The translations under genes were made by a program, and so were the position numbers. The notes beneath the pieces are model-generated. The model did no database searches. It was not told where the DNA came from and saw only the letters and a program-made list of their open reading frames with translations. A stretch of 64,000 nucleotides of DNA from a virus, in IMG/VR virus record IMGVR_UViG_3300034280_000973, positions 5,774-69,773 of that record; one strand, given 5' to 3'. Positions 1 through 64,000 of this stretch are shown piece by piece (position 1 is the first letter of the stretch; each line of letters begins with the position of its first letter).

Positions 1-1392
1 ATCTACTTTTACACCACGGGCTAGCTGGTCTCTAGTTGGGCCAACTGTTAATCTGCTATATTCACCTTCCATTCGGAGATTAATATAGTTGCCAAATTCC
101 ATAGCCGGGCCGTAACGGGCCACCTGAGGCTCTAGCTTGCGATTATACGGCACGGGAGTTCCACTTGCGATATCATCGGCCTGCTCTTGCTGAGACTTCT
201 CTTTGAACTTCGTATAGCTCGTACAGAGCCACAAAATACGATCCGATTGGGCGATATCATCTTCCTTGTTCAATTGTACGAATGCCAAGCATGGTACTTT
301 ATATTTTACCATAAAGTTGTGTAGATTTGTCATTTGGAACCCAAGAATTTGATATTCCTTCATAGCTTCCGTGATATTATCGCCACTTGTAAGTTTTAAG
401 TAGTCATAGACAATAAGGCATGGTTTTGCAGTACCGTCGTTATTAAACCCCACCTTACGATAGATCCATTGTCTCATAATCGAGAGTATAGAATCAAATG
501 AACGCCCGGAAACATTAATATGCTCAATCTTGGAGTCCTTCAACATTTCTGCGGTTTTAAGCATTTTTTCTGCATAGCTTTTATTTCCTGCGGAAATATC
601 GTTAACACTAATGCCGGAAACATTGGCAAGCAATCTATTTTGTTGACTTGCAGAATCCATTTCAGTATCTACTATAAGCGTAGGTATAGATAATACGTCT
701 TGATTTTTTGCTATTTGTAATCCTAGTGTACTTTTTCCGGTTTTAGGTCGGGCCGCAACAACATCGACGCATCCATTGCGTAAACCGCCACCAATAGCTT
801 TATCAAACTCTTCAAGACCTGTTTTTATTCCATTGAAACCCGCTGGATTATTTAGTAATTCTACTACATAATCATACATATTAACGCCGATTTCTACGGG
901 CTTACTATTGTCGCTGTTATATATTGTTTGAGCCAGATTGTTTCCCGGCTGTTCAATGCTAGTTAGAATATCTGCAACATCTTCCTCGCCCGTAAACTGA
1001 GAGAGATTTTCCATTGCTTTTTGGAATTCTTTGCGGGCATCTCTAAGAAGTTTTAACTTCGTAAGTTTTGCAGCATAATTCGGAACATTACTTTTATTTA
1101 CCGGAAAATTAAATAATGATCTAATGTATTCTAGTTCATCTTTATTTTCAAATAAGGCCGCAAGCCCCATAGAAGAAGCCTTGCTTAAAACAGTAGAAAG
1201 ATCTAAAGTGCTACCGTCATATATGCATTTTTTAGCAATATCAAATACTATCTGATTTGTCGGCTCGGTGAATGTTTCATTAGTGATATAATCTACATCA
1301 ATGAATACTTCTAGTCCCATCTGACATATGGCCGACAATAACGCCCTTTCATATGCCAGATCTTTTAAATCAACATTAATTTTTTTCTTCAT
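1..1392 (-). CDS. dnaB: Replicative DNA helicase (3' end beyond window)
   Basis: Not in the ORF track; hand-translated at start, motif and window edge: MKKKINVDLKDLAYERALL..., IKTGLEEFDKAIGGGLRNGCVDVVAARPKTGKST (Walker A). Confidence 0.92.
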   Translation of the reverse strand, partial: MKKKINVDLKDLAYERALLSAICQMGLEVFIDVDYITNETFTEPTNQIVFDIAKKCIYDGSTLDLSTVLSKASSMGLAALFENKDELEYIRSLFNFPVNKSNVPNYAAKLTKLKLLRDARKEFQKAMENLSQFTGEEDVADILTSIEQPGNNLAQTIYNSDNSKPVEIGVNMYDYVVELLNNPAGFNGIKTGLEEFDKAIGGGLRNGCVDVVAARPKTGKSTLGLQIAKNQDVLSIPTLIVDTEMDSASQQNRLLANVSGISVNDISAGNKSYAEKMLKTAEMLKDSKIEHINVSGRSFDSILSIMRQWIYRKVGFNNDGTAKPCLIVYDYLKLTSGDNITEAMKEYQILGFQMTNLHNFMVKYKVPCLAFVQLNKEDDIAQSDRILWLCTSYTKFKEKSQQEQADDIASGTPVPYNRKLEPQVARYGPAMEFGNYINLRMEGEYSRLTVGPTRDQLARGVKVD

Positions 1393-1634
1393 TATTTCTT
1401 TTTGGTGCCATAAGAGTTATAGTTTTGACCGCCATAAATATTTGGCCGAGAATACCCGACCGGCCTGCCAGAACTATAATATCTTTGACCGCCAAAAATA
1501 TTAGGTCTACTTTGAAAAGAATTCCTAGATTCCGAAGAATTTCCCGAGTAAGATCGCCCGGACGAAGTTTTATCCGCTCCGGCAGCTTCTAATGAAAGAA
1601 AAAATACACACGCAATCATTAATAAGTTTTTCAT
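1392..1634 (-). CDS. Small secreted protein with SRPNIxGGQ repeat
   Basis: Likely start MKNLLMIACVFF (signal peptide); upstream part of the track ORF overlaps ssb. Confidence 0.65.
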   Translation of the reverse strand: MKNLLMIACVFFLSLEAAGADKTSSGRSYSGNSSESRNSFQSRPNIFGGQRYYSSGRPVGYSRPNIYGGQNYNSYGTKKK

Positions 1635-1635
1635 A

Positions 1636-1944
1636 TTACCCCGCAAAACTAAAATTATCAACGAGTAATGAATGTTTCGATCTCTTGACTCCATCAGAAC
1701 CAGTCCAAGTTTCAAGCCGCAGTTTTCCGTCAATAAGCATTTGCTTACCCTTAACGAAATATTGTGCCACCTTCTCTGCCCGCTCGCCAAACATGACGCA
1801 GTCTAGATATAGCACTTCTTCTTTGTCTCCATACTTATCGCTGCAAGCGATAGAAAACTCTAAAACCTTCTTTCCGCTACCGGTAGAAGTTAATGTTGAA
1901 TCTTTAGTAAGTCTTCCGCCTACGATAACCTTGTTGTAATTCAT
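1636..1944 (-). CDS. ssb: Single-stranded DNA-binding protein (no acidic tail)
   Basis: NKVIVGGRLTKD, FSIA, KGKQMLIDGKL motifs of SSB OB fold. Confidence 0.92.
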   Translation of the reverse strand: MNYNKVIVGGRLTKDSTLTSTGSGKKVLEFSIACSDKYGDKEEVLYLDCVMFGERAEKVAQYFVKGKQMLIDGKLRLETWTGSDGVKRSKHSLLVDNFSFAG

Positions 1945-2099
1945 AAAACCTCTTTTGTATATTCATACCATAGCAAAGCCACGTTTGCTAGACCATAACA
2001 AAACCACATCATGGCATGTGGATAATCTTTATCTTTCAAATTTCCAACGGCGATAAACATATAAAGTAATGTCGCCAGAGAAATACCAATTTTTCCCAT
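1941..2099 (-). CDS. Small membrane protein (52 aa)
   Basis: Hand-translated MGKIGISLATLLYMFIAVG...; fills gap with coupled stop/start. Confidence 0.6.
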   Translation of the reverse strand: MGKIGISLATLLYMFIAVGNLKDKDYPHAMMWFCYGLANVALLWYEYTKEVL

Positions 2100-2554
2100 T
2101 AAACAGCCCATCCTTTTGCTTCAAGCTTGGAAATTATATCTTTTGTAGGCTCCCATTTATCAAGCATTTTTTGAATAGCGGCCTGACTGACCTTATGGAC
2201 GTTCTTTTCGGCCAATTGAACCGTATCGCTTTTCCACTTAGTTTTTGGTTCTACCACTTCCCAAGGAATTTTAGCTTTAAAAGCGGCCTCGATATATTTA
2301 TCTATCGTCCAATATTCCACAAATGTATTTGCTACAATAACATTTTTACCGCGAAATAAATTATAAAAAGCCTGCCCGAGACACCAAGAATGTGCTACAG
2401 TTAAAAAATCGAAGGTAAATTTATAATCATCCTCGATCATAAAAAACTGATCGGCCTCTAATACTACACTGTTTCCATCGGCTTCTGCCAGCTTGTGTGC
2501 AAGCGTACTCTTACCAGACCCCGGAAGACCTCTAACTATTGTCAATTTGCTCAT
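2099..2554 (-). CDS. P-loop kinase, polynucleotide kinase-like (AAA_33/N4BP2-like)
   Basis: IVRGLPGSGKSTLA, EADQFF, AHSWC, VIVANTF, NVHKV. Confidence 0.8.
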   Translation of the reverse strand: MSKLTIVRGLPGSGKSTLAHKLAEADGNSVVLEADQFFMIEDDYKFTFDFLTVAHSWCLGQAFYNLFRGKNVIVANTFVEYWTIDKYIEAAFKAKIPWEVVEPKTKWKSDTVQLAEKNVHKVSQAAIQKMLDKWEPTKDIISKLEAKGWAV

Positions 2555-2813
2555 TTTTTCTTTCTACCTGTTTTTCTAATGGTGCCCATGCCAAAAAATG
2601 TACAACTAAACCGCCGAATACTGATCCGGCGATAAAAATTGCCAGCGGGTTTGACCATGCCCACTGATTTACAACGTAACTTATTGTTGCTTCTGAATCA
2701 AAAAAGAACAGTGCAAACAGATCGTATAAAATAAAAAATAATCCGCCAAATACTATTACTATAGCGGTTATTTGGTTAGGTTTAAAATTCAACTTTTTCA
2801 TAAACTTTTTCAA
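2532..2813 (-). CDS. Membrane protein, 2 TM
   Basis: Two hydrophobic stretches. Confidence 0.65.
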   Translation of the reverse strand: MKKFMKKLNFKPNQITAIVIVFGGLFFILYDLFALFFFDSEATISYVVNQWAWSNPLAIFIAGSVFGGLVVHFLAWAPLEKQVERKNEQIDNS

Positions 2814-2985
2814 TAACGCTTACATATTCCTTTTTGTCTTTTTCGGATTTCTCCGGAATCCATTGCTTTCCGCATTTATAACATAGCATATACTTAGATT
2901 TAGGCGTTTTCCAATGTCCGTCATAATTGCACTTTGGGCACTTTTCCATTTTCTTACTCCGTAGTATTAGTGTTATGATGATCAA
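2782..2985 (-). CDS. Zinc-ribbon protein
   Basis: CPKC...CYKC; true start probably MEKCPKC. Confidence 0.55.
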   Translation of the reverse strand: MIIITLILRSKKMEKCPKCNYDGHWKTPKSKYMLCYKCGKQWIPEKSEKDKKEYVSVIEKVYEKVEF

Positions 2986-3544
2986 CAGCAGTCCACTTTT
3001 TTTGTTTCATGATAGACATGATTTCGTCATAATGATACAGTGTATGTTTTTTGTGTCCATACAGTTCTGTATCCCAACCAACATCTATAGATAGAAGGTT
3101 TGGATCATCTGGCAAACTACCATGACTATGTCCGTAAAGCATGATAGATCCTCTGTGAGACATATTCCATATACGCTGTGCGTAGTGATGAAGGTAAAAA
3201 TATGTATCATGAATTTTTCCTTCCCATACGGGCTTTATCCATTTAAATAGGTGCCTGTAATCATATACATGCTTGTCATGGTTGCCCGTAACTAGGAAAA
3301 TGTTTTTACAACGAATGCTATTACGGAATTTTTCAATGTTATGTTTTCCGCCAAAAGACCAGTCACCAAGATGGTAAATAACATCATTCTCGCCAGCTTC
3401 GTTAAAAGATTCAACTAATGCTTCATTCATATCGTAGGTACTATTAAAGTTACGATATCCGGATTTCCACGAGCTTACTTTAGGCCCGGCAATATTTGAG
3501 TGCCCGTAATGAGAATCGGAAGTAAAAAATATATTAACTGACAT
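2954..3544 (-). CDS. Calcineurin-like metallophosphoesterase
   Basis: SDSHYGH, LGD, GNHD, GHSH. Confidence 0.9.
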   Translation of the reverse strand: MSVNIFFTSDSHYGHSNIAGPKVSSWKSGYRNFNSTYDMNEALVESFNEAGENDVIYHLGDWSFGGKHNIEKFRNSIRCKNIFLVTGNHDKHVYDYRHLFKWIKPVWEGKIHDTYFYLHHYAQRIWNMSHRGSIMLYGHSHGSLPDDPNLLSIDVGWDTELYGHKKHTLYHYDEIMSIMKQKKWTAVDHHNTNTTE

Positions 3545-4247
3545 TAACTAAATCTCCAAATAAAATTTTAACTCTTTCTTCGTGACTATATTGTGTTAGA
3601 GGCATTATATCTAGCGGGCAATATGATCTTTTTCCGGTAATTTCATCTCTTAGCTTTTTAGTATAACCACCACGTTTAAAGCGTGCTGGGTAATTGTTCC
3701 AGTTAACACCTGTGTTAATCAGCATGTCACTAAGATCTGAAAAGTTTTTATTGTTACATTCTTTATGCGAATAATAAGTTCTAGCGGCCATCTGAATTGA
3801 GTTTCGTGTTGCATCCATTTCTCGCCATAGCAAACAGTTTGTAGCTTCGGATAAATTTGGCACGGAAAATACACGACAGTCAAATAGTGCCATTTTTCCT
3901 TCGTTTTTGAAAATGTTATTGAAAGTATAGGTTGCAAAGGACGCAAGAACGGAACATAGCTTTTGTATTTTTCCGCTGAAAAATAATTCTTGCTCCGGCG
4001 ATTCTTTGGATAGCACGAGAGTTATTTCATCGCTCTGTGTGTACCCAAGAACTGCATTACTAAAAATACAAAGCTCATAAGTCAAAGTATCCATTGCTTG
4101 CATTAAACCGGTGTCATAAGGCTTATTCAGATTTGAAGTAAAACTATGAAAAGCCTTTCCGTCGATACGAACCATGATCGGGCAATTAGGCATTGCCTGC
4201 ATACCGTAAGCCTTTTCGTAATCTTTCATTCTGTCGCCGATTTCCAT
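3534..4247 (-). CDS. tRNA(His) guanylyltransferase-like 3'-5' polymerase (Thg1/TLP)
   Basis: GDRMKDYE, RIDGKAFHSFT, YTQSDEITL, FDCRVF, WREMDATRNSI. Confidence 0.92.
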   Translation of the reverse strand: MEIGDRMKDYEKAYGMQAMPNCPIMVRIDGKAFHSFTSNLNKPYDTGLMQAMDTLTYELCIFSNAVLGYTQSDEITLVLSKESPEQELFFSGKIQKLCSVLASFATYTFNNIFKNEGKMALFDCRVFSVPNLSEATNCLLWREMDATRNSIQMAARTYYSHKECNNKNFSDLSDMLINTGVNWNNYPARFKRGGYTKKLRDEITGKRSYCPLDIMPLTQYSHEERVKILFGDLVNVS

Positions 4248-4258
4248 TTTTTATCTTT

Positions 4259-4450
4259 CTAACTTATTAAGTAATTTATTATATCAATCACTTTCCAAAT
4301 CGCAAGAGCGGGGATTCCAAGCACGATCAGCCACGTAATCAAATGAACCGCACAAGCAAATATACCGCAAAGAGTATATAATAACATTCCGTCATCGCCT
4401 TTCTTTCGTCGTTTTTCAGCAAATGCTGCTTCAAGTATGTCTCCGATCAT
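4259..4450 (-). CDS. Small membrane protein
   Basis: ORF with hydrophobic C-terminus. Confidence 0.55.
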   Translation of the reverse strand: MIGDILEAAFAEKRRKKGDDGMLLYTLCGIFACAVHLITWLIVLGIPALAIWKVIDIINYLIS

Positions 4451-4471
4451 TATCTATGCTTCCTATAAAAA

Positions 4472-4705
4472 TTAACAACGAAGAAGTTCACCATCATCAC
4501 TGACTCCGTCGATTTGCAGAAAACCATCATGGATTTTTTGTAATTCAGCTTGATGCTCCGGTGTTCCCTGCTTCGGATCGATATCATGCTTAAACACCAA
4601 GGCTAAATGCCGTTTAATGATAGTCGTTTGTCTTGCGTTCAACTCTTGCGGATTATTCAACTCAAACAAACCTTGTAACCAAAAACAAAATTCAGATGCT
4701 TTCAT
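4472..4705 (-). CDS. Phage hypothetical protein
   Basis: FCFWLQGLFEL...IKRHLALVF; SD and own promoter. Confidence 0.7.
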   Translation of the reverse strand: MKASEFCFWLQGLFELNNPQELNARQTTIIKRHLALVFKHDIDPKQGTPEHQAELQKIHDGFLQIDGVSDDGELLRC

Positions 4706-4722
4706 TTTTTAACCTCTTTCTC

Positions 4723-4750
4723 ATTATACCACAGCTTTAAGCCGTGTCAA
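4723..4750 (-). promoter_or_regulatory. Sigma70-type promoter TTGACA-N16-TATAAT
   Basis: TTGACAcggcttaaagctgtggTATAAT, intergenic. Confidence 0.85.
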
Positions 4751-4751
4751 G

Positions 4752-5759
4752 CTATTTTAACACCAAAATTCTCTGCTTCGGAATCACATTGCGATTATGC
4801 GAAGTGCTTTGAACATAGACAAGCCATTCGCCGTAGTCACCGACGCTCAATTTGACTTCCATGTTTGAAGGAAGTCCGAGAAGTTGACGGGCGTTTCCGC
4901 CGGAATATGCTTTACCGGTTTTCTTATTTTGAATAATAATATTTTTGCTAGGCTGAACATGCTCGTTCTTTACTAATTCATAGTATGAGTTACCCTTAAC
5001 ATATTTCTTACCTGTTTTATCTTCTACAATATCTCGAATCCATAAAGCTTTTACATCTTCATTGATAACAATAGTAAAATCTTTCTTACTCAGTTCATCT
5101 AGAACCTTAGTTACATTGGCAGAGTTTACGTCTTTTAAGCCCGAGAAAATTGTTTGCGAAGATCTTACCCCCGACTGCCTACTGTTATAGTATTGAGTCA
5201 TAGACCTATCGAATGTATCTTCAACTTCCGCGATACCCTTTTTATCGGCATCCCAGCGTTCGATATTACCCTTTGGAATACCGTAAGATTCTAAATACTT
5301 ACCAGCGTCCATATCGGGGACATATCCCGCAACAGTCCAATTTTCCTTCAAGGATTTAAGTTTTCGACGCATAGCATTAGAGTCAATTGTGCAAGAGTAA
5401 TTTTCGCATCCATCAGATAGAATATAAACTATATAAGCATGATCGCCATGAATTTCTGGCAATAACTCTAGTTCACAAATAGATTGATTTAAACAGTCTA
5501 GTAATGCAGTGCTTCCTTGCGCACTAAATTTACCTAAATCTATAGGCCGAGTAACGTCTGTGTCATACACAATACACTTAGGTTTATTATCGAATGTATA
5601 AATTGATATTCGGGTTTCTTGATTAAAGTCAAGACTCATTTTGCGCAAGAATTCAATTCTTTGTTCTAGAACTTTTTGCATATCTCCTATAATACGATAC
5701 ATAGATCCGGATGTATCTAGAAGAATAGCTACGTGATTTTTAAGTAATTGTTTTGTCAT
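4752..5759 (-). CDS. vWA-domain protein
   Basis: LLDTSGSM MIDAS, TALLD, LSDG. Confidence 0.85.
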   Translation of the reverse strand: MTKQLLKNHVAILLDTSGSMYRIIGDMQKVLEQRIEFLRKMSLDFNQETRISIYTFDNKPKCIVYDTDVTRPIDLGKFSAQGSTALLDCLNQSICELELLPEIHGDHAYIVYILSDGCENYSCTIDSNAMRRKLKSLKENWTVAGYVPDMDAGKYLESYGIPKGNIERWDADKKGIAEVEDTFDRSMTQYYNSRQSGVRSSQTIFSGLKDVNSANVTKVLDELSKKDFTIVINEDVKALWIRDIVEDKTGKKYVKGNSYYELVKNEHVQPSKNIIIQNKKTGKAYSGGNARQLLGLPSNMEVKLSVGDYGEWLVYVQSTSHNRNVIPKQRILVLK

Positions 5760-5768
5760 CTTGTTTCC

Positions 5769-6137
5769 TTAGTAACTTGAGTTATATAAATTGTTTAGTT
5801 GTAATTTTTGTTCTTCCGTAGCATTTACATGCTCCGTAAAAGCCGTTATTAAATTTTCTATGATTTTTTTATAGTCAGAAGTTTCTTCTTTGTATAAATA
5901 CATATCAATTTTAGAAAAAATATAACTAGAATTAAAAATTAAATTTAGTCCAGAGTTATCCTTATTACAGTATAAACTAATAAAAAATACATCTTTAATT
6001 TGCAATATGTTACGAATCGCAACACATATGCCAGCGATAAAAAGTTTTATTTCCTCAGAAGCTTCTCCATTCTGCTGTATTTCACGAATAACAAGCGTTG
6101 AGTCTTGAAAAAATATGTATGACTTAGGCTTTTTCAT
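5769..6137 (-). CDS. Hypothetical protein
   Basis: ORF in operon. Confidence 0.55.
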   Translation of the reverse strand: MKKPKSYIFFQDSTLVIREIQQNGEASEEIKLFIAGICVAIRNILQIKDVFFISLYCNKDNSGLNLIFNSSYIFSKIDMYLYKEETSDYKKIIENLITAFTEHVNATEEQKLQLNNLYNSSY

Positions 6138-7611
6138 TTTCTAGCCTTTGTTTAATAGCGGCAAATGATTCTACCATGTAATTTCTATTGCAGAAAACTG
6201 TAGTAAGTAACGATTCGTCGCGTTCTTCTTCCTCGGTACATCTATCCCTTAGGTAAAGTTCGCCGTTTTCATCTCTCTTGACACATAATAGTCCGCGAGC
6301 AGATTTCTTAGTTCCGTCATCAGTTACAGGATCTTTGAAAATCTCACGCCTTTCAAGAACTTCGTTTTCCATAACTTCGCAGTATGTACTCTTAACTGCG
6401 ATACCTAATGTATCTCTAGTATTATAGTTATACGTGTAACTACCGATTCCAAATACTACATTAGTGCTGGCAAAGCCTTTAGCTTCAAGTCTTGCACAAA
6501 TTCGCTCGGCCCTATCAAGAGTAATGCTGTCGCCGTAGATAACTCCAATGTGAGGGTCTAGCACCTTATAACCTTTTTCGTTTACAGTTCCGCCGAATAC
6601 ATCCCAAAGAAGTTCTACAACACCTTTTGATTCCGGAGTGTTAAATTTGTGAGCCTTTTCAGTATTAGTATTTAATCCACAAATAATATCTACAGGATCA
6701 CCACTGTCAGGTCTAATCACCAGCTTGCCATTGCGAGCCATGATTTTGTCTTTAAGTGTGACCACGTATTCAGTACATACTCTCCATAGGTCAAAGCTGT
6801 CACTGACTATTGATACGATACCTTCCGGGAAAATATCCAGAATTCTACTGAATCCATCTATTTCATTTTCTTTTCCATACGCTGTTTGAATTGAATGTTC
6901 CGAAGCCGGTACGCTAGAACCAACTAATTCTGTTTCGATATCAGCATCGTAATATTCTTCCAGCATTAATACCGCAGGAATAGTATCAGTGCCCGTAAAC
7001 GATAGTAAGTGCCCCGCCTGATTAAGTGTAGACTCCATGCTGCTTCGGCCACGCATAGAAAAGTCATGCCCTTGCCATTGCACGAAAGATGGATCTCCGG
7101 TTTTTTCGGCCCACTTATTTAGTAGCTTGCGGTACATATGTGCAATAGTTGCCACTGTTGTCATATCCCAAATAACCGTTGACATTTGAGTTTCTAGAAA
7201 GTTGACAAGCCAAGCAAAGTCCGGGTGAGTATTTGTAATAGTAAAGAAAGGAACTTTCTCGGGAACAAGAGTGCCCTCGGGCAATGCCTTAATTTCTATT
7301 GGTAGATATTGAAGCTTATGCAGTTTTTCGATGTGTTCAGTATCTACTTCGGTAAAACTAAAGTGCTTATGGAAACGCTTATACTCGGCCAAAACTTCTT
7401 CTAGCGGTCTATTAAAGAAGTTAGTTCTCCATTGTCCTACAAGATATTCTTGAATATAATATTGTAGCCCAAACCATACAGCTTTATCGCAACCTAGACG
7501 CTTAAAACTTCTAGGTGTCATGTTGCTGTAGAGCTTAATCATGCCCTTGGGGTACATTTTGTAGTGGAATTGTTTATACGAATCTGAAGCCAAAATTGGT
7601 AAAATTTTCAT
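6124..7611 (-). CDS. nadV: Nicotinamide phosphoribosyltransferase family (Nampt/Namat-like)
   Basis: SDSYKQFH, HDFSMRG, PASEHS, IVSDSFD, IRPDSGDP, YGDSIT; start moved to MKILP (GAGG SD). Confidence 0.92.
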   Translation of the reverse strand: MKILPILASDSYKQFHYKMYPKGMIKLYSNMTPRSFKRLGCDKAVWFGLQYYIQEYLVGQWRTNFFNRPLEEVLAEYKRFHKHFSFTEVDTEHIEKLHKLQYLPIEIKALPEGTLVPEKVPFFTITNTHPDFAWLVNFLETQMSTVIWDMTTVATIAHMYRKLLNKWAEKTGDPSFVQWQGHDFSMRGRSSMESTLNQAGHLLSFTGTDTIPAVLMLEEYYDADIETELVGSSVPASEHSIQTAYGKENEIDGFSRILDIFPEGIVSIVSDSFDLWRVCTEYVVTLKDKIMARNGKLVIRPDSGDPVDIICGLNTNTEKAHKFNTPESKGVVELLWDVFGGTVNEKGYKVLDPHIGVIYGDSITLDRAERICARLEAKGFASTNVVFGIGSYTYNYNTRDTLGIAVKSTYCEVMENEVLERREIFKDPVTDDGTKKSARGLLCVKRDENGELYLRDRCTEEEERDESLLTTVFCNRNYMVESFAAIKQRLENEKA

Positions 7612-7626
7612 CTTTTCCTCAAAAAG

Positions 7627-7640
7627 TGTGTATAATATAG
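7627..7640 (+). promoter_or_regulatory. Putative phage promoter motif TGTGTATAATATAG
   Basis: 13/14 identical to 25775-25788; both end 40 nt before an endonuclease ATG. Confidence 0.55.
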
Positions 7641-7679
7641 CGGTAACACAAATTTTCATACAAAGGGAGTCATCACGCT

Positions 7680-8663
7680 ATGTTAACTGTAGAACAAAAA
7701 AAATACGTCAAAGAACATTTTGCAACTAAAAATACTGTCGAAATTGCTGAATTTTTACAGGTTCCTACTAGGGAAGTTAGTAAGTACGCCAGTAATTCTC
7801 GTCTCAAAAAGTCTTCTAAATCATTATATCAAAAAAAATCGATCTGTCAAGCAAGTTCGGAATTAATTTTGCAAAATTATCACGATTGCGACTTGAACTG
7901 GCTTTCCGAACAAACGGGACAGTCTGTACATGCCATACAGGAATGGGCAAGAAAGCGGGGATTAAAAAGAACCGTGAATTTGAACAGGAAAGGAGATTTG
8001 TCTGCATTATTTTCTGAAACACTAGAATCATATTATTGGTTAGGATTTATAGCTGCTGATGGGTATGTTTATAAGAACGGACACTTTATGATTTCTCAAT
8101 CAGTTAAAGATAAAAGTCTTATATTTAAACTTTCAAAATATCTTAAAACATCTGTATATAAATACATATCTAAAAAAGGCGGGTATAGAAAAAATGATTC
8201 TACTACCTACAGAATTAATATCTGCGATAAAAATTTAGGAATAAAACTTCGTGAAATGTTTAATATCCAAAATGATTCTCCAAAAACATACACTGGCATA
8301 TCTTTAGATTTTATCAAAAACTCAAAACAGGCAGCAGCATTTTTATGCGGATTCATTGATGGCGATGGGTCTTTAAATAAATCAAAATGTTATAAAATAG
8401 AATGTCATAAATCTTGGTTTACAACATTGTCTATATTAATGAATAAGTGCCCGAAAAAATTTCATGACTTCGACTTGTCTATAAAAAAATGCAAGTCTAA
8501 AAAATCTGCTTATGCTGTATTAAGACTTCGCATTAAAAGTTCTACCATGATACGGAAATTTGCTAAAAAATTTAAACTACCATGTTCTAGTAGAAAATTT
8601 GATTTATCTAAAACTAATTACCAGCCAATCCAAACTTCGCTAGGGCATTTCCTAACTGTGTAG
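7680..8663 (+). mobile_element. Free-standing double-motif LAGLIDADG homing endonuclease, antisense
   Basis: YWLGFIAADG and FLCGFIDGDG; N-terminal HTH-like repeats. Confidence 0.9.
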
Positions 8664-9298
8664 CCTTTTTCTTCAAAATGTTCAAGGATTGTTTTAATAT
8701 GTTTAGAGTCAACAATATGCAATTCTCTTGTCCACCAGTTGCTGTAACCTTTTTCTGTTCTTGCGTTTATTTCGTTTACGAAATAATCTACAATGCATTG
8801 TTTAGTTTTTTCATTTATTTCCGAGGCAGTTGCTATTTTATTTTCAACATTACCGATTTTGTGCAGATTAACACGAATTAATTCATCTTCTTTGCACCAA
8901 CGCATAAACCATGCATCATTAGAAACAAAGCTAAATTTTTCCGTGGATGAATCCCACTCCTTAACTATTCCAATATCCCCTTTACGTTTATGCTCGCCAA
9001 TAAATTGCACAGTATCACCAACACAAATGGTTTTCGCGGAAACTGTCTCTACCTCTGGTTGATCTTGAGTTGCCCAAATCGCTTTCAGTGTTCGCTCTGC
9101 GATCTTCTGCGACTCGGTCGGCTCTTTGGCAGGCTCAGACTCGACGGGTTTGCAGTCCCTTTTATGCACCCACCATGATTTATCCGCATTTCCGCAAACA
9201 AGCACAGCCTCGCCAAGTACATCAAAGACGTTTACTTGAACCCAAACCTTATCGCCAACTTTAAAATTGTTCATTTTTTTCCTTTGTATATTCTCCAA
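8618..9298 (-). CDS. Hypothetical protein (KOW/SH3-like modules)
   Basis: FKVGDKV and VGDTVQF modules. Confidence 0.6.
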   Translation of the reverse strand: MENIQRKKMNNFKVGDKVWVQVNVFDVLGEAVLVCGNADKSWWVHKRDCKPVESEPAKEPTESQKIAERTLKAIWATQDQPEVETVSAKTICVGDTVQFIGEHKRKGDIGIVKEWDSSTEKFSFVSNDAWFMRWCKEDELIRVNLHKIGNVENKIATASEINEKTKQCIVDYFVNEINARTEKGYSNWWTRELHIVDSKHIKTILEHFEEKGYTVRKCPSEVWIGW

Positions 9299-9719
9299 TA
9301 AATTCTAAATCAAATACTGAATCCCTGAATAGTTCTAATATGGCTTTTTCTTTTTGTTTTGGGGTTGTATCATGCGAATCGTTTATATTCATAGCGTTAC
9401 TGGTTAGATCCGTAGATATGTAAGTCCTATAATCGGATAGAGATAGAGAAGCCAAGGCACGAACACCGTTTGAACGCAACACACGACCAAGTTTTTTGCT
9501 ATCTGATTTAATAGTATTCATTAAAGTGGGTGGGCTAGCAATACAAAGCAAATCTTTTTTCGCCACTTTTGATGCAGCCATACAAAACCCCAAGCAGCAC
9601 ATATAGCCTTCATCATTTAAAAGTGCAGTAATGCCTGCTCCAGTCGCTTTACTAGAAAAGCCGCCGGTTCTCCATTTTGATCTATCAATTACTACCTTGA
9701 TTTTCCGTTTCATCTTCAA
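9261..9719 (-). CDS. Hypothetical protein
   Basis: ORF in operon, MCCLG motif. Confidence 0.6.
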   Translation of the reverse strand: MKMKRKIKVVIDRSKWRTGGFSSKATGAGITALLNDEGYMCCLGFCMAASKVAKKDLLCIASPPTLMNTIKSDSKKLGRVLRSNGVRALASLSLSDYRTYISTDLTSNAMNINDSHDTTPKQKEKAILELFRDSVFDLEFIGEYTKEKNEQF

Positions 9720-10092
9720 TTTTTCCTTTCAGTAGTAGGTTATTCAAGTTTCCCGCGAGATATTGTTTGTCGTAATATTTATACTTGCCATTGGGGTCAG
9801 TTACTTTGTAAAGTCCAGATTTAGTCAATTTAATATCAAAAATTCCAAAGTTTGTATATACACTAATCGGATTTAAAATATCATATGAAATTCCGCCGGT
9901 AACTTTATTGGTAGTAATAGATTGTATAAACTCAAGAAGTTTTTTATTTTCCGCTTCGTTTATGTAATCATAAATACAATCCCCGACAGCATCTGTAATT
10001 TTATCAAGTAATGCCTCGGCGTTATAATCGGCAGATTTAGAAGTAACGCACAGCTCGATCTCAAAATTATCGTCTACAATTTTCTTTTTCAT
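9685..10092 (-). CDS. Hypothetical protein
   Basis: AGGAG SD, promoter upstream. Confidence 0.65.
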   Translation of the reverse strand: MKKKIVDDNFEIELCVTSKSADYNAEALLDKITDAVGDCIYDYINEAENKKLLEFIQSITTNKVTGGISYDILNPISVYTNFGIFDIKLTKSGLYKVTDPNGKYKYYDKQYLAGNLNNLLLKGKIEDETENQGSN

Positions 10093-10109
10093 TTTTCTCT
10101 CCTGCCTTG

Positions 10110-10137
10110 ATTATAGCACAGGAGAGAGTTTTGTCAA
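10110..10137 (-). promoter_or_regulatory. Sigma70-type promoter TTGACA-N16-TATAAT
   Basis: TTGACAaaactctctcctgtgcTATAAT. Confidence 0.85.
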
Positions 10138-10154
10138 GTGAGTTCTGGAAATAA

Positions 10155-10886
10155 TTACCAACTACGACATGCCCAATAGCGGGCCTTCCATTTAGGGCCG
10201 GGATTATCGCAATTATGTCTGGCCCTAAATGCTTTACGCCTTTCTGGTATATGTTTTTTTATAGATCTCTCTGGATCGCCGAACCGGACAATAACAACAT
10301 TACCGCTTTCGTTTTTAGTATAAACAGCAAATTTCTTTGGGCCGTTTGAAGTTCTAAAAGGTTTATTCAAAGTTACTTTACGCCCCTGATATTCAGCGGC
10401 CATAGCTTCTTCGTTTAATTCCTCAGAAATTTCTTCTTCGTTTTCATACCACTCATTTAAATCCTCCATGCAAGTTCCGGGGATATAAAAAGTGTCACCG
10501 TCTTTTGTTGTGTGCGTAAATATACTGTTCAGGCCGATCTTTTTTGCCATATCAAAAGCGGTTTGTTCTTCTCTAAAGAAAAACTCAGTCACCGATGCTT
10601 TTGCTCTTGACTGGGCCTTTTTCCATGCTTTAGGATCTGGCCTATCTTTTTCGCCGGGCTTAGCGGGTTTATAGTTTTTACCTTCTCTTTCTTTCTTCTT
10701 TCTGATGTTCTCCCAAAGGGAAGCTACACTTACTTCCTCTTCTTCGTCGTCTTTGTCAAATTCTTCAGGTGTTACATACTCGTATTCATATGGAACGAAA
10801 AATTCATAATCAACTTCTTCGGTAGTTCCGAGCATTGCTTCGCTATAAGAATCATCCAGCCTGCATAAAATATCTTTTTTTGTCAT
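10155..10886 (-). CDS. Conserved phage protein with basic C-terminal domain
   Basis: KKFAVY...VRFGD...RRKAFRARHNC...ARYWAC motif common in large phages. Confidence 0.7.
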   Translation of the reverse strand: MTKKDILCRLDDSYSEAMLGTTEEVDYEFFVPYEYEYVTPEEFDKDDEEEEVSVASLWENIRKKKEREGKNYKPAKPGEKDRPDPKAWKKAQSRAKASVTEFFFREEQTAFDMAKKIGLNSIFTHTTKDGDTFYIPGTCMEDLNEWYENEEEISEELNEEAMAAEYQGRKVTLNKPFRTSNGPKKFAVYTKNESGNVVIVRFGDPERSIKKHIPERRKAFRARHNCDNPGPKWKARYWACRSW

Positions 10887-10889
10887 TTT

Positions 10890-11609
10890 CTACTCATAAA
10901 ATAATGTGCGTTTTTGGTCTATACCGCAATAATGAGTAAACGCCTTAACTTCTCCACTATTGCTTTCGGTGATATTATCGAAAAATTCATGTTTTAAGTG
11001 CGGCATTGCCATTTCAATGATACATTCATCGTTTGGAAAATGCCCGTACAATGATTCATACCCACAAATAATGCTCACAGGCAAGCTAAGCAAGGTTTCA
11101 TGTATTACTTTAGCGGCTTTTTTATTGATTACAAACATCGCCGAGTTAATTTTGTGATAAAGCTTTACTTCGTCACCAAACATAAACTCGTAAAAGTCAT
11201 ACTTTTTCTTACTGAATTCGTCAAAGGCATGATAGTGTAGAGGTAAAAAATTGTCATAGACTATAGCTATCTCGGGCCGCTCGGAATCGTTAGCATATAA
11301 TTCCAGCGGGTCTACTTTATATGCTAGCTCCTTGTTTATTACTACATCAGAATCTATCCATAGCATTTTATCATATTTATTATTAGTAGCAAAGGCTATT
11401 ATTACATCAAGCTTTAACCAAGTTCCGTGCTCCCATAGATAGTCTGAACGATCATTAGAGAATTGATCTTTTTTTATTTCTATATCAACACCTAAAAAGT
11501 CGGCATATTCTTTGTAGTCTGCATACAATTCATTCCTGCGGGAATATTCTTTATCGTATGGATATAATCCCGTCAGGACATGCCCGGAAACAATTAGATT
11601 TTTTGACAT
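10890..11609 (-). CDS. GT-A glycosyltransferase
   Basis: WLKL...MLWIDSDVVI (DxD), INSAMFVI. Confidence 0.7.
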   Translation of the reverse strand: MSKNLIVSGHVLTGLYPYDKEYSRRNELYADYKEYADFLGVDIEIKKDQFSNDRSDYLWEHGTWLKLDVIIAFATNNKYDKMLWIDSDVVINKELAYKVDPLELYANDSERPEIAIVYDNFLPLHYHAFDEFSKKKYDFYEFMFGDEVKLYHKINSAMFVINKKAAKVIHETLLSLPVSIICGYESLYGHFPNDECIIEMAMPHLKHEFFDNITESNSGEVKAFTHYCGIDQKRTLFYE

Positions 11610-11736
11610 CTTTTAATTCCGCCACGGCATTTATTACAAAAACAAATGAGCTTATCTATAATAAGCCCGAATGCAATTGTAATCATTAGTATTATCGTTT
11701 CTATCGAGAATCCACATATGCAAGCAATCATTTTTA

Positions 11737-12201
11737 TCACCAAAAATTTGTAATAGGCTTGCCTTTAGATAGAGCATATTGAACGGTATGATAAGTTCCG
11801 CCCGACTGTATTTCTTGATTCCATAAAGCAAATACTATCGTGCAATCGTCAACCATTGCTTCATCACGTTTAAAAAACGCATTATTAGAGTACGATTCAC
11901 TAATATTTTTTATTACTTTAGCCCGCGAAAGAATATGATCGTATTCCTTACGGGATTCTTCCGGCCATTTATTCTGTTGCCCCGGAAAAGGAATATAGCA
12001 CGCAATAGGTATATCTAAAAATAGAGCCTCTTGTGCTAACCAAGTATCCCAACCAATAGCCATTCCCGTAATAACAAGCGATGGCCCGTATGCAAATAAA
12101 GATTCCCGTAACTGTTTTTTCTTTTCTATAAGCCAAGGATGCTTGGCATCATAAAGACATGGGCAATTCGATGGTCTATGTCCAGTTCCTGCAATAATCA
12201 T
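11737..12201 (-). CDS. SLOG family protein (YspA/DUF1273-like)
   Basis: GTGHRP, ITGMAIGWD, RDEAMVD, GGTYHTVQYA. Confidence 0.85.
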   Translation of the reverse strand: MIIAGTGHRPSNCPCLYDAKHPWLIEKKKQLRESLFAYGPSLVITGMAIGWDTWLAQEALFLDIPIACYIPFPGQQNKWPEESRKEYDHILSRAKVIKNISESYSNNAFFKRDEAMVDDCTIVFALWNQEIQSGGTYHTVQYALSKGKPITNFW

Positions 12202-12626
12202 ACGTCATATACCTTATTTTTACTAGAATTATTATTCATAGTAATATTATGCGGCCAGCTTTGCCCGTTACTGAAAGAGCAGAAACTAAAAACGCCCGTG
12301 GCAACTAATTTTTTCTCTCCACCCCAAGCCTCTACATGACATTCGACCAAAAACGACATTCTTTTTTTACCGAATCCGGTGGGGGTAACTGTTATTATGA
12401 TATAATCCCCAAGCTTTGCTCCATGTAAAAACTTGACTTCGTCTACACCGACTGTTAAGGCAGAGTCGCATCCTGTGTTGTATAAATATTGACGGGCTAA
12501 TTCTGCTGCGGCCCGATCCATTTTTAAAAGCATGGTGCCGCCGTGAACCATAGGACTGCCATCGCCCACTTTCATATAATTGCAGTCGCTAGGATAAACA
12601 GTAAAAGTTGTTTTATGTGTTTTCAT
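12198..12626 (-). CDS. Hotdog-fold acyl-CoA thioesterase
   Basis: VYPSDCN, HGGTMLLKMDRAA, TVGVDEVKF. Confidence 0.85.
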   Translation of the reverse strand: MKTHKTTFTVYPSDCNYMKVGDGSPMVHGGTMLLKMDRAAAELARQYLYNTGCDSALTVGVDEVKFLHGAKLGDYIIITVTPTGFGKKRMSFLVECHVEAWGGEKKLVATGVFSFCSFSNGQSWPHNITMNNNSSKNKVYDV

Positions 12627-12632
12627 TTTACC

Positions 12633-12959
12633 TCAATAGTTTAGCATCCAGAATTTTTCTACGGGCCACAAATCTTCGGGTTTTCTGTCTGATGGATCTA
12701 TTATATCGCCGTTAATCTTCAATGTCCAGTGCTTTTGTTTGGAATTTTTCTGGTTTTTATGAAGCTGTAACCAAACCCCTTTGCCATCTTTTTTATAAGG
12801 TAAAAGGCCATGCTTAGTTAAAAGTGAGACGATTTCAGCTTCGGTAGTGATTCCGTCATGCCCGACAAGTTGTTCCGCTGATTCGATAGTAATATCAAAT
12901 AGCATTGCTACTACGGTCTGGCCACAATTAGTCGGTTTGGTTTGTTTTAAGCGTTGCAT
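12633..12959 (-). CDS. Peptidase C39-like cysteine protease
   Basis: QTKPTNCG...HW...DP. Confidence 0.6.
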   Translation of the reverse strand: MQRLKQTKPTNCGQTVVAMLFDITIESAEQLVGHDGITTEAEIVSLLTKHGLLPYKKDGKGVWLQLHKNQKNSKQKHWTLKINGDIIDPSDRKPEDLWPVEKFWMLNY

Positions 12960-13159
12960 AGATCTACGTCTTTGTATTTTATAAGTTTAAAATTATTGTT
13001 GGGCCAGTCCGTTGTTCCGTTTTTAGCTTTAAGTTTTTCATATTCTTCTAAAGCTTTTTCGAGTGTATCGAATTCTTGATCGTAATCATAGCTATCTACA
13101 TTGAAGTGATCTAGGGCGTACCATTTGGTATATGAAAGTCTGTATTTGTATTTATTCAT
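12947..13159 (-). CDS. Hypothetical protein
   Basis: ORF in operon. Confidence 0.6.
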   Translation of the reverse strand: MNKYKYRLSYTKWYALDHFNVDSYDYDQEFDTLEKALEEYEKLKAKNGTTDWPNNNFKLIKYKDVDLCNA

Positions 13160-13700
13160 TATTTCTTTCAGTAATTTTTTGTAGAGCCTGTAGCTCCTTG
13201 AGCGTAAAAGCTAATGTATTTGCCCTATCTCTTTCTTCAAGAAAAGAAATATCTAGTTCACCGAGTCTATCTGCGGCTTCTTTTATGCATGATGTAGCAA
13301 CCCCGTCTTCACAGTGTATGTCTTCGGCTAGTATTTTTAGTGCATCTATTAATACTAAAGTATCTGTTTTCTTGAAATTAATTTCAGACTGATTTACACT
13401 ATCTTTATTTTTATATACATCTAATGTCATTTTAGTTATATCTCCTTCGATAGATAACCTTGGAACGATTCTTACGGATCGCCCGAACCTATTATAACAA
13501 TTCTCATGGAGCACCATTATTGCTCTTTTTGTTACTTCTACCCACCCGTCTTTTCTGTATTTAGTTAAAAAATCAACATTAGTTGAATTCAAAAATACGT
13601 CATTTTTTAGCGGCGGGTCTAAAAAAAAGTCATTTAAATAGCTTTCAAGTTTTTTGTCGTCTTGAAAAATTTCTTGTAATAATTTTGTTTTATTCATCAT
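13152..13700 (-). CDS. Hypothetical protein
   Basis: ORF in operon. Confidence 0.6.
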   Translation of the reverse strand: MMNKTKLLQEIFQDDKKLESYLNDFFLDPPLKNDVFLNSTNVDFLTKYRKDGWVEVTKRAIMVLHENCYNRFGRSVRIVPRLSIEGDITKMTLDVYKNKDSVNQSEINFKKTDTLVLIDALKILAEDIHCEDGVATSCIKEAADRLGELDISFLEERDRANTLAFTLKELQALQKITERNNE

Positions 13701-14016
13701 TATATATCCCTAGGGATACTTCCGCCCATTCTTTGGTAGTTATTTGTTTTACATTTTTATTTTCAGCGTGTCTTAATTTTTTATATCCACAACCCCACCC
13801 CTTTTCGCTCAGGCCACAAGCCGTACAGACTAGGTACGGAGGCAGGCTATCGCCACATGACGTAGCCGCTGGAACGTAAGGACGCTCGCGAATAGCACTC
13901 AGAGGATGCGGGCACTCTTTGATTGTTTTGTTTATGAGTTCTCTCTTTTCTATTAGCAACGCATCTATTTTGGTTTGTAGGCGTTCTAGTTCTATACTAA
14001 TTAAGTAGGGTTTCAT
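13690..14016 (-). CDS. Hypothetical protein (CPH...CxxC)
   Basis: ORF in operon. Confidence 0.6.
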   Translation of the reverse strand: MKPYLISIELERLQTKIDALLIEKRELINKTIKECPHPLSAIRERPYVPAATSCGDSLPPYLVCTACGLSEKGWGCGYKKLRHAENKNVKQITTKEWAEVSLGIYNDE

Positions 14017-14019
14017 ATT

Positions 14020-14250
14020 TCACCTAAATTCAAAAAATAATTTGCCAAAAAACATACTGATAAACATCATTATCGGTGCGAAAATTAATGATACAATTGC
14101 CAGTATTGGATTGGCAAGCAAATTTCCAATTCCCCAAAGGAATAGTAAAAACGAAATAAGTCCCGGTAATAAAAACAAAGATATTTTTATAAGAAAGCTA
14201 AACAAATCAACGGTATCTTTTAGTGTTTCAAGTAAAAATTGTTTATTCAT
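14020..14250 (-). CDS. Membrane protein
   Basis: Two hydrophobic helices. Confidence 0.6.
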   Translation of the reverse strand: MNKQFLLETLKDTVDLFSFLIKISLFLLPGLISFLLFLWGIGNLLANPILAIVSLIFAPIMMFISMFFGKLFFEFR

Positions 14251-14251
14251 T

Positions 14252-14701
14252 TTACATCAATTCCGGGTTTTCATAAATATTGCCGATAATTTCCCAATTC
14301 TTTCCGGGTGAGCGTCCGTAATAATACTCTACCGCAGGTAACTTACCATCTGATTGAATTTTAGGATCGTTAAAAACTAATTTACCGTCTTCAAAGTACC
14401 CTATTCTCAAAAGATTCCATCCTAAAACGCTGGCGTAATTTTTATCATTGAAATCGACCAAAGCCACTTCATCGTCGTAGACTGACTGTACGATATCGCC
14501 TTCGTAAATCTCTTTGCCGTTTTTATCTTTGAGGCCGGTATATTGTTGTATTACAAAATTATCATGACTCTCATTAAATAAATTAGGAAGAGGAAAATAT
14601 TTATTTAAAATAATATCATTGACATCAAACCATTTTTGCTTGTTGAAATTTGGGTTATCAGATTTGCCCTTACACCAAACTCTAAACTTAAATTCTCTCA
14701 T
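14252..14701 (-). CDS. YopX family protein
   Basis: MREFKFRVW, QYTGLKDKNGKEIYEGDI, EIIGNIYENPEL. Confidence 0.92.
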   Translation of the reverse strand: MREFKFRVWCKGKSDNPNFNKQKWFDVNDIILNKYFPLPNLFNESHDNFVIQQYTGLKDKNGKEIYEGDIVQSVYDDEVALVDFNDKNYASVLGWNLLRIGYFEDGKLVFNDPKIQSDGKLPAVEYYYGRSPGKNWEIIGNIYENPELM

Positions 14702-15186
14702 ATCATCCTCACTTCAACAATACTGTCATTAAACATCTCTATAGCGGCCACAGACTTTTTTGATTTTTTGGGCGAAACTTTCCACCCGCCAGCTATTGGC
14801 TCAATAAATTTTCCAAAACCAATTTTTTCCGGGTTCTTAAAAAGCTTTATTGGTAATTCTACTTGCAGATTTCCCCAAGATGGACAAACATAAATAAGTC
14901 CACCAGTCGGAACTCCAGAAAATTTTCTATCATCAATAGAACATACATTGCTTCTAGAAACACCGCAAAAGTTTTCTCCATTATACAATTCTACTATCGG
15001 AAACACGCCTTCGTATCTAAAAGTAAATGATAGAGGACTGCCTTGCGAAAGTTCGCTTATGCAAAAAGCCCGAAGTGAATTATTTGCTAAATTAATCATT
15101 TTCGTCTCCACGATATCTCTCTTTTCCTGTTCCATCACACCCACCGCATTTTGGTGAGCCGGTGTTGTCGTACCTGCCCGATCCAT
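14698..15186 (-). CDS. Hypothetical protein (true start likely MINLANN near 15099)
   Basis: ORF in operon. Confidence 0.5.
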   Translation of the reverse strand: MDRAGTTTPAHQNAVGVMEQEKRDIVETKMINLANNSLRAFCISELSQGSPLSFTFRYEGVFPIVELYNGENFCGVSRSNVCSIDDRKFSGVPTGGLIYVCPSWGNLQVELPIKLFKNPEKIGFGKFIEPIAGGWKVSPKKSKKSVAAIEMFNDSIVEVRMI

Positions 15187-15277
15187 TGCAAGCAGAGCAT
15201 GGCCTTTGTTTCCAGCCCTTGATGTGTTTTTCGTAGCGTATTTTACGCTCTTGTTTTCTGGTGTGGAAATCGCTCAT
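15092..15277 (-). CDS. DnaJ-type zinc finger small protein
   Basis: CSACNGSG...CGGCDGTG. Confidence 0.7.
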   Translation of the reverse strand: MSDFHTRKQERKIRYEKHIKGWKQRPCSACNGSGRYDNTGSPKCGGCDGTGKERYRGDEND

Positions 15278-15280
15278 GAT

Positions 15281-15814
15281 TTAACTAAGCATATCCCTCA
15301 CTTCCATTAAAGCAAATCCCAAAAGATTTTCTCCCGTCCAGTTATCGGGATTTTGATTGCGTTGGTCTGTAATTCCAAGCCCGATGCCCCATATTTTATC
15401 ATACGGACTAGCTTCCACAAGCACTTTGTTGCCCGTAGAGAGCAAAAATTCTTTAAGTTTTGCATGTGCCGAGAATTTAAATAGATTTCCGTCAACAACC
15501 ACCCTATATTTTACTTTATTCCATATTCTGTCGTCATATTTTTTGACTGCCCTTCCTAACGTTTTTGCTTGTCTTGGACATTTAGATTTTAAAATTTTAT
15601 CGAGTATTTCACAATCACCAAAGATGCTTGCCTTAAACCACATCATATAGTGTTCTGCCGTAGCAACACCTGCAAATGGTGCGTCATACCACTGACTTAA
15701 ACATGATTTGTTGATAGAACCATCTTTAGGCGGAGTGTGACCGTAAAAGAACAGATACTCTACCGGCTCGCCCGAAGCGATTTTATTTTTTAGCCATTGT
15801 AGATTGTATTTCAT
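15281..15814 (-). CDS. NADAR (YbiA-like) hydrolase
   Basis: FFYGH, LSQWY, AEHYMM, LVEASPYDKIWGIG, GENLLGFALMEVR. Confidence 0.92.
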   Translation of the reverse strand: MKYNLQWLKNKIASGEPVEYLFFYGHTPPKDGSINKSCLSQWYDAPFAGVATAEHYMMWFKASIFGDCEILDKILKSKCPRQAKTLGRAVKKYDDRIWNKVKYRVVVDGNLFKFSAHAKLKEFLLSTGNKVLVEASPYDKIWGIGLGITDQRNQNPDNWTGENLLGFALMEVRDMLS

Positions 15815-16350
15815 TCATCATCTCCGATTCTAATCCGGGCTTGTTTCCAAGCAAAAGGATGTGTTAGGCTTCTAAATCTGTAGCCATTTAAATAAGAAAC
15901 CTCGTCTGTGCCGACTAATTGATGTAGTTTGTTTTTATGCCATATTTGGTGATCGTAATCTCTAAATTCAACTGCTTTACCTATGTCATGCATGGTTGGC
16001 TCGCGATATCTAGTTTCCTGAACTGCCACCTGCGATAAATCTGGTTCAAATCTGGCCACAACAACATCAACACCTTCTAAGACTTCAACAGCTAGCCTAT
16101 GCAAACAATCGGGTTCATGATTTACTTGAGTAGATTGCTTGTCGAATCCACGTTTGTAATAGTTACCATACTCTGTGAGACAGTATTTACAGTAATCGCG
16201 TGCATATCCATCTTCAGCTAAAAAACTACCGTATACTAATTCATTTAAAATAGAATTAATCTTATGCTGACGACTATTAGTTTCCATATTTTTCTTTCTA
16301 AAAAAATAACCATTTAATAACCGCCCACAAAACTGCACCATAAAATACAA
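15811..16350 (-). CDS. Hypothetical protein
   Basis: ORF; true start likely METNSRQ. Confidence 0.55.
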   Translation of the reverse strand: MYFMVQFCGRLLNGYFFRKKNMETNSRQHKINSILNELVYGSFLAEDGYARDYCKYCLTEYGNYYKRGFDKQSTQVNHEPDCLHRLAVEVLEGVDVVVARFEPDLSQVAVQETRYREPTMHDIGKAVEFRDYDHQIWHKNKLHQLVGTDEVSYLNGYRFRSLTHPFAWKQARIRIGDDE

Positions 16351-16630
16351 TGCATATAAAAAATCTAATCATTGGATCAAAATCGGGAGGTTTATAAGGA
16401 TAATAAATCAGCGTCATAGCGGGTTTCTGGCTTTTCTAGCTTTTCTATTTTTTTAATTATTTCTTTTCTAGCTTGTTCTTGATTGAAGACATTTAACATA
16501 GTCATGCCACCCATAGAAAATAGCAATATAAAGGTTGCAAATTTAATGTCATCAGTGGTTGCTTGCGTCATTTTTTCCTTCCAATTTTTCTATCCTGCGA
16601 GTAAGATTGCTAGGCCAGTTTGAATTTGGT

Positions 16631-16900
16631 TTACTCATTATTTCGTAATAACTCCCAGCGTGTCATTGGATCTTCACAATAAACTAATCCGTACCTGTTA
16701 GTAGTTTTACATACAAACAAATAATTATAATTACTTTTAGCGTGTTTCTCCATAGATTTTAAAGATTCGCACACATCGCAGATATCGCCTTCCAATAAAG
16801 GAATAATAAATTCTATATTTTCAATATCTTTTACTACAACACCCTTATGCGAAAAAATTTCTGATTCTATAAAAATAATTTTTAAATTATTAATTAGCAT
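16631..16900 (-). CDS. Hypothetical protein
   Basis: ORF in operon. Confidence 0.5.
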   Translation of the reverse strand: MLINNLKIIFIESEIFSHKGVVVKDIENIEFIIPLLEGDICDVCESLKSMEKHAKSNYNYLFVCKTTNRYGLVYCEDPMTRWELLRNNE

Positions 16901-17423
16901 TTTTTTTATTCTTAATAAAATGATTTTTGATAATTCTATCTGCTTCTTGATCCCAGCGATCTATAAGCTCTTTATTGGCCTCAATAAAATCGCGACATTC
17001 TTTTAGTTCTAGCTCCGATAAACAAATATTTTCACCGAAAGATGCAATTCTATAAAACCCTCTATCAGTAACATTTGGCTTACCCGTAATACCCGCACAC
17101 AACATAGCCAAATCATCAATTCTAACTTTGATATGTACAATTTCTATGTCGTAAAGCTCAGGATTGATTGACTTTGACCCCGGACAGTCATAGTACATCG
17201 TTCCGAACCGTTCTTCTATTGTTATAGTGCAATTGTGGCGAGATTCAATATAATTTTTGACAATTTCCGCAAGTTCCAAAGTATTGCAAACGTGAGGAAT
17301 AATGCTGATTTTATCGGGCGAAGTTAGTCTATACATACTTTTATGAAATCCTTCATTAATAAAAACTTTCCACCTTTGGACTAATCCAAATCGTACAATC
17401 GCCTTCCTTTTTTCTCCATCCAT
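16890..17423 (-). CDS. Hypothetical protein
   Basis: ORF in operon. Confidence 0.55.
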   Translation of the reverse strand: MDGEKRKAIVRFGLVQRWKVFINEGFHKSMYRLTSPDKISIIPHVCNTLELAEIVKNYIESRHNCTITIEERFGTMYYDCPGSKSINPELYDIEIVHIKVRIDDLAMLCAGITGKPNVTDRGFYRIASFGENICLSELELKECRDFIEANKELIDRWDQEADRIIKNHFIKNKKNAN

Positions 17424-17507
17424 GCTTAACCAGAAAAGTCTCTTGTTCTTTTAGGTCTTTCTCGACTTCGTTTATTAATGCTTTTATGTTAACGTCTGGA
17501 TGCATAT

Positions 17508-17771
17508 TTAAACCTTTAATTTGAGAAATTTACTAATCTTTCCTTCGAACAATACGTCGAACTTATCGTCATACTTATCAACGAAACTTTCGCTGATCAT
17601 TATTTTTGTAGTAGGCGTTAGTTCATAATACTTTTCTGCAATTGCTTTTTGTAAAAACTCTTTTGCTTTTTCTAAAGAGCTTACAAAAAAGATATCTGTA
17701 AAATCTTTATCGTTACGGTCGTTAGACCAGTTATAGTTTTCTTCTATTTCGTAGATAATATAGAATTTCAT
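17508..17771 (-). CDS. Hypothetical protein
   Basis: ORF with GGAGG SD. Confidence 0.6.
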   Translation of the reverse strand: MKFYIIYEIEENYNWSNDRNDKDFTDIFFVSSLEKAKEFLQKAIAEKYYELTPTTKIMISESFVDKYDDKFDVLFEGKISKFLKLKV

Positions 17772-18136
17772 TCTGTACCTCCGTCAAGTAAAACAGTTAC
17801 TTTGTTGTGGCTATACTTGCCCACTGAAACTTTGCGATTGAGAGTGACCGAGCCATCTACAATATATATATAATGTTGTGATGCGTCATGAGAGGTCGAA
17901 GGCAATAAAACAGAATAGCGAATTACTTTGCGACCGTCTGATAAAATTCCTACTTCTTCGCCACCTTGAGACAAAGAGTTTATATTGTAATCTTTATGCC
18001 TTTTCAAATTTGCTTCATGATAAGAAGAAATATCAGGCTGATTACAGCCAATCGAGGAGGATATTATGGAAAACCCAGTGATAATAAGGCACCAGCCCAA
18101 CAATGTCCATATTAACAAATTCGCACAATGACGCAT
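17768..18136 (-). CDS. Membrane-anchored/lipoprotein-like protein
   Basis: N-terminal hydrophobic segment, IGC. Confidence 0.6.
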   Translation of the reverse strand: MRHCANLLIWTLLGWCLIITGFSIISSSIGCNQPDISSYHEANLKRHKDYNINSLSQGGEEVGILSDGRKVIRYSVLLPSTSHDASQHYIYIVDGSVTLNRKVSVGKYSHNKVTVLLDGGTE

Positions 18137-18468
18137 TATTTTTTGCTCCTTATAGTATTATGCACTTTAAATACCCCGCAATGTTTGCACGTTGACTCTT
18201 GCCGCCACCTGTCAATCTTTTCTTTTTCTTGCTCCGCTAAAACCCCTAGTTGTTCCGGCTCGTCCAGCAACGCATAAGGCAGTTCAGCGTGTCGGATTGC
18301 TCCGTGGGTAGCCGGGCCGTAGTAAAATGAAAAACTATTTTCTTTTAAATGGACGGCAGAATACAAGATTCCACTATTATCATTCATCAAATTAGCAAAT
18401 TTGCTTGCTAGCGATGTGCATTCATCTAATAGTTCGCGGGCTGTTTTAATTTTTTCAGTTGTATTCAC
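18136..18468 (-). CDS. Hypothetical protein
   Basis: ORF in operon. Confidence 0.55.
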   Translation of the reverse strand: MNTTEKIKTARELLDECTSLASKFANLMNDNSGILYSAVHLKENSFSFYYGPATHGAIRHAELPYALLDEPEQLGVLAEQEKEKIDRWRQESTCKHCGVFKVHNTIRSKK

Positions 18469-18728
18469 TATTTAATCCTTATTAATTCATCGAATTCTTT
18501 TGTCATTCTGTATATCTTACAGCTTTCTAAAGCCGCCAGCCCCCTTCTTAGAGCATCTACTTCTGGCCCTTGACGATTCGAAAGAAAACATTCAATTGCA
18601 AGAATTTTATATAATTCCAGCGGTGAAATGTACGTTTCCTTAATTACATTTGTCCAATGAGGACTCAATGCTGAAATTAGTACAAATTCTTGTTCAGAAT
18701 ATTCACACAAACTTCTTGATGGGAACAT
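18468..18728 (-). CDS. Hypothetical protein
   Basis: AGGAG SD. Confidence 0.55.
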   Translation of the reverse strand: MFPSRSLCEYSEQEFVLISALSPHWTNVIKETYISPLELYKILAIECFLSNRQGPEVDALRRGLAALESCKIYRMTKEFDELIRIK

Positions 18729-18736
18729 TTATACTC

Positions 18737-19108
18737 CTAGCTTATAAAAACTTTTAATCCATAATAACATCTATTGTTGCTACAAGTAATCTTTCTACCA
18801 AAATAACTTGCCAACTCTTTTAGTACAACAACGGGATCTGCACCGTCAATCGGCCACTTTAGTTCGTCTGCGAACTCAAGATATGATTGTGTTTGGTGTT
18901 CATGAAATAGAATTATTGCTGCAAACCCCTTTTTATATACGCGCTCGTCTACTATAAATCTAACTATCTTACCACTCTTTAAATTCCAACTATTGACTAT
19001 ATTAATAATCGTTTGAGTTTCTGGAAGTAGCTGCTTTTGTGCAAAGCAAACTTTAGGAGCGAGTAATGCGGCCCCAATTATTTTAATCGCGTTTCTTCTT
19101 TGTATCAT
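18737..19108 (-). CDS. Hypothetical protein with Tat-like signal
   Basis: MIQRRNAIKIIGAALLA. Confidence 0.6.
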   Translation of the reverse strand: MIQRRNAIKIIGAALLAPKVCFAQKQLLPETQTIINIVNSWNLKSGKIVRFIVDERVYKKGFAAIILFHEHQTQSYLEFADELKWPIDGADPVVVLKELASYFGRKITCSNNRCYYGLKVFIS

Positions 19109-20094
19109 ACTGTCACTGCTCCTACGTCTATTTTATCATGCGGGTTGTAGTTTGTCAACAAAACATCTTTCCATTCCCACTCAAAAATCGAAAATTTTCC
19201 GTCCTTGTCAAGAATTTCAATTTGCGGAAGTTCTTTTTCTTCTCTTTCGATAAGTTTCTTTGCGGCCTCCATATGATTTTCGTAAATATGGCAATCTGCT
19301 AGTGTTCCAACTAGCTCTCCGGGTTTTAAGCCGGATTCTTTACATAAAAGCATTAGTAACAGCCCGTAAGAAGCTATATTTGCACCTACGCCGAGCAGTA
19401 GGTCGCAACTTCTTTGATGCCAAATCAAGTTCAATTTATCGCCGTATACAACAATGTTCCACGCCCAATGACAAGGCGGAAGTGCGGCCATATGCATTTG
19501 ATTCGGATTCCATGCTGAACATACCATTCTGCGATCATAAGGACTAGACTTGAGTTTATCAACTATAGACTTAAATTGGTTGAATCCATCCGGAAGACCA
19601 GTTTCGTCAGAACATAAATCATTGAAACTTTGCCCGTAATCATATGTTTTCCCAAAGTTAACCCATTGATAGCCATAAATAGGGCCGAGATCAGTTAGCT
19701 CTTTTTGTGCTTCTTTTTTACGATTATTCCATTCTGCTTCAAGTGTTTTTCTTGGAGTTGCTTCGTCATATTTAAACTCTTGAACATATTTATGCTGATT
19801 TACTAATTTGGGGTTTGCCCACTCGTCCCAAAATTTGCATCCACGCTCCTGAAACCATCGCTTGTCAGTCACGCCCTTTATGAATCCCTCAAGTTCTACA
19901 CGAATACTCTTCCAAGGCATTTTACGAAGCGTTGTAAGCGGGAAGCCCGCACTCATATCGTGGCGAAAGATTTCGCAGAATGTTCCAACGGTTCCATTTT
20001 CTACGGGTATAACATTGCCTGCGGCATCATATCGAGTTGCTTGCTTGGCTACGCCATTATTTACTACGTTTTTAATAATCTCTAAATAGTTCAT
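19105..20094 (-). CDS. thyA: Thymidylate synthase
   Basis: LGPIYGYQW, RRMVCSAWNP, ALPPCH, QRSCD; start MNYLE with AAGGA SD (37-codon in-frame leader upstream). Confidence 0.95.
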   Translation of the reverse strand: MNYLEIIKNVVNNGVAKQATRYDAAGNVIPVENGTVGTFCEIFRHDMSAGFPLTTLRKMPWKSIRVELEGFIKGVTDKRWFQERGCKFWDEWANPKLVNQHKYVQEFKYDEATPRKTLEAEWNNRKKEAQKELTDLGPIYGYQWVNFGKTYDYGQSFNDLCSDETGLPDGFNQFKSIVDKLKSSPYDRRMVCSAWNPNQMHMAALPPCHWAWNIVVYGDKLNLIWHQRSCDLLLGVGANIASYGLLLMLLCKESGLKPGELVGTLADCHIYENHMEAAKKLIEREEKELPQIEILDKDGKFSIFEWEWKDVLLTNYNPHDKIDVGAVTV

Positions 20095-20194
20095 TTTGTT
20101 ATTCCTTATTTTCTTTCCATGTGAATTTATCGCTTCTAAGAAGTCCGAAGCATCACCAAATCTCCATCCGGCTGCTTCAAGAGCTTTTTTTGTT

Positions 20195-20623
20195 TCATTT
20201 TTCATGTTTAGCCTTTAGCTCTGCTAGTAATTTGAGTTCTTTTTGTTTAATAAATTCTTGATCTTTTATCATTTGTTTATTTCTAGCTTCTATTTCTTTA
20301 GCTTTTTTTTCCTGCTTGATTTTTTCTGCTAAATTTATAGATTCCTTTCTAATGTTAGCCATTTTATTTTCATGTTCTTCGTCCTGACACCACATAAATT
20401 CGTCTTCGTCCCAATACTTACGGGACTCAATAATGTAAATTTCATATTCACCCTTGGGGTATTCTGCTCTAAAGCAGGCAATAGCTTTAATTAAGCCTTC
20501 TTCATCGTCTAAATCAAACTCTTCGTGATTGTGATATGCACTTTTTTTCCAATGGCAATAACCAGAAGTATCCCAATACCCCTGTTCTTTACAATGCATT
20601 GTAAGTAAATATTTAGTTTTCAT
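20195..20623 (-). CDS. Hypothetical protein
   Basis: ORF in operon. Confidence 0.6.
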   Translation of the reverse strand: MKTKYLLTMHCKEQGYWDTSGYCHWKKSAYHNHEEFDLDDEEGLIKAIACFRAEYPKGEYEIYIIESRKYWDEDEFMWCQDEEHENKMANIRKESINLAEKIKQEKKAKEIEARNKQMIKDQEFIKQKELKLLAELKAKHEK

Positions 20624-21147
20624 TATTCGTTCCTTTCATAGTACCATTTCGGGACATTATCAACAACATAACCAAAGTCTTTTAGTATTTGTTTTTGCTG
20701 TTCCATAGAAATCTTTTCATAACACCCAACAGTTGATTCCATACAATAAGCAAATGAACTAGGAATCTCTGGTTCGCACCCATGTTTATCAATAAAGTCG
20801 TTTAATTCATCATCAGATAAACCCTCTGGTTTTTCCCACTCCCATCCGTCAGGACAATGGCCCTTTTCGTCAAAAAATTTAATCGGAGCTAGGCACCAAC
20901 AATTTTCTTTTTCGCGATCTGGAATCGCATACCAACCTTCACCCCAAATGTAAGGGTGTGTATTATTTACACTATCGTCTGTTTGTGTTACTATACTATG
21001 CTCGTCCAAAAAATAATTTTGACGCATTTTTTCTATAGTAGTTTTAAGATAAAACGCTGCGGCCTCTAAGGAATTCGCAACACAAACCACAGAGTCCATA
21101 CTGTCTTCCAGATCAGTTACTACAATTACTTTTTTATTTATTATCAT
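20623..21147 (-). CDS. Hypothetical protein
   Basis: ORF in operon. Confidence 0.6.
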   Translation of the reverse strand: MIINKKVIVVTDLEDSMDSVVCVANSLEAAAFYLKTTIEKMRQNYFLDEHSIVTQTDDSVNNTHPYIWGEGWYAIPDREKENCWCLAPIKFFDEKGHCPDGWEWEKPEGLSDDELNDFIDKHGCEPEIPSSFAYCMESTVGCYEKISMEQQKQILKDFGYVVDNVPKWYYERNE

Positions 21148-21593
21148 GATATAATGTACCTTTTTACAGATAGACCTTCCAACCGAACCGTCGATATTAG
21201 CTTGAAATTGTGTGGAACATAAAAAAACTTATCACACGGGCTATTATCATTTATTCTTGATAAATAGATATTGTTAACAATACGATGTCTTAGGGCCATA
21301 TCGTAAATAGACTCGCCACCTATGATAAACCCGCTTGGATCATTTTTTATTGCAGTCATAAATTTATAATAATCTGCATAAGTGTATACATCCTTACGCT
21401 TCGTGCGAGACAAAACATAATTGCATCTGCCTTTTAATTGCCCACCTAAACTATCATAGGTTTTACCGCCCATGTAAACATTGTTACCATAGGTCATAAG
21501 TTTAAAGAACTGCATATCGTTTTTGTTATGCCACGGAATCGAGCCGTTGAAGCCAATGCCGTTATGATTATTAATTGCTACTATTATATTCAC
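21144..21593 (-). CDS. folA: Dihydrofolate reductase
   Basis: IIVA..GIG..IPW..DM.FF..T, MGGKTYDSL, IGGESIY, DKFF. Confidence 0.92.
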   Translation of the reverse strand: MNIIVAINNHNGIGFNGSIPWHNKNDMQFFKLMTYGNNVYMGGKTYDSLGGQLKGRCNYVLSRTKRKDVYTYADYYKFMTAIKNDPSGFIIGGESIYDMALRHRIVNNIYLSRINDNSPCDKFFYVPHNFKLISTVRLEGLSVKRYIIS

Positions 21594-21992
21594 TTACCTA
21601 AACTCCATCTTTTTTATTTTTTCTATAAGACTATCAATTACAGCCTCTTTTGAAATTTTCAATGGATGTTCTTTAGCTACATTTGAACTATAAACACCAC
21701 TAAGAAGCCCATGCATAATAGGATTGTAGCGATCTGCAATTTCTTCAATTCTGTAATTTTCCGGATGATCCCAGTCGTAAATATCTTCTCCGAATTCTTT
21801 CACAAGTGTATCAAAATCTGAATTTTCTGCATCTTTATAATAAACTTTCCAATCATAACCAAACGGATCGTTTATGTTTTTTCTTTTTGATAGATAAAAT
21901 CCGCGATAACGTATTCCGGAGTTATTAGCTTCAAAACAATAAATTTCTTCTTCAAGATCCGAAATTTGGTGTCTTATTTCAAAATTCATCAT
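21594..21992 (-). CDS. Hypothetical protein
   Basis: AGGAG SD. Confidence 0.6.
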   Translation of the reverse strand: MMNFEIRHQISDLEEEIYCFEANNSGIRYRGFYLSKRKNINDPFGYDWKVYYKDAENSDFDTLVKEFGEDIYDWDHPENYRIEEIADRYNPIMHGLLSGVYSSNVAKEHPLKISKEAVIDSLIEKIKKMEFR

Positions 21993-22036
21993 TATCTCCT
22001 AATGGAATCCAAACATAGTCAAAATATTCATCTGGA

Positions 22037-22336
22037 TTAAAGTTCAGAAATTCTCTCGTCACGAGGATGATCAGAATCAAAAATAATTTTAGGATCTACA
22101 TTATATCTTTCGCGAATCATATCAATGATTTTGCTATTAGTTGATGGGAATCCATACATTTCATAATTTATAAAATCTGGATCGCAACGCCCAATGACTT
22201 TTTCATATCCAAAAAATCCTCCGAATTTCTTTGAGAAATAATAAGAGTTTCGCCAGTTTTGAGTGTGAGTTACTCCAATATCAGCCAGCATCGCTTTGAA
22301 TAAAAAATCTTTTTCTTTATCTGTTAACGCAACCAT
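22037..22336 (-). CDS. Hypothetical protein
   Basis: GGAGG SD. Confidence 0.55.
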   Translation of the reverse strand: MVALTDKEKDFLFKAMLADIGVTHTQNWRNSYYFSKKFGGFFGYEKVIGRCDPDFINYEMYGFPSTNSKIIDMIRERYNVDPKIIFDSDHPRDERISEL

Positions 22337-22589
22337 TGTTTTCCTCCAATTTTTTTATAAAGTTATCAACTATTTTATCTGCACGCTCTTTGGTAATACC
22401 AAAATATTTTTCAAGTAGGTTAAACCAGCTATCGGGGCCGAACTTAGAATAATCGGGAGGATTTTCACCATTCCTAGTAAATTCATAAAAATTAAAAGAT
22501 TTAAGAATATCTTGTAAATCTAAGATATTATCTGTAATAATTCTCCATTTATCTTTTCCTGTTATCAGTCTCTTTGTGTTTATTCTCAT
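22317..22589 (-). CDS. Hypothetical protein
   Basis: AAGGA SD. Confidence 0.55.
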   Translation of the reverse strand: MRINTKRLITGKDKWRIITDNILDLQDILKSFNFYEFTRNGENPPDYSKFGPDSWFNLLEKYFGITKERADKIVDNFIKKLEENNGCVNR

Positions 22590-22637
22590 TTGTTTCCTTT
22601 GTTTTGGTATATCCTTTAGTGAGTAAAAATTCTCGCG

Positions 22638-23309
22638 TCAGCATATAATATTCCCGTGAGAAATTAAACCATCCATTTTTCCATCTTCGACGCATGAGGC
22701 ATTGCTAAAAATAGTATTACTTCCTGCGGGCCTGAAAACTCCACTATTTTTAATCCACTTATAATTATGTATATGCCCGAATAGCGAAGCCTTAATGTTT
22801 AATTTATCAATTCGCTTTCTTAAATTAGAGCAGCCACAGTTTTCAATGCTTCCGTCAATATTAATTGTATAATCAAGAATTCCTTGCGGCGGGCCGTGTG
22901 TAACAAGAATATCCGTGTCGTCCGGTATCAAATCCCAAACCTCGTTGATCTTGCCACGCTTGCGGTTCCAAGCCCATCCATGCCCGTATGAGGGGGTATA
23001 TGGACTCCCCCAAATCTTTAATCCCTCAACCACAATAGAATCATTCATTAAATATAAAATTCCTCTGTTTTTTATTTCTTCCACACTGTACAGCCCTCTT
23101 TCGATTGCCAAGTCGTGGTTTCCGCCAACAAAAATCTTGTGCTTTATGGGTAATATAGCATACCATTCGAAAAACGCAAGCACTTCATGGAAATTTATTG
23201 CGGGATTTCCGTTTGAGCTACAGTCACCGCTGAATATAACACAATCTACTTGCGGTACTTTTAGTTGTAGGTGTAGGTTGTGAGTATCGCTAATATGCCA
23301 AATTTTCAT
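22638..23309 (-). CDS. Metallophosphoesterase (MPPED-like)
   Basis: ISDTH, SGD, GNHD, THGPP, FGHIH. Confidence 0.9.
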   Translation of the reverse strand: MKIWHISDTHNLHLQLKVPQVDCVIFSGDCSSNGNPAINFHEVLAFFEWYAILPIKHKIFVGGNHDLAIERGLYSVEEIKNRGILYLMNDSIVVEGLKIWGSPYTPSYGHGWAWNRKRGKINEVWDLIPDDTDILVTHGPPQGILDYTINIDGSIENCGCSNLRKRIDKLNIKASLFGHIHNYKWIKNSGVFRPAGSNTIFSNASCVEDGKMDGLISHGNIIC

Positions 23310-24016
23310 TGTTTTTCAGTAAATTCAAGTATACTGTCCAGTATAAGTACATCTTTTGAATAGTTATCGCTAAGCGTTTTTTGTAAATCTAAAATATTTA
23401 TAGATATATGTCTAGATAATATTTCTATAGAAAATAAATATAATGCATGTTTATTTGAGTTACTATCTTTAAGTGATACATCATTCGTATTATGCAATAA
23501 ATCACATAATTTTACAAAAGGTGCGTATTTTTCGGAACGTATACTATTAATAAAATGATAATAGTTTTCTTCCTTCTTTCTGGTTAAAGCATCTATTGTA
23601 GTAGCAATGTCAAGCCTAAATGCATTATATACATCGTCAATTGTTAGAGAAGTATCCTCTACTGTATCATGCAGTAGTGCAGAAATTACAATTATCAAGT
23701 ATTCTTCTATAAACTTTTTGGCATCAATACAATAATCGTTAGCAATCATTGCTACAGGTAAAACATGCCCGAAAAAATAATCCTTACCGTCTCTACGTTT
23801 TTGTCCTTTGTGAGCTTCTTTCGAAAGAAAATAGGCTTGTCTTATAAGTTTACTCTCTATAAATATATAGAATCTGTCATAAATTTTTTCTATTTCTTCT
23901 GTAAATGCGGTTCCACTCATATAATAAGGAGTTCCGAATGCAGGGCATAATTTATGCATTTCTTTTCTTTGACATCCACGGCAAACTTCTTCTTCGTCAG
24001 TAGTAATCTCGTTCAT
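23306..24016 (-). CDS. HD-domain protein, SpoT/Mesh1-like hydrolase
   Basis: AHKGQKRRDG..Y..H, ALLHDTVEDT, VKLCDLLHN. Confidence 0.85.
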   Translation of the reverse strand: MNEITTDEEEVCRGCQRKEMHKLCPAFGTPYYMSGTAFTEEIEKIYDRFYIFIESKLIRQAYFLSKEAHKGQKRRDGKDYFFGHVLPVAMIANDYCIDAKKFIEEYLIIVISALLHDTVEDTSLTIDDVYNAFRLDIATTIDALTRKKEENYYHFINSIRSEKYAPFVKLCDLLHNTNDVSLKDSNSNKHALYLFSIEILSRHISINILDLQKTLSDNYSKDVLILDSILEFTEKQ

Positions 24017-24797
24017 TATTTATCTCTGTAATATATTTAACGATTTTATTGTAGTCCATGTCATACCAACCCGATGTGGATGCTCCATTAAGTTCCAAGA
24101 TATAAGGAAAGCATTTGTAATAACAAATATCGAGAACGTAAAATGTATCGGGAAAATGTTTTATTTTTGATGCTAGCTCAGTAAAATCATTTTTTATGTT
24201 TACTTTTACTGGATTATTTATAACATAAGGAACATAATCAATTATGGTATTTCCGTGCATTAACAATCTATATTCTATGTTTATATCTTTAGCCGAATCA
24301 ATAACAATAAGATCATTATCATTAATATTTGAGTCTGGAAGACTTTTGATTATGTCAAGTTCTTTAGTAAAATATTTGTAGCCTAGTGTTGTGCCGGTGA
24401 ATATTTTTTTACCGCTATTGGGCCTGATAAAAAATCTATTAGATGCTGTGGCTGATTTAATAGTATCTACGGCATAAGGTCTATATAATTTATGCCACGG
24501 CATAATAATATAACTCTGATTCAACATATCGTTATCGATATCTTTAGTATACTCGCTATAAGTATAATTACTTAGTGTGGTAGTATACAAGTTAGTGTAC
24601 TCTCCGTACATTAAATTAAATTGATTCACAAACTCGATAGAGCCGCGAACAAATATATCGGCATTGGCCGTAACACCGTCTTCGATATAGGCACTGTCCG
24701 TCAAAGTATACTTAGCTTTATTAAGTTTTAGTGCTTCAATCAATCTATCAGTTTCACCGCCCGAGAACTGACAATTTTTTTGAATTATAAATTCCAT
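23997..24797 (-). CDS. ATP-grasp protein (R2K-like)
   Basis: FFIRPNSGKKIFTG, EYR, YVLDI, LELNGASTSGWY. Confidence 0.75.
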   Translation of the reverse strand: MEFIIQKNCQFSGGETDRLIEALKLNKAKYTLTDSAYIEDGVTANADIFVRGSIEFVNQFNLMYGEYTNLYTTTLSNYTYSEYTKDIDNDMLNQSYIIMPWHKLYRPYAVDTIKSATASNRFFIRPNSGKKIFTGTTLGYKYFTKELDIIKSLPDSNINDNDLIVIDSAKDINIEYRLLMHGNTIIDYVPYVINNPVKVNIKNDFTELASKIKHFPDTFYVLDICYYKCFPYILELNGASTSGWYDMDYNKIVKYITEINNERDYY

Positions 24798-24799
24798 GA

Positions 24800-25180
24800 C
24801 TAATCTAGGTATCCGTACATTTTAATTCTTATAAAATTTTCAACATCTAGAAAAATACATCTAGATACTGTATATTCGCACCGACGCAATAGGTCAACCA
24901 TGCTCATAGCAGCACCGCGATTCAATGAATGCACAACAAAATGTTGAACGTTCTGCGGGTTATCAACTATATACCTAACAACCTGCATTCCCGTATTAAA
25001 CTCTTCCGAGTCTTGATATGTAGTACCGCCAAGATCATGATCTAGGAATACATAATCCCAATCTTCTGTCGGAAGTAAGTCAATACACTGCTGGGCCGTT
25101 TCGCACGTAACCGCCATTGGGAGCAAGCTCTTGAATTTTTTAGTTCTTAGCGGGCAATCATCTAAAAATAATATATTCAT
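24800..25180 (-). CDS. Cyclic-phosphate-processing receiver domain (cREC-like)
   Basis: ILFLDD, VFLDHDLGG, TG, VHSLN. Confidence 0.8.
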   Translation of the reverse strand: MNILFLDDCPLRTKKFKSLLPMAVTCETAQQCIDLLPTEDWDYVFLDHDLGGTTYQDSEEFNTGMQVVRYIVDNPQNVQHFVVHSLNRGAAMSMVDLLRRCEYTVSRCIFLDVENFIRIKMYGYLD

Positions 25181-25629
25181 TTCTTGTCTTTCGCGTATCC
25201 GTCTCTAACCATTATAGTTGAAATATTGTCTTCTTCGCCGTCTCCGTCAACATCTTTGTAGACTTTCGCCAAAAATCTTGACATGTTTACTGAATCACCA
25301 ATAGTTCCGTTATAAGGAATTTCTAAAACTATATTATCGCCGGGTTTAAGTAGTGTTTCCAAATGTTTCTTGGATTCTAAACCACGCTTCTTTTCTGCGG
25401 GATCTTTAGTTTTAACTTCTGGTGCCCAACAATCCAATAATCTAATGTTAGACTTAATGGTAAATTCTACTGTAATAGTGTCTCCGTCATAAACAGACTT
25501 AACCTTAGCCGGAAGTACGACAACAAAATCTCTTTTTTTATCCTGCTTTTCCTGCGGGGTCGCCGTAAAAGCATACCCGACAACTATAGAAGATAAAATA
25601 GTAACAATTAATACTAACCTAAACAACAT
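25177..25629 (-). CDS. Secreted thermonuclease (SNase) family
   Basis: Signal/TM; VYDGDTI, IRLLDCWAPE, RFLAKVY. Confidence 0.85.
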   Translation of the reverse strand: MLFRLVLIVTILSSIVVGYAFTATPQEKQDKKRDFVVVLPAKVKSVYDGDTITVEFTIKSNIRLLDCWAPEVKTKDPAEKKRGLESKKHLETLLKPGDNIVLEIPYNGTIGDSVNMSRFLAKVYKDVDGDGEEDNISTIMVRDGYAKDKK

Positions 25630-25754
25630 AGCTTGTCTCCAATCATATCTTTATATTTGTGATACATACTTTTTGTGGTGAAAATCTTATCGATGTCGGG
25701 CATCGCGTCAAGACCCTTACTGAAAATTCCATGAGTAATAAATAAGTAAAGCAT
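25614..25754 (-). pseudogene. Orphan 3' fragment of a prs-like gene (46 aa)
   Basis: Hand translation MLYLFITHGIFSKGLDAMPDIDKIFTTKSMY... aligns to the C-terminus of 26608-27423. Confidence 0.75.
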
Positions 25755-25774
25755 AAACGAAAAATTCTTTCTAT

Positions 25775-25788
25775 TGTGTATATTATAG
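25775..25788 (+). promoter_or_regulatory. Putative phage promoter motif TGTGTATATTATAG
   Basis: Near-identical to 7627-7640, same distance to ATG. Confidence 0.55.
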
Positions 25789-25827
25789 TTGAGACCGCAG
25801 CTACACTTAACACTTTTGGGAAAAATT

Positions 25828-26619
25828 ATGGCTAAAAATCAAATTTTGTGGGCAAATGAAGAAATTGATATTTTAACTGAAAAATATCCGAATTTATCCA
25901 ACAGAGAACTTTCTAAAATTTTAGGAAGAACTGTGGGGTCAATTAAGGGAAAAGCAATAAAATTAGGTTTGAAAAAATCTTATAGCATAAACCATAATAA
26001 ACTAAAAATATTACTTGATAATAGCAATAAATCTAATTATTGGCTTGGATTTATTATGTCTGATGGTTATATATCAAGTGGAGGTGAATTAAAAATAAGT
26101 TTAAATATTAAAGATATAGATCATTTATCTACGTTTTGTAATTATGTTAAAGCTAATATTAATGTATCTACAAAACATACTGTTTGCTTTAATTATTATA
26201 AGCGAGGACATATTTGTGCAATGTCTTGTAAAGATTCTATATATGGTAAATTAATACGTGAAAAATTTAATATTATTGATAAAAAAACATATAATCCAAT
26301 ATCTATTGACTATTTGGCAGAAAAAAATGCTTTTATATCTTTTTTATGTGGGTTAATAGATGGAGACGGATGTTTTTGTAAGGGTAGTAGCGGTAAATTT
26401 TCTTTTATAAGGATTCAGTGTCATAGTTCTTGGTTTTCTGTTTATCAAATAATTTGCAGTCGTTTATTGTCATACGAAATATTATCTAAAGTGAGTATTG
26501 ATACTCAGGGATATTGTAGATTCATAATTAATAAAAGTAATTCTATTTTATTATATAATATAATTAAATTTTTAAATATTCCATATTTATCCAGAAAATG
26601 GAATTTATTAGATATCTAG
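25828..26619 (+). mobile_element. Free-standing double-motif LAGLIDADG homing endonuclease, antisense
   Basis: YWLGFIMSDG, FLCGLIDGDG; paralogous to 7680-8663; start MAKNQ. Confidence 0.9.
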
Positions 26620-27423
26620 AGCGATTAGTCTGCCATTGGATTTATGTATATATCTTAAATAGTAAGGCAGGCTTTTAGTAGTATAGATATTTTCAAAATT
26701 TTCTAATAGATTATCTATTCCAGAACTAAATATTGCGTGAGAAACAAATATATCAACTTTTACAGAATTAGATTTTTCTTTTAATTTTTTGCACAAATTA
26801 ATATGCGTTCTAAAACCATCTCCTATATCATCCACTAAAAGGCATAATGCATTTCCAAGATCAATATCTGGAACTTTTGGCATTGACAACTTTCCGGTCG
26901 CTGGATCACGATCCTTAGAACATGGAATCATTGGGATTTCTAATTCCGCTGCCCATTTAGCAGCTTTCTCAACAGCACCTTTATCCGGAGCAATAACATA
27001 TTTATATTTGTTTTTAAATTTAACAGCATATTCCCACTGTTTTTTTATTTCCAAATTTAAATTCTGTTCTTTACATAGTTTTTCAAATGCATTAGAGTGA
27101 GGATCAATAGCATTAATCTTATGCCGGTATGGGGCTAATATATTGCTCAGCATTTTAACAACAACTTCTAAGCTAAAAGGCTGTTGATCGTTAGTAAATC
27201 TATCCTGACGGGCATGAGGAAAATATGGAATATTTAACTCAATACAATTAAATTTTACCTTACTGTCAAAGTAATGCAGCAAATTAGCTATTTGAAATAT
27301 TTCGGAATCGTCTTCATATTGCCATTCAATTTTAATAATATCATTTTCTTTCGGGCCTGTATACTTAAAAAATGTCTCGCCCGCAGGAAACTTCATAAAC
27401 TCTACACCGTCGCATATAATCAT
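26608..27423 (-). CDS. prs: Ribose-phosphate pyrophosphokinase-like (Prs/Adps-like)
   Basis: FPAGE, PYFPHARQDR, DPHS, APDKGA, LLVDDIGDGFRT. Confidence 0.88.
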   Translation of the reverse strand: MIICDGVEFMKFPAGETFFKYTGPKENDIIKIEWQYEDDSEIFQIANLLHYFDSKVKFNCIELNIPYFPHARQDRFTNDQQPFSLEVVVKMLSNILAPYRHKINAIDPHSNAFEKLCKEQNLNLEIKKQWEYAVKFKNKYKYVIAPDKGAVEKAAKWAAELEIPMIPCSKDRDPATGKLSMPKVPDIDLGNALCLLVDDIGDGFRTHINLCKKLKEKSNSVKVDIFVSHAIFSSGIDNLLENFENIYTTKSLPYYLRYIHKSNGRLIALDI

Positions 27424-27962
27424 TTTTTACCTCCAAATAAACCAAAAATACTAAAGTTATTACAATTCATTATAACATTCGGGTTGGATGTGTCAAGTGC
27501 TTGTCCACGCATTGGACGGAAAAAGTTTATTTCTTCCGCATCCCACGGTCTAGTTTTAGATTTCCAAGGTAGCCCGCCAAACCATCGCATGTCCTCTTTC
27601 GAGAAGTTGACGTAAGGATCGCCCAAGACTTCACTCATGACATGTCCGGGCTGTTTAATGTGACCACCGCCATTCACAAGCCAGTGGCCGATCTCATGCA
27701 CAAGTGCCAAAATCATCTGATCTGGATTAACCCATTTATATGCTGCGGAAGCAAAAATTCTTCGACCATTTTGCCACATAGGAACATTTTTACCACGGTT
27801 TAAATTAGTAAGAATTATTTCAAGCCTAGCATTTTTTGAAACCTGAATAAATTCAACGTTCCAGTATCTTTGTATTTTTTCGAATGCGGGCCTAATACTA
27901 ACCACAGACCATGTCGCATGGCTAGTATTTTTTTCGTGAGCAAAATTCCAGTTTATTCTCAT
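27420..27962 (-). CDS. Zinc metalloprotease (metzincin-like)
   Basis: HEIGHWL...H...VM; start MRINW. Confidence 0.7.
   Translation of the reverse strand: MRINWNFAHEKNTSHATWSVVSIRPAFEKIQRYWNVEFIQVSKNARLEIILTNLNRGKNVPMWQNGRRIFASAAYKWVNPDQMILALVHEIGHWLVNGGGHIKQPGHVMSEVLGDPYVNFSKEDMRWFGGLPWKSKTRPWDAEEINFFRPMRGQALDTSNPNVIMNCNNFSIFGLFGGKK
27469..27496 (-). promoter_or_regulatory. Promoter TTGACA-N16-TATAAT for prs-like gene
   Basis: TTGACAcatccaacccgaatgtTATAAT. Confidence 0.75.
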
Positions 27963-27975
27963 TTGGTAAATCTCA

Positions 27976-28470
27976 TTATGACTCCATAAATTTAGGCACT
28001 TGACGCTTAGTATAAACACACATGAATTTACCGTTTTTCATGTAAACTTTTTCATTTCTATAGTAGTTACGATAAGCAGTTACCGGGCAGTCGTTTTTAT
28101 ACTGATCGGGCATTGCTTGGGCAAATTCTAGCCCGGAGGGTGAAGCCGGAATAGTTTCAATGTACTCTCGGGCCACCGGAAGTATTCTAGCAGAAGCGTG
28201 CTCTTTGCCAAATCTAAAAACAAATTCTTTTGCAAGATATTCTGCAAGTTCTAAGACCCAAACAAAGTTATCGCGATTTGTCGTACATTTAATAGTACAA
28301 GGATGCTTCACGTAGGCTTGTTTGTACACGTTAATGTCTTTATCGGGATTGTTGATTCGGACAGCGGTAGAGAGCATTTGAGCGGCCTCTAAAATCATTT
28401 TGCGTACATGAACATCGTTATGGTAAACTGCCGCAGCACCGGGATGTTCGTCTAAAACAAAAACATTCAT
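27976..28470 (-). CDS. Pyrimidine-dimer DNA glycosylase-like (DenV superfamily)
   Basis: MNVFVLD, HVRKMILEAAQMLST, HPC, QAMPDQYK, AYRNYY. Confidence 0.75.
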   Translation of the reverse strand: MNVFVLDEHPGAAAVYHNDVHVRKMILEAAQMLSTAVRINNPDKDINVYKQAYVKHPCTIKCTTNRDNFVWVLELAEYLAKEFVFRFGKEHASARILPVAREYIETIPASPSGLEFAQAMPDQYKNDCPVTAYRNYYRNEKVYMKNGKFMCVYTKRQVPKFMES

Positions 28471-28483
28471 AATTACTCCTGTG

Positions 28484-29062
28484 TTAATTATTTTTATCTA
28501 CGTCATCCATTCTGGCACTAATACAATCACATAAATGTAAAAGCCATGCTAAGCGACTATTAGGAGAAACAGGACTGCCCCACTCTCTCAAGCCATGATG
28601 AGCTAAAATTGCATGTAACACTTCATCATTTTCATCTTTGAATCCATGATCTTTAGCGGCTTGGCTCCATAAGATTCCGGATCGGCTGATATGATGTATG
28701 TTTCGCTTGTGTGGCGTTTCTACCCAACCTTCTGCCTTGCCATGATCATAAGGCGGATCATATAAAATATGCCCCGAATATGTATAATCCCACATTTTCC
28801 CTGAATCATGAAAGAGTGCTGCAAGAAACAATTTGCGATCACAAACTGCTTTGTTGAGAGATTTGAAATATTCATTATTTTGGAGGCATAATTCAACAAC
28901 TTCAAAAGTGTGTTTTTGTAAGCCTTCATCTCCGTAATGATGATGAACTGGCTTTGCAGAACCTGAGCAAATTGCAAACCTTTTATCATTTAAAACGACA
29001 TTTGCAATCTTTGAGACTTTTAGTGATTTGGCTATTTTTTTAAGGGCGGCAATGTTATTCAT
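28484..29062 (-). CDS. HD-domain protein, YhaM-like
   Basis: HHHY..GL..HT, HDSGK, AILAHHG..EWGSPV. Confidence 0.8.
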   Translation of the reverse strand: MNNIAALKKIAKSLKVSKIANVVLNDKRFAICSGSAKPVHHHYGDEGLQKHTFEVVELCLQNNEYFKSLNKAVCDRKLFLAALFHDSGKMWDYTYSGHILYDPPYDHGKAEGWVETPHKRNIHHISRSGILWSQAAKDHGFKDENDEVLHAILAHHGLREWGSPVSPNSRLAWLLHLCDCISARMDDVDKNN

Positions 29063-29450
29063 ATGTATTTTTTCCTTCTATAAAACCGTTTTCGCTAGAA
29101 AACATATAATGTAAACCTATATCTTCAAGAAATCTCTTGCAATATTGGCAGGGTTCACTATATCTCAAGTTTCCCCATCTGTCAAGTCGAATGTTTAACA
29201 AAATACAATCTTCTAGGCCGTACTTCCAATTAGATACGGCATGTATTTCAGAGTGGATACTACTAAATCTATGTCCATATTTTGCCGCAAGAGGATGTGT
29301 TTTATACTGATGGTTAATACCTACGGAAACGATGCGGCTTTTTCTAACTAAAAAAGAAAAATGCTTGCATCTAAATTGTGCAAGCGTAATATTCTCTCGG
29401 GCCTCTTTTATACATCTTTGCAGTATTTTGTTTTTCAACATATTATTCAT
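29055..29450 (-). CDS. Cytidine/dCMP deaminase-like protein
   Basis: HSEIHA...PCQYC. Confidence 0.75.
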   Translation of the reverse strand: MNNMLKNKILQRCIKEARENITLAQFRCKHFSFLVRKSRIVSVGINHQYKTHPLAAKYGHRFSSIHSEIHAVSNWKYGLEDCILLNIRLDRWGNLRYSEPCQYCKRFLEDIGLHYMFSSENGFIEGKNTYE

Positions 29451-29700
29451 GAAACCCCAGCGGGTCTAAACGAATCTGGTCTTCCGCTCGTTGTTCGTTA
29501 AAATATCTGTCGATTTGTTTTTGCCAAGGCTTGTTTATTTCATCTAGATAATCAGCAATTATTCTGAGGTCATCAGAGCTTAAAAAGCCCCTACTTGGTT
29601 CGGGCCAGTAGCAATAAAATCCATCATCGCCCGCGATTACTTCTTTACGTTCTTGAATAATATCAATTAGCTTTTTCTTTTTTTCTTCTCTAAAATCCAT
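29443..29700 (-). CDS. Hypothetical protein
   Basis: ORF in operon. Confidence 0.6.
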   Translation of the reverse strand: MDFREEKKKKLIDIIQERKEVIAGDDGFYCYWPEPSRGFLSSDDLRIIADYLDEINKPWQKQIDRYFNEQRAEDQIRLDPLGFHE

Positions 29701-29882
29701 ACAAGTCGTATCCTTCTTCTGACAATTTTATGAAAGCATAACAATCAGATAGATTTCCGGCAAAAACTTCTGCGTTAAATAGTCTACAATAGACAATATA
29801 AAGAAGATCGTCAGATACACTTTTTTTTATGTAAAATTCTTTATTCATATTTTAAACTTTTAAATTATTGTGAGTTTTTATA

Positions 29883-30107
29883 CTAACGATCATTTGGGTC
29901 ATAAAAATCAGCCAGCTTTAGACAAACAATTTCTTCTTCTAGACTGGCAACTTCATTACGCAGATAGTCTATAGTATCGTTAAGACCATTAATTTTATTT
30001 TCTAGAGATTCCATATATGAAATAATTTTGCTTGAATGTTGCGGGTCAATATTTTGTAATAATAGTTTAAGTTCTTGAGAAGTTTTCATTAGAAGTTCCT
30101 TATTCAA
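29883..30107 (-). CDS. Coiled-coil hypothetical protein
   Basis: ORF. Confidence 0.5.
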   Translation of the reverse strand: MNKELLMKTSQELKLLLQNIDPQHSSKIISYMESLENKINGLNDTIDYLRNEVASLEEEIVCLKLADFYDPNDR

Positions 30108-30109
30108 TT

Positions 30110-30484
30110 TTATTCATGTAATTCATGTCCTTCTTCACAGTCTATTTCGATTTCAGTTGTAGTTATAAAATTTTTCCATTTTTTTAAGAAATGCATACGA
30201 GATATGGCAGTATCTTTATTATAAAATGTATATACTACACCGTTTTTAGATATCACAAGATATAATTTAGTTTTAATTCTAGGCTTATCTTCTATAAGAT
30301 CACGACTATTATTGTGATCAGGGCCGTAGTAATAACCGTTTTCGTCCCACGTTTCAATATGCCATTCTTTTTCGTCTTCAGAATAAATTGCTCCATGCAC
30401 CGGATGTATACCACCGCCACCTATAGTATAAAGCCGGACTCTGGAGCCTGAACGAGTTTGATATTTTTTATCTAAGCTAATCAT
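30110..30484 (-). CDS. Phage hypothetical protein
   Basis: YQTRSG..VR..GAI...W..NG...DL. Confidence 0.65.
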   Translation of the reverse strand: MISLDKKYQTRSGSRVRLYTIGGGGIHPVHGAIYSEDEKEWHIETWDENGYYYGPDHNNSRDLIEDKPRIKTKLYLVISKNGVVYTFYNKDTAISRMHFLKKWKNFITTTEIEIDCEEGHELHE

Positions 30485-30485
30485 T

Positions 30486-31385
30486 TTATATTAATTTATA
30501 CCTTTCTAAAACTTGTCCGATTTCACGCATTGCCTGTTCCGTAATTGTACTTTCTTTGTAGCACTTGTCAAGCGTTCCGTAGTGAGTTTCTAAACAACTT
30601 AATAATAAAGACTTAATTTTTTGCTCGTCGGGCTTGTGCTGTAGTTTAGACGAAGCATATAAAGCATTTAGCTGCAACTCTTTTTCGCCGAACCACCTTA
30701 GAATCTCTTCCTTCGGGACTTCGCCCCTGCGGATACGCTTCAAATGTTCATTATGCCTGCGTAAATCTAATGTTCCTTCGGTAAGAATCATTTCGCATTC
30801 GTAGGCAAGTCTAACCAAATGGCTTGCGTATTTTACATCGAATCCATGCTTCTCTATAAGCTCGGCACGTTTACCCTCGGGATTTTTTAGCTCCATCTTA
30901 TGTAGCTGACTGTGAGCGTAACCTAAAAATTTATGAAAGCATCCTTTGTGTAAAAAGATATCTCTATTATCGCGAACCATTTTTCCGACTTGCGTGCTAT
31001 GAAGCACGCATTCGTATGGAGTATATAAAGTATCAATCATGTTTGGATTATTTTCCATGCACAACTGAAAATACTTTACGATAGAATAAATTGTAATATC
31101 GTAAGTTCTTCCTTTATTAGCTAAAGCCGTAGCATCATGCATTCCGTGCTGCTGAAACTGTTCAAATCTCTGGATTTGTCTACCGAATCCGAAAATTTCG
31201 CCACGAAGATGCGGAAAAACATCCTCTTTCGGAGGAATGCACCAACCGTATACATCATAATCGGAAGAATCCGAAGACATTCCGTATGCAATAGAACCTG
31301 TTACGGTTTCATACATAATGTTGTCGGACAACCATTTAGGCGGCGAAATTAAATTTTTAGATTTAAGATATTGAACAGTATTCAT
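30486..31385 (-). CDS. Pol-beta superfamily nucleotidyltransferase (RlaP-like)
   Basis: GSIAYG..SDYDVYG, NNPNMID, KYASHLVRL; coupled to RNA ligase. Confidence 0.85.
   Translation of the reverse strand: MNTVQYLKSKNLISPPKWLSDNIMYETVTGSIAYGMSSDSSDYDVYGWCIPPKEDVFPHLRGEIFGFGRQIQRFEQFQQHGMHDATALANKGRTYDITIYSIVKYFQLCMENNPNMIDTLYTPYECVLHSTQVGKMVRDNRDIFLHKGCFHKFLGYAHSQLHKMELKNPEGKRAELIEKHGFDVKYASHLVRLAYECEMILTEGTLDLRRHNEHLKRIRRGEVPKEEILRWFGEKELQLNALYASSKLQHKPDEQKIKSLLLSCLETHYGTLDKCYKESTITEQAMREIGQVLERYKLI
30544..30571 (-). promoter_or_regulatory. Promoter TTGACA-N16-TACAAT within NTase 3' end
   Basis: TTGACAagtgctacaaagaaagTACAAT. Confidence 0.55.
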
Positions 31386-32650
31386 TAGCTTTCCTGACTT
31401 TCTACATCAACATCGCCCGTATCAAGTTGTTTAGTTTCATGTGCTAAAAATACGGGAGATTTGGCCTTATAAAAATTCGGCATCATTCCTTCGGTGCGGA
31501 CGATTACGCCTTCATCGCAAGGAGAATTCTTCGCAAGTTTTACGCACTGCAAAAGCCCGAGATCTTTAGCATAGCATACATCCATATACTTGTCAACATC
31601 AAAGTCAGACTTTTTTCCTCTCCATACTTCGGGAGTATAAGAAAGCCCGGTAACTTGGCAAAATTCTTTAACGGCATCCCAAGACAAATCAACGGATACA
31701 CCATCAGGATTGACCACTGAAACTCTATAGATATAGAGCTTATGTTGGCCCGGCTCGCATTCATAAGAATAGTTCTTTTGAATTTCTGAATCGCCAATAT
31801 ATCCTACTATTTCTCCGTATAGTACATAATTCTTAGGAATTAGATGCTTGATTTCATCAAGGACTTCATTCCAAATATCCTTCTTATAGTAATGTTGAAA
31901 ATTAGTATCTGCCTTAGTATCTTTGATTACTCGACGGGAAGCCGCAAAATAATCATAAGTCTTATCGTTAATGTTAAAACCAAGACGCTTCAAAACTCGC
32001 TCAAAAAATCCAAGCTTGCGTCGGCAAATTTGGTGTGCAAATCTTCCGCTGGTTCCGTGAATTTTTTGAGCGACAACAATATCACAGTCTTCTGCGATAA
32101 GATGTTCATTTTTCAAGTAGTGCGAAGTATCAATATGTTCCGGCAAAAGCTTGGTATCAATTCGCGGGCCTTCCTTAAGTTTAGGATTCTTTTGGTTAGC
32201 ACCGTTCTTTTGGAAAGTTTTGATTACATACTTAGTACATACTTCAACTCCATTAATATGAGTAAAAGTATCTCCTTCTTTCAGTAGATTGGTATCCACG
32301 CCATCAAAACAAGCCAAAGAATCCAGAGGCATAAGTAGTGCCGAAGATACATGCTTTCTAAGCTTGACAGCACGAATGCGGCGATTATCTTCGATATAAC
32401 CGGTCTTTTCCGTATCGGAATTTTTAGTTCCGTCGCGATACAAATTGTTGTACTTACAATACGCATCAGCAAGCTGGGTTTCCGCCGTAAACAAAACCGC
32501 CAAACCACCCACGCTAGTATCCTTTGAAACAAGCGAGGAAAATCCAAAGAATTGTACACCCTTAAGATTATCCAGACCCGGAAGATCTACCAATGCATGA
32601 ACACGTACAATTGTAGCACAATAATTTTCGTTTTGAACTTCAAGCTTCAT
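31385..32650 (-). CDS. RNA ligase (Rnl2/DRB0094-like) with N-terminal OB-like domain
   Basis: KIHG, LYGEIVG, EGVIVR, KAKS; start MKLEVQ (GAGG SD). Confidence 0.85.
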   Translation of the reverse strand: MKLEVQNENYCATIVRVHALVDLPGLDNLKGVQFFGFSSLVSKDTSVGGLAVLFTAETQLADAYCKYNNLYRDGTKNSDTEKTGYIEDNRRIRAVKLRKHVSSALLMPLDSLACFDGVDTNLLKEGDTFTHINGVEVCTKYVIKTFQKNGANQKNPKLKEGPRIDTKLLPEHIDTSHYLKNEHLIAEDCDIVVAQKIHGTSGRFAHQICRRKLGFFERVLKRLGFNINDKTYDYFAASRRVIKDTKADTNFQHYYKKDIWNEVLDEIKHLIPKNYVLYGEIVGYIGDSEIQKNYSYECEPGQHKLYIYRVSVVNPDGVSVDLSWDAVKEFCQVTGLSYTPEVWRGKKSDFDVDKYMDVCYAKDLGLLQCVKLAKNSPCDEGVIVRTEGMMPNFYKAKSPVFLAHETKQLDTGDVDVESQES

Positions 32651-32667
32651 AATAACCTCAAAAAATA

Positions 32668-32738
32668 TTGCGGGCACTGGAATCGAACCAGTAGCTTCGG
32701 CTTATGAGACCGACGAGTTGCCTTTACTCTAGCCCGCA
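32668..32738 (-). tRNA. tRNA-Met(CAT), initiator-like, no encoded CCA
   Basis: TGCGGGC/GCCCGCA acceptor, TCGGT-CTCATAA-GCCGA, T loop TTCGATT. Confidence 0.9.
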
Positions 32739-32759
32739 GAATATAGAAACAAAAAAAAG

Positions 32760-32832
32760 CACGCAGGGCTGGATTTGAACCAGCAGCGGTTCGCTTCAAA
32801 GGCGAATGCTCTACCAATTGAGCTACCTGCGA
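32760..32832 (-). tRNA. tRNA-Gln(TTG)
   Basis: GCTC/GAGC D stem, TTCGC-CTTTGAA-GCGAA, T loop TTCAAAT. Confidence 0.88.
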
Positions 32833-32842
32833 ATATGCGACT

Positions 32843-32870
32843 ATTATAGCACGCTTTTACGGGCTGTCAA
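32843..32870 (-). promoter_or_regulatory. Promoter TTGACA-N16-TATAAT for tRNA/RNA-ligase unit
   Basis: TTGACAgcccgtaaaagcgtgcTATAAT. Confidence 0.85.
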
Positions 32871-32871
32871 G

Positions 32872-33342
32872 TCATTCAAACAAAAGATCGGCAGTATTTT
32901 CAAGAATTCTTGTGAGTTGCGGAGACAAACTGAATCTGTTAGCGTTGATTTCTATAGATTTTCGAATGTTTCCATCGCTATGTCGTTCGCTAGCGGCCTT
33001 CCAGTCGCAAAGCATTTCTAGAATATCGATTAAATTCATATCATTAACGCCGTCCTTATGATGTTCGGGATGATGCCTATTATTAGCGTAATGATGATCT
33101 AAAGCGGGCTTAATTGCTTGTAAGTACCCCTTATACTCATCACTGCCATAAGTACATGTCGCAAGCTTAGGAGTATATTTAGTAAAATATTCTACCTCTG
33201 GCGAAACAAGTTTTGATTGGTCATGTTTAGCTCCCCTCATTAAAATTTCAATAGTACATACTGTTAGTAAATTTCTTACTCTTTCAATATGTCTAAAAGT
33301 ATCATTATTACAAGCTTTTTGGGCTTCCGTTAAATTTTCCAT
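32872..33342 (-). CDS. HD-like protein (DUF5662-like)
   Basis: HDQSKL, HHYANNRHHPEHH, EMLCDWKAA. Confidence 0.8.
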   Translation of the reverse strand: MENLTEAQKACNNDTFRHIERVRNLLTVCTIEILMRGAKHDQSKLVSPEVEYFTKYTPKLATCTYGSDEYKGYLQAIKPALDHHYANNRHHPEHHKDGVNDMNLIDILEMLCDWKAASERHSDGNIRKSIEINANRFSLSPQLTRILENTADLLFE

Positions 33343-33536
33343 AGTTTATTCTACCTTTGTTATAAGTTCAATTATAAAACTAATTGTTATACCGATTACT
33401 GCGATAACTAAACACTGGCCACCAGCTTCTATAATATCGATGAAAATCATAAGTTATTAACTCCTTACTAGATCTAGTGATCTATCATTAATGTTTGCTA
33501 TTGCGAATGTTTTTTACAGGATGCCCACCATTGGTT

Positions 33537-33809
33537 TTATCTTGCCAATTCATTTATTTTCCTGTTGATATATTCTTCAAGCTCATTAGCGATTTTTATA
33601 TAAGATTCTCTTAAAGAATGAAACTTTTCATCTTCAATATGACCAAAAGCTGAATAGCATCTAAAACAATAATCAAAACCCTCGTCGCTAATTTTATCTT
33701 GAATGTATTTAAACTGTTCTAGTAAATCTTTATTCATGATTAAGTGTTGTCTATCGTTTCTGCTACTGAAACTGTAAGAAAGAAAAACCCGACTGCATAA
33801 ACAACCCAT
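33537..33809 (-). CDS. Hypothetical protein (true start likely MNKDLL)
   Basis: ORF. Confidence 0.5.
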   Translation of the reverse strand: MGCLCSRVFLSYSFSSRNDRQHLIMNKDLLEQFKYIQDKISDEGFDYCFRCYSAFGHIEDEKFHSLRESYIKIANELEEYINRKINELAR

Positions 33810-33988
33810 CCGACATAGTATAAAATTTCCGCACCTTTAAATGGGTTATTGCCAAGCCAGTTTATTAGCATTGGCCATGCTGAAAATAAAGTTACAATCT
33901 GTAATGCATTAAAAAATCTCATATAATTCCTATTTATGAAAAAGTAAAACAAATAATTAATATAAAAACGCTTAAAACTATTAGCCAT
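33740..33988 (-). CDS. Small membrane protein
   Basis: Two hydrophobic segments. Confidence 0.5.
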   Translation of the reverse strand: MANSFKRFYINYLFYFFINRNYMRFFNALQIVTLFSAWPMLINWLGNNPFKGAEILYYVGWVVYAVGFFFLTVSVAETIDNT

Positions 33989-34028
33989 TCCATATTGATA
34001 CTAAAATAAATTAAAGAAATAAAAAATA

Positions 34029-34394
34029 TCACTCTTCGTTTTCGTTTACCGGCTCTAGATTCCAGCCGATAGGGGCAACGTATTCATAATTATTGCCCGT
34101 AAAATCTAAAACATATAAGTTTCCTGCTTTTCCAGAAAAAACTTTTGGGGTATTTTCGTAATTTTTAACCGTTACAATTTTATCTACGGCTCCATCAGGC
34201 CGCACCAATCTAACGCGATGCTCTTTTAATTGAGGAAGTATTTCAAATTTCTCTGTTTTCTCTGTTTTTTTCTCGTTATAAAATGTAACACCGAGAAAAA
34301 TAAGTCTCCCTAATGCCATTGCTGGAAGAATATAGTTTAAAGGAAATGCGTCATCATGTATCTTTTTCAAGCGGTTGTCATATTCTGCACTCAT
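34029..34394 (-). CDS. Hypothetical membrane-anchored protein
   Basis: AAGGAG SD. Confidence 0.6.
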   Translation of the reverse strand: MSAEYDNRLKKIHDDAFPLNYILPAMALGRLIFLGVTFYNEKKTEKTEKFEILPQLKEHRVRLVRPDGAVDKIVTVKNYENTPKVFSGKAGNLYVLDFTGNNYEYVAPIGWNLEPVNENEE

Positions 34395-34459
34395 TTATTG
34401 GCTCCTTATTGTTACGATTAGATTTCTACGGAACTCTGGCATCGGTTTTAACAATTAAT

Positions 34460-34530
34460 TGAAGCAGGATGGATTCGAACCACCGTCATTCGCCTCAACC
34501 GGCGACGTTCTACCACTGAACTACTGCTTC
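34460..34530 (-). tRNA. tRNA-like RNA with 6-nt anticodon loop (undetermined)
   Basis: Acceptor GAAGCAG/CTGCTTC, intact D and T arms; TCGCC-GGTTGA-GGCGA. Confidence 0.8.
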
Positions 34531-34544
34531 TCCATGATATTTTG

Positions 34545-34624
34545 CTTCCGATAGATTGACGGAAGTTATCCTAATGTCACGACGCTAGCTTCGTGGTATA
34601 TATCTCGTACTAGGAATGGACGAG
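34545..34624 (-). ncRNA. Candidate structured RNA: three tandem hairpins
   Basis: Intergenic inverted repeats cttccg/cggaag, cacga/tcgtg, ctcgt/acgag. Confidence 0.4.
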
Positions 34625-34651
34625 TTGATTCTAACATTTATGTCTGCGGTT

Positions 34652-34927
34652 CTATATGTAAAATATCGTATTCGCTGATTCTAAGCCATCAACTACGCCT
34701 TGTACATAGTTCAAATGACTGTCGTGGATAACTTCCATATCAACACCTTTTCTGGTCTTTCTCAGTCGTTCTTTTGCCTTAGCGATATCAGTCTCCAATC
34801 TTTCCGTATCAATGATGCGCTCAGCGATCATGTCTTTGCCACGAAGCGAATTATTAATATACTGCAAAAGCATATCTCCATAACCTTCATCGTGCTTGAT
34901 TTCTACAATAGTTTTTTTAAGTGCCAT
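34652..34927 (-). CDS. Hypothetical protein
   Basis: GAGG SD. Confidence 0.6.
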   Translation of the reverse strand: MALKKTIVEIKHDEGYGDMLLQYINNSLRGKDMIAERIIDTERLETDIAKAKERLRKTRKGVDMEVIHDSHLNYVQGVVDGLESANTIFYI

Positions 34928-34952
34928 AATTACCTCAAAATATTTTTTAAAA

Positions 34953-35093
34953 AGACCGGGCAGGATTGGCTACCTGCTTGCGGCGGCTGGGATGCGTTCG
35001 TTTGCCCAATTTTCTGCCGAGTCTCTACGGTTGCCCGCTTCTCTGGCCGATGCCGCTTGTTTCAAATCGTGGTTATCGCCACGCCGCCGATTC
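34953..35093 (-). ncRNA. GC-rich tRNA-like ncRNA with large central insertion
   Basis: D-like CGTGG/CCACG, T-like GCAGG/CCTGC, terminal ATCGG/CCGGT, GCGGC/GCCGC inner helix. Confidence 0.55.
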
Positions 35094-35100
35094 AGTTTCG

Positions 35101-35301
35101 CTATTCACTAGGAAATGCTGCGATGCGTTCGCCAAGAATCCGACTATACTGCTCCATTACGGAGTGTTGCCTATTTAATCGCCCCTGCTCGTCCGATGGT
35201 AAAGTATTGAAAACTTCAGTGCGTACGAATGCATCGAGCTTTGCCAGTTTCTCGTCCAACTCTCTTTTTTCTTGAATCACTCGTTCTTGATGTGGTTTCA
35301 T
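35101..35301 (-). CDS. Conserved small phage helical protein (crAss001_48-like)
   Basis: HQERVIQEKRELDEKLAKL...QHSVMEQYSRILGERI. Confidence 0.75.
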   Translation of the reverse strand: MKPHQERVIQEKRELDEKLAKLDAFVRTEVFNTLPSDEQGRLNRQHSVMEQYSRILGERIAAFPSE

Positions 35302-35370
35302 AATAAAGCTCCTACTCCGCCTAAAAATAAAACAAACCGAAGTGACGGAAACGACGGTTTATTATGGTTA

Positions 35371-35445
35371 ATGTCGGGATTGGATTCGAACCAACTAAAA
35401 TGAATGCTTTCACGCTTTCACGATTTCCGATGTGTCCTCCCGACT
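35371..35445 (-). ncRNA. Degenerate tRNA-like RNA
   Basis: GTCGGG/CCCGAC acceptor, GTTGG-TTCGAAT-CCAAT T arm; begins just after a promoter. Confidence 0.6.
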
Positions 35446-35451
35446 TTTCCA

Positions 35452-35479
35452 ATTATAACACAGGCGAAGCCTGTGTCAA
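35452..35479 (-). promoter_or_regulatory. Promoter TTGACA-N16-TATAAT with palindromic spacer
   Basis: TTGACAcaggcttcgcctgtgtTATAAT. Confidence 0.85.
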
Positions 35480-35486
35480 GAGTTTT

Positions 35487-36146
35487 CTAAAAAGGAACCT
35501 GAGAATCTTCCGGGGTTTCTGCCGATGCGGAAGCAGGAGCTTCTACAGCATCATTTCCCGAAAAATATGGACTCAAAACATTCCTATCAAAATCATTAGC
35601 TTGCTGGGCTAAATCTGCCGGAAGATAAGTTAATGTAAAGGCGGGATTGTAATACTTTACGCTACCCTTCTTTTGCTGCGGGCCTTTTTCACAACTAATG
35701 AGAGAGTCATAAACTTTAATAAGCTTATTCTTCTCTAAGAGATCGCTCCATTCTTTTAGTCCGCCCTTGTCTAACTGTAAACAGCATGGCTCCATAACTC
35801 CGTTTACTTCTGCAAGCATATAAACGTTGACAGTAAAATTCCCGCCAGCATTCTTAACTTCTTCCTTGATATCCTTGTAAAGTCCCGTTGCGATATCTTT
35901 ACCTTTAGTTTTAACTGCAAGTTCTTCGGTTAATGTTTTTACAACATTTGACCAAATACGGCTACTTGCAGCATCACACCAGCCAGTAATTGTAGATCTT
36001 GTGTCTAAAAGGACAAACTTAAGTTTATCCATTGTTACATTTTCTGTTCCATTCCAGTATGAAAAACTGCCGGTGTTTCCTTTAAAACTAAGCCAATACT
36101 TTACGGGGCTTTTTCCGCCCGATTTTCTTTGTGTTGTTCTACTCAT
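35487..36146 (-). CDS. Probable phage ssDNA-binding protein
   Basis: Aromatic-rich core with acidic tail ending EDSQVPF. Confidence 0.5.
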   Translation of the reverse strand: MSRTTQRKSGGKSPVKYWLSFKGNTGSFSYWNGTENVTMDKLKFVLLDTRSTITGWCDAASSRIWSNVVKTLTEELAVKTKGKDIATGLYKDIKEEVKNAGGNFTVNVYMLAEVNGVMEPCCLQLDKGGLKEWSDLLEKNKLIKVYDSLISCEKGPQQKKGSVKYYNPAFTLTYLPADLAQQANDFDRNVLSPYFSGNDAVEAPASASAETPEDSQVPF

Positions 36147-36157
36147 TTTAACCTTTC

Positions 36158-36589
36158 TTAAAATCCGCTACTACCAAAACCATTACTGCCACGTACAGTA
36201 ACATCTAATTCTTGTGCCTCGATAAAAGTAGCATCTTCGTATCTTTGTATAACTCCTTGAACTATTTTATCACCAACATTAACCTGCCAGTCTTTGTCGG
36301 TAGAAAGCAATACACCAATTTCTCCGCGATAAGATGGATCTATAACTCCCGCTAAAACGTCCGACCAATATTTATTGCTATTTCCAGACCTTGGCCATAG
36401 AAATAATCCATAGCCTGATGGAATAGAAAGAGCGATGCCAGTTTTAATCAATCTAGTTTCGCCCGCAGGAATAAAAACCGATTCAACAGAAAATAAGTCA
36501 TAGCCAACGCTTCCGCTTCCGAAATCTGTTTTATCGTTTTTTTCGGGCTTTCGGGCAAGTGTATTAAGTTTTTTATATTGTATAATCAT
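36158..36589 (-). CDS. dut: dUTPase (trimeric)
   Basis: GYDL, RSG, GVIDPSYRGEI, RGSNGFGSSG. Confidence 0.95.
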   Translation of the reverse strand: MIIQYKKLNTLARKPEKNDKTDFGSGSVGYDLFSVESVFIPAGETRLIKTGIALSIPSGYGLFLWPRSGNSNKYWSDVLAGVIDPSYRGEIGVLLSTDKDWQVNVGDKIVQGVIQRYEDATFIEAQELDVTVRGSNGFGSSGF

Positions 36590-36590
36590 A

Positions 36591-37019
36591 TTATTTTCCT
36601 AACATTCTTCTCATGCATCTATCGCATTTAAAAAATTCTGTATTATGTATTGGGTCTGTTTTTACTTTATTGTTACATACAGAGCAGACTACTTCGATTT
36701 TTTGATACTTAGGTCTATTTCTCGGGGTAAGAGCAATTTTTGGCGTAGTTTGTGCTTCTGCTCCTAACTCACCTAACTCCCCTGTGTCTTTCCAAGTATT
36801 TCCGCTCCATTTAACAGGCCCGGATTTTTGTGAAATATTATTTGTAATAGTTACAGTCTGAGTTTCAACTTGCTCTGTTTTTTTTCTTCTAACTTTTTTT
36901 GCTGGCTGTTTAGTCTCAGTTGCCTCAGGTTCTCCAAGTAACTGATTAGCCATTGCTACAAGTTCGGGATCATTTAGCAGTAAGCCTTTACGCAATAATT
37001 CTTTAGCTATTTCTTTCAT
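36591..37019 (-). CDS. Hypothetical protein with C-terminal zinc ribbon
   Basis: CSVC...CDRC. Confidence 0.6.
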   Translation of the reverse strand: MKEIAKELLRKGLLLNDPELVAMANQLLGEPEATETKQPAKKVRRKKTEQVETQTVTITNNISQKSGPVKWSGNTWKDTGELGELGAEAQTTPKIALTPRNRPKYQKIEVVCSVCNNKVKTDPIHNTEFFKCDRCMRRMLGK

Positions 37020-37476
37020 ATTTTTTACTATTAGATATTTGATTTATTAGATCTGCTATTTTTTTTATGTTTTCTATACGTTTTTCCACGCTTGTCAATC
37101 TAGCCTTAGAAACCAAAGCAAGCTTAAACAGTTTCAGAGCAAGCGGGTTTTGCTTAACTGCCGCATTGTATTTTAGCTCCCACTTGGTATATTTATCACC
37201 GTAATTTTCAATTTCTTTGGAAGAAATGAACAAAATTGACGATTCGGCAAAATCTAAAACTGACTTTTCTTTATTATAAAGCGATTGCAATCCGTCTATA
37301 TATTTATATAGTAGTATGCAATCTATTGCTAAATCTTCCGAGCTAGAAGACCTTAGTTCCTCGGGCGATTTATTTAAAATATGATCCACTCTACTCTTGT
37401 CAACAGGTAATGGAAGAAAAAAATCATTAATCCATTTATCTATATTATCAAGAAATACTTCATAACTATCTTTCAT
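37003..37476 (-). CDS. Helical hypothetical protein (possible recombination mediator)
   Basis: Helical/coiled-coil, near recA. Confidence 0.55.
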   Translation of the reverse strand: MKDSYEVFLDNIDKWINDFFLPLPVDKSRVDHILNKSPEELRSSSSEDLAIDCILLYKYIDGLQSLYNKEKSVLDFAESSILFISSKEIENYGDKYTKWELKYNAAVKQNPLALKLFKLALVSKARLTSVEKRIENIKKIADLINQISNSKKYERNS

Positions 37477-37888
37477 TGATTTTAGCCATCCATTCTTCTT
37501 CCGATTCGTTATGGTTTAAATACACAATCGTTATATCATTTAATTCACACCACTCTTTTTTCTTTCTATCTCGGGCTTGAGCCTTATAGAAATCTAGCTT
37601 ATTTTTATGAAAGAATCTTATGTGTTTATCATGCTGTTCTCCATTGACCTCTACTATAAGGTTTCGGGATGGAATGAAAAAATCAGCATACAGTAAAGAT
37701 CCTCCGGTGCTAGTTTTTGTGCCGGGCAAAGTTACTTCTTCATGTATAATATCAAAAGGGAATATATTTGTGAGTATTTCTCTTGCTTTTAAATGTAGCT
37801 TTGATCTATTCTGATCATTTTTGCCAGCAGATGTTTTTGTGTGAAAAGTTAATTTATGTTCTTTTCCGTCTAGTCCTAAAAGTTTCAT
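37466..37888 (-). CDS. DUF559/Vsr-like endonuclease
   Basis: ADFFIP..IVEVNGEQH...DRKKKEWC. Confidence 0.75.
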   Translation of the reverse strand: MKLLGLDGKEHKLTFHTKTSAGKNDQNRSKLHLKAREILTNIFPFDIIHEEVTLPGTKTSTGGSLLYADFFIPSRNLIVEVNGEQHDKHIRFFHKNKLDFYKAQARDRKKKEWCELNDITIVYLNHNESEEEWMAKINER

Positions 37889-39900
37889 GATGTAAGCATT
37901 TCGAAAATATCGTGTTGTAGCATTTCAAGTACGGTCGGATTTTCATTAAGAAAGTTATATACCTTTTCTTGACCTTGAAACTTACATGCTTTGTCAATAT
38001 CTGCACCGGGTAAAATCTTTTTGAATTCCTCGGGCTTTGACTTTAAGAAGTCTAGAGTGTACCATGCACCGGCCTTTGAAATTAACGATAGTTCCTCGCC
38101 AAGTATAAGCAGTTCTTGAGCACTGTCAATGCCTTCGCCGTAACGAATCCATGATTGGCACTCGACACCTGTAGCACCCTTAGAGCTATAATATATTTTC
38201 CAGTTTACAGCTTGCCCGACCTGCTTTTCCTTATGTTCCCACGGAGATATAGATTTTACTTCCATTCTAGTATCTGCTTGGTATTGTATTTTTACACCAG
38301 AATCAGCCATTTTGCTCGGGCCATAACCGCTAGTATTAGTAATAAGGTGCGTAATCATGCACATTGTAATCTTATTATTTGGCACGATCTGGCCAGCCTT
38401 TTTAACAAAGTTTGATAATATTTTTGGTAGTCCCGGTCTAGCCATGCCCGTTACATCTTCTTCTAGTTCTCTAGATGGTATTAGTGAAGATACTGAGTCA
38501 ATAATACATAAAGCTCCCTCATTTTCTTTTGCGGAAATAAGTTGTAACGCAGTATCTAAAAATACTTCGGCAGATAGAGGTTTATCTTCCGCAGTAATAA
38601 TCTGCATCTTTTCTGGATCTAGCCCGCGAACATCAAAATTCATTTCGCTAAGTCTACCTTCTGCATTAATATAAATAACAGGACGACCCTCTTTTTGGCA
38701 ATTGAATGCTAATTGCATAGCAGTGGTTGTATTATGTGTAACATTAAAACTATCGGTTAAATATAAACCGTCTTGATCAATTTCTATGCATTGGCAATAT
38801 TTATCTCCAACTACTGTAATTAAATTGATAGTCTTGTAGTTTTCTGCCGGGCATGGTAAATTATTTTCCTTTAAGGCATGTAGCATTACACCGCAGTTAT
38901 TAATTGTTAATCTCTGCCTGCTGTCTTTTCTATCATTTATATAGGTTGGGTATCCTAATGATCTAGAAACTTCCGCTATATCGCGTAGTAATTGAGTGTT
39001 TGCCGATTCTACTTCGTAATATCCAGACGGATGAAGATAACCATTAGATCCTAAGAACCCCCTAAGTAGTTCGTTTCTATCATGGAATGAGTTATATTTA
39101 TAAAGATCCGGAACTCTAAAGCAGCTACGTGTTATGATTTTTTTATTGGGAAAAGATTTTAAATAATTTTGAACTACATAATTTAGATAACTGTTATTAT
39201 CAGTGCTTAAGATTCTGCCCTCCGAATCTAAAGTACAGTTGTACTTAGATATCTTAGTCTTGAATTCTTCGGTTATATGGGGCTTTGTATTTTTTATATA
39301 AAGATTTTGATTTACATCTACATATCCATCTGCTAATATAACACCTAGCACAAAAGGGTCTATAACAGTTTCTCTCGGGCTAAAGTCACAATGACTATAT
39401 TTTATCTTCCATTTGTCTCGATCTGGATAGCTTACTTTAGATAATAGTTCCTCAGTAGTTTTAAGTAAAACCGATGAATTAGCTTTATTAACATATACTG
39501 GCCATAAATGATGCCCGTCACATTCTACGCTAGTTCCATCACTAAAAAGCACTTTATAAATCTTTCTTACGCCTTGAGGATATATAGCTCTGACTGTACA
39601 TCTTTTACCGTCAACTCCACAAATTTCATCTCCAACCGAAAGAGATTCAAATGTTACAGGCCCGGAAGGAGTGTATACAACAGAATCCATCGGCTGTGCT
39701 TTGCCCGACTTAGGTGCGCCCGAAAGCATTAACCAACTGCCCTCTCTAATACCGCCTTTTAAAGCAAGATCTATTGAAGGGCTAATTGAAATTGTCTTAT
39801 GGTCTTTTCTTTGGCTTAATAGCTCATTACCTTTAATAATGATATTTCCGTGCTTCTTTTTTATTTCTTTTAAAATAGAATCTAAATTCTTATCGCTCAT
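37885..39900 (-). CDS. recA: RecA/UvsX-like recombinase with intein
   Basis: SIDLALKGG, GAPKSGK|TT, YINAEG, IIDSVSSL, KAGAWY. Confidence 0.9.
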   Translation of the reverse strand: MSDKNLDSILKEIKKKHGNIIIKGNELLSQRKDHKTISISPSIDLALKGGIREGSWLMLSGAPKSGKAQPMDSVVYTPSGPVTFESLSVGDEICGVDGKRCTVRAIYPQGVRKIYKVLFSDGTSVECDGHHLWPVYVNKANSSVLLKTTEELLSKVSYPDRDKWKIKYSHCDFSPRETVIDPFVLGVILADGYVDVNQNLYIKNTKPHITEEFKTKISKYNCTLDSEGRILSTDNNSYLNYVVQNYLKSFPNKKIITRSCFRVPDLYKYNSFHDRNELLRGFLGSNGYLHPSGYYEVESANTQLLRDIAEVSRSLGYPTYINDRKDSRQRLTINNCGVMLHALKENNLPCPAENYKTINLITVVGDKYCQCIEIDQDGLYLTDSFNVTHNTTTAMQLAFNCQKEGRPVIYINAEGRLSEMNFDVRGLDPEKMQIITAEDKPLSAEVFLDTALQLISAKENEGALCIIDSVSSLIPSRELEEDVTGMARPGLPKILSNFVKKAGQIVPNNKITMCMITHLITNTSGYGPSKMADSGVKIQYQADTRMEVKSISPWEHKEKQVGQAVNWKIYYSSKGATGVECQSWIRYGEGIDSAQELLILGEELSLISKAGAWYTLDFLKSKPEEFKKILPGADIDKACKFQGQEKVYNFLNENPTVLEMLQHDIFEMLTS
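38731..39699 (-). mobile_element. Class 3 intein (323 aa) with LAGLIDADG, in Walker A
   Basis: AQP...HHLW...CQCI...VTHN|T. Confidence 0.85.
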
Positions 39901-40349
39901 GTATTCCTCAATTTGTCTATTAATGTTGTTTTTGCTTTTGGTTTAGGAATCTCAAAATTAGTATCTGGAACCTGCTGTTGTTTTTCTTCTTCTATATTTT
40001 TCTTTGGAGCAGAGTTTTTCTTATCCAAAATCCATTTAGTTTTAGATATTCCGTCTTTTATAAATTTTACGGGATTATAATGCCCGAGAGAATATATGTT
40101 CTTATTAAAATTGATATATTCTAAAACAGCATCAACTCCATACTCGTTGATTAATTTATTTGCCGTTACAACTTGGCCTTGGTAGATATTTTTTTCTTCT
40201 TTATTCCAAAACTTGAAGGATGGATCTCCTGTCTGTTTCTTCTTGAAATTGCGTAAGCAAACAATTTCAGCAATATACTGTGCAGCACTACATGGCTCTC
40301 CTGTTGTCGGCGAGCAATACGGCTTTTTTTCTGTCCTTTTCTTGTTCAT
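39897..40349 (-). CDS. Hypothetical protein
   Basis: ORF in operon. Confidence 0.65.
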   Translation of the reverse strand: MNKKRTEKKPYCSPTTGEPCSAAQYIAEIVCLRNFKKKQTGDPSFKFWNKEEKNIYQGQVVTANKLINEYGVDAVLEYINFNKNIYSLGHYNPVKFIKDGISKTKWILDKKNSAPKKNIEEEKQQQVPDTNFEIPKPKAKTTLIDKLRNT

Positions 40350-40875
40350 CTATAAAAAACATGTCCTCTAAATTTTCAAGTGTTAGCAATCTTGTTTCTT
40401 GTAGCGGCTCAAGTTCATTCTCGGGCCAGCAGAACTTTTTAACATCTATTTTATTAGTAACTGGATTATAGACTCCTGCGACTAATTTTTTATAAGAAAT
40501 GCTATTTCCATTTCCAGAATCAATTTCTATGTCCTTAATGCATCCACGCTTAATAAATAACCCATCTAATCCTTCTTTATTCTCAAGAAGAACCATTTCT
40601 GGTGCTCCAAACATAAGATTTTTTACCCTCGTTGGATAAAGTTTTGTTTCTCTGCAATATTTTATTAAGCGATGCCAAGGGGCTTCTTCGTATCTATCAT
40701 AGTCAGAATATATAACAGTTCCATCATTTAAAGTAACTGTCCATAACATTTCTAGTTTTCTGATTAAATCTTTTATGTAGCTATCAAATTTAAAAGTTAA
40801 ATCAACCATCTTTTCTAAAAGTATGAATAAAACTGTTATCCTTAGGTTTATTGTTTCTTTGTTTGCGTTTTTCAT
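40288..40875 (-). CDS. Hypothetical protein
   Basis: ORF; true start likely MVDLTF. Confidence 0.6.
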   Translation of the reverse strand: MKNANKETINLRITVLFILLEKMVDLTFKFDSYIKDLIRKLEMLWTVTLNDGTVIYSDYDRYEEAPWHRLIKYCRETKLYPTRVKNLMFGAPEMVLLENKEGLDGLFIKRGCIKDIEIDSGNGNSISYKKLVAGVYNPVTNKIDVKKFCWPENELEPLQETRLLTLENLEDMFFIDEQEKDRKKAVLLADNRRAM

Positions 40876-41149
40876 CCATGTACATAGATGCAGACTCAGT
40901 CATAACTACTACATTATAACCTTCTCTTTTAGCAAGCAGATTATTTACAATAAAAGCATTAGGATCTTTAGGATCTACGGACTTAGTTTCTTTTACAGGC
41001 TCTTTAGGGCCATTGAGAAATCTATCTACGGCTTCTACTCTTCGACCTAGTTTTTTCGCTATAAATTCTAAGCCCTTGTCCTTATTTTTATTTATATATT
41101 CTTTTTCTTTGTTTGTCAAAGGCCCGACCGCCATTTTTTTCTTTGTCAT
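40802..41149 (-). CDS. HTH-like hypothetical protein
   Basis: EKEYI...IAKKLGR. Confidence 0.6.
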   Translation of the reverse strand: MTKKKMAVGPLTNKEKEYINKNKDKGLEFIAKKLGRRVEAVDRFLNGPKEPVKETKSVDPKDPNAFIVNNLLAKREGYNVVVMTESASMYMDEKRKQRNNKPKDNSFIHTFRKDG

Positions 41150-41151
41150 TT

Positions 41152-41457
41152 TTATCCTCTATACATCCTATTTGCAGTATTATAATGTGCTCTATTTTTA
41201 GTTTTTAGATATTTAAAGTAGCTTTCGAATACATCTTTGCTTACTCTAACAAATTTACAGACAGAACTATTTCTTTTTAGAACATCAATTCCGTATGGGT
41301 CGTAAAGATTGCCACGGGTAAGCCAAACAAAGTAGTAGCTAATCTTTCCAGTCTCTAGTATTTTAGCTAAACAATCGCCGTTTTCGACAACATTTCCGCC
41401 TTTTCCGTAGAAAATTTCAACATCATCTTTTTCAATCCACTGATCTTCAATCTTCAT
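41152..41457 (-). CDS. Hypothetical protein
   Basis: ORF in operon. Confidence 0.65.
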   Translation of the reverse strand: MKIEDQWIEKDDVEIFYGKGGNVVENGDCLAKILETGKISYYFVWLTRGNLYDPYGIDVLKRNSSVCKFVRVSKDVFESYFKYLKTKNRAHYNTANRMYRG

Positions 41458-41668
41458 AACTGATCTTGCTTAAAGCCTCCGTAAGTTTTTTGATACAATC
41501 TTCTAAATTAAAACCATTAACACCGAATATAGCACTTTTTGTTATTCCTCTGTCTCTTAGCTCGCTCTCGGTGAGTTTGTTAGGATCTAAAGATCCATCA
41601 TGTAGAAGAGGAAAAATATCAATAGTAAAATTGATTTGGGCATAGTAAGGACATTCTTTATCTCTCAC
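41447..41668 (-). CDS. Hypothetical protein
   Basis: ORF in operon. Confidence 0.55.
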   Translation of the reverse strand: MRDKECPYYAQINFTIDIFPLLHDGSLDPNKLTESELRDRGITKSAIFGVNGFNLEDCIKKLTEALSKISYED

Positions 41669-42072
41669 GGCATTTCTCCCGTAACAATATATTTTTCTTT
41701 TTGTTCGGGAGTCATTTTAGCTATTTTATTGCGCCTTATATTACTTTCTCGCTTTTGAATAGATTCTTGTACTTTATCTTCACGCATTTTGTCTTCGCGT
41801 TCGTAAGCCCCCATTTTTTTCCAGTTGCTATCGGCTAATTGGCCGATAGTTTTTATGTCTTTGACTTGACATGCAGGAGCGGTAAGTATAACTACACGCA
41901 TTGTTTTTTTGTTACAATGGTAGCAGTTTCTTTCCTCGGGCTTTACAGATATCGATTCAAAAATCTCTTCTTGATAGTTACATTTTTTGCATTCGTAAAT
42001 TCTTACGGGCATTTTATCCTCATTGTTTATAAGCTTGTCTAGCGTTTCTGATAATAGTTTTGACAATTCCAC
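41665..42072 (-). CDS. FmdB-type zinc ribbon protein (start likely MPVRIYEC)
   Basis: MP..YECKKC...CYHC. Confidence 0.75.
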   Translation of the reverse strand: MELSKLLSETLDKLINNEDKMPVRIYECKKCNYQEEIFESISVKPEERNCYHCNKKTMRVVILTAPACQVKDIKTIGQLADSNWKKMGAYEREDKMREDKVQESIQKRESNIRRNKIAKMTPEQKEKYIVTGEMP

Positions 42073-42709
42073 TTCTTACGATATCATCTTCTGTAAAATA
42101 TACAAAAGATACACCTTCATCCTTACCCTCAGAGTATTTTTGTTCATCATGAAACCTTTTTCCGCCAGATTTCCTATTATCGATTTGCATTAAATCTCCT
42201 TCAAGCACACATTTGGTATTTTTTCCAATACGTGTTGCAAACATCATTATTTGTTCATATGTGGCATTTTGAAATTCAGTAAGAATCATAAAAGCGTCAT
42301 CAAGAGTTTCACCACGCATAGTTTCTAATGGATATATTTCTATGGTTTCATCGGTTAGCATTTTTTTGTATATTTCGGCACCAAGAAAATACTCAAGTTT
42401 ACTTAAAATTGGATTCATAAAAGGCATTAGTTTTTCTTTTATAGATCCCGGAAGATAACCAGAGTCACCGCATTGTTGTGTTGATCTAGATATTACTATC
42501 TTAGATATTTTTTTATTCAATAGATGCTCACAGGCAACACCAGCAGCAACATAAGTTTTTCCAGTTCCGGCAGGCCCGTCACATATTACTAATTCATCTT
42601 TATTAAGACATTTGATTAAATCTGATTGTCTATGGGTTTTAGCCTCAATTAAAGACTCTTGAACATTATCTCTACGTCTTTGTGTTCGTACAGGTTTTTT
42701 TCTTGACAT
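42020..42709 (-). CDS. phoH: PhoH-like ATPase
   Basis: GPAGTGKT, GYLPG, MRGETL, EFQN, GDLMQID, DIVRSG. Confidence 0.92.
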   Translation of the reverse strand: MSRKKPVRTQRRRDNVQESLIEAKTHRQSDLIKCLNKDELVICDGPAGTGKTYVAAGVACEHLLNKKISKIVISRSTQQCGDSGYLPGSIKEKLMPFMNPILSKLEYFLGAEIYKKMLTDETIEIYPLETMRGETLDDAFMILTEFQNATYEQIMMFATRIGKNTKCVLEGDLMQIDNRKSGGKRFHDEQKYSEGKDEGVSFVYFTEDDIVRSGIVKTIIRNARQAYKQ

Positions 42710-43863
42710 TAGTATCTTTCTGTAAAAAGTAAGAGTGTTGGGCTATTTGCCGGTGTAAAATACGTTACGAAATCGTTAAAACCACTAAATGTCATTTCGT
42801 ATTCAACTAGATCTCCGGAAGTAGATCCGCCAGATATATTAAATGACTGTATGACATTTTTCTCTCCGCAATCTATTATAAATAGATCATCACTTGTATT
42901 TGTGTAGTTTCTAGTTTTGAATGCTAATCTTATTTTGTATTTCTTAACAGTTCCGCTAGTAAATTCTGGCGTATTCAAAAAATTTATATTGGCTCCTTTT
43001 CGGGCTGTAAATCTTATTGAAGTTCTAATTGGAATAGGAATATATAATGTAGTCCATAAATTAGTTCCAACAGAGCTTCCTTTCCAAACGCCTTCGTCTA
43101 ATATATCTCCGTATTCTATTGCAGCCTCTGTCGATATTTCTGTGATTCCTAAAACTTCTATTCCGTCAAAAAAAGTATTGGTGTCTGTTATAGAATTTAG
43201 TATTTCCGGCAAGACAGTGTATGATCTGTCTATGTCTCGCGGGCGTATCAGTGTCCGTATTTTGTTTCCTGAATATTGTTCACCCAATGTTACCTGAGTT
43301 TTTTGGTAACCACCTTGATTTTCGAAATTTTCTACAGATTTTCCTTGAAAAGAAAGGCTTTCTAGAACTTTTTCTTTGGTTACAGCATAACTTATTGAAT
43401 TTAATAAACATCTTTTGTAAACTGACTTATGCAATTTTCTGCTACTCTGCAAGATTGATCCGTCATCAGTTTGATATAAAATAGATAAGTCAAACTCTTT
43501 TATGTCTTTAGATGCATTTCCAGTGATTGCTGTACCGAAATTTTTAATAAAAAAAGCATCTTTACTATTTATAGGTTTAGTATTATCTTTAAAGAATATA
43601 TGATGCAAAAAAGGCCCGACGCATTCTTTAGGACTTATAGATGGGTCTGAGTAATTTCCAATAACTCTTTCTAGGCTTAAGCTTATATTAAAGCTGTTGT
43701 TATACAAAACATCTTTAGGTTGGGATCTGCCGTAATCAAATACTGTAGTTGTATCCCAAGAATTATCTACCCCAATAGATTGTACTCCGTTGAGGTAGGA
43801 TGTTTCGTTTTCGTCAAGGCGTGTAAACAAACACCCCTGACACGCATAGAATATTCTATTCAT
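42709..43863 (-). CDS. Beta-rich protein, possible tail-tube-like structural protein
   Basis: NRIFYACQ..GVQSIG...GGSTSG..EYEMTF; fold is inference. Confidence 0.4.
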   Translation of the reverse strand: MNRIFYACQGCLFTRLDENETSYLNGVQSIGVDNSWDTTTVFDYGRSQPKDVLYNNSFNISLSLERVIGNYSDPSISPKECVGPFLHHIFFKDNTKPINSKDAFFIKNFGTAITGNASKDIKEFDLSILYQTDDGSILQSSRKLHKSVYKRCLLNSISYAVTKEKVLESLSFQGKSVENFENQGGYQKTQVTLGEQYSGNKIRTLIRPRDIDRSYTVLPEILNSITDTNTFFDGIEVLGITEISTEAAIEYGDILDEGVWKGSSVGTNLWTTLYIPIPIRTSIRFTARKGANINFLNTPEFTSGTVKKYKIRLAFKTRNYTNTSDDLFIIDCGEKNVIQSFNISGGSTSGDLVEYEMTFSGFNDFVTYFTPANSPTLLLFTERY

Positions 43864-44831
43864 TAATTAAGCCTTGTAATTTCACAAGATCCGCCAGAGC
43901 AAGCCACAGCAGCATAATCAGAAACATCTTTATACGAAGGTTTGTTTAGAACAGTTTCTAGAGATATTTCCTTCATTTGTCTGTTTATTGATTCCCATTT
44001 ATGAAATAAGTGAACATCTTTTAGACAATATATCATCTTTCTAATATCGTTCTTGAAGTAATTTTTAGCAAACTGTTTTGCCCGTCTAATCCAGTCTTTC
44101 TTAAGCAATACTTGCTCTCTAGTTCCAGTAACAGGAATACTTTTATCTAAAAGGCAGTCGCAGGCATTCCATAGATTGTTATTGAAATAATGTAATCCAT
44201 CAACAATAAGCCCGGAAGCAAACATAGATCCCTTACCATATGCTGACGCTATTTCTTCAAAAGTCATCACGCTTGTAAATGGTGCTTGATTAAAGTCTTT
44301 ATCGCCATAATCAGATATAAATGATACTGCCGTAAAATCTTTTCTATTATTCCAGATATAATCTGTTATGGACTTGCTATCGTCAATAATTACAGTACAG
44401 CTACAATTATGATTAGTAAGATTACATATTCCTAGTTCTCTGTTAGTTCCGGGAACGATCCAATTATTTTGAACTAGCTTGATTAGTTCTAAGTGCTTTA
44501 CACCTTTCATGTCCTTTTTGAACAATCCATTTTCAGGATTAACGATTGGCACGAAAACAACATAATCAGTATTATTTTTAGACCACACAGATTCTTCTAA
44601 AAGAAACGGCATTTCCTGTTCTAGAAATTTTGCAGTATCGGAATTTTTGTTTAACTGCATTATTCTAAAGTGCATTAAAGAATGAGCAGGGTGAATTCCG
44701 GACTCAGTCATTAAAACTACAGAGTTATGAGAAACTACCCCATTTTTTAATTGATAACTGTTTGTATTTGCAACCTGAATATCGCCAGTAATCGATAGTT
44801 TTAACGACTTAGTTATTTTTTTTATTCGCAC
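43863..44831 (-). CDS. nrdJ: Class II RNR C-terminal fragment with C-intein
   Basis: GTG start; 36-aa IntC ending VSHN|SVVL; SGIHP; C-terminal ACSGGSCEI. Confidence 0.9.
   Translation of the reverse strand: MRIKKITKSLKLSITGDIQVANTNSYQLKNGVVSHNSVVLMTESGIHPAHSLMHFRIMQLNKNSDTAKFLEQEMPFLLEESVWSKNNTDYVVFVPIVNPENGLFKKDMKGVKHLELIKLVQNNWIVPGTNRELGICNLTNHNCSCTVIIDDSKSITDYIWNNRKDFTAVSFISDYGDKDFNQAPFTSVMTFEEIASAYGKGSMFASGLIVDGLHYFNNNLWNACDCLLDKSIPVTGTREQVLLKKDWIRRAKQFAKNYFKNDIRKMIYCLKDVHLFHKWESINRQMKEISLETVLNKPSYKDVSDYAAVACSGGSCEITRLN
44724..44831 (-). mobile_element. Split intein C-half (36 aa)
   Basis: MRIKKI...TGDIQV...NGVVSHN|S. Confidence 0.88.
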
Positions 44832-45627
44832 TTGTTCTTCCTTTTTTAAAGCTTGGGTTTTCTTTTAAGAAATCATTGAAATTTAATTCTTTTTGTTGTT
44901 TTTTAGTATATTTATACGATTTTAACCCATCGTTATACCAAATAAATCCAGAATTTTTTTTACCGCCAATTTTACCTCTTTTTCTTTGTTCTTCTATTCT
45001 TTGTTCTTCCGGCATATTGTTTTTTTCAAAATATTTTTTACTAAATCTGCCGTTTAGTCCGCCCTTTCTAGATATTTCTTTTCTGGTGTCAGGATTATAA
45101 AACGCACTTATTTTTTTCAATTTAAGAGTTTTGTGCTGAATACTTCTTATTTCTTTATTAAATATTGCTCTATTCAATAATCTATTCACTCTTGCTGCAT
45201 TAATTCCGCCATTACTACATGCCTTAATCCTTTCTTTTTTGGATAAAGAAAAAATGCCAGTTTTATTTTTTAAACATAATAAACCAGTAATACTAGCTGA
45301 TATAGCTTGTTTCTTATGATTTTCCTCGATTTGTTCATGAGTTAATGACCCATGAAAATTTGTATGCATGTTTAAATAATCATCTTTTTTAGTAGCAATT
45401 TTTAATAATTTATTTTCATAATCTAATGCACTACATCTGTTTTCAAATTCTTTTAAAATTTTGAATGAAAAATCTTCTTTTCCAAAAAGTTTTATGAGTT
45501 GTTTTACTTGTTTTGAGGATGTGAAATATGTCAACCAAAAAAGCTTCGAATCACACCCTTTTGAATATTTAACTCCTATATATTTCAGTCCTGTTGTTTT
45601 ATTTTTTAAAAAATATACGTATGGCAT
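44809..45627 (-). mobile_element. Free-standing GIY-YIG homing endonuclease between split-intein halves
   Basis: YVYF...KYIG, YFTSS, WYNDG; AAGGAGG SD. Confidence 0.82.
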
Positions 45628-45669
45628 GTTAAACCCTCCTTTATTTTACTAGGCTTAATATGATATACC

Positions 45670-46005
45670 CTAAAAGCTTATTATTTCATCATTTTCTTTT
45701 AGGTCTTTAACAAGTTTCCATCCTTTATCAGTTAATAATTTATGATTTTCGGTAAAAGAATAAACTTGACCGTCTTCAAACTCTACTTCATATGTTTCAG
45801 ATAAACCGTTTATGTATAACAATTCTATACTTTGCTCATTATTATTTTTATCATAAACTTTTAAAGGTTTTTTCAAATTAAATGAAGTATCTGTAAAATT
45901 AATGGTTTCTGTATCAAAATTGGGATCGTCTAAGCAGTATTTAAAAATTTCTAATAATGTTAAATCACCAATGTTTGTTTTTATAATAGTATCGAATTTT
46001 GTACA
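45670..46005 (-). mobile_element. Split intein N-half (111 aa)
   Basis: CTKFDTII...FTENHKLLT..GW..VKDL..D.I then stop. Confidence 0.88.
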
Positions 46006-48654
46006 CGCATTTCCGCTCGGTTTCACACATGTAGTTCTAGCAGCTTGATTAATATCTATCTTAGCAGCTACTTTTTTATTTGTTTCTACAGCAACAGCAG
46101 CACCTTTGCGAAGCAACTCTTCGTTAAATAGTGCGGGATTATTCATCCAGCCAGTAATACTAACCCCAAGCAAAGCTTCTCTTCTGACTAGCTTTTCGGT
46201 TCTAGGAGATAGAAAAGGAAAATCAGTATATCCAGCCTGTAAAGTACCAAGTATGGCTGCGCCTTCACAAGCACGAAGAAATGATTCTTCAAGCGTTTTA
46301 CCGTTTTCGGGCACGCATTTTTCAGCATTTATTTCATTTAGATTACAAGCCTGTATTCCAAATAGATGAATATTTTTTCTAGTCCATTCTTCTACTTGTT
46401 CGTAAGGTATATCTTGAAGTATATCATGTGTGTCTACGGGAGTAAAGCCGATTTCAAAACATCTAGCTGCCGTGATACCGTTTGCTATCAATGTTCTGTT
46501 GTTATTTTCTTCTAAGCAGTAAACGTCTTCTTTACCTAAATAGTTAATGCTTACAACTTTTTTATATCTTAGTACATCTTTGTAACCCTTGAGATTGTTA
46601 AGTATATCGTTAGCTTTATTTATTTTTGCTTTATGTAAAAATGCAATATCTTCTATAAATTTACAAGATTGCTTATATCCATTTATACATAATCTATATG
46701 ATGCCTTACAATTATAATCCTGTAAGACTCTTTGTGAATTAGGAAGCTTTCTAGTTTCTTCCGGTAGTAAATCGTAGACAGATGCCAAAAATCCGATTTC
46801 TTGCAATATTAACGAAAGATCGTTTAGAAACTCCTTATTTGATTGAGTTATTCTTAAGGATATGCTCTTAGATGATTCTGTATAGTCTACATGGCCATCA
46901 GTAAAAAACATTCCGGCAACAAATCCAGCTTTAAAGTTTTTGCTTTTCTTGTAAAGCCAAGACAAATTATCTTTTTTTACTCCGAGTATATCTAAGTATT
47001 TCTTAAATCCTGTAGAAGCGAGTGTATATTTAGCAGAATTTCCAACTTGTGTTTGTAACTTAAATTTAATATCTGTAGATATTGGTTTTTTACCATCAGA
47101 ATATAATTCTTTAGATTCTATTCTTCTGGACATACTTTCTTTAAATATTTGTTCTATGCTAGATTTAGTAAATTCCAAATCTTCATTTTCACCCTCTAAA
47201 TCCTCCCATACGCTTATTCCGGCATCATCTTCGGTAATGTATCCGTCTCCTACACACATTCCAGATAAAAATCCGTCATGAAAATCTTCATCTTTTTTAG
47301 TTATTATATTTTCATCGCATGTAACTAATATATCATCGCCAATTTGAAGGCTTAAAAGTTCTTTCATACCCTGTTTAGTAGAAAATTTGTGATTTCCAGT
47401 CGCCTTAACTTTTCTACCGCAGGATAAAACAAGTTCGTAAATATCTACATTTTCACCTGTTTTTGCTACTTTACCAATTTTGTTATATTCAACACCTATA
47501 TTTGAAAGATCTGTATCCCAAGACTCGTGAGTTCCTTCTGCTTTGCCCTTAACTCTTTTATCTTGAACTATATAAATATCTTCCGTATCTTGTTTTTCCA
47601 TCATTTCTCCAAAAGTCATCCAACCCTTAGTTGTTAAAACTTTTGTGTCTATGGTAAAACATGGATTGAATACATCAAACCAAGTATTACAGAATACGAA
47701 TCCTAGATCGTTTGCTCCATCATTAATAGCTACAATATCATCGAAAAATTTTCTTTGAGATACTTCGTTTTCATCACATTTCTGTCTATGAATTAATACG
47801 GAATTATTAGATCTACCACGCTGAGGATTTTCTGTTCTCCAATTGCCTGTCTTAGCAAACATCATTTCTTGGTCGTTTGGATCTAAGATCATAGACAAAG
47901 CAGACCGCCTAACACCGCCGCTAAGAACAGCATCGGATGAATGGCATAATATATCAAAAACAACTATAGGACGCAGCTTTGGGCCTTGTGTAAGCATCCA
48001 ATGGTCTAATAACTTTTCTATCGATTCTAAAGAATTTTTTAAACCGTTAGGGCCGGGAGCTTTAAATCCACCGCTAATAAAAGCACCAGCCTCGCGTATT
48101 TGTGAATAATCAAATCTAATCTTGTATCCAGAATATTCAGGAAAAACTTGTCTATCGGTAAAATAAGAAGACATTAATACATCAACTGCATTTTTCCATC
48201 CTTCAATACTGTCGGGTATAACATATGTCTTTGTTCCTTTTTCTCTTTTTTGTATTTCAGGAAGCTGATTAACAAATGGAAGTAAAAGAGAAGCACCAAC
48301 GCCGCAACCGCACAAACCTAAATAAAGAACATCTCCAAAATTTCTAGGACTAACAAAATGAAGCGTCGTGCAATTGTACATACGCATGTTATGTCTCATT
48401 ATCTGGTCGTGTCTAAACTGTAGATTTCTTTGCGAGGCAAGAATAGTTCTTGACTTCATTAGTTCTAAAACTAAATCTAGCTCTTGTGAAAGATCAACGT
48501 TAGAATATTTCTTTTTGTGCCCGTTAACAATATCTTCGCAGGCTTCTTCCCAATTTTCATAACGATTAAGTTTTTTATTCCATTTAAAATAGTCACTATA
48601 AAGTTTCAAATCCGACAGAAACTTCTTGCCAAAATTCTTTTTTTCAGATGCCAT
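45670..48654 (-). CDS. nrdJ: Class II RNR N-terminal fragment with full intein and N-intein
   Basis: YNC, GCGVG, GGVRRSA, NP|CFEI, ACNLNEIN, LLGVSITG, TCVKPSGNA|. Confidence 0.92.
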   Translation of the reverse strand: MASEKKNFGKKFLSDLKLYSDYFKWNKKLNRYENWEEACEDIVNGHKKKYSNVDLSQELDLVLELMKSRTILASQRNLQFRHDQIMRHNMRMYNCTTLHFVSPRNFGDVLYLGLCGCGVGASLLLPFVNQLPEIQKREKGTKTYVIPDSIEGWKNAVDVLMSSYFTDRQVFPEYSGYKIRFDYSQIREAGAFISGGFKAPGPNGLKNSLESIEKLLDHWMLTQGPKLRPIVVFDILCHSSDAVLSGGVRRSALSMILDPNDQEMMFAKTGNWRTENPQRGRSNNSVLIHRQKCDENEVSQRKFFDDIVAINDGANDLGFVFCNTWFDVFNPCFTIDTKVLTTKGWMTFGEMMEKQDTEDIYIVQDKRVKGKAEGTHESWDTDLSNIGVEYNKIGKVAKTGENVDIYELVLSCGRKVKATGNHKFSTKQGMKELLSLQIGDDILVTCDENIITKKDEDFHDGFLSGMCVGDGYITEDDAGISVWEDLEGENEDLEFTKSSIEQIFKESMSRRIESKELYSDGKKPISTDIKFKLQTQVGNSAKYTLASTGFKKYLDILGVKKDNLSWLYKKSKNFKAGFVAGMFFTDGHVDYTESSKSISLRITQSNKEFLNDLSLILQEIGFLASVYDLLPEETRKLPNSQRVLQDYNCKASYRLCINGYKQSCKFIEDIAFLHKAKINKANDILNNLKGYKDVLRYKKVVSINYLGKEDVYCLEENNNRTLIANGITAARCFEIGFTPVDTHDILQDIPYEQVEEWTRKNIHLFGIQACNLNEINAEKCVPENGKTLEESFLRACEGAAILGTLQAGYTDFPFLSPRTEKLVRREALLGVSITGWMNNPALFNEELLRKGAAVAVETNKKVAAKIDINQAARTTCVKPSGNACTKFDTIIKTNIGDLTLLEIFKYCLDDPNFDTETINFTDTSFNLKKPLKVYDKNNNEQSIELLYINGLSETYEVEFEDGQVYSFTENHKLLTDKGWKLVKDLKENDEIISF
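46462..47661 (-). mobile_element. Full intein (400 aa) with LAGLIDADG, atypical C-terminal Arg
   Basis: CFTIDTKV...ATGNHKF...VGDG...FTDG...VYCL...IANGITAAR|C. Confidence 0.88.
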
Positions 48655-48824
48655 TATTTTTTTATTTCAATTTTTATATTTTTGAGGTTAATAGTCACTT
48701 CAACATGATCAGTATATTCTTTCACATCAACTAAGTCAATAATAGACTTGACTTTACTCACTTGTTCTTTTGTGAGTCCTAACTGATCTAGTGCCCGAGA
48801 GAGTAAATTATTTACTATGTTCAT
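48654..48824 (-). CDS. Small hypothetical protein (56 aa)
   Basis: Hand-translated MNIVNNLLSRALDQLG...; coupled to nrdJ start. Confidence 0.55.
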   Translation of the reverse strand: MNIVNNLLSRALDQLGLTKEQVSKVKSIIDLVDVKEYTDHVEVTINLKNIKIEIKK

Positions 48825-49055
48825 TTATTTTTTAAGATAGCCATTAGCCTTGACAGTATTTACTTCTTTGTGAACAGGTTCAGCATAAGTAATCTGATCT
48901 GTTTTATTTACATACTTTTCAACAAAAGCTAAAATATCATCCCAATCTAATGACATATCAACATTATCCCAAGCAAAATCAATACCCCTAGATTTATTAG
49001 CATTTCTAGCAGCAATAACAGTTTCTAGTAATTTTAATTCTTTTTCTTTATTCAT
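48825..49055 (-). CDS. Hypothetical protein
   Basis: ORF in operon. Confidence 0.6.
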   Translation of the reverse strand: MNKEKELKLLETVIAARNANKSRGIDFAWDNVDMSLDWDDILAFVEKYVNKTDQITYAEPVHKEVNTVKANGYLKK

Positions 49056-49732
49056 TATCCACCTATAATCGCTTTCATATTTTTAATAGCTTCAACTAAT
49101 TGATTTCCTAATATCATAACTAATATAGTCATTACTACAGCAATTGATACCTTAGGATACTTTTCAACGAGTTTTGCAACGTTTAAGAAAATATTTTGTA
49201 TTTCAGTTTGTGTCTTAATCTTGTTTTCAACCCCCGATATAATTTTTTCTTCCATCTGAGGTATTTTCGCAGTATATGCATTCATTTTGTCTGTAAACTC
49301 CTTTATGGCAGAAATAGCAGTATTAAAAGCTGCGGCTGTTCCATTTTTTAATGGCATTACAGTTATCATAAAGTATTTCAATTCTCCGTCAAGTGGGTAT
49401 CTTACAACATGCATATCAACCCATACTGGCTTATCGTTCTTTGGTATATATTGTTTTTTTATAGAATAGCTTTTTAGATCGCCATCAATGCATTGTCTAA
49501 TCATTGCACGATCTGCTTCTAAATTTTCGTCATTTAACGATAATTTTTCCCAAGTGATTCCAGTTCCCGATTGACCAACCGTGAGTTCCCAGCTATTATA
49601 GCCAATAAAATCCTCAAAAGCACGATTCACCCAAAGAATTTTTCCAGAACTGGCACAAACTACCATCGGAACTTCTGAATGAATAAAAGCGTTGGTAAAA
49701 AAATCTACAGGCTGATTATCAATCCAAGACAT
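49055..49732 (-). CDS. PAS-domain membrane protein
   Basis: PMVV...GKILWVNRAFEDFIGY..EL...KQYIPK...WV; C-terminal TM. Confidence 0.75.
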   Translation of the reverse strand: MSWIDNQPVDFFTNAFIHSEVPMVVCASSGKILWVNRAFEDFIGYNSWELTVGQSGTGITWEKLSLNDENLEADRAMIRQCIDGDLKSYSIKKQYIPKNDKPVWVDMHVVRYPLDGELKYFMITVMPLKNGTAAAFNTAISAIKEFTDKMNAYTAKIPQMEEKIISGVENKIKTQTEIQNIFLNVAKLVEKYPKVSIAVVMTILVMILGNQLVEAIKNMKAIIGG

Positions 49733-49748
49733 GATGATTTCCCCAAAT

Positions 49749-49770
49749 GAGGGGGGTTTTATCCCCCCTC
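49749..49770. terminator. GC hairpin, possible terminator
   Basis: gagggggg-ttttat-ccccctc between genes. Confidence 0.5.
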
Positions 49771-49794
49771 TTAATTAAAAAAATGAAAAATTTA

Positions 49795-50478
49795 TTACAT
49801 ACCGGTTATAGGTTTGTAATCGAAGAAGCTTCCGCCAGTTAGAGACTTATTAACAAAGTCAACTTGAAAGAATAGTTCTCCGGGTAATGCTCTGGTTGGG
49901 GTAGCTGCATCATCGACAGCTTTATCAGTAGCATCTCCATCCCTTAAATCTCTCATGAAGAAAGTGTTTAAAGGAGAAGGAGCAGCAACTGCGGTTCCAG
50001 CGGCATTTAACCACATGATTCTTGAAGCTTTAGAGTTGCCGTTGGCTAACTTGCCAGTCCAAGAAAATCTACCATTAACCCAAGCTTGAAGCATTCTAAC
50101 GCCAAAGTCATGATTGAATTCATGTATAGCCTTGACTTTATTTGCTTGTGCCATAAATAACATAACGTTACTTGAGACACCGGCTAGAGTTGTAGCAATT
50201 CTAGAAATAACATAAGTTCCAGCAGCAGCAGCATTGTACGCGAAAACACCGGCAGAAAGAATTTTTCTAGCTCTGGTGATAGAACTTCCAGAATCTCTTT
50301 CGCGAACACCGCTAGTAAAATTAACATTTAAAGCAACAGCTTCTAAAATTGAAAAAGAGGTTGTAATACCTCCACCGCCAGTAGTAGAGTTATTCATGAT
50401 AACTCCGCTAATGGTCTGAACAGGGTTAGAAGCACCCCTAGTTCCTCTTACAGCACCAAATTTTGTTGTAACAGCCAT
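49795..50478 (-). CDS. Probable virion structural protein
   Basis: Ala/Gly/Thr/Ser-rich, followed by hairpin. Confidence 0.5.
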   Translation of the reverse strand: MAVTTKFGAVRGTRGASNPVQTISGVIMNNSTTGGGGITTSFSILEAVALNVNFTSGVRERDSGSSITRARKILSAGVFAYNAAAAGTYVISRIATTLAGVSSNVMLFMAQANKVKAIHEFNHDFGVRMLQAWVNGRFSWTGKLANGNSKASRIMWLNAAGTAVAAPSPLNTFFMRDLRDGDATDKAVDDAATPTRALPGELFFQVDFVNKSLTGGSFFDYKPITGM

Positions 50479-50540
50479 TTTTTACCTTGTAGAATATAAT
50501 ATTCTGCAATCTTATTGTCCTAAGCAAGAGTCCTTTTTTC

Positions 50541-51065
50541 CTAACTATTTATACTCATCTTAAGCCGCTTTATAATTTTATTCAATTTGGTTAGAATTGT
50601 AAGTTCTTTTACATTTCTTTCTTTAGCAATGTCCTGAATACTGATATTTTGAATGTAAACTTTTGAAACTAAATCTCTTTCTGCGGGCTTTAGGGAATCT
50701 AGTATATCAATAATTTCAATATCATTATTTTTACTTATAGAGATATCTATATCGTTACTGTCTTTATCACTTATTGAAGATAAGTGTACGCTATTTTTAT
50801 ACCTTCTCATATGGTCTCTTATAAAAGTGAGGCATACGAAACGAACTCTAGCATAAACATAGGTTAAAAACGAGGCTTTTAGGTTATCCTTGTAATTTTT
50901 ATGAGCCTGCCATATACCTTCTTGTATTAGCTGCTTTCTTAAGTATGGAGTCTTATCAATGTTATAGATAATTTTCCTGTGTTTATTAAAAGATGCTTGT
51001 GCAGTTTTTAACACATCTTCATTCTTCAAAACGTCTTCCAGATTCATCAAGTGTAATTGGTTCAT
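50541..51065 (-). CDS. Sigma70-family (ECF-like) sigma factor
   Basis: LIQEGIWQA..Y...ASFLTYVY; region 4 IQDIAKERNV. Confidence 0.7.
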   Translation of the reverse strand: MNQLHLMNLEDVLKNEDVLKTAQASFNKHRKIIYNIDKTPYLRKQLIQEGIWQAHKNYKDNLKASFLTYVYARVRFVCLTFIRDHMRRYKNSVHLSSISDKDSNDIDISISKNNDIEIIDILDSLKPAERDLVSKVYIQNISIQDIAKERNVKELTILTKLNKIIKRLKMSINS

Positions 51066-51465
51066 TATTTTCCTCTAAAAAATTCTTAATTTGTGTTGCA
51101 ACGTCCTTAAATTCAAATAGCTTTGCCACTCCTATAACAAAAGAGTAAGGATCAAGTATTTTTAATGCAGCTACTCCTTCTGCTGTTTCGTTCAAAAAAT
51201 CGTAAAAGTTATTAGTGATCTTGAAATTAGTATTACCTATCCAGCATTCCCATCTATCGGTAGGTTTAAAAATTGATTTTTTTTCTACCGCCCCAAAAGG
51301 CCCGAGCATAAGTGGGTTTTCGTTAAAAGGAATAGTGGGAATTAGATCGTTTTTTTCCGATTGGAGAAAATCGTTATTTTCCTTGTTCTTGTCTTTATTC
51401 TCAGAATCTAAAAATTCTTTCTCTTTTTCATTCCAATATTCCCAAGTTACTTTTTTACTGTTCAT
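51019..51465 (-). CDS. Hypothetical protein
   Basis: ORF in operon. Confidence 0.6.
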   Translation of the reverse strand: MNSKKVTWEYWNEKEKEFLDSENKDKNKENNDFLQSEKNDLIPTIPFNENPLMLGPFGAVEKKSIFKPTDRWECWIGNTNFKITNNFYDFLNETAEGVAALKILDPYSFVIGVAKLFEFKDVATQIKNFLEENNEPITLDESGRRFEE

Positions 51466-51766
51466 CGTTTAACACCTGATCGGGCTTCATGACTAAATTG
51501 TTTTTTGATAATTCTTTGATATAAGATAGTAATAGTTTTATAGAATCTGGACTGTCAGTGTCTATATTTTCTATTTGTTTTTCTACCAAGTCGCTGTTTT
51601 TAATAGTATGTATTAAAATAGCAAGTTTTTGTAGATCTTCGTCATTAGCCCATAAAATATCAAAACATAAATCGCTTTCTTTACTTAGCTGAAAGCTTAG
51701 CAAACAAGATAGATTTTCAAAACGGTCTTGCTGACTCTCTTCTGATGCAGTTTGTGATTCGTCCAT
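51455..51766 (-). CDS. Hypothetical protein
   Basis: ORF in operon. Confidence 0.55.
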   Translation of the reverse strand: MDESQTASEESQQDRFENLSCLLSFQLSKESDLCFDILWANDEDLQKLAILIHTIKNSDLVEKQIENIDTDSPDSIKLLLSYIKELSKNNLVMKPDQVLNDEQ

Positions 51767-52109
51767 TTAATGTAATATTTCTTTCTTCTATTTCTTTTAG
51801 AGAGTAAAAAGTACCAATCTTATTTAGATTTGGCATAAATAATAACACAGAAGAATAAAAGAAGTCGCAGATAACTCCATCGGAATTTACAGAGCAGATA
51901 TCAATAAGATTTTTTTGTATCCATCCGTTAGAATATTTAACTGTTTTTTCAGATAGTTCGTAAAATTTAGACTCTATAGAGTCTCCGTAACACACATTAA
52001 TAGATGGAATTTTTAAATTATCATCTAAAAGCAGCAAGTTTTGTTCGTATATGTTTTTAGATCTATCTTTTGCTATTACAAGCCAGCTTATTGTGTTAAA
52101 ATATTCCAT
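51717..52109 (-). CDS. Hypothetical protein
   Basis: ORF in operon. Confidence 0.55.
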   Translation of the reverse strand: MEYFNTISWLVIAKDRSKNIYEQNLLLLDDNLKIPSINVCYGDSIESKFYELSEKTVKYSNGWIQKNLIDICSVNSDGVICDFFYSSVLLFMPNLNKIGTFYSLKEIEERNITLNGRITNCIRRESARPF

Positions 52110-52561
52110 GCCAAACCTTTGTAGTATAAAGACATTTGCTGGATTTCCTCCGAAGAAATAAAGCGATCTTTGTCTTCCGTGTAATGTTTTGGTATGGAAA
52201 TAAAGCTATCTGAAAAATCTTTGTACTTGTCTTTGTATTTATCTTTATATAATTCTTCAAAAGATTGTACGAGTATATCTACAATCTGAGACATTTTGGG
52301 TTTTTTATCTTTTAATTCTAAAAGTTTTTCGCTTGCAGAATCGCAGTACAATGCCAATTCTATTCTGTCTTGACCAGTTATATCGCCGATAACAGAACTA
52401 GAAAAAGCAACAAATTCTTCTGATGGCTTAACTACTTCCACCCTTTGCATTATAGCTGCAAAAGGAAGATTTGTCAAGTCTATTTTGTCTCCGAATGCGG
52501 AAAAAAGCAATAGAAGAATAATTAATACTGGTTTATAATCCATTTTACTTCTTTTTAACAA
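52088..52561 (-). CDS. Membrane-anchored/secreted protein
   Basis: N-terminal hydrophobic stretch. Confidence 0.6.
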   Translation of the reverse strand: MLKRSKMDYKPVLIILLLLFSAFGDKIDLTNLPFAAIMQRVEVVKPSEEFVAFSSSVIGDITGQDRIELALYCDSASEKLLELKDKKPKMSQIVDILVQSFEELYKDKYKDKYKDFSDSFISIPKHYTEDKDRFISSEEIQQMSLYYKGLAWNILTQ

Positions 52562-52811
52562 AAAGCGGGAAAACCGAATCTAATGCTTCGCAAGCATCTG
52601 TTAGCCCGAGAGCATTACAATCGCTTTTCAGTTTACTCCATGAGTCAACAATATCTGACATTGTTGGCATATTTGCTTCTAGCTGAAATTTTTCTTCGGT
52701 TACAGATGGTTTTTCTTTTACAGCAACAGTAGTTTTTACCAAATATGGTTTAACATATTGATAACCTAAGGCTACTGCTGCTATTAATGATAGTATTTGT
52801 GCTGTATTCAT
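52545..52811 (-). CDS. Membrane-anchored protein
   Basis: N-terminal TM. Confidence 0.6.
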   Translation of the reverse strand: MNTAQILSLIAAVALGYQYVKPYLVKTTVAVKEKPSVTEEKFQLEANMPTMSDIVDSWSKLKSDCNALGLTDACEALDSVFPLFVKKK

Positions 52812-52815
52812 TTTT

Positions 52816-52998
52816 TTACTTTAAGTGATCTTTAAAGGTATATCCACCGATTAATACAGTACCTACAGTTGTAATGTTTTTTATCTGGTCTGGCGTTAAC
52901 TCTAATTTAAAAAGTTCTTTTGCTAGCACAGGAATTAGTGCTGTAACTATTGCTATCCATAATCTTTTAGATGTAACTAAACTTGCTTTTTCTTGCAT
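52816..52998 (-). CDS. Holin-like small membrane protein
   Basis: SKRLWIAI..., 2 TM, 60 aa. Confidence 0.55.
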   Translation of the reverse strand: MQEKASLVTSKRLWIAIVTALIPVLAKELFKLELTPDQIKNITTVGTVLIGGYTFKDHLK

Positions 52999-53001
52999 TT
53001 T

Positions 53002-53355
53002 CTAATCTCCTAGTAAATTGATTAATTGTTCTTCTGTTAAAGACTGAGATAAAATTAGATTCATTAACAATCTTGAATCTAAATGTGTTCTTGCTGTATG
53101 GCGTTTAACAACAAGCCATAAGATAGATTTTTGTACCGGGCCGACATATTTCAACTTTTCAGACAGCGTAGTAGTATTTCTAGTATCATAACACTTTTTA
53201 ATCATGATTATTACATCGAAAATTATTTTTCCGGCTGTTAATATAATCAATGGGTCTAAAGTAGGAAGATCCTTACCTGACGAATAAGAAGCCCCGATAG
53301 ATACTGCTAAATCTTGAACGGTGTCATTTTTTGTACTTGTCATAAATATCTCCAA
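53002..53355 (-). CDS. Hypothetical protein
   Basis: ORF in operon. Confidence 0.55.
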   Translation of the reverse strand: MEIFMTSTKNDTVQDLAVSIGASYSSGKDLPTLDPLIILTAGKIIFDVIIMIKKCYDTRNTTTLSEKLKYVGPVQKSILWLVVKRHTARTHLDSRLLMNLILSQSLTEEQLINLLGD

Positions 53356-53866
53356 CTACTTTTTTGTTTAAATAACCTATATATTGGACGGTATAATTAC
53401 CGATCTTTAATTCATAAGCGGGGTATTTACCAAACTTTTTCCTGACGGATGTAGTTTCGTTTATTTCGACTACATTATAATCTAAAAGGCCCGGCAATTC
53501 TTCGGCTTTCCATTTTTCGCACAAATCACAATTGTTCGAAGAATAAAAATAAATAGTTGCTTTTTTTTCTTCTATAATCTGATCACCCAAATTAGCACAA
53601 AGCGGACATGGTGTTTTATGCCCATCGCCCTGAACTATGTACTTCAATCCCTTGCATTTTTTACATACTCCCGAATTATCAGGAACAACTGTTTCTTCTT
53701 CTTTTTCTATTTCAGGTTCAGAAACTATGATTTTGTCTATGTATTTTTGTATAACACTTTTTATTTCTACACGCCTTTTTTTAACAGATTCTGATTCTTC
53801 TCCAAAAGATATAGAAGGTAAAAATGTAAGTGTGAATATTAATAAGTATTTATAGTATCGCATCAA
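53324..53866 (-). CDS. Secreted zinc-finger/thioredoxin-like protein
   Basis: Signal peptide, CKKC..GDGH..CPLC, CDLC...YP. Confidence 0.65.
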   Translation of the reverse strand: MMRYYKYLLIFTLTFLPSISFGEESESVKKRRVEIKSVIQKYIDKIIVSEPEIEKEEETVVPDNSGVCKKCKGLKYIVQGDGHKTPCPLCANLGDQIIEEKKATIYFYSSNNCDLCEKWKAEELPGLLDYNVVEINETTSVRKKFGKYPAYELKIGNYTVQYIGYLNKKVVGDIYDKYKK

Positions 53867-55913
53867 ATAATTCCCAATTTATAGATTTGGCCGGAAATCC
53901 ATTAACGTTTCCGATGACCCAAGTTTGTTGCTGCCGAATCATTTGATAGGCAACAGTTGCTGTAACCCAAAAACTTCCATCGGGCTGATCATATGCTTTC
54001 GGGCCTGAATTCCAATCGGCCCAAGAGTTTAGTATTAAAAATAAAGTCTCGGAACTTCTAGTTTTAGTATCATCCATACCGCCGAAACACATGCAATGAT
54101 TCCAATTGCCTCTAGGGTTAGATATACCGTTTTTATCGCGTTTAGAAGAAAACCCAATATTACTTCCTACAACAACGCCATATCCATTATATATAGCATC
54201 TCTTATTTCTTCTACTGTTTTTCCTAAAGAAACTGTTAAAACTTTATTTGTATTTATTTCTGATATAACTGACTGAGGAACACCTGTTCTGCCCCAATTT
54301 ATACCAATTTGTGGATTATATTTGGATAGATCATATCTACCGTATTTACGACGTAAGGCTATTCCGCCTATATCCGAAAGAAAATTTACCGCCCGAGCAA
54401 CAGACATTCCCTGCCCGCCATGCCCTCTGTGACCATATATTACCTCGGTAGCTAATCTTCCTGCATATCCTTCTGCTTCTAAACGTTCTTCTATATCAGA
54501 AACTAAAGAAATTGTGGTTCCGTTTCTACATCCGTGCGAAGTACAGTTATGAACAGCTATGCCATTTGCAATAAACGAATGATCTTCTTCTACTTCTATA
54601 CAATAAACAGCGTCTTGATAATCAGATTCACTATTTGTAGAAACTTTAGCTAATAATCCAAACTCACATTTATGTAAAATTTGTTTTTTAGAACTATTTA
54701 TAATCAGGCCAGAAACCATGCATTCTGGAAATAATTTTAGTGCTTCATTTGAATATATATCTATTGTGTAAGAAGAATGCCTGTCTATGCGATCTTTTCT
54801 TTTTCTTACAGTATGTTGTATTTCTAAATCTTGTAATAATGAAGATATTCCAGATATTAATTTTTTCGATACAGACACTCCGTTTATTCTTGTTCTGGAC
54901 TTGTTGAAACACCCGTCACCATCTATCCATCCCCTGACTATTTCAATTTTAGATAAATTATTAAATTTATTTAAATTGTGAAGCTCTTTTGTATAACAGT
55001 TTCCGGAGACAAAATATTTTATAAATTCTACTAAGAGTCTACTGCTACAACTTACTACTATAACATTTTTATGAGATCTGTCATGGATAAATGTTTTTAA
55101 TCCAAATTTTTCATTAATTATTCTGCTTATATTTTTTTGTATATCTACTTCTTTAGAATTTAATGAAAAATCTACTCTACAGTTTTCAGATATTCCGCCT
55201 TCTGCACAGAAAATTCCTATCAACCATCCTATATCTTCATCTATTTTTATATATCTATTTACAACCTTTTTTGAGCCGAAATATCTTACGTGATTTTCAG
55301 ATACTAATGGTTGTTTCATCCTCTTGTTAGATTCTTTATTTATAAATAAAGACATGTCTAAAATATATTCATTTTCGTAAGAATTATTTTTAGGAATTAC
55401 CAAATAATCAGATTCTGTTATTTCGTCTGCACGCTTCCATTCAAAATTTTCATTATTTTTTGTTAAAATTAAATGGTCGTTAGTACAAGATATATTATTT
55501 AAATATCTGTATAATTTTATATTCCTTATTTTATTTCCGGAAGGATTTTTTTTGATAATATCTGTGACTGCTCTTTTATTTCCATAGTGGGATAATACAA
55601 AATCACCTATTTCAATATTTTCTATCGCTTTTAAAGTTCCGTCAGCCATTAAAACCATTGTTCCGGCAGTAAAACAATCGCCTGTGAGCTGGTTTTCATC
55701 AGATGCAAAATTTTTATCGTATTTTCTAACTAATTTATAAGGTAAAGCTATTTTACCTAAGCCGCTATCCTTTATTGCTTGTGCAGCATCGCCAAAAATT
55801 GGATATCTAAGAGATTGCAAGACTTTATCAAACTCTTGGCCATTAAAGAGCGTTGGATTATAACCATTTTCATAAGCTTTAATAAGCTCTTTTGTTGTGT
55901 TAAATATCGTCAT
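53850..55913 (-). CDS. Papain-like (C1) cysteine peptidase with intein
   Basis: QLTGD|CTSHG, WNHCM, ILNSW. Confidence 0.82.
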   Translation of the reverse strand: MTIFNTTKELIKAYENGYNPTLFNGQEFDKVLQSLRYPIFGDAAQAIKDSGLGKIALPYKLVRKYDKNFASDENQLTGDCFTAGTMVLMADGTLKAIENIEIGDFVLSHYGNKRAVTDIIKKNPSGNKIRNIKLYRYLNNISCTNDHLILTKNNENFEWKRADEITESDYLVIPKNNSYENEYILDMSLFINKESNKRMKQPLVSENHVRYFGSKKVVNRYIKIDEDIGWLIGIFCAEGGISENCRVDFSLNSKEVDIQKNISRIINEKFGLKTFIHDRSHKNVIVVSCSSRLLVEFIKYFVSGNCYTKELHNLNKFNNLSKIEIVRGWIDGDGCFNKSRTRINGVSVSKKLISGISSLLQDLEIQHTVRKRKDRIDRHSSYTIDIYSNEALKLFPECMVSGLIINSSKKQILHKCEFGLLAKVSTNSESDYQDAVYCIEVEEDHSFIANGIAVHNCTSHGCRNGTTISLVSDIEERLEAEGYAGRLATEVIYGHRGHGGQGMSVARAVNFLSDIGGIALRRKYGRYDLSKYNPQIGINWGRTGVPQSVISEINTNKVLTVSLGKTVEEIRDAIYNGYGVVVGSNIGFSSKRDKNGISNPRGNWNHCMCFGGMDDTKTRSSETLFLILNSWADWNSGPKAYDQPDGSFWVTATVAYQMIRQQQTWVIGNVNGFPAKSINWELFDAIL
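54546..55676 (-). mobile_element. Canonical intein (377 aa) with LAGLIDADG
   Basis: CFTAGT...CTNDH...CAEG...IDGDG...IAVHN|C. Confidence 0.9.
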
Positions 55914-56988
55914 TATTCAATATATCAGAAAGAATTTTGGCGGAATTAGCCCAAGTATACTGTTTTCCTGTTTCTATTCCCTTACTATTTATACCCAAAA
56001 GTCCGTCCTGTTTATTCTTGTGGTGCATTCGCATATATGAAATCATTTGATCTTTTGCTTCGTCTTTAATTTCCGCCCATCTTCCGTTGTTATGGAACCA
56101 TATTCCGTCGTATGCAGACTCTAAAGAGTCTATATTTAGTAGCGAGCAGTTTTCACTGGTACAATATTCAGTGTGTGCAGAATAATCAGTCGCTATAACA
56201 TGTTTACCTATTGCCATAAGTTCTAATAATTCTAGATTCCAACCTTCGGCATGAGACGGGAATACGCCAACATCAACCTTGGACATTATTCTGTATACAT
56301 CAGAATGATCATTTTGTCTAGGTATAAGCCTAATTTTTGAAGATAATTTTGACTTTCTGCATAAATCTATCCAGCTTTTTCCGCCATCTTGTAGAAAAAT
56401 ATTATCACACATAAGCCATAATTCTACATTATCATTCTCATTAAATGCTTTATTGAAGCATTCTATCAATATGTCGTGACCTTTTCTTATTTCCCATTTT
56501 CCGCAATTAAAAAATATAGTATTTTTAAGCGTAGATGGCCCGCACGGTTTAAAAACTTCTTCATCTATTCCTAGTGGAACTACGTGACAATCTTTTCCTG
56601 TCTGATCTTTTATTACTTGAGACCCCCATTTAGAGCATGTTATAAGTTCGTCGCAAAGCTTAAGGCTTGCTTTTTCTGTTTCATTAAATTTGTCTAATTC
56701 AAATATTGGAAAGCCGTAGTGATGGCCGCGAACAGGCATTCCGTGAACTTCATTCTGATGCCATATTTTTAATGATACGGTGTTATAAGGTTGATGCTTT
56801 GCAGATATATCAACGTTTTTATTTAAAAAATGTATGTTTATTACATCTTTTAATAGATCGTTATCTATATGACCTATATTATAAAAAAAGATATTATTCT
56901 TAAGCTTTAAAAGTTCTTGTATAAGATAATAAGATGTGTAACCATAGCTAAGTTTGTTTATAGGGCAGGTTATATGTATGTTTTTCAT
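55900..56988 (-). CDS. GT-B glycosyltransferase (GT4-like)
   Basis: GKWEIRKGHDIL, PSHAEGWNLELLE. Confidence 0.88.
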   Translation of the reverse strand: MKNIHITCPINKLSYGYTSYYLIQELLKLKNNIFFYNIGHIDNDLLKDVINIHFLNKNVDISAKHQPYNTVSLKIWHQNEVHGMPVRGHHYGFPIFELDKFNETEKASLKLCDELITCSKWGSQVIKDQTGKDCHVVPLGIDEEVFKPCGPSTLKNTIFFNCGKWEIRKGHDILIECFNKAFNENDNVELWLMCDNIFLQDGGKSWIDLCRKSKLSSKIRLIPRQNDHSDVYRIMSKVDVGVFPSHAEGWNLELLELMAIGKHVIATDYSAHTEYCTSENCSLLNIDSLESAYDGIWFHNNGRWAEIKDEAKDQMISYMRMHHKNKQDGLLGINSKGIETGKQYTWANSAKILSDILNNDDI

Positions 56989-57526
56989 TTTCAAAAAGTT
57001 CATTAAATATATTTAAAAATTCTTGTATTTCAAAATATGCAGATGTTAAATCGGTATAGTTTATAGCATTTTTATCTTTATATAAATTCATTTCATAATC
57101 TAAAGATTTTTTGTCATAATATTTAACAAAATCTTTATATTTATCAAATTTTATATTATATTTTAATGATATAGCATCTGTTATTTTCTTCTCTATATTA
57201 CTAAATTTTTTGCCTAAGTATGTTTTTATAGGCGTTATTATATCTCCACAATAAGCCTCGCTAAAATCGTGTGCAAAAACAGCTTTAAGCAGTTCTTTAT
57301 CTGTATTACCATCCTTTTTTGCCATTTCATAGCATAGAATAGAATGTTCCGCTACAGAATAAAATGCGTTACAATGACCGTTAAATCTACATATCTTAGA
57401 TAAAGAAATTGATATGTCTATGATATTAATATCATCAGGCTTAAGATTAAGTATATCTACTTTTTTACCGCCTAAAAATGTTAGGTATATGCTCTTTTTT
57501 TTATAGAATAGGTTTAATATTTTCAT
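56948..57526 (-). CDS. HD-domain 5'-deoxynucleotidase-like (YfbR/YfdR)
   Basis: ICRFNGH..YSVAEHS, HDFSEAYCGDI; start uncertain. Confidence 0.8.
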   Translation of the reverse strand: MKILNLFYKKKSIYLTFLGGKKVDILNLKPDDINIIDISISLSKICRFNGHCNAFYSVAEHSILCYEMAKKDGNTDKELLKAVFAHDFSEAYCGDIITPIKTYLGKKFSNIEKKITDAISLKYNIKFDKYKDFVKYYDKKSLDYEMNLYKDKNAINYTDLTSAYFEIQEFLNIFNELFENEKHTYNLPYKQT

Positions 57527-58415
57527 AAAATGTTTTTGCGAAATAGGAGCCTTTAAGATATTCTTTATTGAGGCCCGCAAGATATTCGTTCGCCTCAAGT
57601 ATTTTAGTTGAATGAAGAAGTTTTTCCACTGAAAATTCTGAGAAATCGCAGTAAAGAGGATAATTTTTGCCAAGATATTCTACTGCGGCAGGGTGTTTGT
57701 TGATTATAACTGGCGTATTTCTAATAATACATTCTATCAATGCGTTATTGGCTGAGCTATCATATAAATTCATTATGGCTACGCAGCCCGAAAGCATTTC
57801 ATCATAATCCAAGTTAGATAAATGTTCGGGAATAATTACACTATCCCTATTTTTTATTTCTATATTGCTTACTCTGGTTTCTATGTCTAGCAAATATTTT
57901 GAATAATTCTGGTTTGATGGTAGCCAGTATTTATCAATATCTGTTTTAAGTAAATATATTTGCGATAGTTTGCGTAACCAATATCCAAGCTGTACTATCT
58001 TAGGCTTATTTTTATACCTTCTATAGTTCCATTGGAGGTCAGCCGGGCCGGTCGGGTGCTTAAGCGAAATAACCGGAATTGTAACCTTCTGTTGAAGCCA
58101 ATCCGCGAGATAGTCAGATAGAACGATCAAGCCACGGCAATGCTTCAAAGACTGTTGAAATCGGGCAGTAGCAAGAATAGATTGTGGTGAATGCTGGTAA
58201 TCAAACCATCGCGGCATTTTATGCGGGTTGTGCAGAAATCCAATCCAAGGCTGTTTATATGGAGTAGAAAAATCAACATTCCAAGAGTGCGTTTTTTCTA
58301 TAAAGTCATCTAGTAGTATTCCATTTTGACTATGAAAGTCTTTTAAGAAACTCATGGCATAATGCCAGCCATATCTATGAACAGAAAATGCTGTCGGGCT
58401 TTTTATTGATATCAT
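57501..58415 (-). CDS. Glycosyltransferase-like protein
   Basis: HRYGW, WIGFLH, LGYWLR, SANNALIECI..NTP, EYLG..YPL. Confidence 0.6.
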   Translation of the reverse strand: MISIKSPTAFSVHRYGWHYAMSFLKDFHSQNGILLDDFIEKTHSWNVDFSTPYKQPWIGFLHNPHKMPRWFDYQHSPQSILATARFQQSLKHCRGLIVLSDYLADWLQQKVTIPVISLKHPTGPADLQWNYRRYKNKPKIVQLGYWLRKLSQIYLLKTDIDKYWLPSNQNYSKYLLDIETRVSNIEIKNRDSVIIPEHLSNLDYDEMLSGCVAIMNLYDSSANNALIECIIRNTPVIINKHPAAVEYLGKNYPLYCDFSEFSVEKLLHSTKILEANEYLAGLNKEYLKGSYFAKTFYENIKPIL

Positions 58416-59164
58416 TGAATAAAAGCACCTTTTGTTTTTGCTGTAAATATTCCGTACTGAAAATATACATTGTTGTATATATTAGGATAAGTATATTGGA
58501 ATACTTCTTGGTTTAAATTCTTTTGTGCAAATTCTACACCGGCATCTTCATAATCTAGATGAGAATTCGATGAATTATTTATATTAACTACAGTTTTTAG
58601 GCTTGAACTATATATAAAGCTTGAATAACTTAATAAAGAACTAAAAAATGCGTGATTGTAATAGTAGGACTTGCTTTTAATTTTATATGGCGTGTATCCA
58701 CCAACTGCATTATACGTCCTGCCATCAATAACTAAACCATGAAGACTTCTTAATTCTTCTACTGTGTTACATTTATAAGATAGAGTATTAGAATCAAAAT
58801 TAATCTTTCTGTAGAAGTATTCATAAAATTCGGAAACCTCACGGCTGCACCTAGTAATACGGGCATTTACATCCGAGAAAAAGCCGGACGCTTCTGGATG
58901 CAGTGTTTTTAGAGATAGTACGCGAGATAAATAGTTGCCCGGAATCATGCAGTTATTGTGCAAGAAAATTACAATAGCAGCTTCTGTTGATCTTGGTACT
59001 TCATTTATATCAACTGAATTTATAGAACATGATAGTTTTAAAGACTCGGACTGTTTATAAATATCGTTAACGTTGTAATAAGAAGTTTCTTCGTGAAAAG
59101 ATGTTTCATTTTCGTGACCAGATTTAAGTATAAAAATATCTGCTGTTTTCATATTATATGACAA
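58412..59164 (-). CDS. Hypothetical protein (degenerate GT2-like)
   Basis: IVIFLHNN, YNAVGGY. Confidence 0.45.
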   Translation of the reverse strand: MSYNMKTADIFILKSGHENETSFHEETSYYNVNDIYKQSESLKLSCSINSVDINEVPRSTEAAIVIFLHNNCMIPGNYLSRVLSLKTLHPEASGFFSDVNARITRCSREVSEFYEYFYRKINFDSNTLSYKCNTVEELRSLHGLVIDGRTYNAVGGYTPYKIKSKSYYYNHAFFSSLLSYSSFIYSSSLKTVVNINNSSNSHLDYEDAGVEFAQKNLNQEVFQYTYPNIYNNVYFQYGIFTAKTKGAFIQ

Positions 59165-59388
59165 GAATTCGGAGTAAGGGTGATGGTATGGAATTTTATT
59201 CCGTTTATTTTTAAAGTTATTGTTATAGCATCTAATAACTCTAAATCTTCTATTTTTCTTTTTAACTCTTCATAATCTTCTTCATCGAAAACAACCTTGA
59301 ACAAGTTTTCTTCATTAATTATTTTTACATTATTAAAATATGTGCTAAATAATCCATATATTATATTTATCTCTCTATCTGTATACAT
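59149..59388 (-). CDS. Hypothetical protein
   Basis: ORF in operon. Confidence 0.5.
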   Translation of the reverse strand: MYTDREINIIYGLFSTYFNNVKIINEENLFKVVFDEEDYEELKRKIEDLELLDAITITLKINGIKFHTITLTPNSCHII

Positions 59389-59845
59389 CTGTAATTAATT
59401 CCTCTGTTGATTTATATACTTTTTCCGAAAGCTTGTTTTGTATAATAAGCTTAGCCTGTACAGGAGAGTGGCCAAGATCGATCAGTGCGGACACTGCTTC
59501 TGAAACAATGAGCTTCTGCTTGTTATCGTTTGGAGCAGTATTTTTCTTGGCCGTGTTTTGCTTTTTAGGTTTTGGTTTTTGATGCTTTTTCTTATTGCCA
59601 TCACTAAGTTTGTCTGAATCAAAAAAATTCTTTGTCAGCCATTCTCTGGCTCTCCAATCACCATCTAAAGCACGAATATAAGTATTCCTAAGCATAAGCT
59701 GCTCTGGTGTAACATATTTTACTGGCTCATGCTTGTGTATGAATTGCTCTGTCTTTCTGTCTTTCATTTGATCCAAAACATACAGAACTGCCACAAAAGG
59801 ACAAAGAATAACTAAAGAAATAATTATTTCCACAATAACCTCCAT
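59375..59845 (-). CDS. Membrane-anchored protein with RuvA C-terminal-like domain
   Basis: N-terminal TM; EAVSALIDLGHSPVQAK...STEELI. Confidence 0.65.
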   Translation of the reverse strand: MEVIVEIIISLVILCPFVAVLYVLDQMKDRKTEQFIHKHEPVKYVTPEQLMLRNTYIRALDGDWRAREWLTKNFFDSDKLSDGNKKKHQKPKPKKQNTAKKNTAPNDNKQKLIVSEAVSALIDLGHSPVQAKLIIQNKLSEKVYKSTEELITDVYR

Positions 59846-59878
59846 AAAAAAATAAAGCCAGAGATTTGTTCTCTGGCT
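59846..59878 (-). terminator. Rho-independent terminator after rsr
   Basis: AGCCAGAGA-acaaa-TCTCTGGCT then U-rich tract. Confidence 0.8.
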
Positions 59879-59906
59879 ATTTTAACGCGAAATCTGCATT
59901 TGTCAA
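59879..59906 (-). promoter_or_regulatory. Promoter TTGACA-N16-TAAAAT overlapping rsr stop
   Basis: TTGACAaatgcagatttcgcgtTAAAAT. Confidence 0.7.
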
Positions 59907-61477
59907 GAGCGTGCGAACGAAGAAATCGCAGAAGTAATTTCAGGAGAAAATCCGGCAATATCTAGCATGTTAGGATTCTTAGGGTCTGCAATACTAAAGT
60001 TATTTACAGCAAGCCCGCAAACAATCATCTTTGACTTAGGAAAGTTAGATTTAAGTTCGGACGAAACGTGATAACCCGAATTAACTTCGTTGTCTGTAAT
60101 AATTATGAAACAGTCAACATCCATTTTGTTTTTCTTTGCATAAGAAAGAACTGCGGAAGGATTAGTCGATCCGAAATTATTCTTAAGGCATTTTTCGGTT
60201 GCAGATTTCAAAGTATCGTTACTAGATATTTTTAAATCTACAAAACCGCTCGCAAAACCGCCAACGAATGTCCAAGGCTCTGTGCGCACATGAGCCATCG
60301 CTAGAACGGCTGCAACCTCGCAGAACCGCAATGGCGTATCGTTAAACTGGGAACTCATCGAACCCGAGACATCAATTCCGTACATATAATTCTTGTTGGT
60401 TGGCTCGATAGCGTCAAAAGCATTATAGAAAGCATTTTCTAATGCATCCAAAATATTTCTGTCTGTATTCCAAGTAAGTGAGCCTTTCATTCCTCTGCCT
60501 TGTCCGTAAATTCTATTTGCGACTAGGATAGAAAGTGGATGAATGCGTTGAGACTTGAGCCATTCCTTATCATTTAGTCTGCCGACAATATACTTTGTTG
60601 ATTTAGACAGTGGCGAGATAAGCCCGCTAGCAGTCATTACCGAAAGACTTCTGATAAGTGCCGTAGCGTTCATATGCGGAAGCAAAGCTTCTTGAATCTC
60701 AGGCTTATTCAAAAATTCAGTAGGAATATGTTCTCTCTGTAGTTTATACTTCGAGATATGACCTACTAATTCTTTAGCGTTTTTGATGTGTTTTGCGTCA
60801 TCAACTGCTTTGCACAAAATGAGTCCTTCATCGGAAGGTTTTAGGTTGGAAGTATCCAAACTGCCCATAGCCCACTTAGCAATCTTGTTCATATTGGTAG
60901 TCTTACCAAACTTTGGGTGAGTTAGGCAAAATACATCCTTATGAGACCAGCCATCACGCTGCTGATACTTAGAAACTTGATATGCAAAAGACTTAGTATC
61001 TTTTGATATGTACCAATTGTTAATCGCTTGACGTACAAGCTTGCCAAAACCACGCATTTCTTTAATAAATGCACAAAACATAAACAAGTGAGTGGCAGTT
61101 CGTACAACCTTGCTAAATTCTGTAACGGCCCTAGTTTTAATAGAGTTATCTCCATGAAGAAAAACTAATGCAAGTGCATAAATAGCATGATCGTTCTTAT
61201 GTGCAAGACCCTTGCTAGAAACCTCAACGATTCTATCTAATGTTTCGTTAGGAGCAGACTGAACGCACGAAACAATGTTCTCAGTATTGGTGTACTGTAC
61301 TTTTTCTTTCGACATATAATAAGTACCGGAAGTAGCTCCAAGACTTAAAAATCTGTCAAGCATTTGAAGATCGTCAATCTTGAAAGCGTAACCGCCGCCG
61401 TTGGTTTGAACCATTTCTTTACGGCCAACGATAGGATTTTGAACAGAAGTTTTTTGATTCAGGTACTTAAAAGTCAT
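59903..61477 (-). CDS. rsr: Ro60 / TROVE-vWA RNA-binding protein
   Basis: GGGYAF, RFLSLG..GTYY, KYQQRDGWSHKD, IHP, IDVSGSM, IITDNE, MLDIAGF. Confidence 0.95.
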   Translation of the reverse strand: MTFKYLNQKTSVQNPIVGRKEMVQTNGGGYAFKIDDLQMLDRFLSLGATSGTYYMSKEKVQYTNTENIVSCVQSAPNETLDRIVEVSSKGLAHKNDHAIYALALVFLHGDNSIKTRAVTEFSKVVRTATHLFMFCAFIKEMRGFGKLVRQAINNWYISKDTKSFAYQVSKYQQRDGWSHKDVFCLTHPKFGKTTNMNKIAKWAMGSLDTSNLKPSDEGLILCKAVDDAKHIKNAKELVGHISKYKLQREHIPTEFLNKPEIQEALLPHMNATALIRSLSVMTASGLISPLSKSTKYIVGRLNDKEWLKSQRIHPLSILVANRIYGQGRGMKGSLTWNTDRNILDALENAFYNAFDAIEPTNKNYMYGIDVSGSMSSQFNDTPLRFCEVAAVLAMAHVRTEPWTFVGGFASGFVDLKISSNDTLKSATEKCLKNNFGSTNPSAVLSYAKKNKMDVDCFIIITDNEVNSGYHVSSELKSNFPKSKMIVCGLAVNNFSIADPKNPNMLDIAGFSPEITSAISSFARS

Positions 61478-61503
61478 AATATTTCTCCAATAAATAAAAG
61501 TAG

Positions 61504-61620
61504 CCCGCCTACTAGGAATCGAACCTAGACCGCTTTATTACCAAAAAGTTAATCAAACATCAAACGTACATAGTAAAAAACAATGCTTGAGTTATTGTGC
61601 TACCATTACAACATAGGCGG
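61504..61620 (-). ncRNA. Y RNA (YrlA-like tRNA mimic) 1
   Basis: CCGCCTA/TAGGCGG acceptor, CTAGG-TTCGATT-CCTAG T arm, inserted helix TCAAGCAT/ATGTTTGA. Confidence 0.85.
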
Positions 61621-61623
61621 AAG

Positions 61624-61741
61624 CTGTGAGAGTAGGAATCGAACCTACGCAACGCCATTAGCAATTGGTTAATCTTGTATTATCGTACATAGTAAAAACT
61701 ATACAAGAGTTTTACGTGCTCTACCATTAAGCTATCTCACA
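61624..61741 (-). ncRNA. Y RNA (YrlA-like tRNA mimic) 2
   Basis: TGTGAGA/TCTCACA acceptor, D and T arms, inserted helix TCTTGTAT/ATACAAGA. Confidence 0.88.
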
Positions 61742-61744
61742 ATA

Positions 61745-61810
61745 AAAACGGGCAAAAAGTTGAAAAAGAGTTTAGTTTCAAAGTTAATCTTTTTCATTCA
61801 TCCCTGTTTT
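61745..61810 (-). ncRNA. Minimal Y-RNA-like hairpin (no tRNA domain)
   Basis: TGAAAAAGA-TTAAC...AAAC-TCTTTTTCA, same motif as the two YrlA copies in permuted order. Confidence 0.7.
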
Positions 61811-61815
61811 GTTTT

Positions 61816-61843
61816 ATTATAGTTCACAGATTTGATTTGTCAA
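61816..61843 (-). promoter_or_regulatory. Promoter TTGACA-N16-TATAAT for Y RNA-rsr unit
   Basis: TTGACAaatcaaatctgtgaacTATAAT. Confidence 0.85.
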
Positions 61844-62073
61844 CTATTTTTTTCTTCGTTTTCAGGAATTGTTTTACGTTCTTCAAGCAATTCCATTTTA
61901 TATTTTCTTAGTATAGTTTTAGGAGCAGACAACTTTTCAGTTTCCTTTGCAAGTTTTCCTAAAACATATTTTAACCTGTTGTCTTCTCGAATTTTCTGCC
62001 GTCTTTTTAAAACTTTTTGATATACAGATTTTTCCCGAAGCTTTTTCTTTTTAGTTTTATGTTTTGTTAGCAT
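61840..62073 (-). CDS. Basic hypothetical protein
   Basis: ORF, K/R-rich. Confidence 0.5.
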   Translation of the reverse strand: MLTKHKTKKKKLREKSVYQKVLKRRQKIREDNRLKYVLGKLAKETEKLSAPKTILRKYKMELLEERKTIPENEEKNS

Positions 62074-62305
62074 AGCCCTTCATCTTGTTTCTTAGTAATT
62101 TTCTTTGTATATCAAACTTAAACATAGATATTTCATATCTTGAATAAGGCAGATTACAGTTCTTAGCAAACTTTATACATTCTTTAAGTTTATGTATTTT
62201 TCTGTCTAATCTAGATAATCTTTCTCTGTCTCTTTTGCTTACTTTTGGTCGATTTGGCGGACTTGAACCGCTACTTTGATGGATTCCCACCATGTTCTGC
62301 ACCAC
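62057..62305 (-). CDS. Basic hypothetical protein
   Basis: ORF. Confidence 0.5.
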   Translation of the reverse strand: MVQNMVGIHQSSGSSPPNRPKVSKRDRERLSRLDRKIHKLKECIKFAKNCNLPYSRYEISMFKFDIQRKLLRNKMKGYANKT

Positions 62306-62310
62306 TTAAA

Positions 62311-62529
62311 CTATCTATCGATTAAAGTAAAAGTTCCTTTTTGCATCCTTCTTCGTAGAGTTTTTTTAGCCAATAATCTAGCTCTATCAACACCCTGACG
62401 AATCAAATTTCTGACTTGGCCTCCAGCTTCAGTATTTACATACAGACTATATAAAGATCTACCAGACCTAATACCGTGAGCAAAAGTATAAATATCTGAA
62501 TCTCTAATCAATGCCCAATCAATCTTCAT
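62311..62529 (-). CDS. Hypothetical protein
   Basis: GAGG SD. Confidence 0.6.
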   Translation of the reverse strand: MKIDWALIRDSDIYTFAHGIRSGRSLYSLYVNTEAGGQVRNLIRQGVDRARLLAKKTLRRRMQKGTFTLIDR

Positions 62530-63179
62530 AATTTCCTCGTTAAAATATTACTTGTTAAATTTTTCCAGCAATGAACTGTATTTTTTGGCGAAATAACATT
62601 CGTATCGCAATAAGAAATATATTCATTGTATTTTACAAATTTTTGTGCTCTAAAATTACTAGGCACTTCTACACAACAAGGCATGTTAATCATGTCAAAT
62701 GTTGTTTCTTCTCCGAATAAACTTCCTAGTTTTGTTACCGACGACTTTATTTTAGCATGGGAATGGGGAAACACAACCAGAAATTTCTGAAAATTCTTAA
62801 GTTTATCAGAATCAATTTTTGCGTCCTCAATTGTGGAATTGATACATTCTAGCCTGCGGATATTTTGTCCTACAGACGCTTTGTATGAACTGTACTTATT
62901 GAACCATTCAATATCAAGTTGTGGATCTATAGATATACATGTCCATTTTGTCATATGTGCAAATATAGATGCAGTTCTAGGAAATTTTCCATCTCCAATT
63001 ACAATAACTAGCCTTTCCTCGTTTGAATCAAGCTTCATCATGTCTATAGCTGCTTTATAGCACCCAATACTTTCAGTAAGCTCTTTATGTATTTTTGCAG
63101 TTCTCTTGTAATTATTAAAAAACTGCAATACATCTACGTGGCAAGCTAGATTATAAAATTCGTCGAGATAGCTATTCAT
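62526..63179 (-). CDS. SAM-dependent methyltransferase-like protein
   Basis: IVIGDGKFPRTA...SIDP, HSHA, MPCC. Confidence 0.55.
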   Translation of the reverse strand: MNSYLDEFYNLACHVDVLQFFNNYKRTAKIHKELTESIGCYKAAIDMMKLDSNEERLVIVIGDGKFPRTASIFAHMTKWTCISIDPQLDIEWFNKYSSYKASVGQNIRRLECINSTIEDAKIDSDKLKNFQKFLVVFPHSHAKIKSSVTKLGSLFGEETTFDMINMPCCVEVPSNFRAQKFVKYNEYISYCDTNVISPKNTVHCWKNLTSNILTRKL

Positions 63180-63618
63180 CGATTTTTACTCCGAACGGGG
63201 TTCCATCGTCGCCGAAAAGAAGTTCGGAAAAAGCATCGGCAAAATCCATCGGCTCGCCCGAAATGTTCATCACCCATGAATCGCGATATTCGAGTATCCG
63301 AAAGGCACTATCTGGCGTGTCGTCCTTGTGCCTTACCCACCGATCCCGATGAGGCCTGTATTCTTCCGCATTGGCAAACTGTCGATACTCCGGCCCGATC
63401 TTGCGGAGAACAACAGCCCAGCCGAGACTAGGCTCCTTATACACCCATTGCCTCACAGATCTATCGTTCATCAATCGCCATTCTCCGGGTAGAACTGGCC
63501 CGATCCTTACCAGTCTCCATCCGTCAGGCAATCCGGGTATTTCAACAAAACCTTTTTCTGTGTACATGTTATTGCTCCTCTTTGAATTCATAAAAATACA
63601 TTTCCTCGTCAGACTCAC
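63172..63618 (-). CDS. Hypothetical protein, GC-richer than flanks
   Basis: Start likely MYTEKG (GAGGAG SD). Confidence 0.6.
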   Translation of the reverse strand: MSLTRKCIFMNSKRSNNMYTEKGFVEIPGLPDGWRLVRIGPVLPGEWRLMNDRSVRQWVYKEPSLGWAVVLRKIGPEYRQFANAEEYRPHRDRWVRHKDDTPDSAFRILEYRDSWVMNISGEPMDFADAFSELLFGDDGTPFGVKIDE

Positions 63619-64000
63619 TAACCCATTTTGATCCAGTATTTTCGCAGCTAAATTCTAATCCAAAAACTTTCCAATCTGGTTTTGTTTTCATTTTTTTGGA
63701 TATGTAAGCACCACCATCAAGCCAGAAAACACGGTTATTTGGCTGAATATAGTATTGCCCGTCAGCTTCGAAAACATGTCCGCATTTGTGGCCACCGGCC
63801 ATTTCTGCATATCCTGAATTATACTGCGGCCCGAGGCACCAGTCAAGTGTAAACATGTATTTTCCGCGAACTTTTTTCTTGTTCTTTAGAATAATATCTG
63901 CGGCTCTATTTTTAGTATATTCAACGATAGAACAACTAACGTAGTAACTATATGAATCCCATAGTTGTATCCAGTCGAGCGGATTATCTCCGCCACCTTT
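63569..64000 (-). CDS. Phage hypothetical protein (5' end beyond window)
   Basis: Frame open to the window edge: ...QLWDSYSY...GKYMFTLDW...HKCGH...QPNNR. Confidence 0.7.
   Translation of the reverse strand, partial: KGGGDNPLDWIQLWDSYSYYVSCSIVEYTKNRAADIILKNKKKVRGKYMFTLDWCLGPQYNSGYAEMAGGHKCGHVFEADGQYYIQPNNRVFWLDGGAYISKKMKTKPDWKVFGLEFSCENTGSKWVSESDEEMYFYEFKEEQ

What the first reader, a model, noticed from the sequence alone, without database searches (positions are those of the whole stretch)
46462..47661. Intein ending in arginine at the catalytic cysteine of ribonucleotide reductase
Seen: a 400-aa intein splits the RNR motif NP|CFEI. It has Cys1, an intact TxxH block B and two LAGLIDADG motifs, but ends ...IANGITAAR|C (GCA GCT AGA | TGT). 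There is no penultimate His and no terminal Asn/Gln/Asp, and block F reads VYCL. AGA is two substitutions from any Asn or Gln codon, so a single base-call error is unlikely. Established: branch resolution needs side-chain cyclisation of Asn (rarely Gln/Asp), and the +1 Cys here is the thiyl-radical cysteine, so unspliced RNR should be inactive. Inference: since the rest of the gene looks intact, this may be an intein subclass with different C-terminal chemistry (e.g. Arg lactam formation or assisted hydrolysis). I know of no characterised example.
Basis: partly seen in the sequence, partly recalled or inferred. Interest (0 to 1): 0.88.

Follow-up and report, generated by a model that had tools for sequence, protein, structure and literature searches.

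The report
Mobile phage RNR intein ending in arginine
The self-excising protein insert (intein) at the catalytic cysteine of this phage's ribonucleotide reductase really ends in arginine instead of asparagine, as does a whole conserved and mobile lineage of related inteins, so these inteins probably free themselves by a chemistry that has not been described.

Summary
Observation confirmed. A 400-codon in-frame insert (46462-47661, minus strand) splits NP|CFEI of a class II ribonucleotide reductase (RNR) and ends ...ITAAR|C (GCA GCT AGA|TGT). An intein-free allele reads NPCFEIGF.

It is not a lesion. 52 of 56 word-search homologues end in Arg. Of 173 inteins extracted at this site, 73 end in R. 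All 66 full-length ones fall in one clade (support 0.998; median identity 35%). They share a signature: Cys1, TxxH, block-F Cys (66/66) and Glu (66/66), Arg at the block-F His position (65/66, never in 96 N/Q-ending relatives), terminal Arg, Cys+1. Two revertants to Q/N lost that block-F Arg as well.

The terminal Arg uses AGA, AGG, CGA or CGC in 19 viral contigs. dN/dS is about 0.05 for the intein and 0.065 for the N-extein. Two complete relatives carry no other RNR. So excision is needed, and succinimide formation is impossible.

Favoured mechanism (inferred): the Arg side chain cyclises to a six-ring lactam, as Gln does. Rival: the block-F Cys attacks the C-terminal bond. Five literature searches found no description. 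This scan noted the same lineage earlier on other DNA (at least six notes). New variant of a known kind; splicing is untested.

The parts
47662..48654 (-). N-extein of the class II (RTPR-like) ribonucleotide reductase, residues 1-331, ending ...NTWFDVFNP
   Evidence: ORF. phmmer hit to 1L1L (Lactobacillus leichmannii ribonucleoside triphosphate reductase), E 1.7e-9. dN/dS 0.065 against L003 and L004.
46462..47661 (-). The 400-aa Arg-terminated LAGLIDADG intein (ORF residues 332-731)
   Evidence: AlphaFold2 model with mean pLDDT 94.2 and pTM 0.93. Best Foldseek matches are TliVMA, PI-PfuI and PI-SceI inteins. dN/dS 0.046-0.054.
47659..47661 (-). Cys1 codon (block A nucleophile)
   Evidence: Cys in 162 of 162 aligned inteins.
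47518..47526 (-). Glu46-Ser-Trp48, part of a short insertion specific to the Arg-ending lineage
   Evidence: E 88% and W 97% in the Arg class. The column is a gap in 79% and 73% of the Cys+N/Q class and in 86% and 84% of the Asp class.
47389..47400 (-). Block B Thr88-Gly-Asn-His91 (TxxH)
   Evidence: T 100% and H 100% in the Arg class.
47242..47274 (-). LAGLIDADG motif 1 (residues 130-140, ..GMCVGDG) with acidic Asp139
   Evidence: D139 97% and G140 98% in the Arg class.
46894..46926 (-). LAGLIDADG motif 2 (residues 246-256, ..GMFFTDG) with acidic Asp255
   Evidence: Pfam LAGLIDADG_3, E 7.3e-12. D255 98%.
46495..46518 (-). Block F core Cys382-Leu-Glu-Glu385-Asn-Asn-Asn-Arg389: Cys at F:4, invariant Glu, and Arg at the block-F His position
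   Evidence: C 66/66 and E 66/66. R 65/66 (one K), and never R in 96 inteins ending in N or Q.
46462..46464 (-). Terminal Arg400 codon (AGA), at the position of the canonical Asn (G:7)
   Evidence: Aligned with the N of VHN|C in P0055 and P0057. In relatives the codon is AGA 7, AGG 7, CGA 4, CGC 1 (19 loci).
46459..46461 (-). Cys+1 codon (TGT). It is the C-extein nucleophile and, by the NPC.E motif, the thiyl-radical cysteine of the RNR.
   Evidence: Cys in 162/162. The assignment as radical cysteine is from recalled knowledge of class II RNR.
46006..46461 (-). Middle extein (residues 732-883), CFEIGF...TTCVKPSGNA
   Evidence: dN/dS 0.09-0.11.
45673..46005 (-). N-half (111 aa) of a split intein that ends the first RNR ORF (CTKFDT...TENH...)
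   Evidence: Needed, with the parts below, to complete the same RNR.
44809..45627 (-). Free-standing GIY-YIG (SegE-like) endonuclease gene between the two RNR fragments
   Evidence: Pfam SegE_GIY-YIG, 31.6 bits, cut-off 25.
44724..44831 (-). C-half (36 aa) of the split intein, ending canonically ...GVVSHN|S
43866..44723 (-). C-extein of the RNR (286 aa), ending ...ACSGGSCEITRLN
   Evidence: 883 + 286 = 1169 aa, the length of the unfractured relatives.

Best explanation
This is a working, mobile LAGLIDADG intein. It belongs to a distinct, old, phage-borne lineage whose members all end in arginine.

It sits between Pro and the catalytic Cys in the NP|C.E active-site motif of the phage's class II RNR. 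By recalled class II RNR structure this motif lies in the active-site finger loop. The enzyme therefore cannot work until the intein is removed.

Steps 1 and 2 are most likely those of class 1 inteins. Cys1 forms a thioester with help from block B Thr/His, and the N-extein is passed to Cys+1.

Step 3, cutting the Arg400-Cys+1 bond, cannot use succinimide formation. My favoured mechanism is that Arg400's own side chain is the cyclising nucleophile. Its N-epsilon sits at the same topological position as the N-epsilon-2 of a terminal Gln. Attack on its own carbonyl would give a six-membered delta-lactam and release the C-extein amine for the final S-to-N shift. The lineage-specific partners would position and deprotonate the guanidinium: Arg389 at the block-F His position, Arg at G:6 in most members, the invariant Glu385, and Cys382 at F:4.

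Shown: the sequence, its conservation, the co-variation, the purifying selection, the mobility, and the lack of another RNR in complete relatives.

Inferred: that it splices (about 0.8), and the Arg-lactam route (about 0.45 overall; the confidence given for this explanation is that of the whole statement including the route).
For: Family-wide feature.
- 52 of 56 word-search homologues (30-93% identical) end in Arg and carry the block-F Cys. The others: 1 ends in Gln, 2 end in HN, 1 is cut short.
- Among 214 block F-G matches in 194 of 196 proteins, 77 combine F:4 Cys with a terminal Arg and 0 combine F:4 Asp with Arg.
- 73 of 173 extracted inteins end in R.

One deep clade.
- All 66 full-length Arg-ending inteins fall in a clade of 68, support 0.998. 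The tree was built without the five signature columns.
- Pairwise identity is 22% at minimum and 35% at the median.

Selection for Arg at the protein level.
- The codon is AGA 7, AGG 7, CGA 4, CGC 1 in 19 of 19 viral-contig loci, all with an open frame.

Purifying selection.
- Intein dN/dS is 0.046-0.054 (59 or 48 synonymous against 13 or 12 non-synonymous changes).
- N-extein 0.065; middle extein 0.09-0.11.

Need for excision.
- An intein-free allele reads NPCFEIGF.
- Two complete relatives (168.8 kb and 193.7 kb) hold one copy of this RNR, no NrdD and no class I small subunit.

Mobility and independent retention.
- Intein dS (0.24-0.30) is below N-extein dS (0.67) against the same relatives.
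- The acidic LAGLIDADG residues are conserved.
- The lineage sits in at least 16 different C-extein starts (CFEI 24, CVEI 15, CGEI 12 and others).
- Three mini-inteins of 155-162 aa have lost the endonuclease but keep the full signature.

For a direct role of the Arg side chain.
- G:7 is Arg in all 73, never Lys.
- The block-F partner tracks the terminal residue. It is R 65 / K 1 with terminal R; N 30 / H 11 / S 2 with terminal Q; H 28 / N 16 and others with terminal N.
- The two revertants inside the clade changed both sites together: P0183 R400Q with R389N, P0188 R400N with R389H.
- The nearest outgroup is mostly Gln-ending. Gln CAR to Arg CGR is a single transition, and the loci most distant from the window (26-30% identical: L016-L023) include the CGA and CGC users.
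- Delta-lactam formation is the main side reaction of carboxyl-activated Arg in peptide synthesis (PMC7352207; start of abstract in the listing).
- Fold: the Hint plus endonuclease architecture is predicted with pLDDT 94.2.
Against: - No splicing product, intermediate or mass has been observed. Everything about function is inferred from conservation.
- A protonated guanidinium is a very poor nucleophile. I know of no protein in which Arg cleaves its own peptide bond.
- The link between Arg and the block-F Cys largely reflects a single origin (one clade), so it is not many independent events. The only independent support is the two revertants, plus the absence of F:4 changes inside the clade against six outside (P about 0.03).
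- The window's copy has Ala, not Arg, at G:6 (9 of 73 are AR). An Arg-Arg pair at the terminus is therefore not essential.
- I could not get coordinates of the model, so no distances were measured.
- The homologue sample is the best hits to this query. It is enriched for the lineage and is not a census.
- The window's own record is only about 51% complete. 'Only RNR' rests on two complete relatives.
Confidence: 0.45

Rival explanations
1. The intein splices, but step 3 is done by the block-F cysteine. After branch formation, the thiol of Cys382 (F:4) attacks the Arg400-Cys+1 amide. This forms an internal thioester (thiolactone) and frees the C-extein amine. The arginines and Glu385 only tune the thiolate and stabilise the oxyanion. 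A combined route is also possible, in which the thioester is then resolved by Arg lactam formation.
For: - Cys at F:4 is invariant in the lineage (66/66). It shows 0 changes inside the clade against 6 outside (P about 0.03), and no Asp+Arg combination was seen (0 of 214 rows).
- Precedent: in class 3 inteins Cys F:4 directly attacks an amide bond. In the model of the Bethlehem DnaB intein it lies 2.6 A from the +1 side chain and close to both junctions (PMC2807308, passages).
- Asp F:4 hydrogen-bonds Asn G:7 in the Pho RadA intein (PMC4031507, passages).
Against: - F:4 Cys is also present in 52 aligned relatives that end in N or Q, and in this window's other, HN-ending intein. Cys at F:4 therefore does not by itself replace cyclisation.
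- If Cys did the cutting, the terminal residue need not be strictly Arg, nor co-vary with the block-F His position.
- Both His residues that could protonate the leaving amine near this junction are replaced.
Confidence: 0.28
2. The intein is removed, but not by its own side chains. Either a water activated by Glu385 hydrolyses the bond, or a host or phage protease cuts after Arg. The freed N-terminal Cys then captures the Cys1 thioester, as in native chemical ligation.
For: - Glu385 is invariant with terminal Arg (66/66).
- 59 of 73 members end in Arg-Arg, which resembles a dibasic site. The chemistry after cleavage would work.
Against: - The lineage occurs in viral contigs whose fetched loci range from 27% to 45% G+C. 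By inference this means many different hosts, so a common protease is unlikely.
- G:6 is not always basic; it is Ala in this copy.
- The tight coupling of Arg389 with Arg400 points to an internal active site.
Confidence: 0.07
3. The intein does not splice, or hardly does. The RNR is dead or only conditionally made, and the element persists as a selfish homing endonuclease carrier.
For: - No experimental evidence of splicing exists.
- All three residues usually credited with step 3 (block-F His, G:6 His, G:7 Asn) are replaced.
- The window's record is incomplete (51%).
Against: - Exteins are under strong purifying selection (dN/dS 0.065-0.11).
- All RNR landmark residues are present: NPC.E, the Cys of ..MYNCTT.., the Cys of ..ACNLNE.., and the C-terminal CSGGSC.
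- Two complete relatives have no other RNR.
- The Hint blocks are conserved down to 22% identity.
- Mini-inteins without an endonuclease keep the signature, which a purely selfish carrier would not explain.
Confidence: 0.12
4. Artefact or other decoding. A base-call or assembly error; AGA read as something other than Arg; or removal of the insert at the RNA level as an intron.
For: None found.
Against: - Independent assemblies carry the same GCA GCT AGA TGT (L006 and L007).
- Relatives use AGG, CGA and CGC at the same site.
- Contigs of three other runs span the junction with no indel or joint.
- Rfam found no intron in 43500-49000. The only hit was a snoRNA model at E 0.7, below its cut-off.
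- The insert is a high-confidence intein fold in frame.
Confidence: 0.01

Closest known systems
[quoted passage not shown] Named from PMC4031507, passages read.
   Same: Cys1, block B TxxH and a +1 nucleophile, with no Asn at G:7. Cyclisation would give a six-membered ring. In the tree the nearest relatives of the Arg lineage are F:4-Cys inteins ending in Gln or Asn at the same RNR site.
   Different: The terminal residue is Arg, which has no side-chain amide or carboxyl. The block-F His position is Arg and G:6 is Arg or Ala. The review lists only Asn, Gln, Asp and Glu as terminal residues.
Class 3 inteins (mycobacteriophage Bethlehem DnaB intein; WCT triplet), PMC2807308
   Same: Cys at block F position 4, phage-borne, LAGLIDADG endonuclease. 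They show that F:4 Cys can attack a splice-junction amide.
   Different: Here residue 1 is Cys (100%). B:12 is Phe, not Trp. G:5 is Ala, not Thr. +1 is Cys, not Ser/Thr. The C-terminus is Arg, whereas class 3 inteins keep Asn.
Bacillus phage SPbeta (SPBc2) bnrdE intein and its Staphylococcus SPbeta-like relatives
   Same: The closest match in 50,697 deposited phage records: about 24-26% identity over the whole intein. Same insertion point before the catalytic Cys of an RNR, and a LAGLIDADG intein.
   Different: The host gene is a class Ib RNR (SNL|C). Block F reads VYDT with Asp and His, and the intein ends ...IVTGN|C with Asn. No record of that collection held a member of the Arg lineage (25 records matched, all below 30% identity).
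Canonical inteins at the same site of the same RNR family (P0241, P0273, P0279; P0055, P0057)
   Same: Same NP|C insertion point. In P0241, P0273 and P0279 the N-extein is 65-66% identical to the window's.
   Different: They have VYDC...VHN|C, that is Asp at F:4 and His-Asn at the end.

Membership tests
Intein (Hint-domain protein-splicing element) | In-frame insertion in a conserved host-protein motif, absent from close intein-free alleles | tested here: met
   P0211 (769 aa, 89% identical N-extein) reads NPCFEIGF. 112 of the 120 best N-extein homologues are shorter than 800 aa.
Intein (Hint-domain protein-splicing element) | Hint fold and splicing-domain profile | tested here: met
   Pfam Intein_splicing 66.6 bits against a cut-off of 35.8. 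AF2 pLDDT 94.2. Foldseek top hits are TliVMA, PI-PfuI and PI-SceI, E 3e-17 to 1e-10.
Intein (Hint-domain protein-splicing element) | Demonstrated excision with ligation of the exteins | not testable with these tools
   Needs expression and mass spectrometry. Only indirect support from selection on exteins and intein.
Class 1 inteins | Cys/Ser/Thr at residue 1 and block B Thr..His | tested here: met
   Cys1, Thr88 and His91. 100% in the lineage.
Class 1 inteins | Cys/Ser/Thr at +1 | tested here: met
   Cys+1. 162/162.
Class 1 inteins | C-terminal Asn (rarely Gln, Asp, Glu) that cyclises in step 3 | tested here: not met
   Arg400. 73 of 173 site-mates end in Arg. The list of accepted residues is from PMC4031507.
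Class 1 inteins | Penultimate His (G:6) and block-F His assisting step 3 (common, not universal) | tested here: not met
   Ala399 and Arg389 here. In the lineage these positions are R 82% and R 98%.
Class 3 inteins (WCT) | Non-nucleophilic residue 1 | tested here: not met
   Cys1. Definition from PMC2807308.
Class 3 inteins (WCT) | Trp at B:12, Cys at F:4, Thr at G:5 | tested here: not met
   Phe93 (B:12), Cys382 (F:4, met) and Ala398 (G:5): one of three.
Class 2 (KlbA-like) inteins | Ala1, with Cys+1 attacking the N-terminal junction directly | tested here: not met
   Cys1 is invariant.
Bacterial intein-like (BIL) domains | No +1 nucleophile. Type B also lacks similarity to intein block G. 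From PMC4031507, passages. | tested here: not met
   Cys+1 is present, and block G aligns with canonical inteins.
LAGLIDADG homing endonuclease (intein-borne) | Two LAGLIDADG motifs, each with its acidic residue | tested here: met
   Pfam LAGLIDADG_3, E 7.3e-12. D139 and D255 are 97-98% conserved. Fold hits to I-DmoI and PI-SceI. Cleavage activity was not tested.
Class II (B12-dependent, RTPR-like) ribonucleotide reductase (host protein) | Sequence similarity to a solved class II RNR and the NPC.E active-site motif | tested here: met
   1L1L, E 1.7e-9. NPCFEI is restored in intein-free alleles. Pfam RNR-II_ins_dom scores only 24.3 bits, below its cut-off of 27, and PF02867 does not detect it.

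The most novel reading that the evidence does not exclude
A fourth mechanistic class of inteins, in which the branched intermediate is resolved by the terminal arginine itself. Its guanidino N-epsilon would attack its own backbone carbonyl to give a delta-lactam. The Arg would be activated by a co-evolved Arg/Glu/Cys constellation in block F. This would be the first natural case of peptide-bond cleavage by an arginine side chain.
Probability: 0.4. Interest if true: 0.95.

Novelty: new variant of a known kind. Interest (0 to 1): 0.85.

Why it matters
Reviews describe every intein class as finishing splicing by cyclisation of Asn, or rarely of Gln, Asp or Glu (PMC4031507, PMC10663303).

A large, conserved, mobile lineage that ends in arginine would mean one of two things. 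Either a new self-cleavage chemistry exists, with Arg as an intramolecular nucleophile or a block-F Cys acting at the C-terminal junction. Or there is a so far unknown way to mature an essential enzyme.

It can be tested directly with one expression construct and a mass spectrometer. Three natural mini-inteins of 155-162 aa are ready-made subjects for structural work.

A new C-terminal cleavage chemistry could also widen the intein toolbox, for example in its junction requirements and in the form of the intein C-terminus it leaves. It also affects annotation: intein finders that demand a terminal Asn or Gln would miss or misplace these elements.

Tried and rejected
- Sequencing or assembly error: rejected. 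Independent contigs give the same codons, and relatives use four Arg codons.
- Codon reassignment of AGA: rejected. CGA and CGC occur at the same site.
- RNA-level removal: no intron family was found by Rfam in 43500-49000.
- Class 3 membership: rejected.
- Alternative cut NPC|F...RC|V: rejected by alignment to canonical site-mates.
- Other RNR genes. PF02867 found nothing in the own record, not even this gene, so that negative says little. I then searched with the N-extein itself and with NrdD and R2 profiles in the own record and three relatives.
- Cellular genomes. One scan of GTDB representative genomes gave 9 confirmed loci. None belongs to the Arg lineage: one canonical RNR intein (VYDL...AHN|C), and eight whose N-junctions are not NP|C and in which the block F/G pattern search found no match. 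The scan is pattern-based, so absence is not proven.
- Deposited phages: 25 records matched, all below 30% identity. The two I read (SPBc2 and a Staphylococcus SPbeta-like phage) end in GN|C.
- Model coordinates.
- Read laying. Only contigs were available. X3 covers small parts only. The table of base differences was truncated, so it adds little beyond showing no indel or joint.
- Middle extein alone gave no PDB sequence hit.
- Literature. Searches found no paper describing an intein with a C-terminal Arg. In searches no paper that mentions inteins also contained 'C-terminal arginine', 'C-terminal Arg' or 'terminal arginine'.
- Papers read as passages only: PMC4031507, PMC10663303, PMC2807308, PMC2677866 and bioRxiv 10.1101/2025.01.02.630785. 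PMC7352207 was seen only as the start of its abstract in a listing.
- Supplementary tables were closed. The InBase lists in the supplements of PMC2807308 could in principle hold an Arg-ending entry that I could not see. Subscription-only papers are not in the library.

Full report
**What is there.**
- The finding lies in a minus-strand ORF, 45670..48654, of 994 aa.
- Its first 331 residues match the class II ribonucleoside triphosphate reductase of Lactobacillus leichmannii (1L1L, E 1.7e-9).
- Residues 332-731 (window 46462-47661) translate without a stop. They begin CFTIDTKV and end NRTLIANGITAAR. The next codons read CFEIGF.
- The Arg codon is AGA at 46462-46464. The +1 Cys codon is at 46459-46461.
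- Pfam finds an intein splicing domain (66.6 bits, cut-off 35.8) and a LAGLIDADG domain.
- An AlphaFold2 model built on 75 aligned sequences has mean pLDDT 94.2. It is closest to endonuclease-bearing inteins: TliVMA, PI-PfuI and PI-SceI.
- The record is an IMG/VR virus contig of 69.8 kb, estimated 51% complete.

**The boundaries are exact.**
- The closest intein-free allele, P0211 (769 aa, 89% identical over the N-extein), reads ...NTWFDVFNPCFEIGFTPVDTHDK.
- Of the 120 best N-extein homologues, 112 are shorter than 800 aa and 8 are 1000 aa or longer.
- Three of the long ones (P0241, P0273, P0279) carry a canonical intein at the same point (VYDC...VHN|CFEI).
- The insert therefore sits between Pro and the Cys of NPC.E. 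By recalled knowledge of class II RNRs, this Cys carries the thiyl radical.

**It is a lineage, not a lesion.**
- A word-indexed search with the intein gave 56 proteins. Of these, 52 end in Arg before Cys and have Cys in block F. One ends in GQ, two end in VHN with Asp in block F, and one is cut short.
- An exhaustive HMMER search of 1.84 billion representatives gave 1444 hits at E up to 0.001. I saw the best 150.
- Over all 196 stored proteins, 214 block F-G matches were tabulated:
  - F:4 Cys with terminal Arg: 77
  - Cys with Gln: 39
  - Cys with Asn: 39
  - Asp with Asn: about 40
  - Asp with Gln: 14
  - Asp with Arg: 0
- I could delimit 173 inteins at this site. 73 end in R, 54 in N and 46 in Q.
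- This sample is the best hits to the query, so it is enriched for the lineage.

**Signature.** In an alignment of 162 full-length inteins (66 Arg-ending, 52 Cys+N/Q, 44 Asp+N/Q), the Arg class has:
- Cys1, Thr88 and His91 at 100%
- Cys382 in 66/66
- Glu385 in 66/66
- Arg389 in 65/66 (one Lys)
- Arg399 in 54/66 (this copy has Ala)
- Arg400
- a short insertion with Glu46 and Trp48 that is a gap in most other inteins
- Met99 where the others mostly have Lys, Arg or Trp

Position 389 is where the Asp-class inteins have their block-F His (55% His, 34% Asn). It is never Arg in the 96 inteins that end in N or Q.

**Phylogeny.**
- A FastTree tree was made without the five signature columns. It puts all 66 Arg-ending inteins in one clade of 68 (support 0.998). 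The clade is nested among F:4-Cys inteins that end in Gln or Asn.
- Pairwise identity inside the clade goes down to 22% (median 35%).
- The two non-Arg members look like reversions. Both changed position 389 as well: P0183 has R400Q with 389 Asn, and P0188 has R400N with 389 His.
- More generally, the block-F residue tracks the terminal residue: R with R, mostly N with Q, mostly H with N.
- F:4 changes 6 times outside the clade and 0 times inside. At the outside rate that has P of about 0.03.
- Because the Arg ending arose essentially once, the Cys-Arg association is not many independent events. I do not count it as such.

**Selection and mobility.**
- In 19 of 19 loci fetched from viral contigs the frame is open and the last codon is Arg: AGA 7, AGG 7, CGA 4, CGC 1.
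- Against two 97%-identical relatives, the intein has 59 or 48 synonymous and 13 or 12 non-synonymous differences (dN/dS 0.046 and 0.054).
- The N-extein has dN/dS 0.065. The middle extein has 0.09-0.11.
- Another pair (L011/L014, 89% identical) gives 0.088.
- Intein dS (0.24-0.30) is less than half the N-extein dS (0.67). This fits recent transfer of the intein between genomes.
- The lineage sits in front of at least 16 different C-extein starts.
- It includes three mini-inteins of 155, 158 and 162 aa, plus intermediate sizes, that have lost the endonuclease but keep the whole signature.

**Is the enzyme needed?**
- The landmark residues of the RNR are all present across the three gene pieces.
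- In the own record and three relatives, the N-extein query finds one gene each. No NrdD or class I small subunit is found. Two of these relatives are rated 100% complete (168.8 kb with terminal repeats, and 193.7 kb).
- So in those phages the intein-bearing gene is the only RNR detected.
- This, together with the purifying selection on the exteins, is the argument that the intein must come out. It is an inference. No product has been seen.

**Mechanism.**
- Reviews state that step 3 uses cyclisation of Asn, or of Gln, Asp or Glu, helped by a His next to it and a His in block F (PMC4031507; PMC10663303).
- Here all three positions are replaced.
- I favour Arg400 itself as the cyclising group, for these reasons:
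  - Its N-epsilon is at the same distance along the chain as Gln's amide nitrogen, so the ring would be six-membered.
  - The nearest relatives end largely in Gln. Gln to Arg is one transition (CAR to CGR), and CGA and CGC are used by loci far from the window.
  - The terminal residue is Arg in 73 of 73, never Lys.
  - The block-F partner changes in step with the terminal residue, including in two reversions.
  - Activated arginine is known to form a delta-lactam readily (PMC7352207, listing).
- The weakness is the very low nucleophilicity of a protonated guanidinium. The Arg cluster, Glu385 and Cys382 would have to lower its pKa or take its proton.
- The main rival is attack of Cys382 on the Arg400-Cys+1 bond.
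  - Class 3 inteins show that Cys F:4 can attack a junction amide and lies next to the +1 residue (PMC2807308).
  - However, F:4 Cys also occurs in 52 relatives that end in N or Q, and in this window's other, HN-ending intein.
- My odds: Arg route 0.45, Cys route 0.28, hydrolysis or a trans-acting protease 0.07, no splicing 0.12, artefact 0.01.

**Comparison with what is known.**
- It is an intein by fold, blocks and insertion behaviour.
- It fails the class 1 test at the terminal residue.
- It fails the class 3 test at residue 1, B:12, G:5 and +1.
- It fails the class 2 test at residue 1.
- The closest element in deposited phage genomes is the SPbeta bnrdE intein and its Staphylococcus relatives (24-26% identity). 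Those have Asp and His in block F and end in GN|C.
- One pattern-based scan of 185,579 species-representative genomes found no member.
- Five literature searches and the passages read from five papers gave no description of an Arg-ending intein. Supplements and subscription journals were out of reach.

**Earlier notes of this scan.**
- At least six notes on other genomes describe the same kind of intein and reach the same reading.
- They are AI notes. I did not use them as evidence.
- One of them named the SPbeta intein, which I then checked myself.

**Verdict.** The splicing chemistry is open and easy to test.

Noticed in passing
window 43863-46005 (minus strand): The same RNR is also 'fractured'. 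The first ORF ends in a 111-aa split-intein N-half. A GIY-YIG (SegE-like) gene follows, then a 36-aa C-half ending canonically in VVSHN|S, fused to the last 286 residues of the RNR. The arrangement is polymorphic among near-identical phages. L003 (complete 168.8-kb genome) and most members of the P0002 cluster have an unfractured 1169-aa gene. The window and L004 have the 994-aa fractured form. It resembles the fractured NrdJ loci of Dassa et al. 2009 (PMC2677866), but the split point here (KPSGNA|S) is far from the active-site Cys.
   Followed up: partly
window 53850-55913 (minus strand): A second intein in the window, inside a 687-aa protein, at ...QLTGD|C...VHN|CTSHG. Its block F also has Cys at position 4 (AVYCIEVEEDHSF), but it keeps the block-F His and a canonical His-Asn end. 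So F:4 Cys together with Cys1 is not rare in this phage and does not by itself imply an Arg ending.
   Followed up: partly
window 46462-48654 against L003 and L004: Synonymous divergence is 0.67 in the N-extein but only 0.24-0.30 in the intein and 0.23-0.24 in the middle extein. This suggests the intein and its downstream flank were exchanged between these phages more recently than the rest of the gene, as a homing and co-conversion tract would be.
   Followed up: partly
proteins P0164, P0162, P0169, P0165, P0148, P0092, P0157: Relatives of this intein also sit at the equivalent ..SNL|C.. site of class I RNRs. All of these end in N or Q. None of the 73 Arg-ending inteins was found in an NL|C context: 72 have NP|C and one has KP|C.
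   Followed up: no
public runs X1, X2, X4 (coded), laid on window 46300-47800: Contigs 90-99% alike span the whole stretch in a pond metagenome, a lake-water metagenome and one further metagenome from three studies. Close relatives of this phage and its intein are therefore found repeatedly in fresh water.
   Followed up: no
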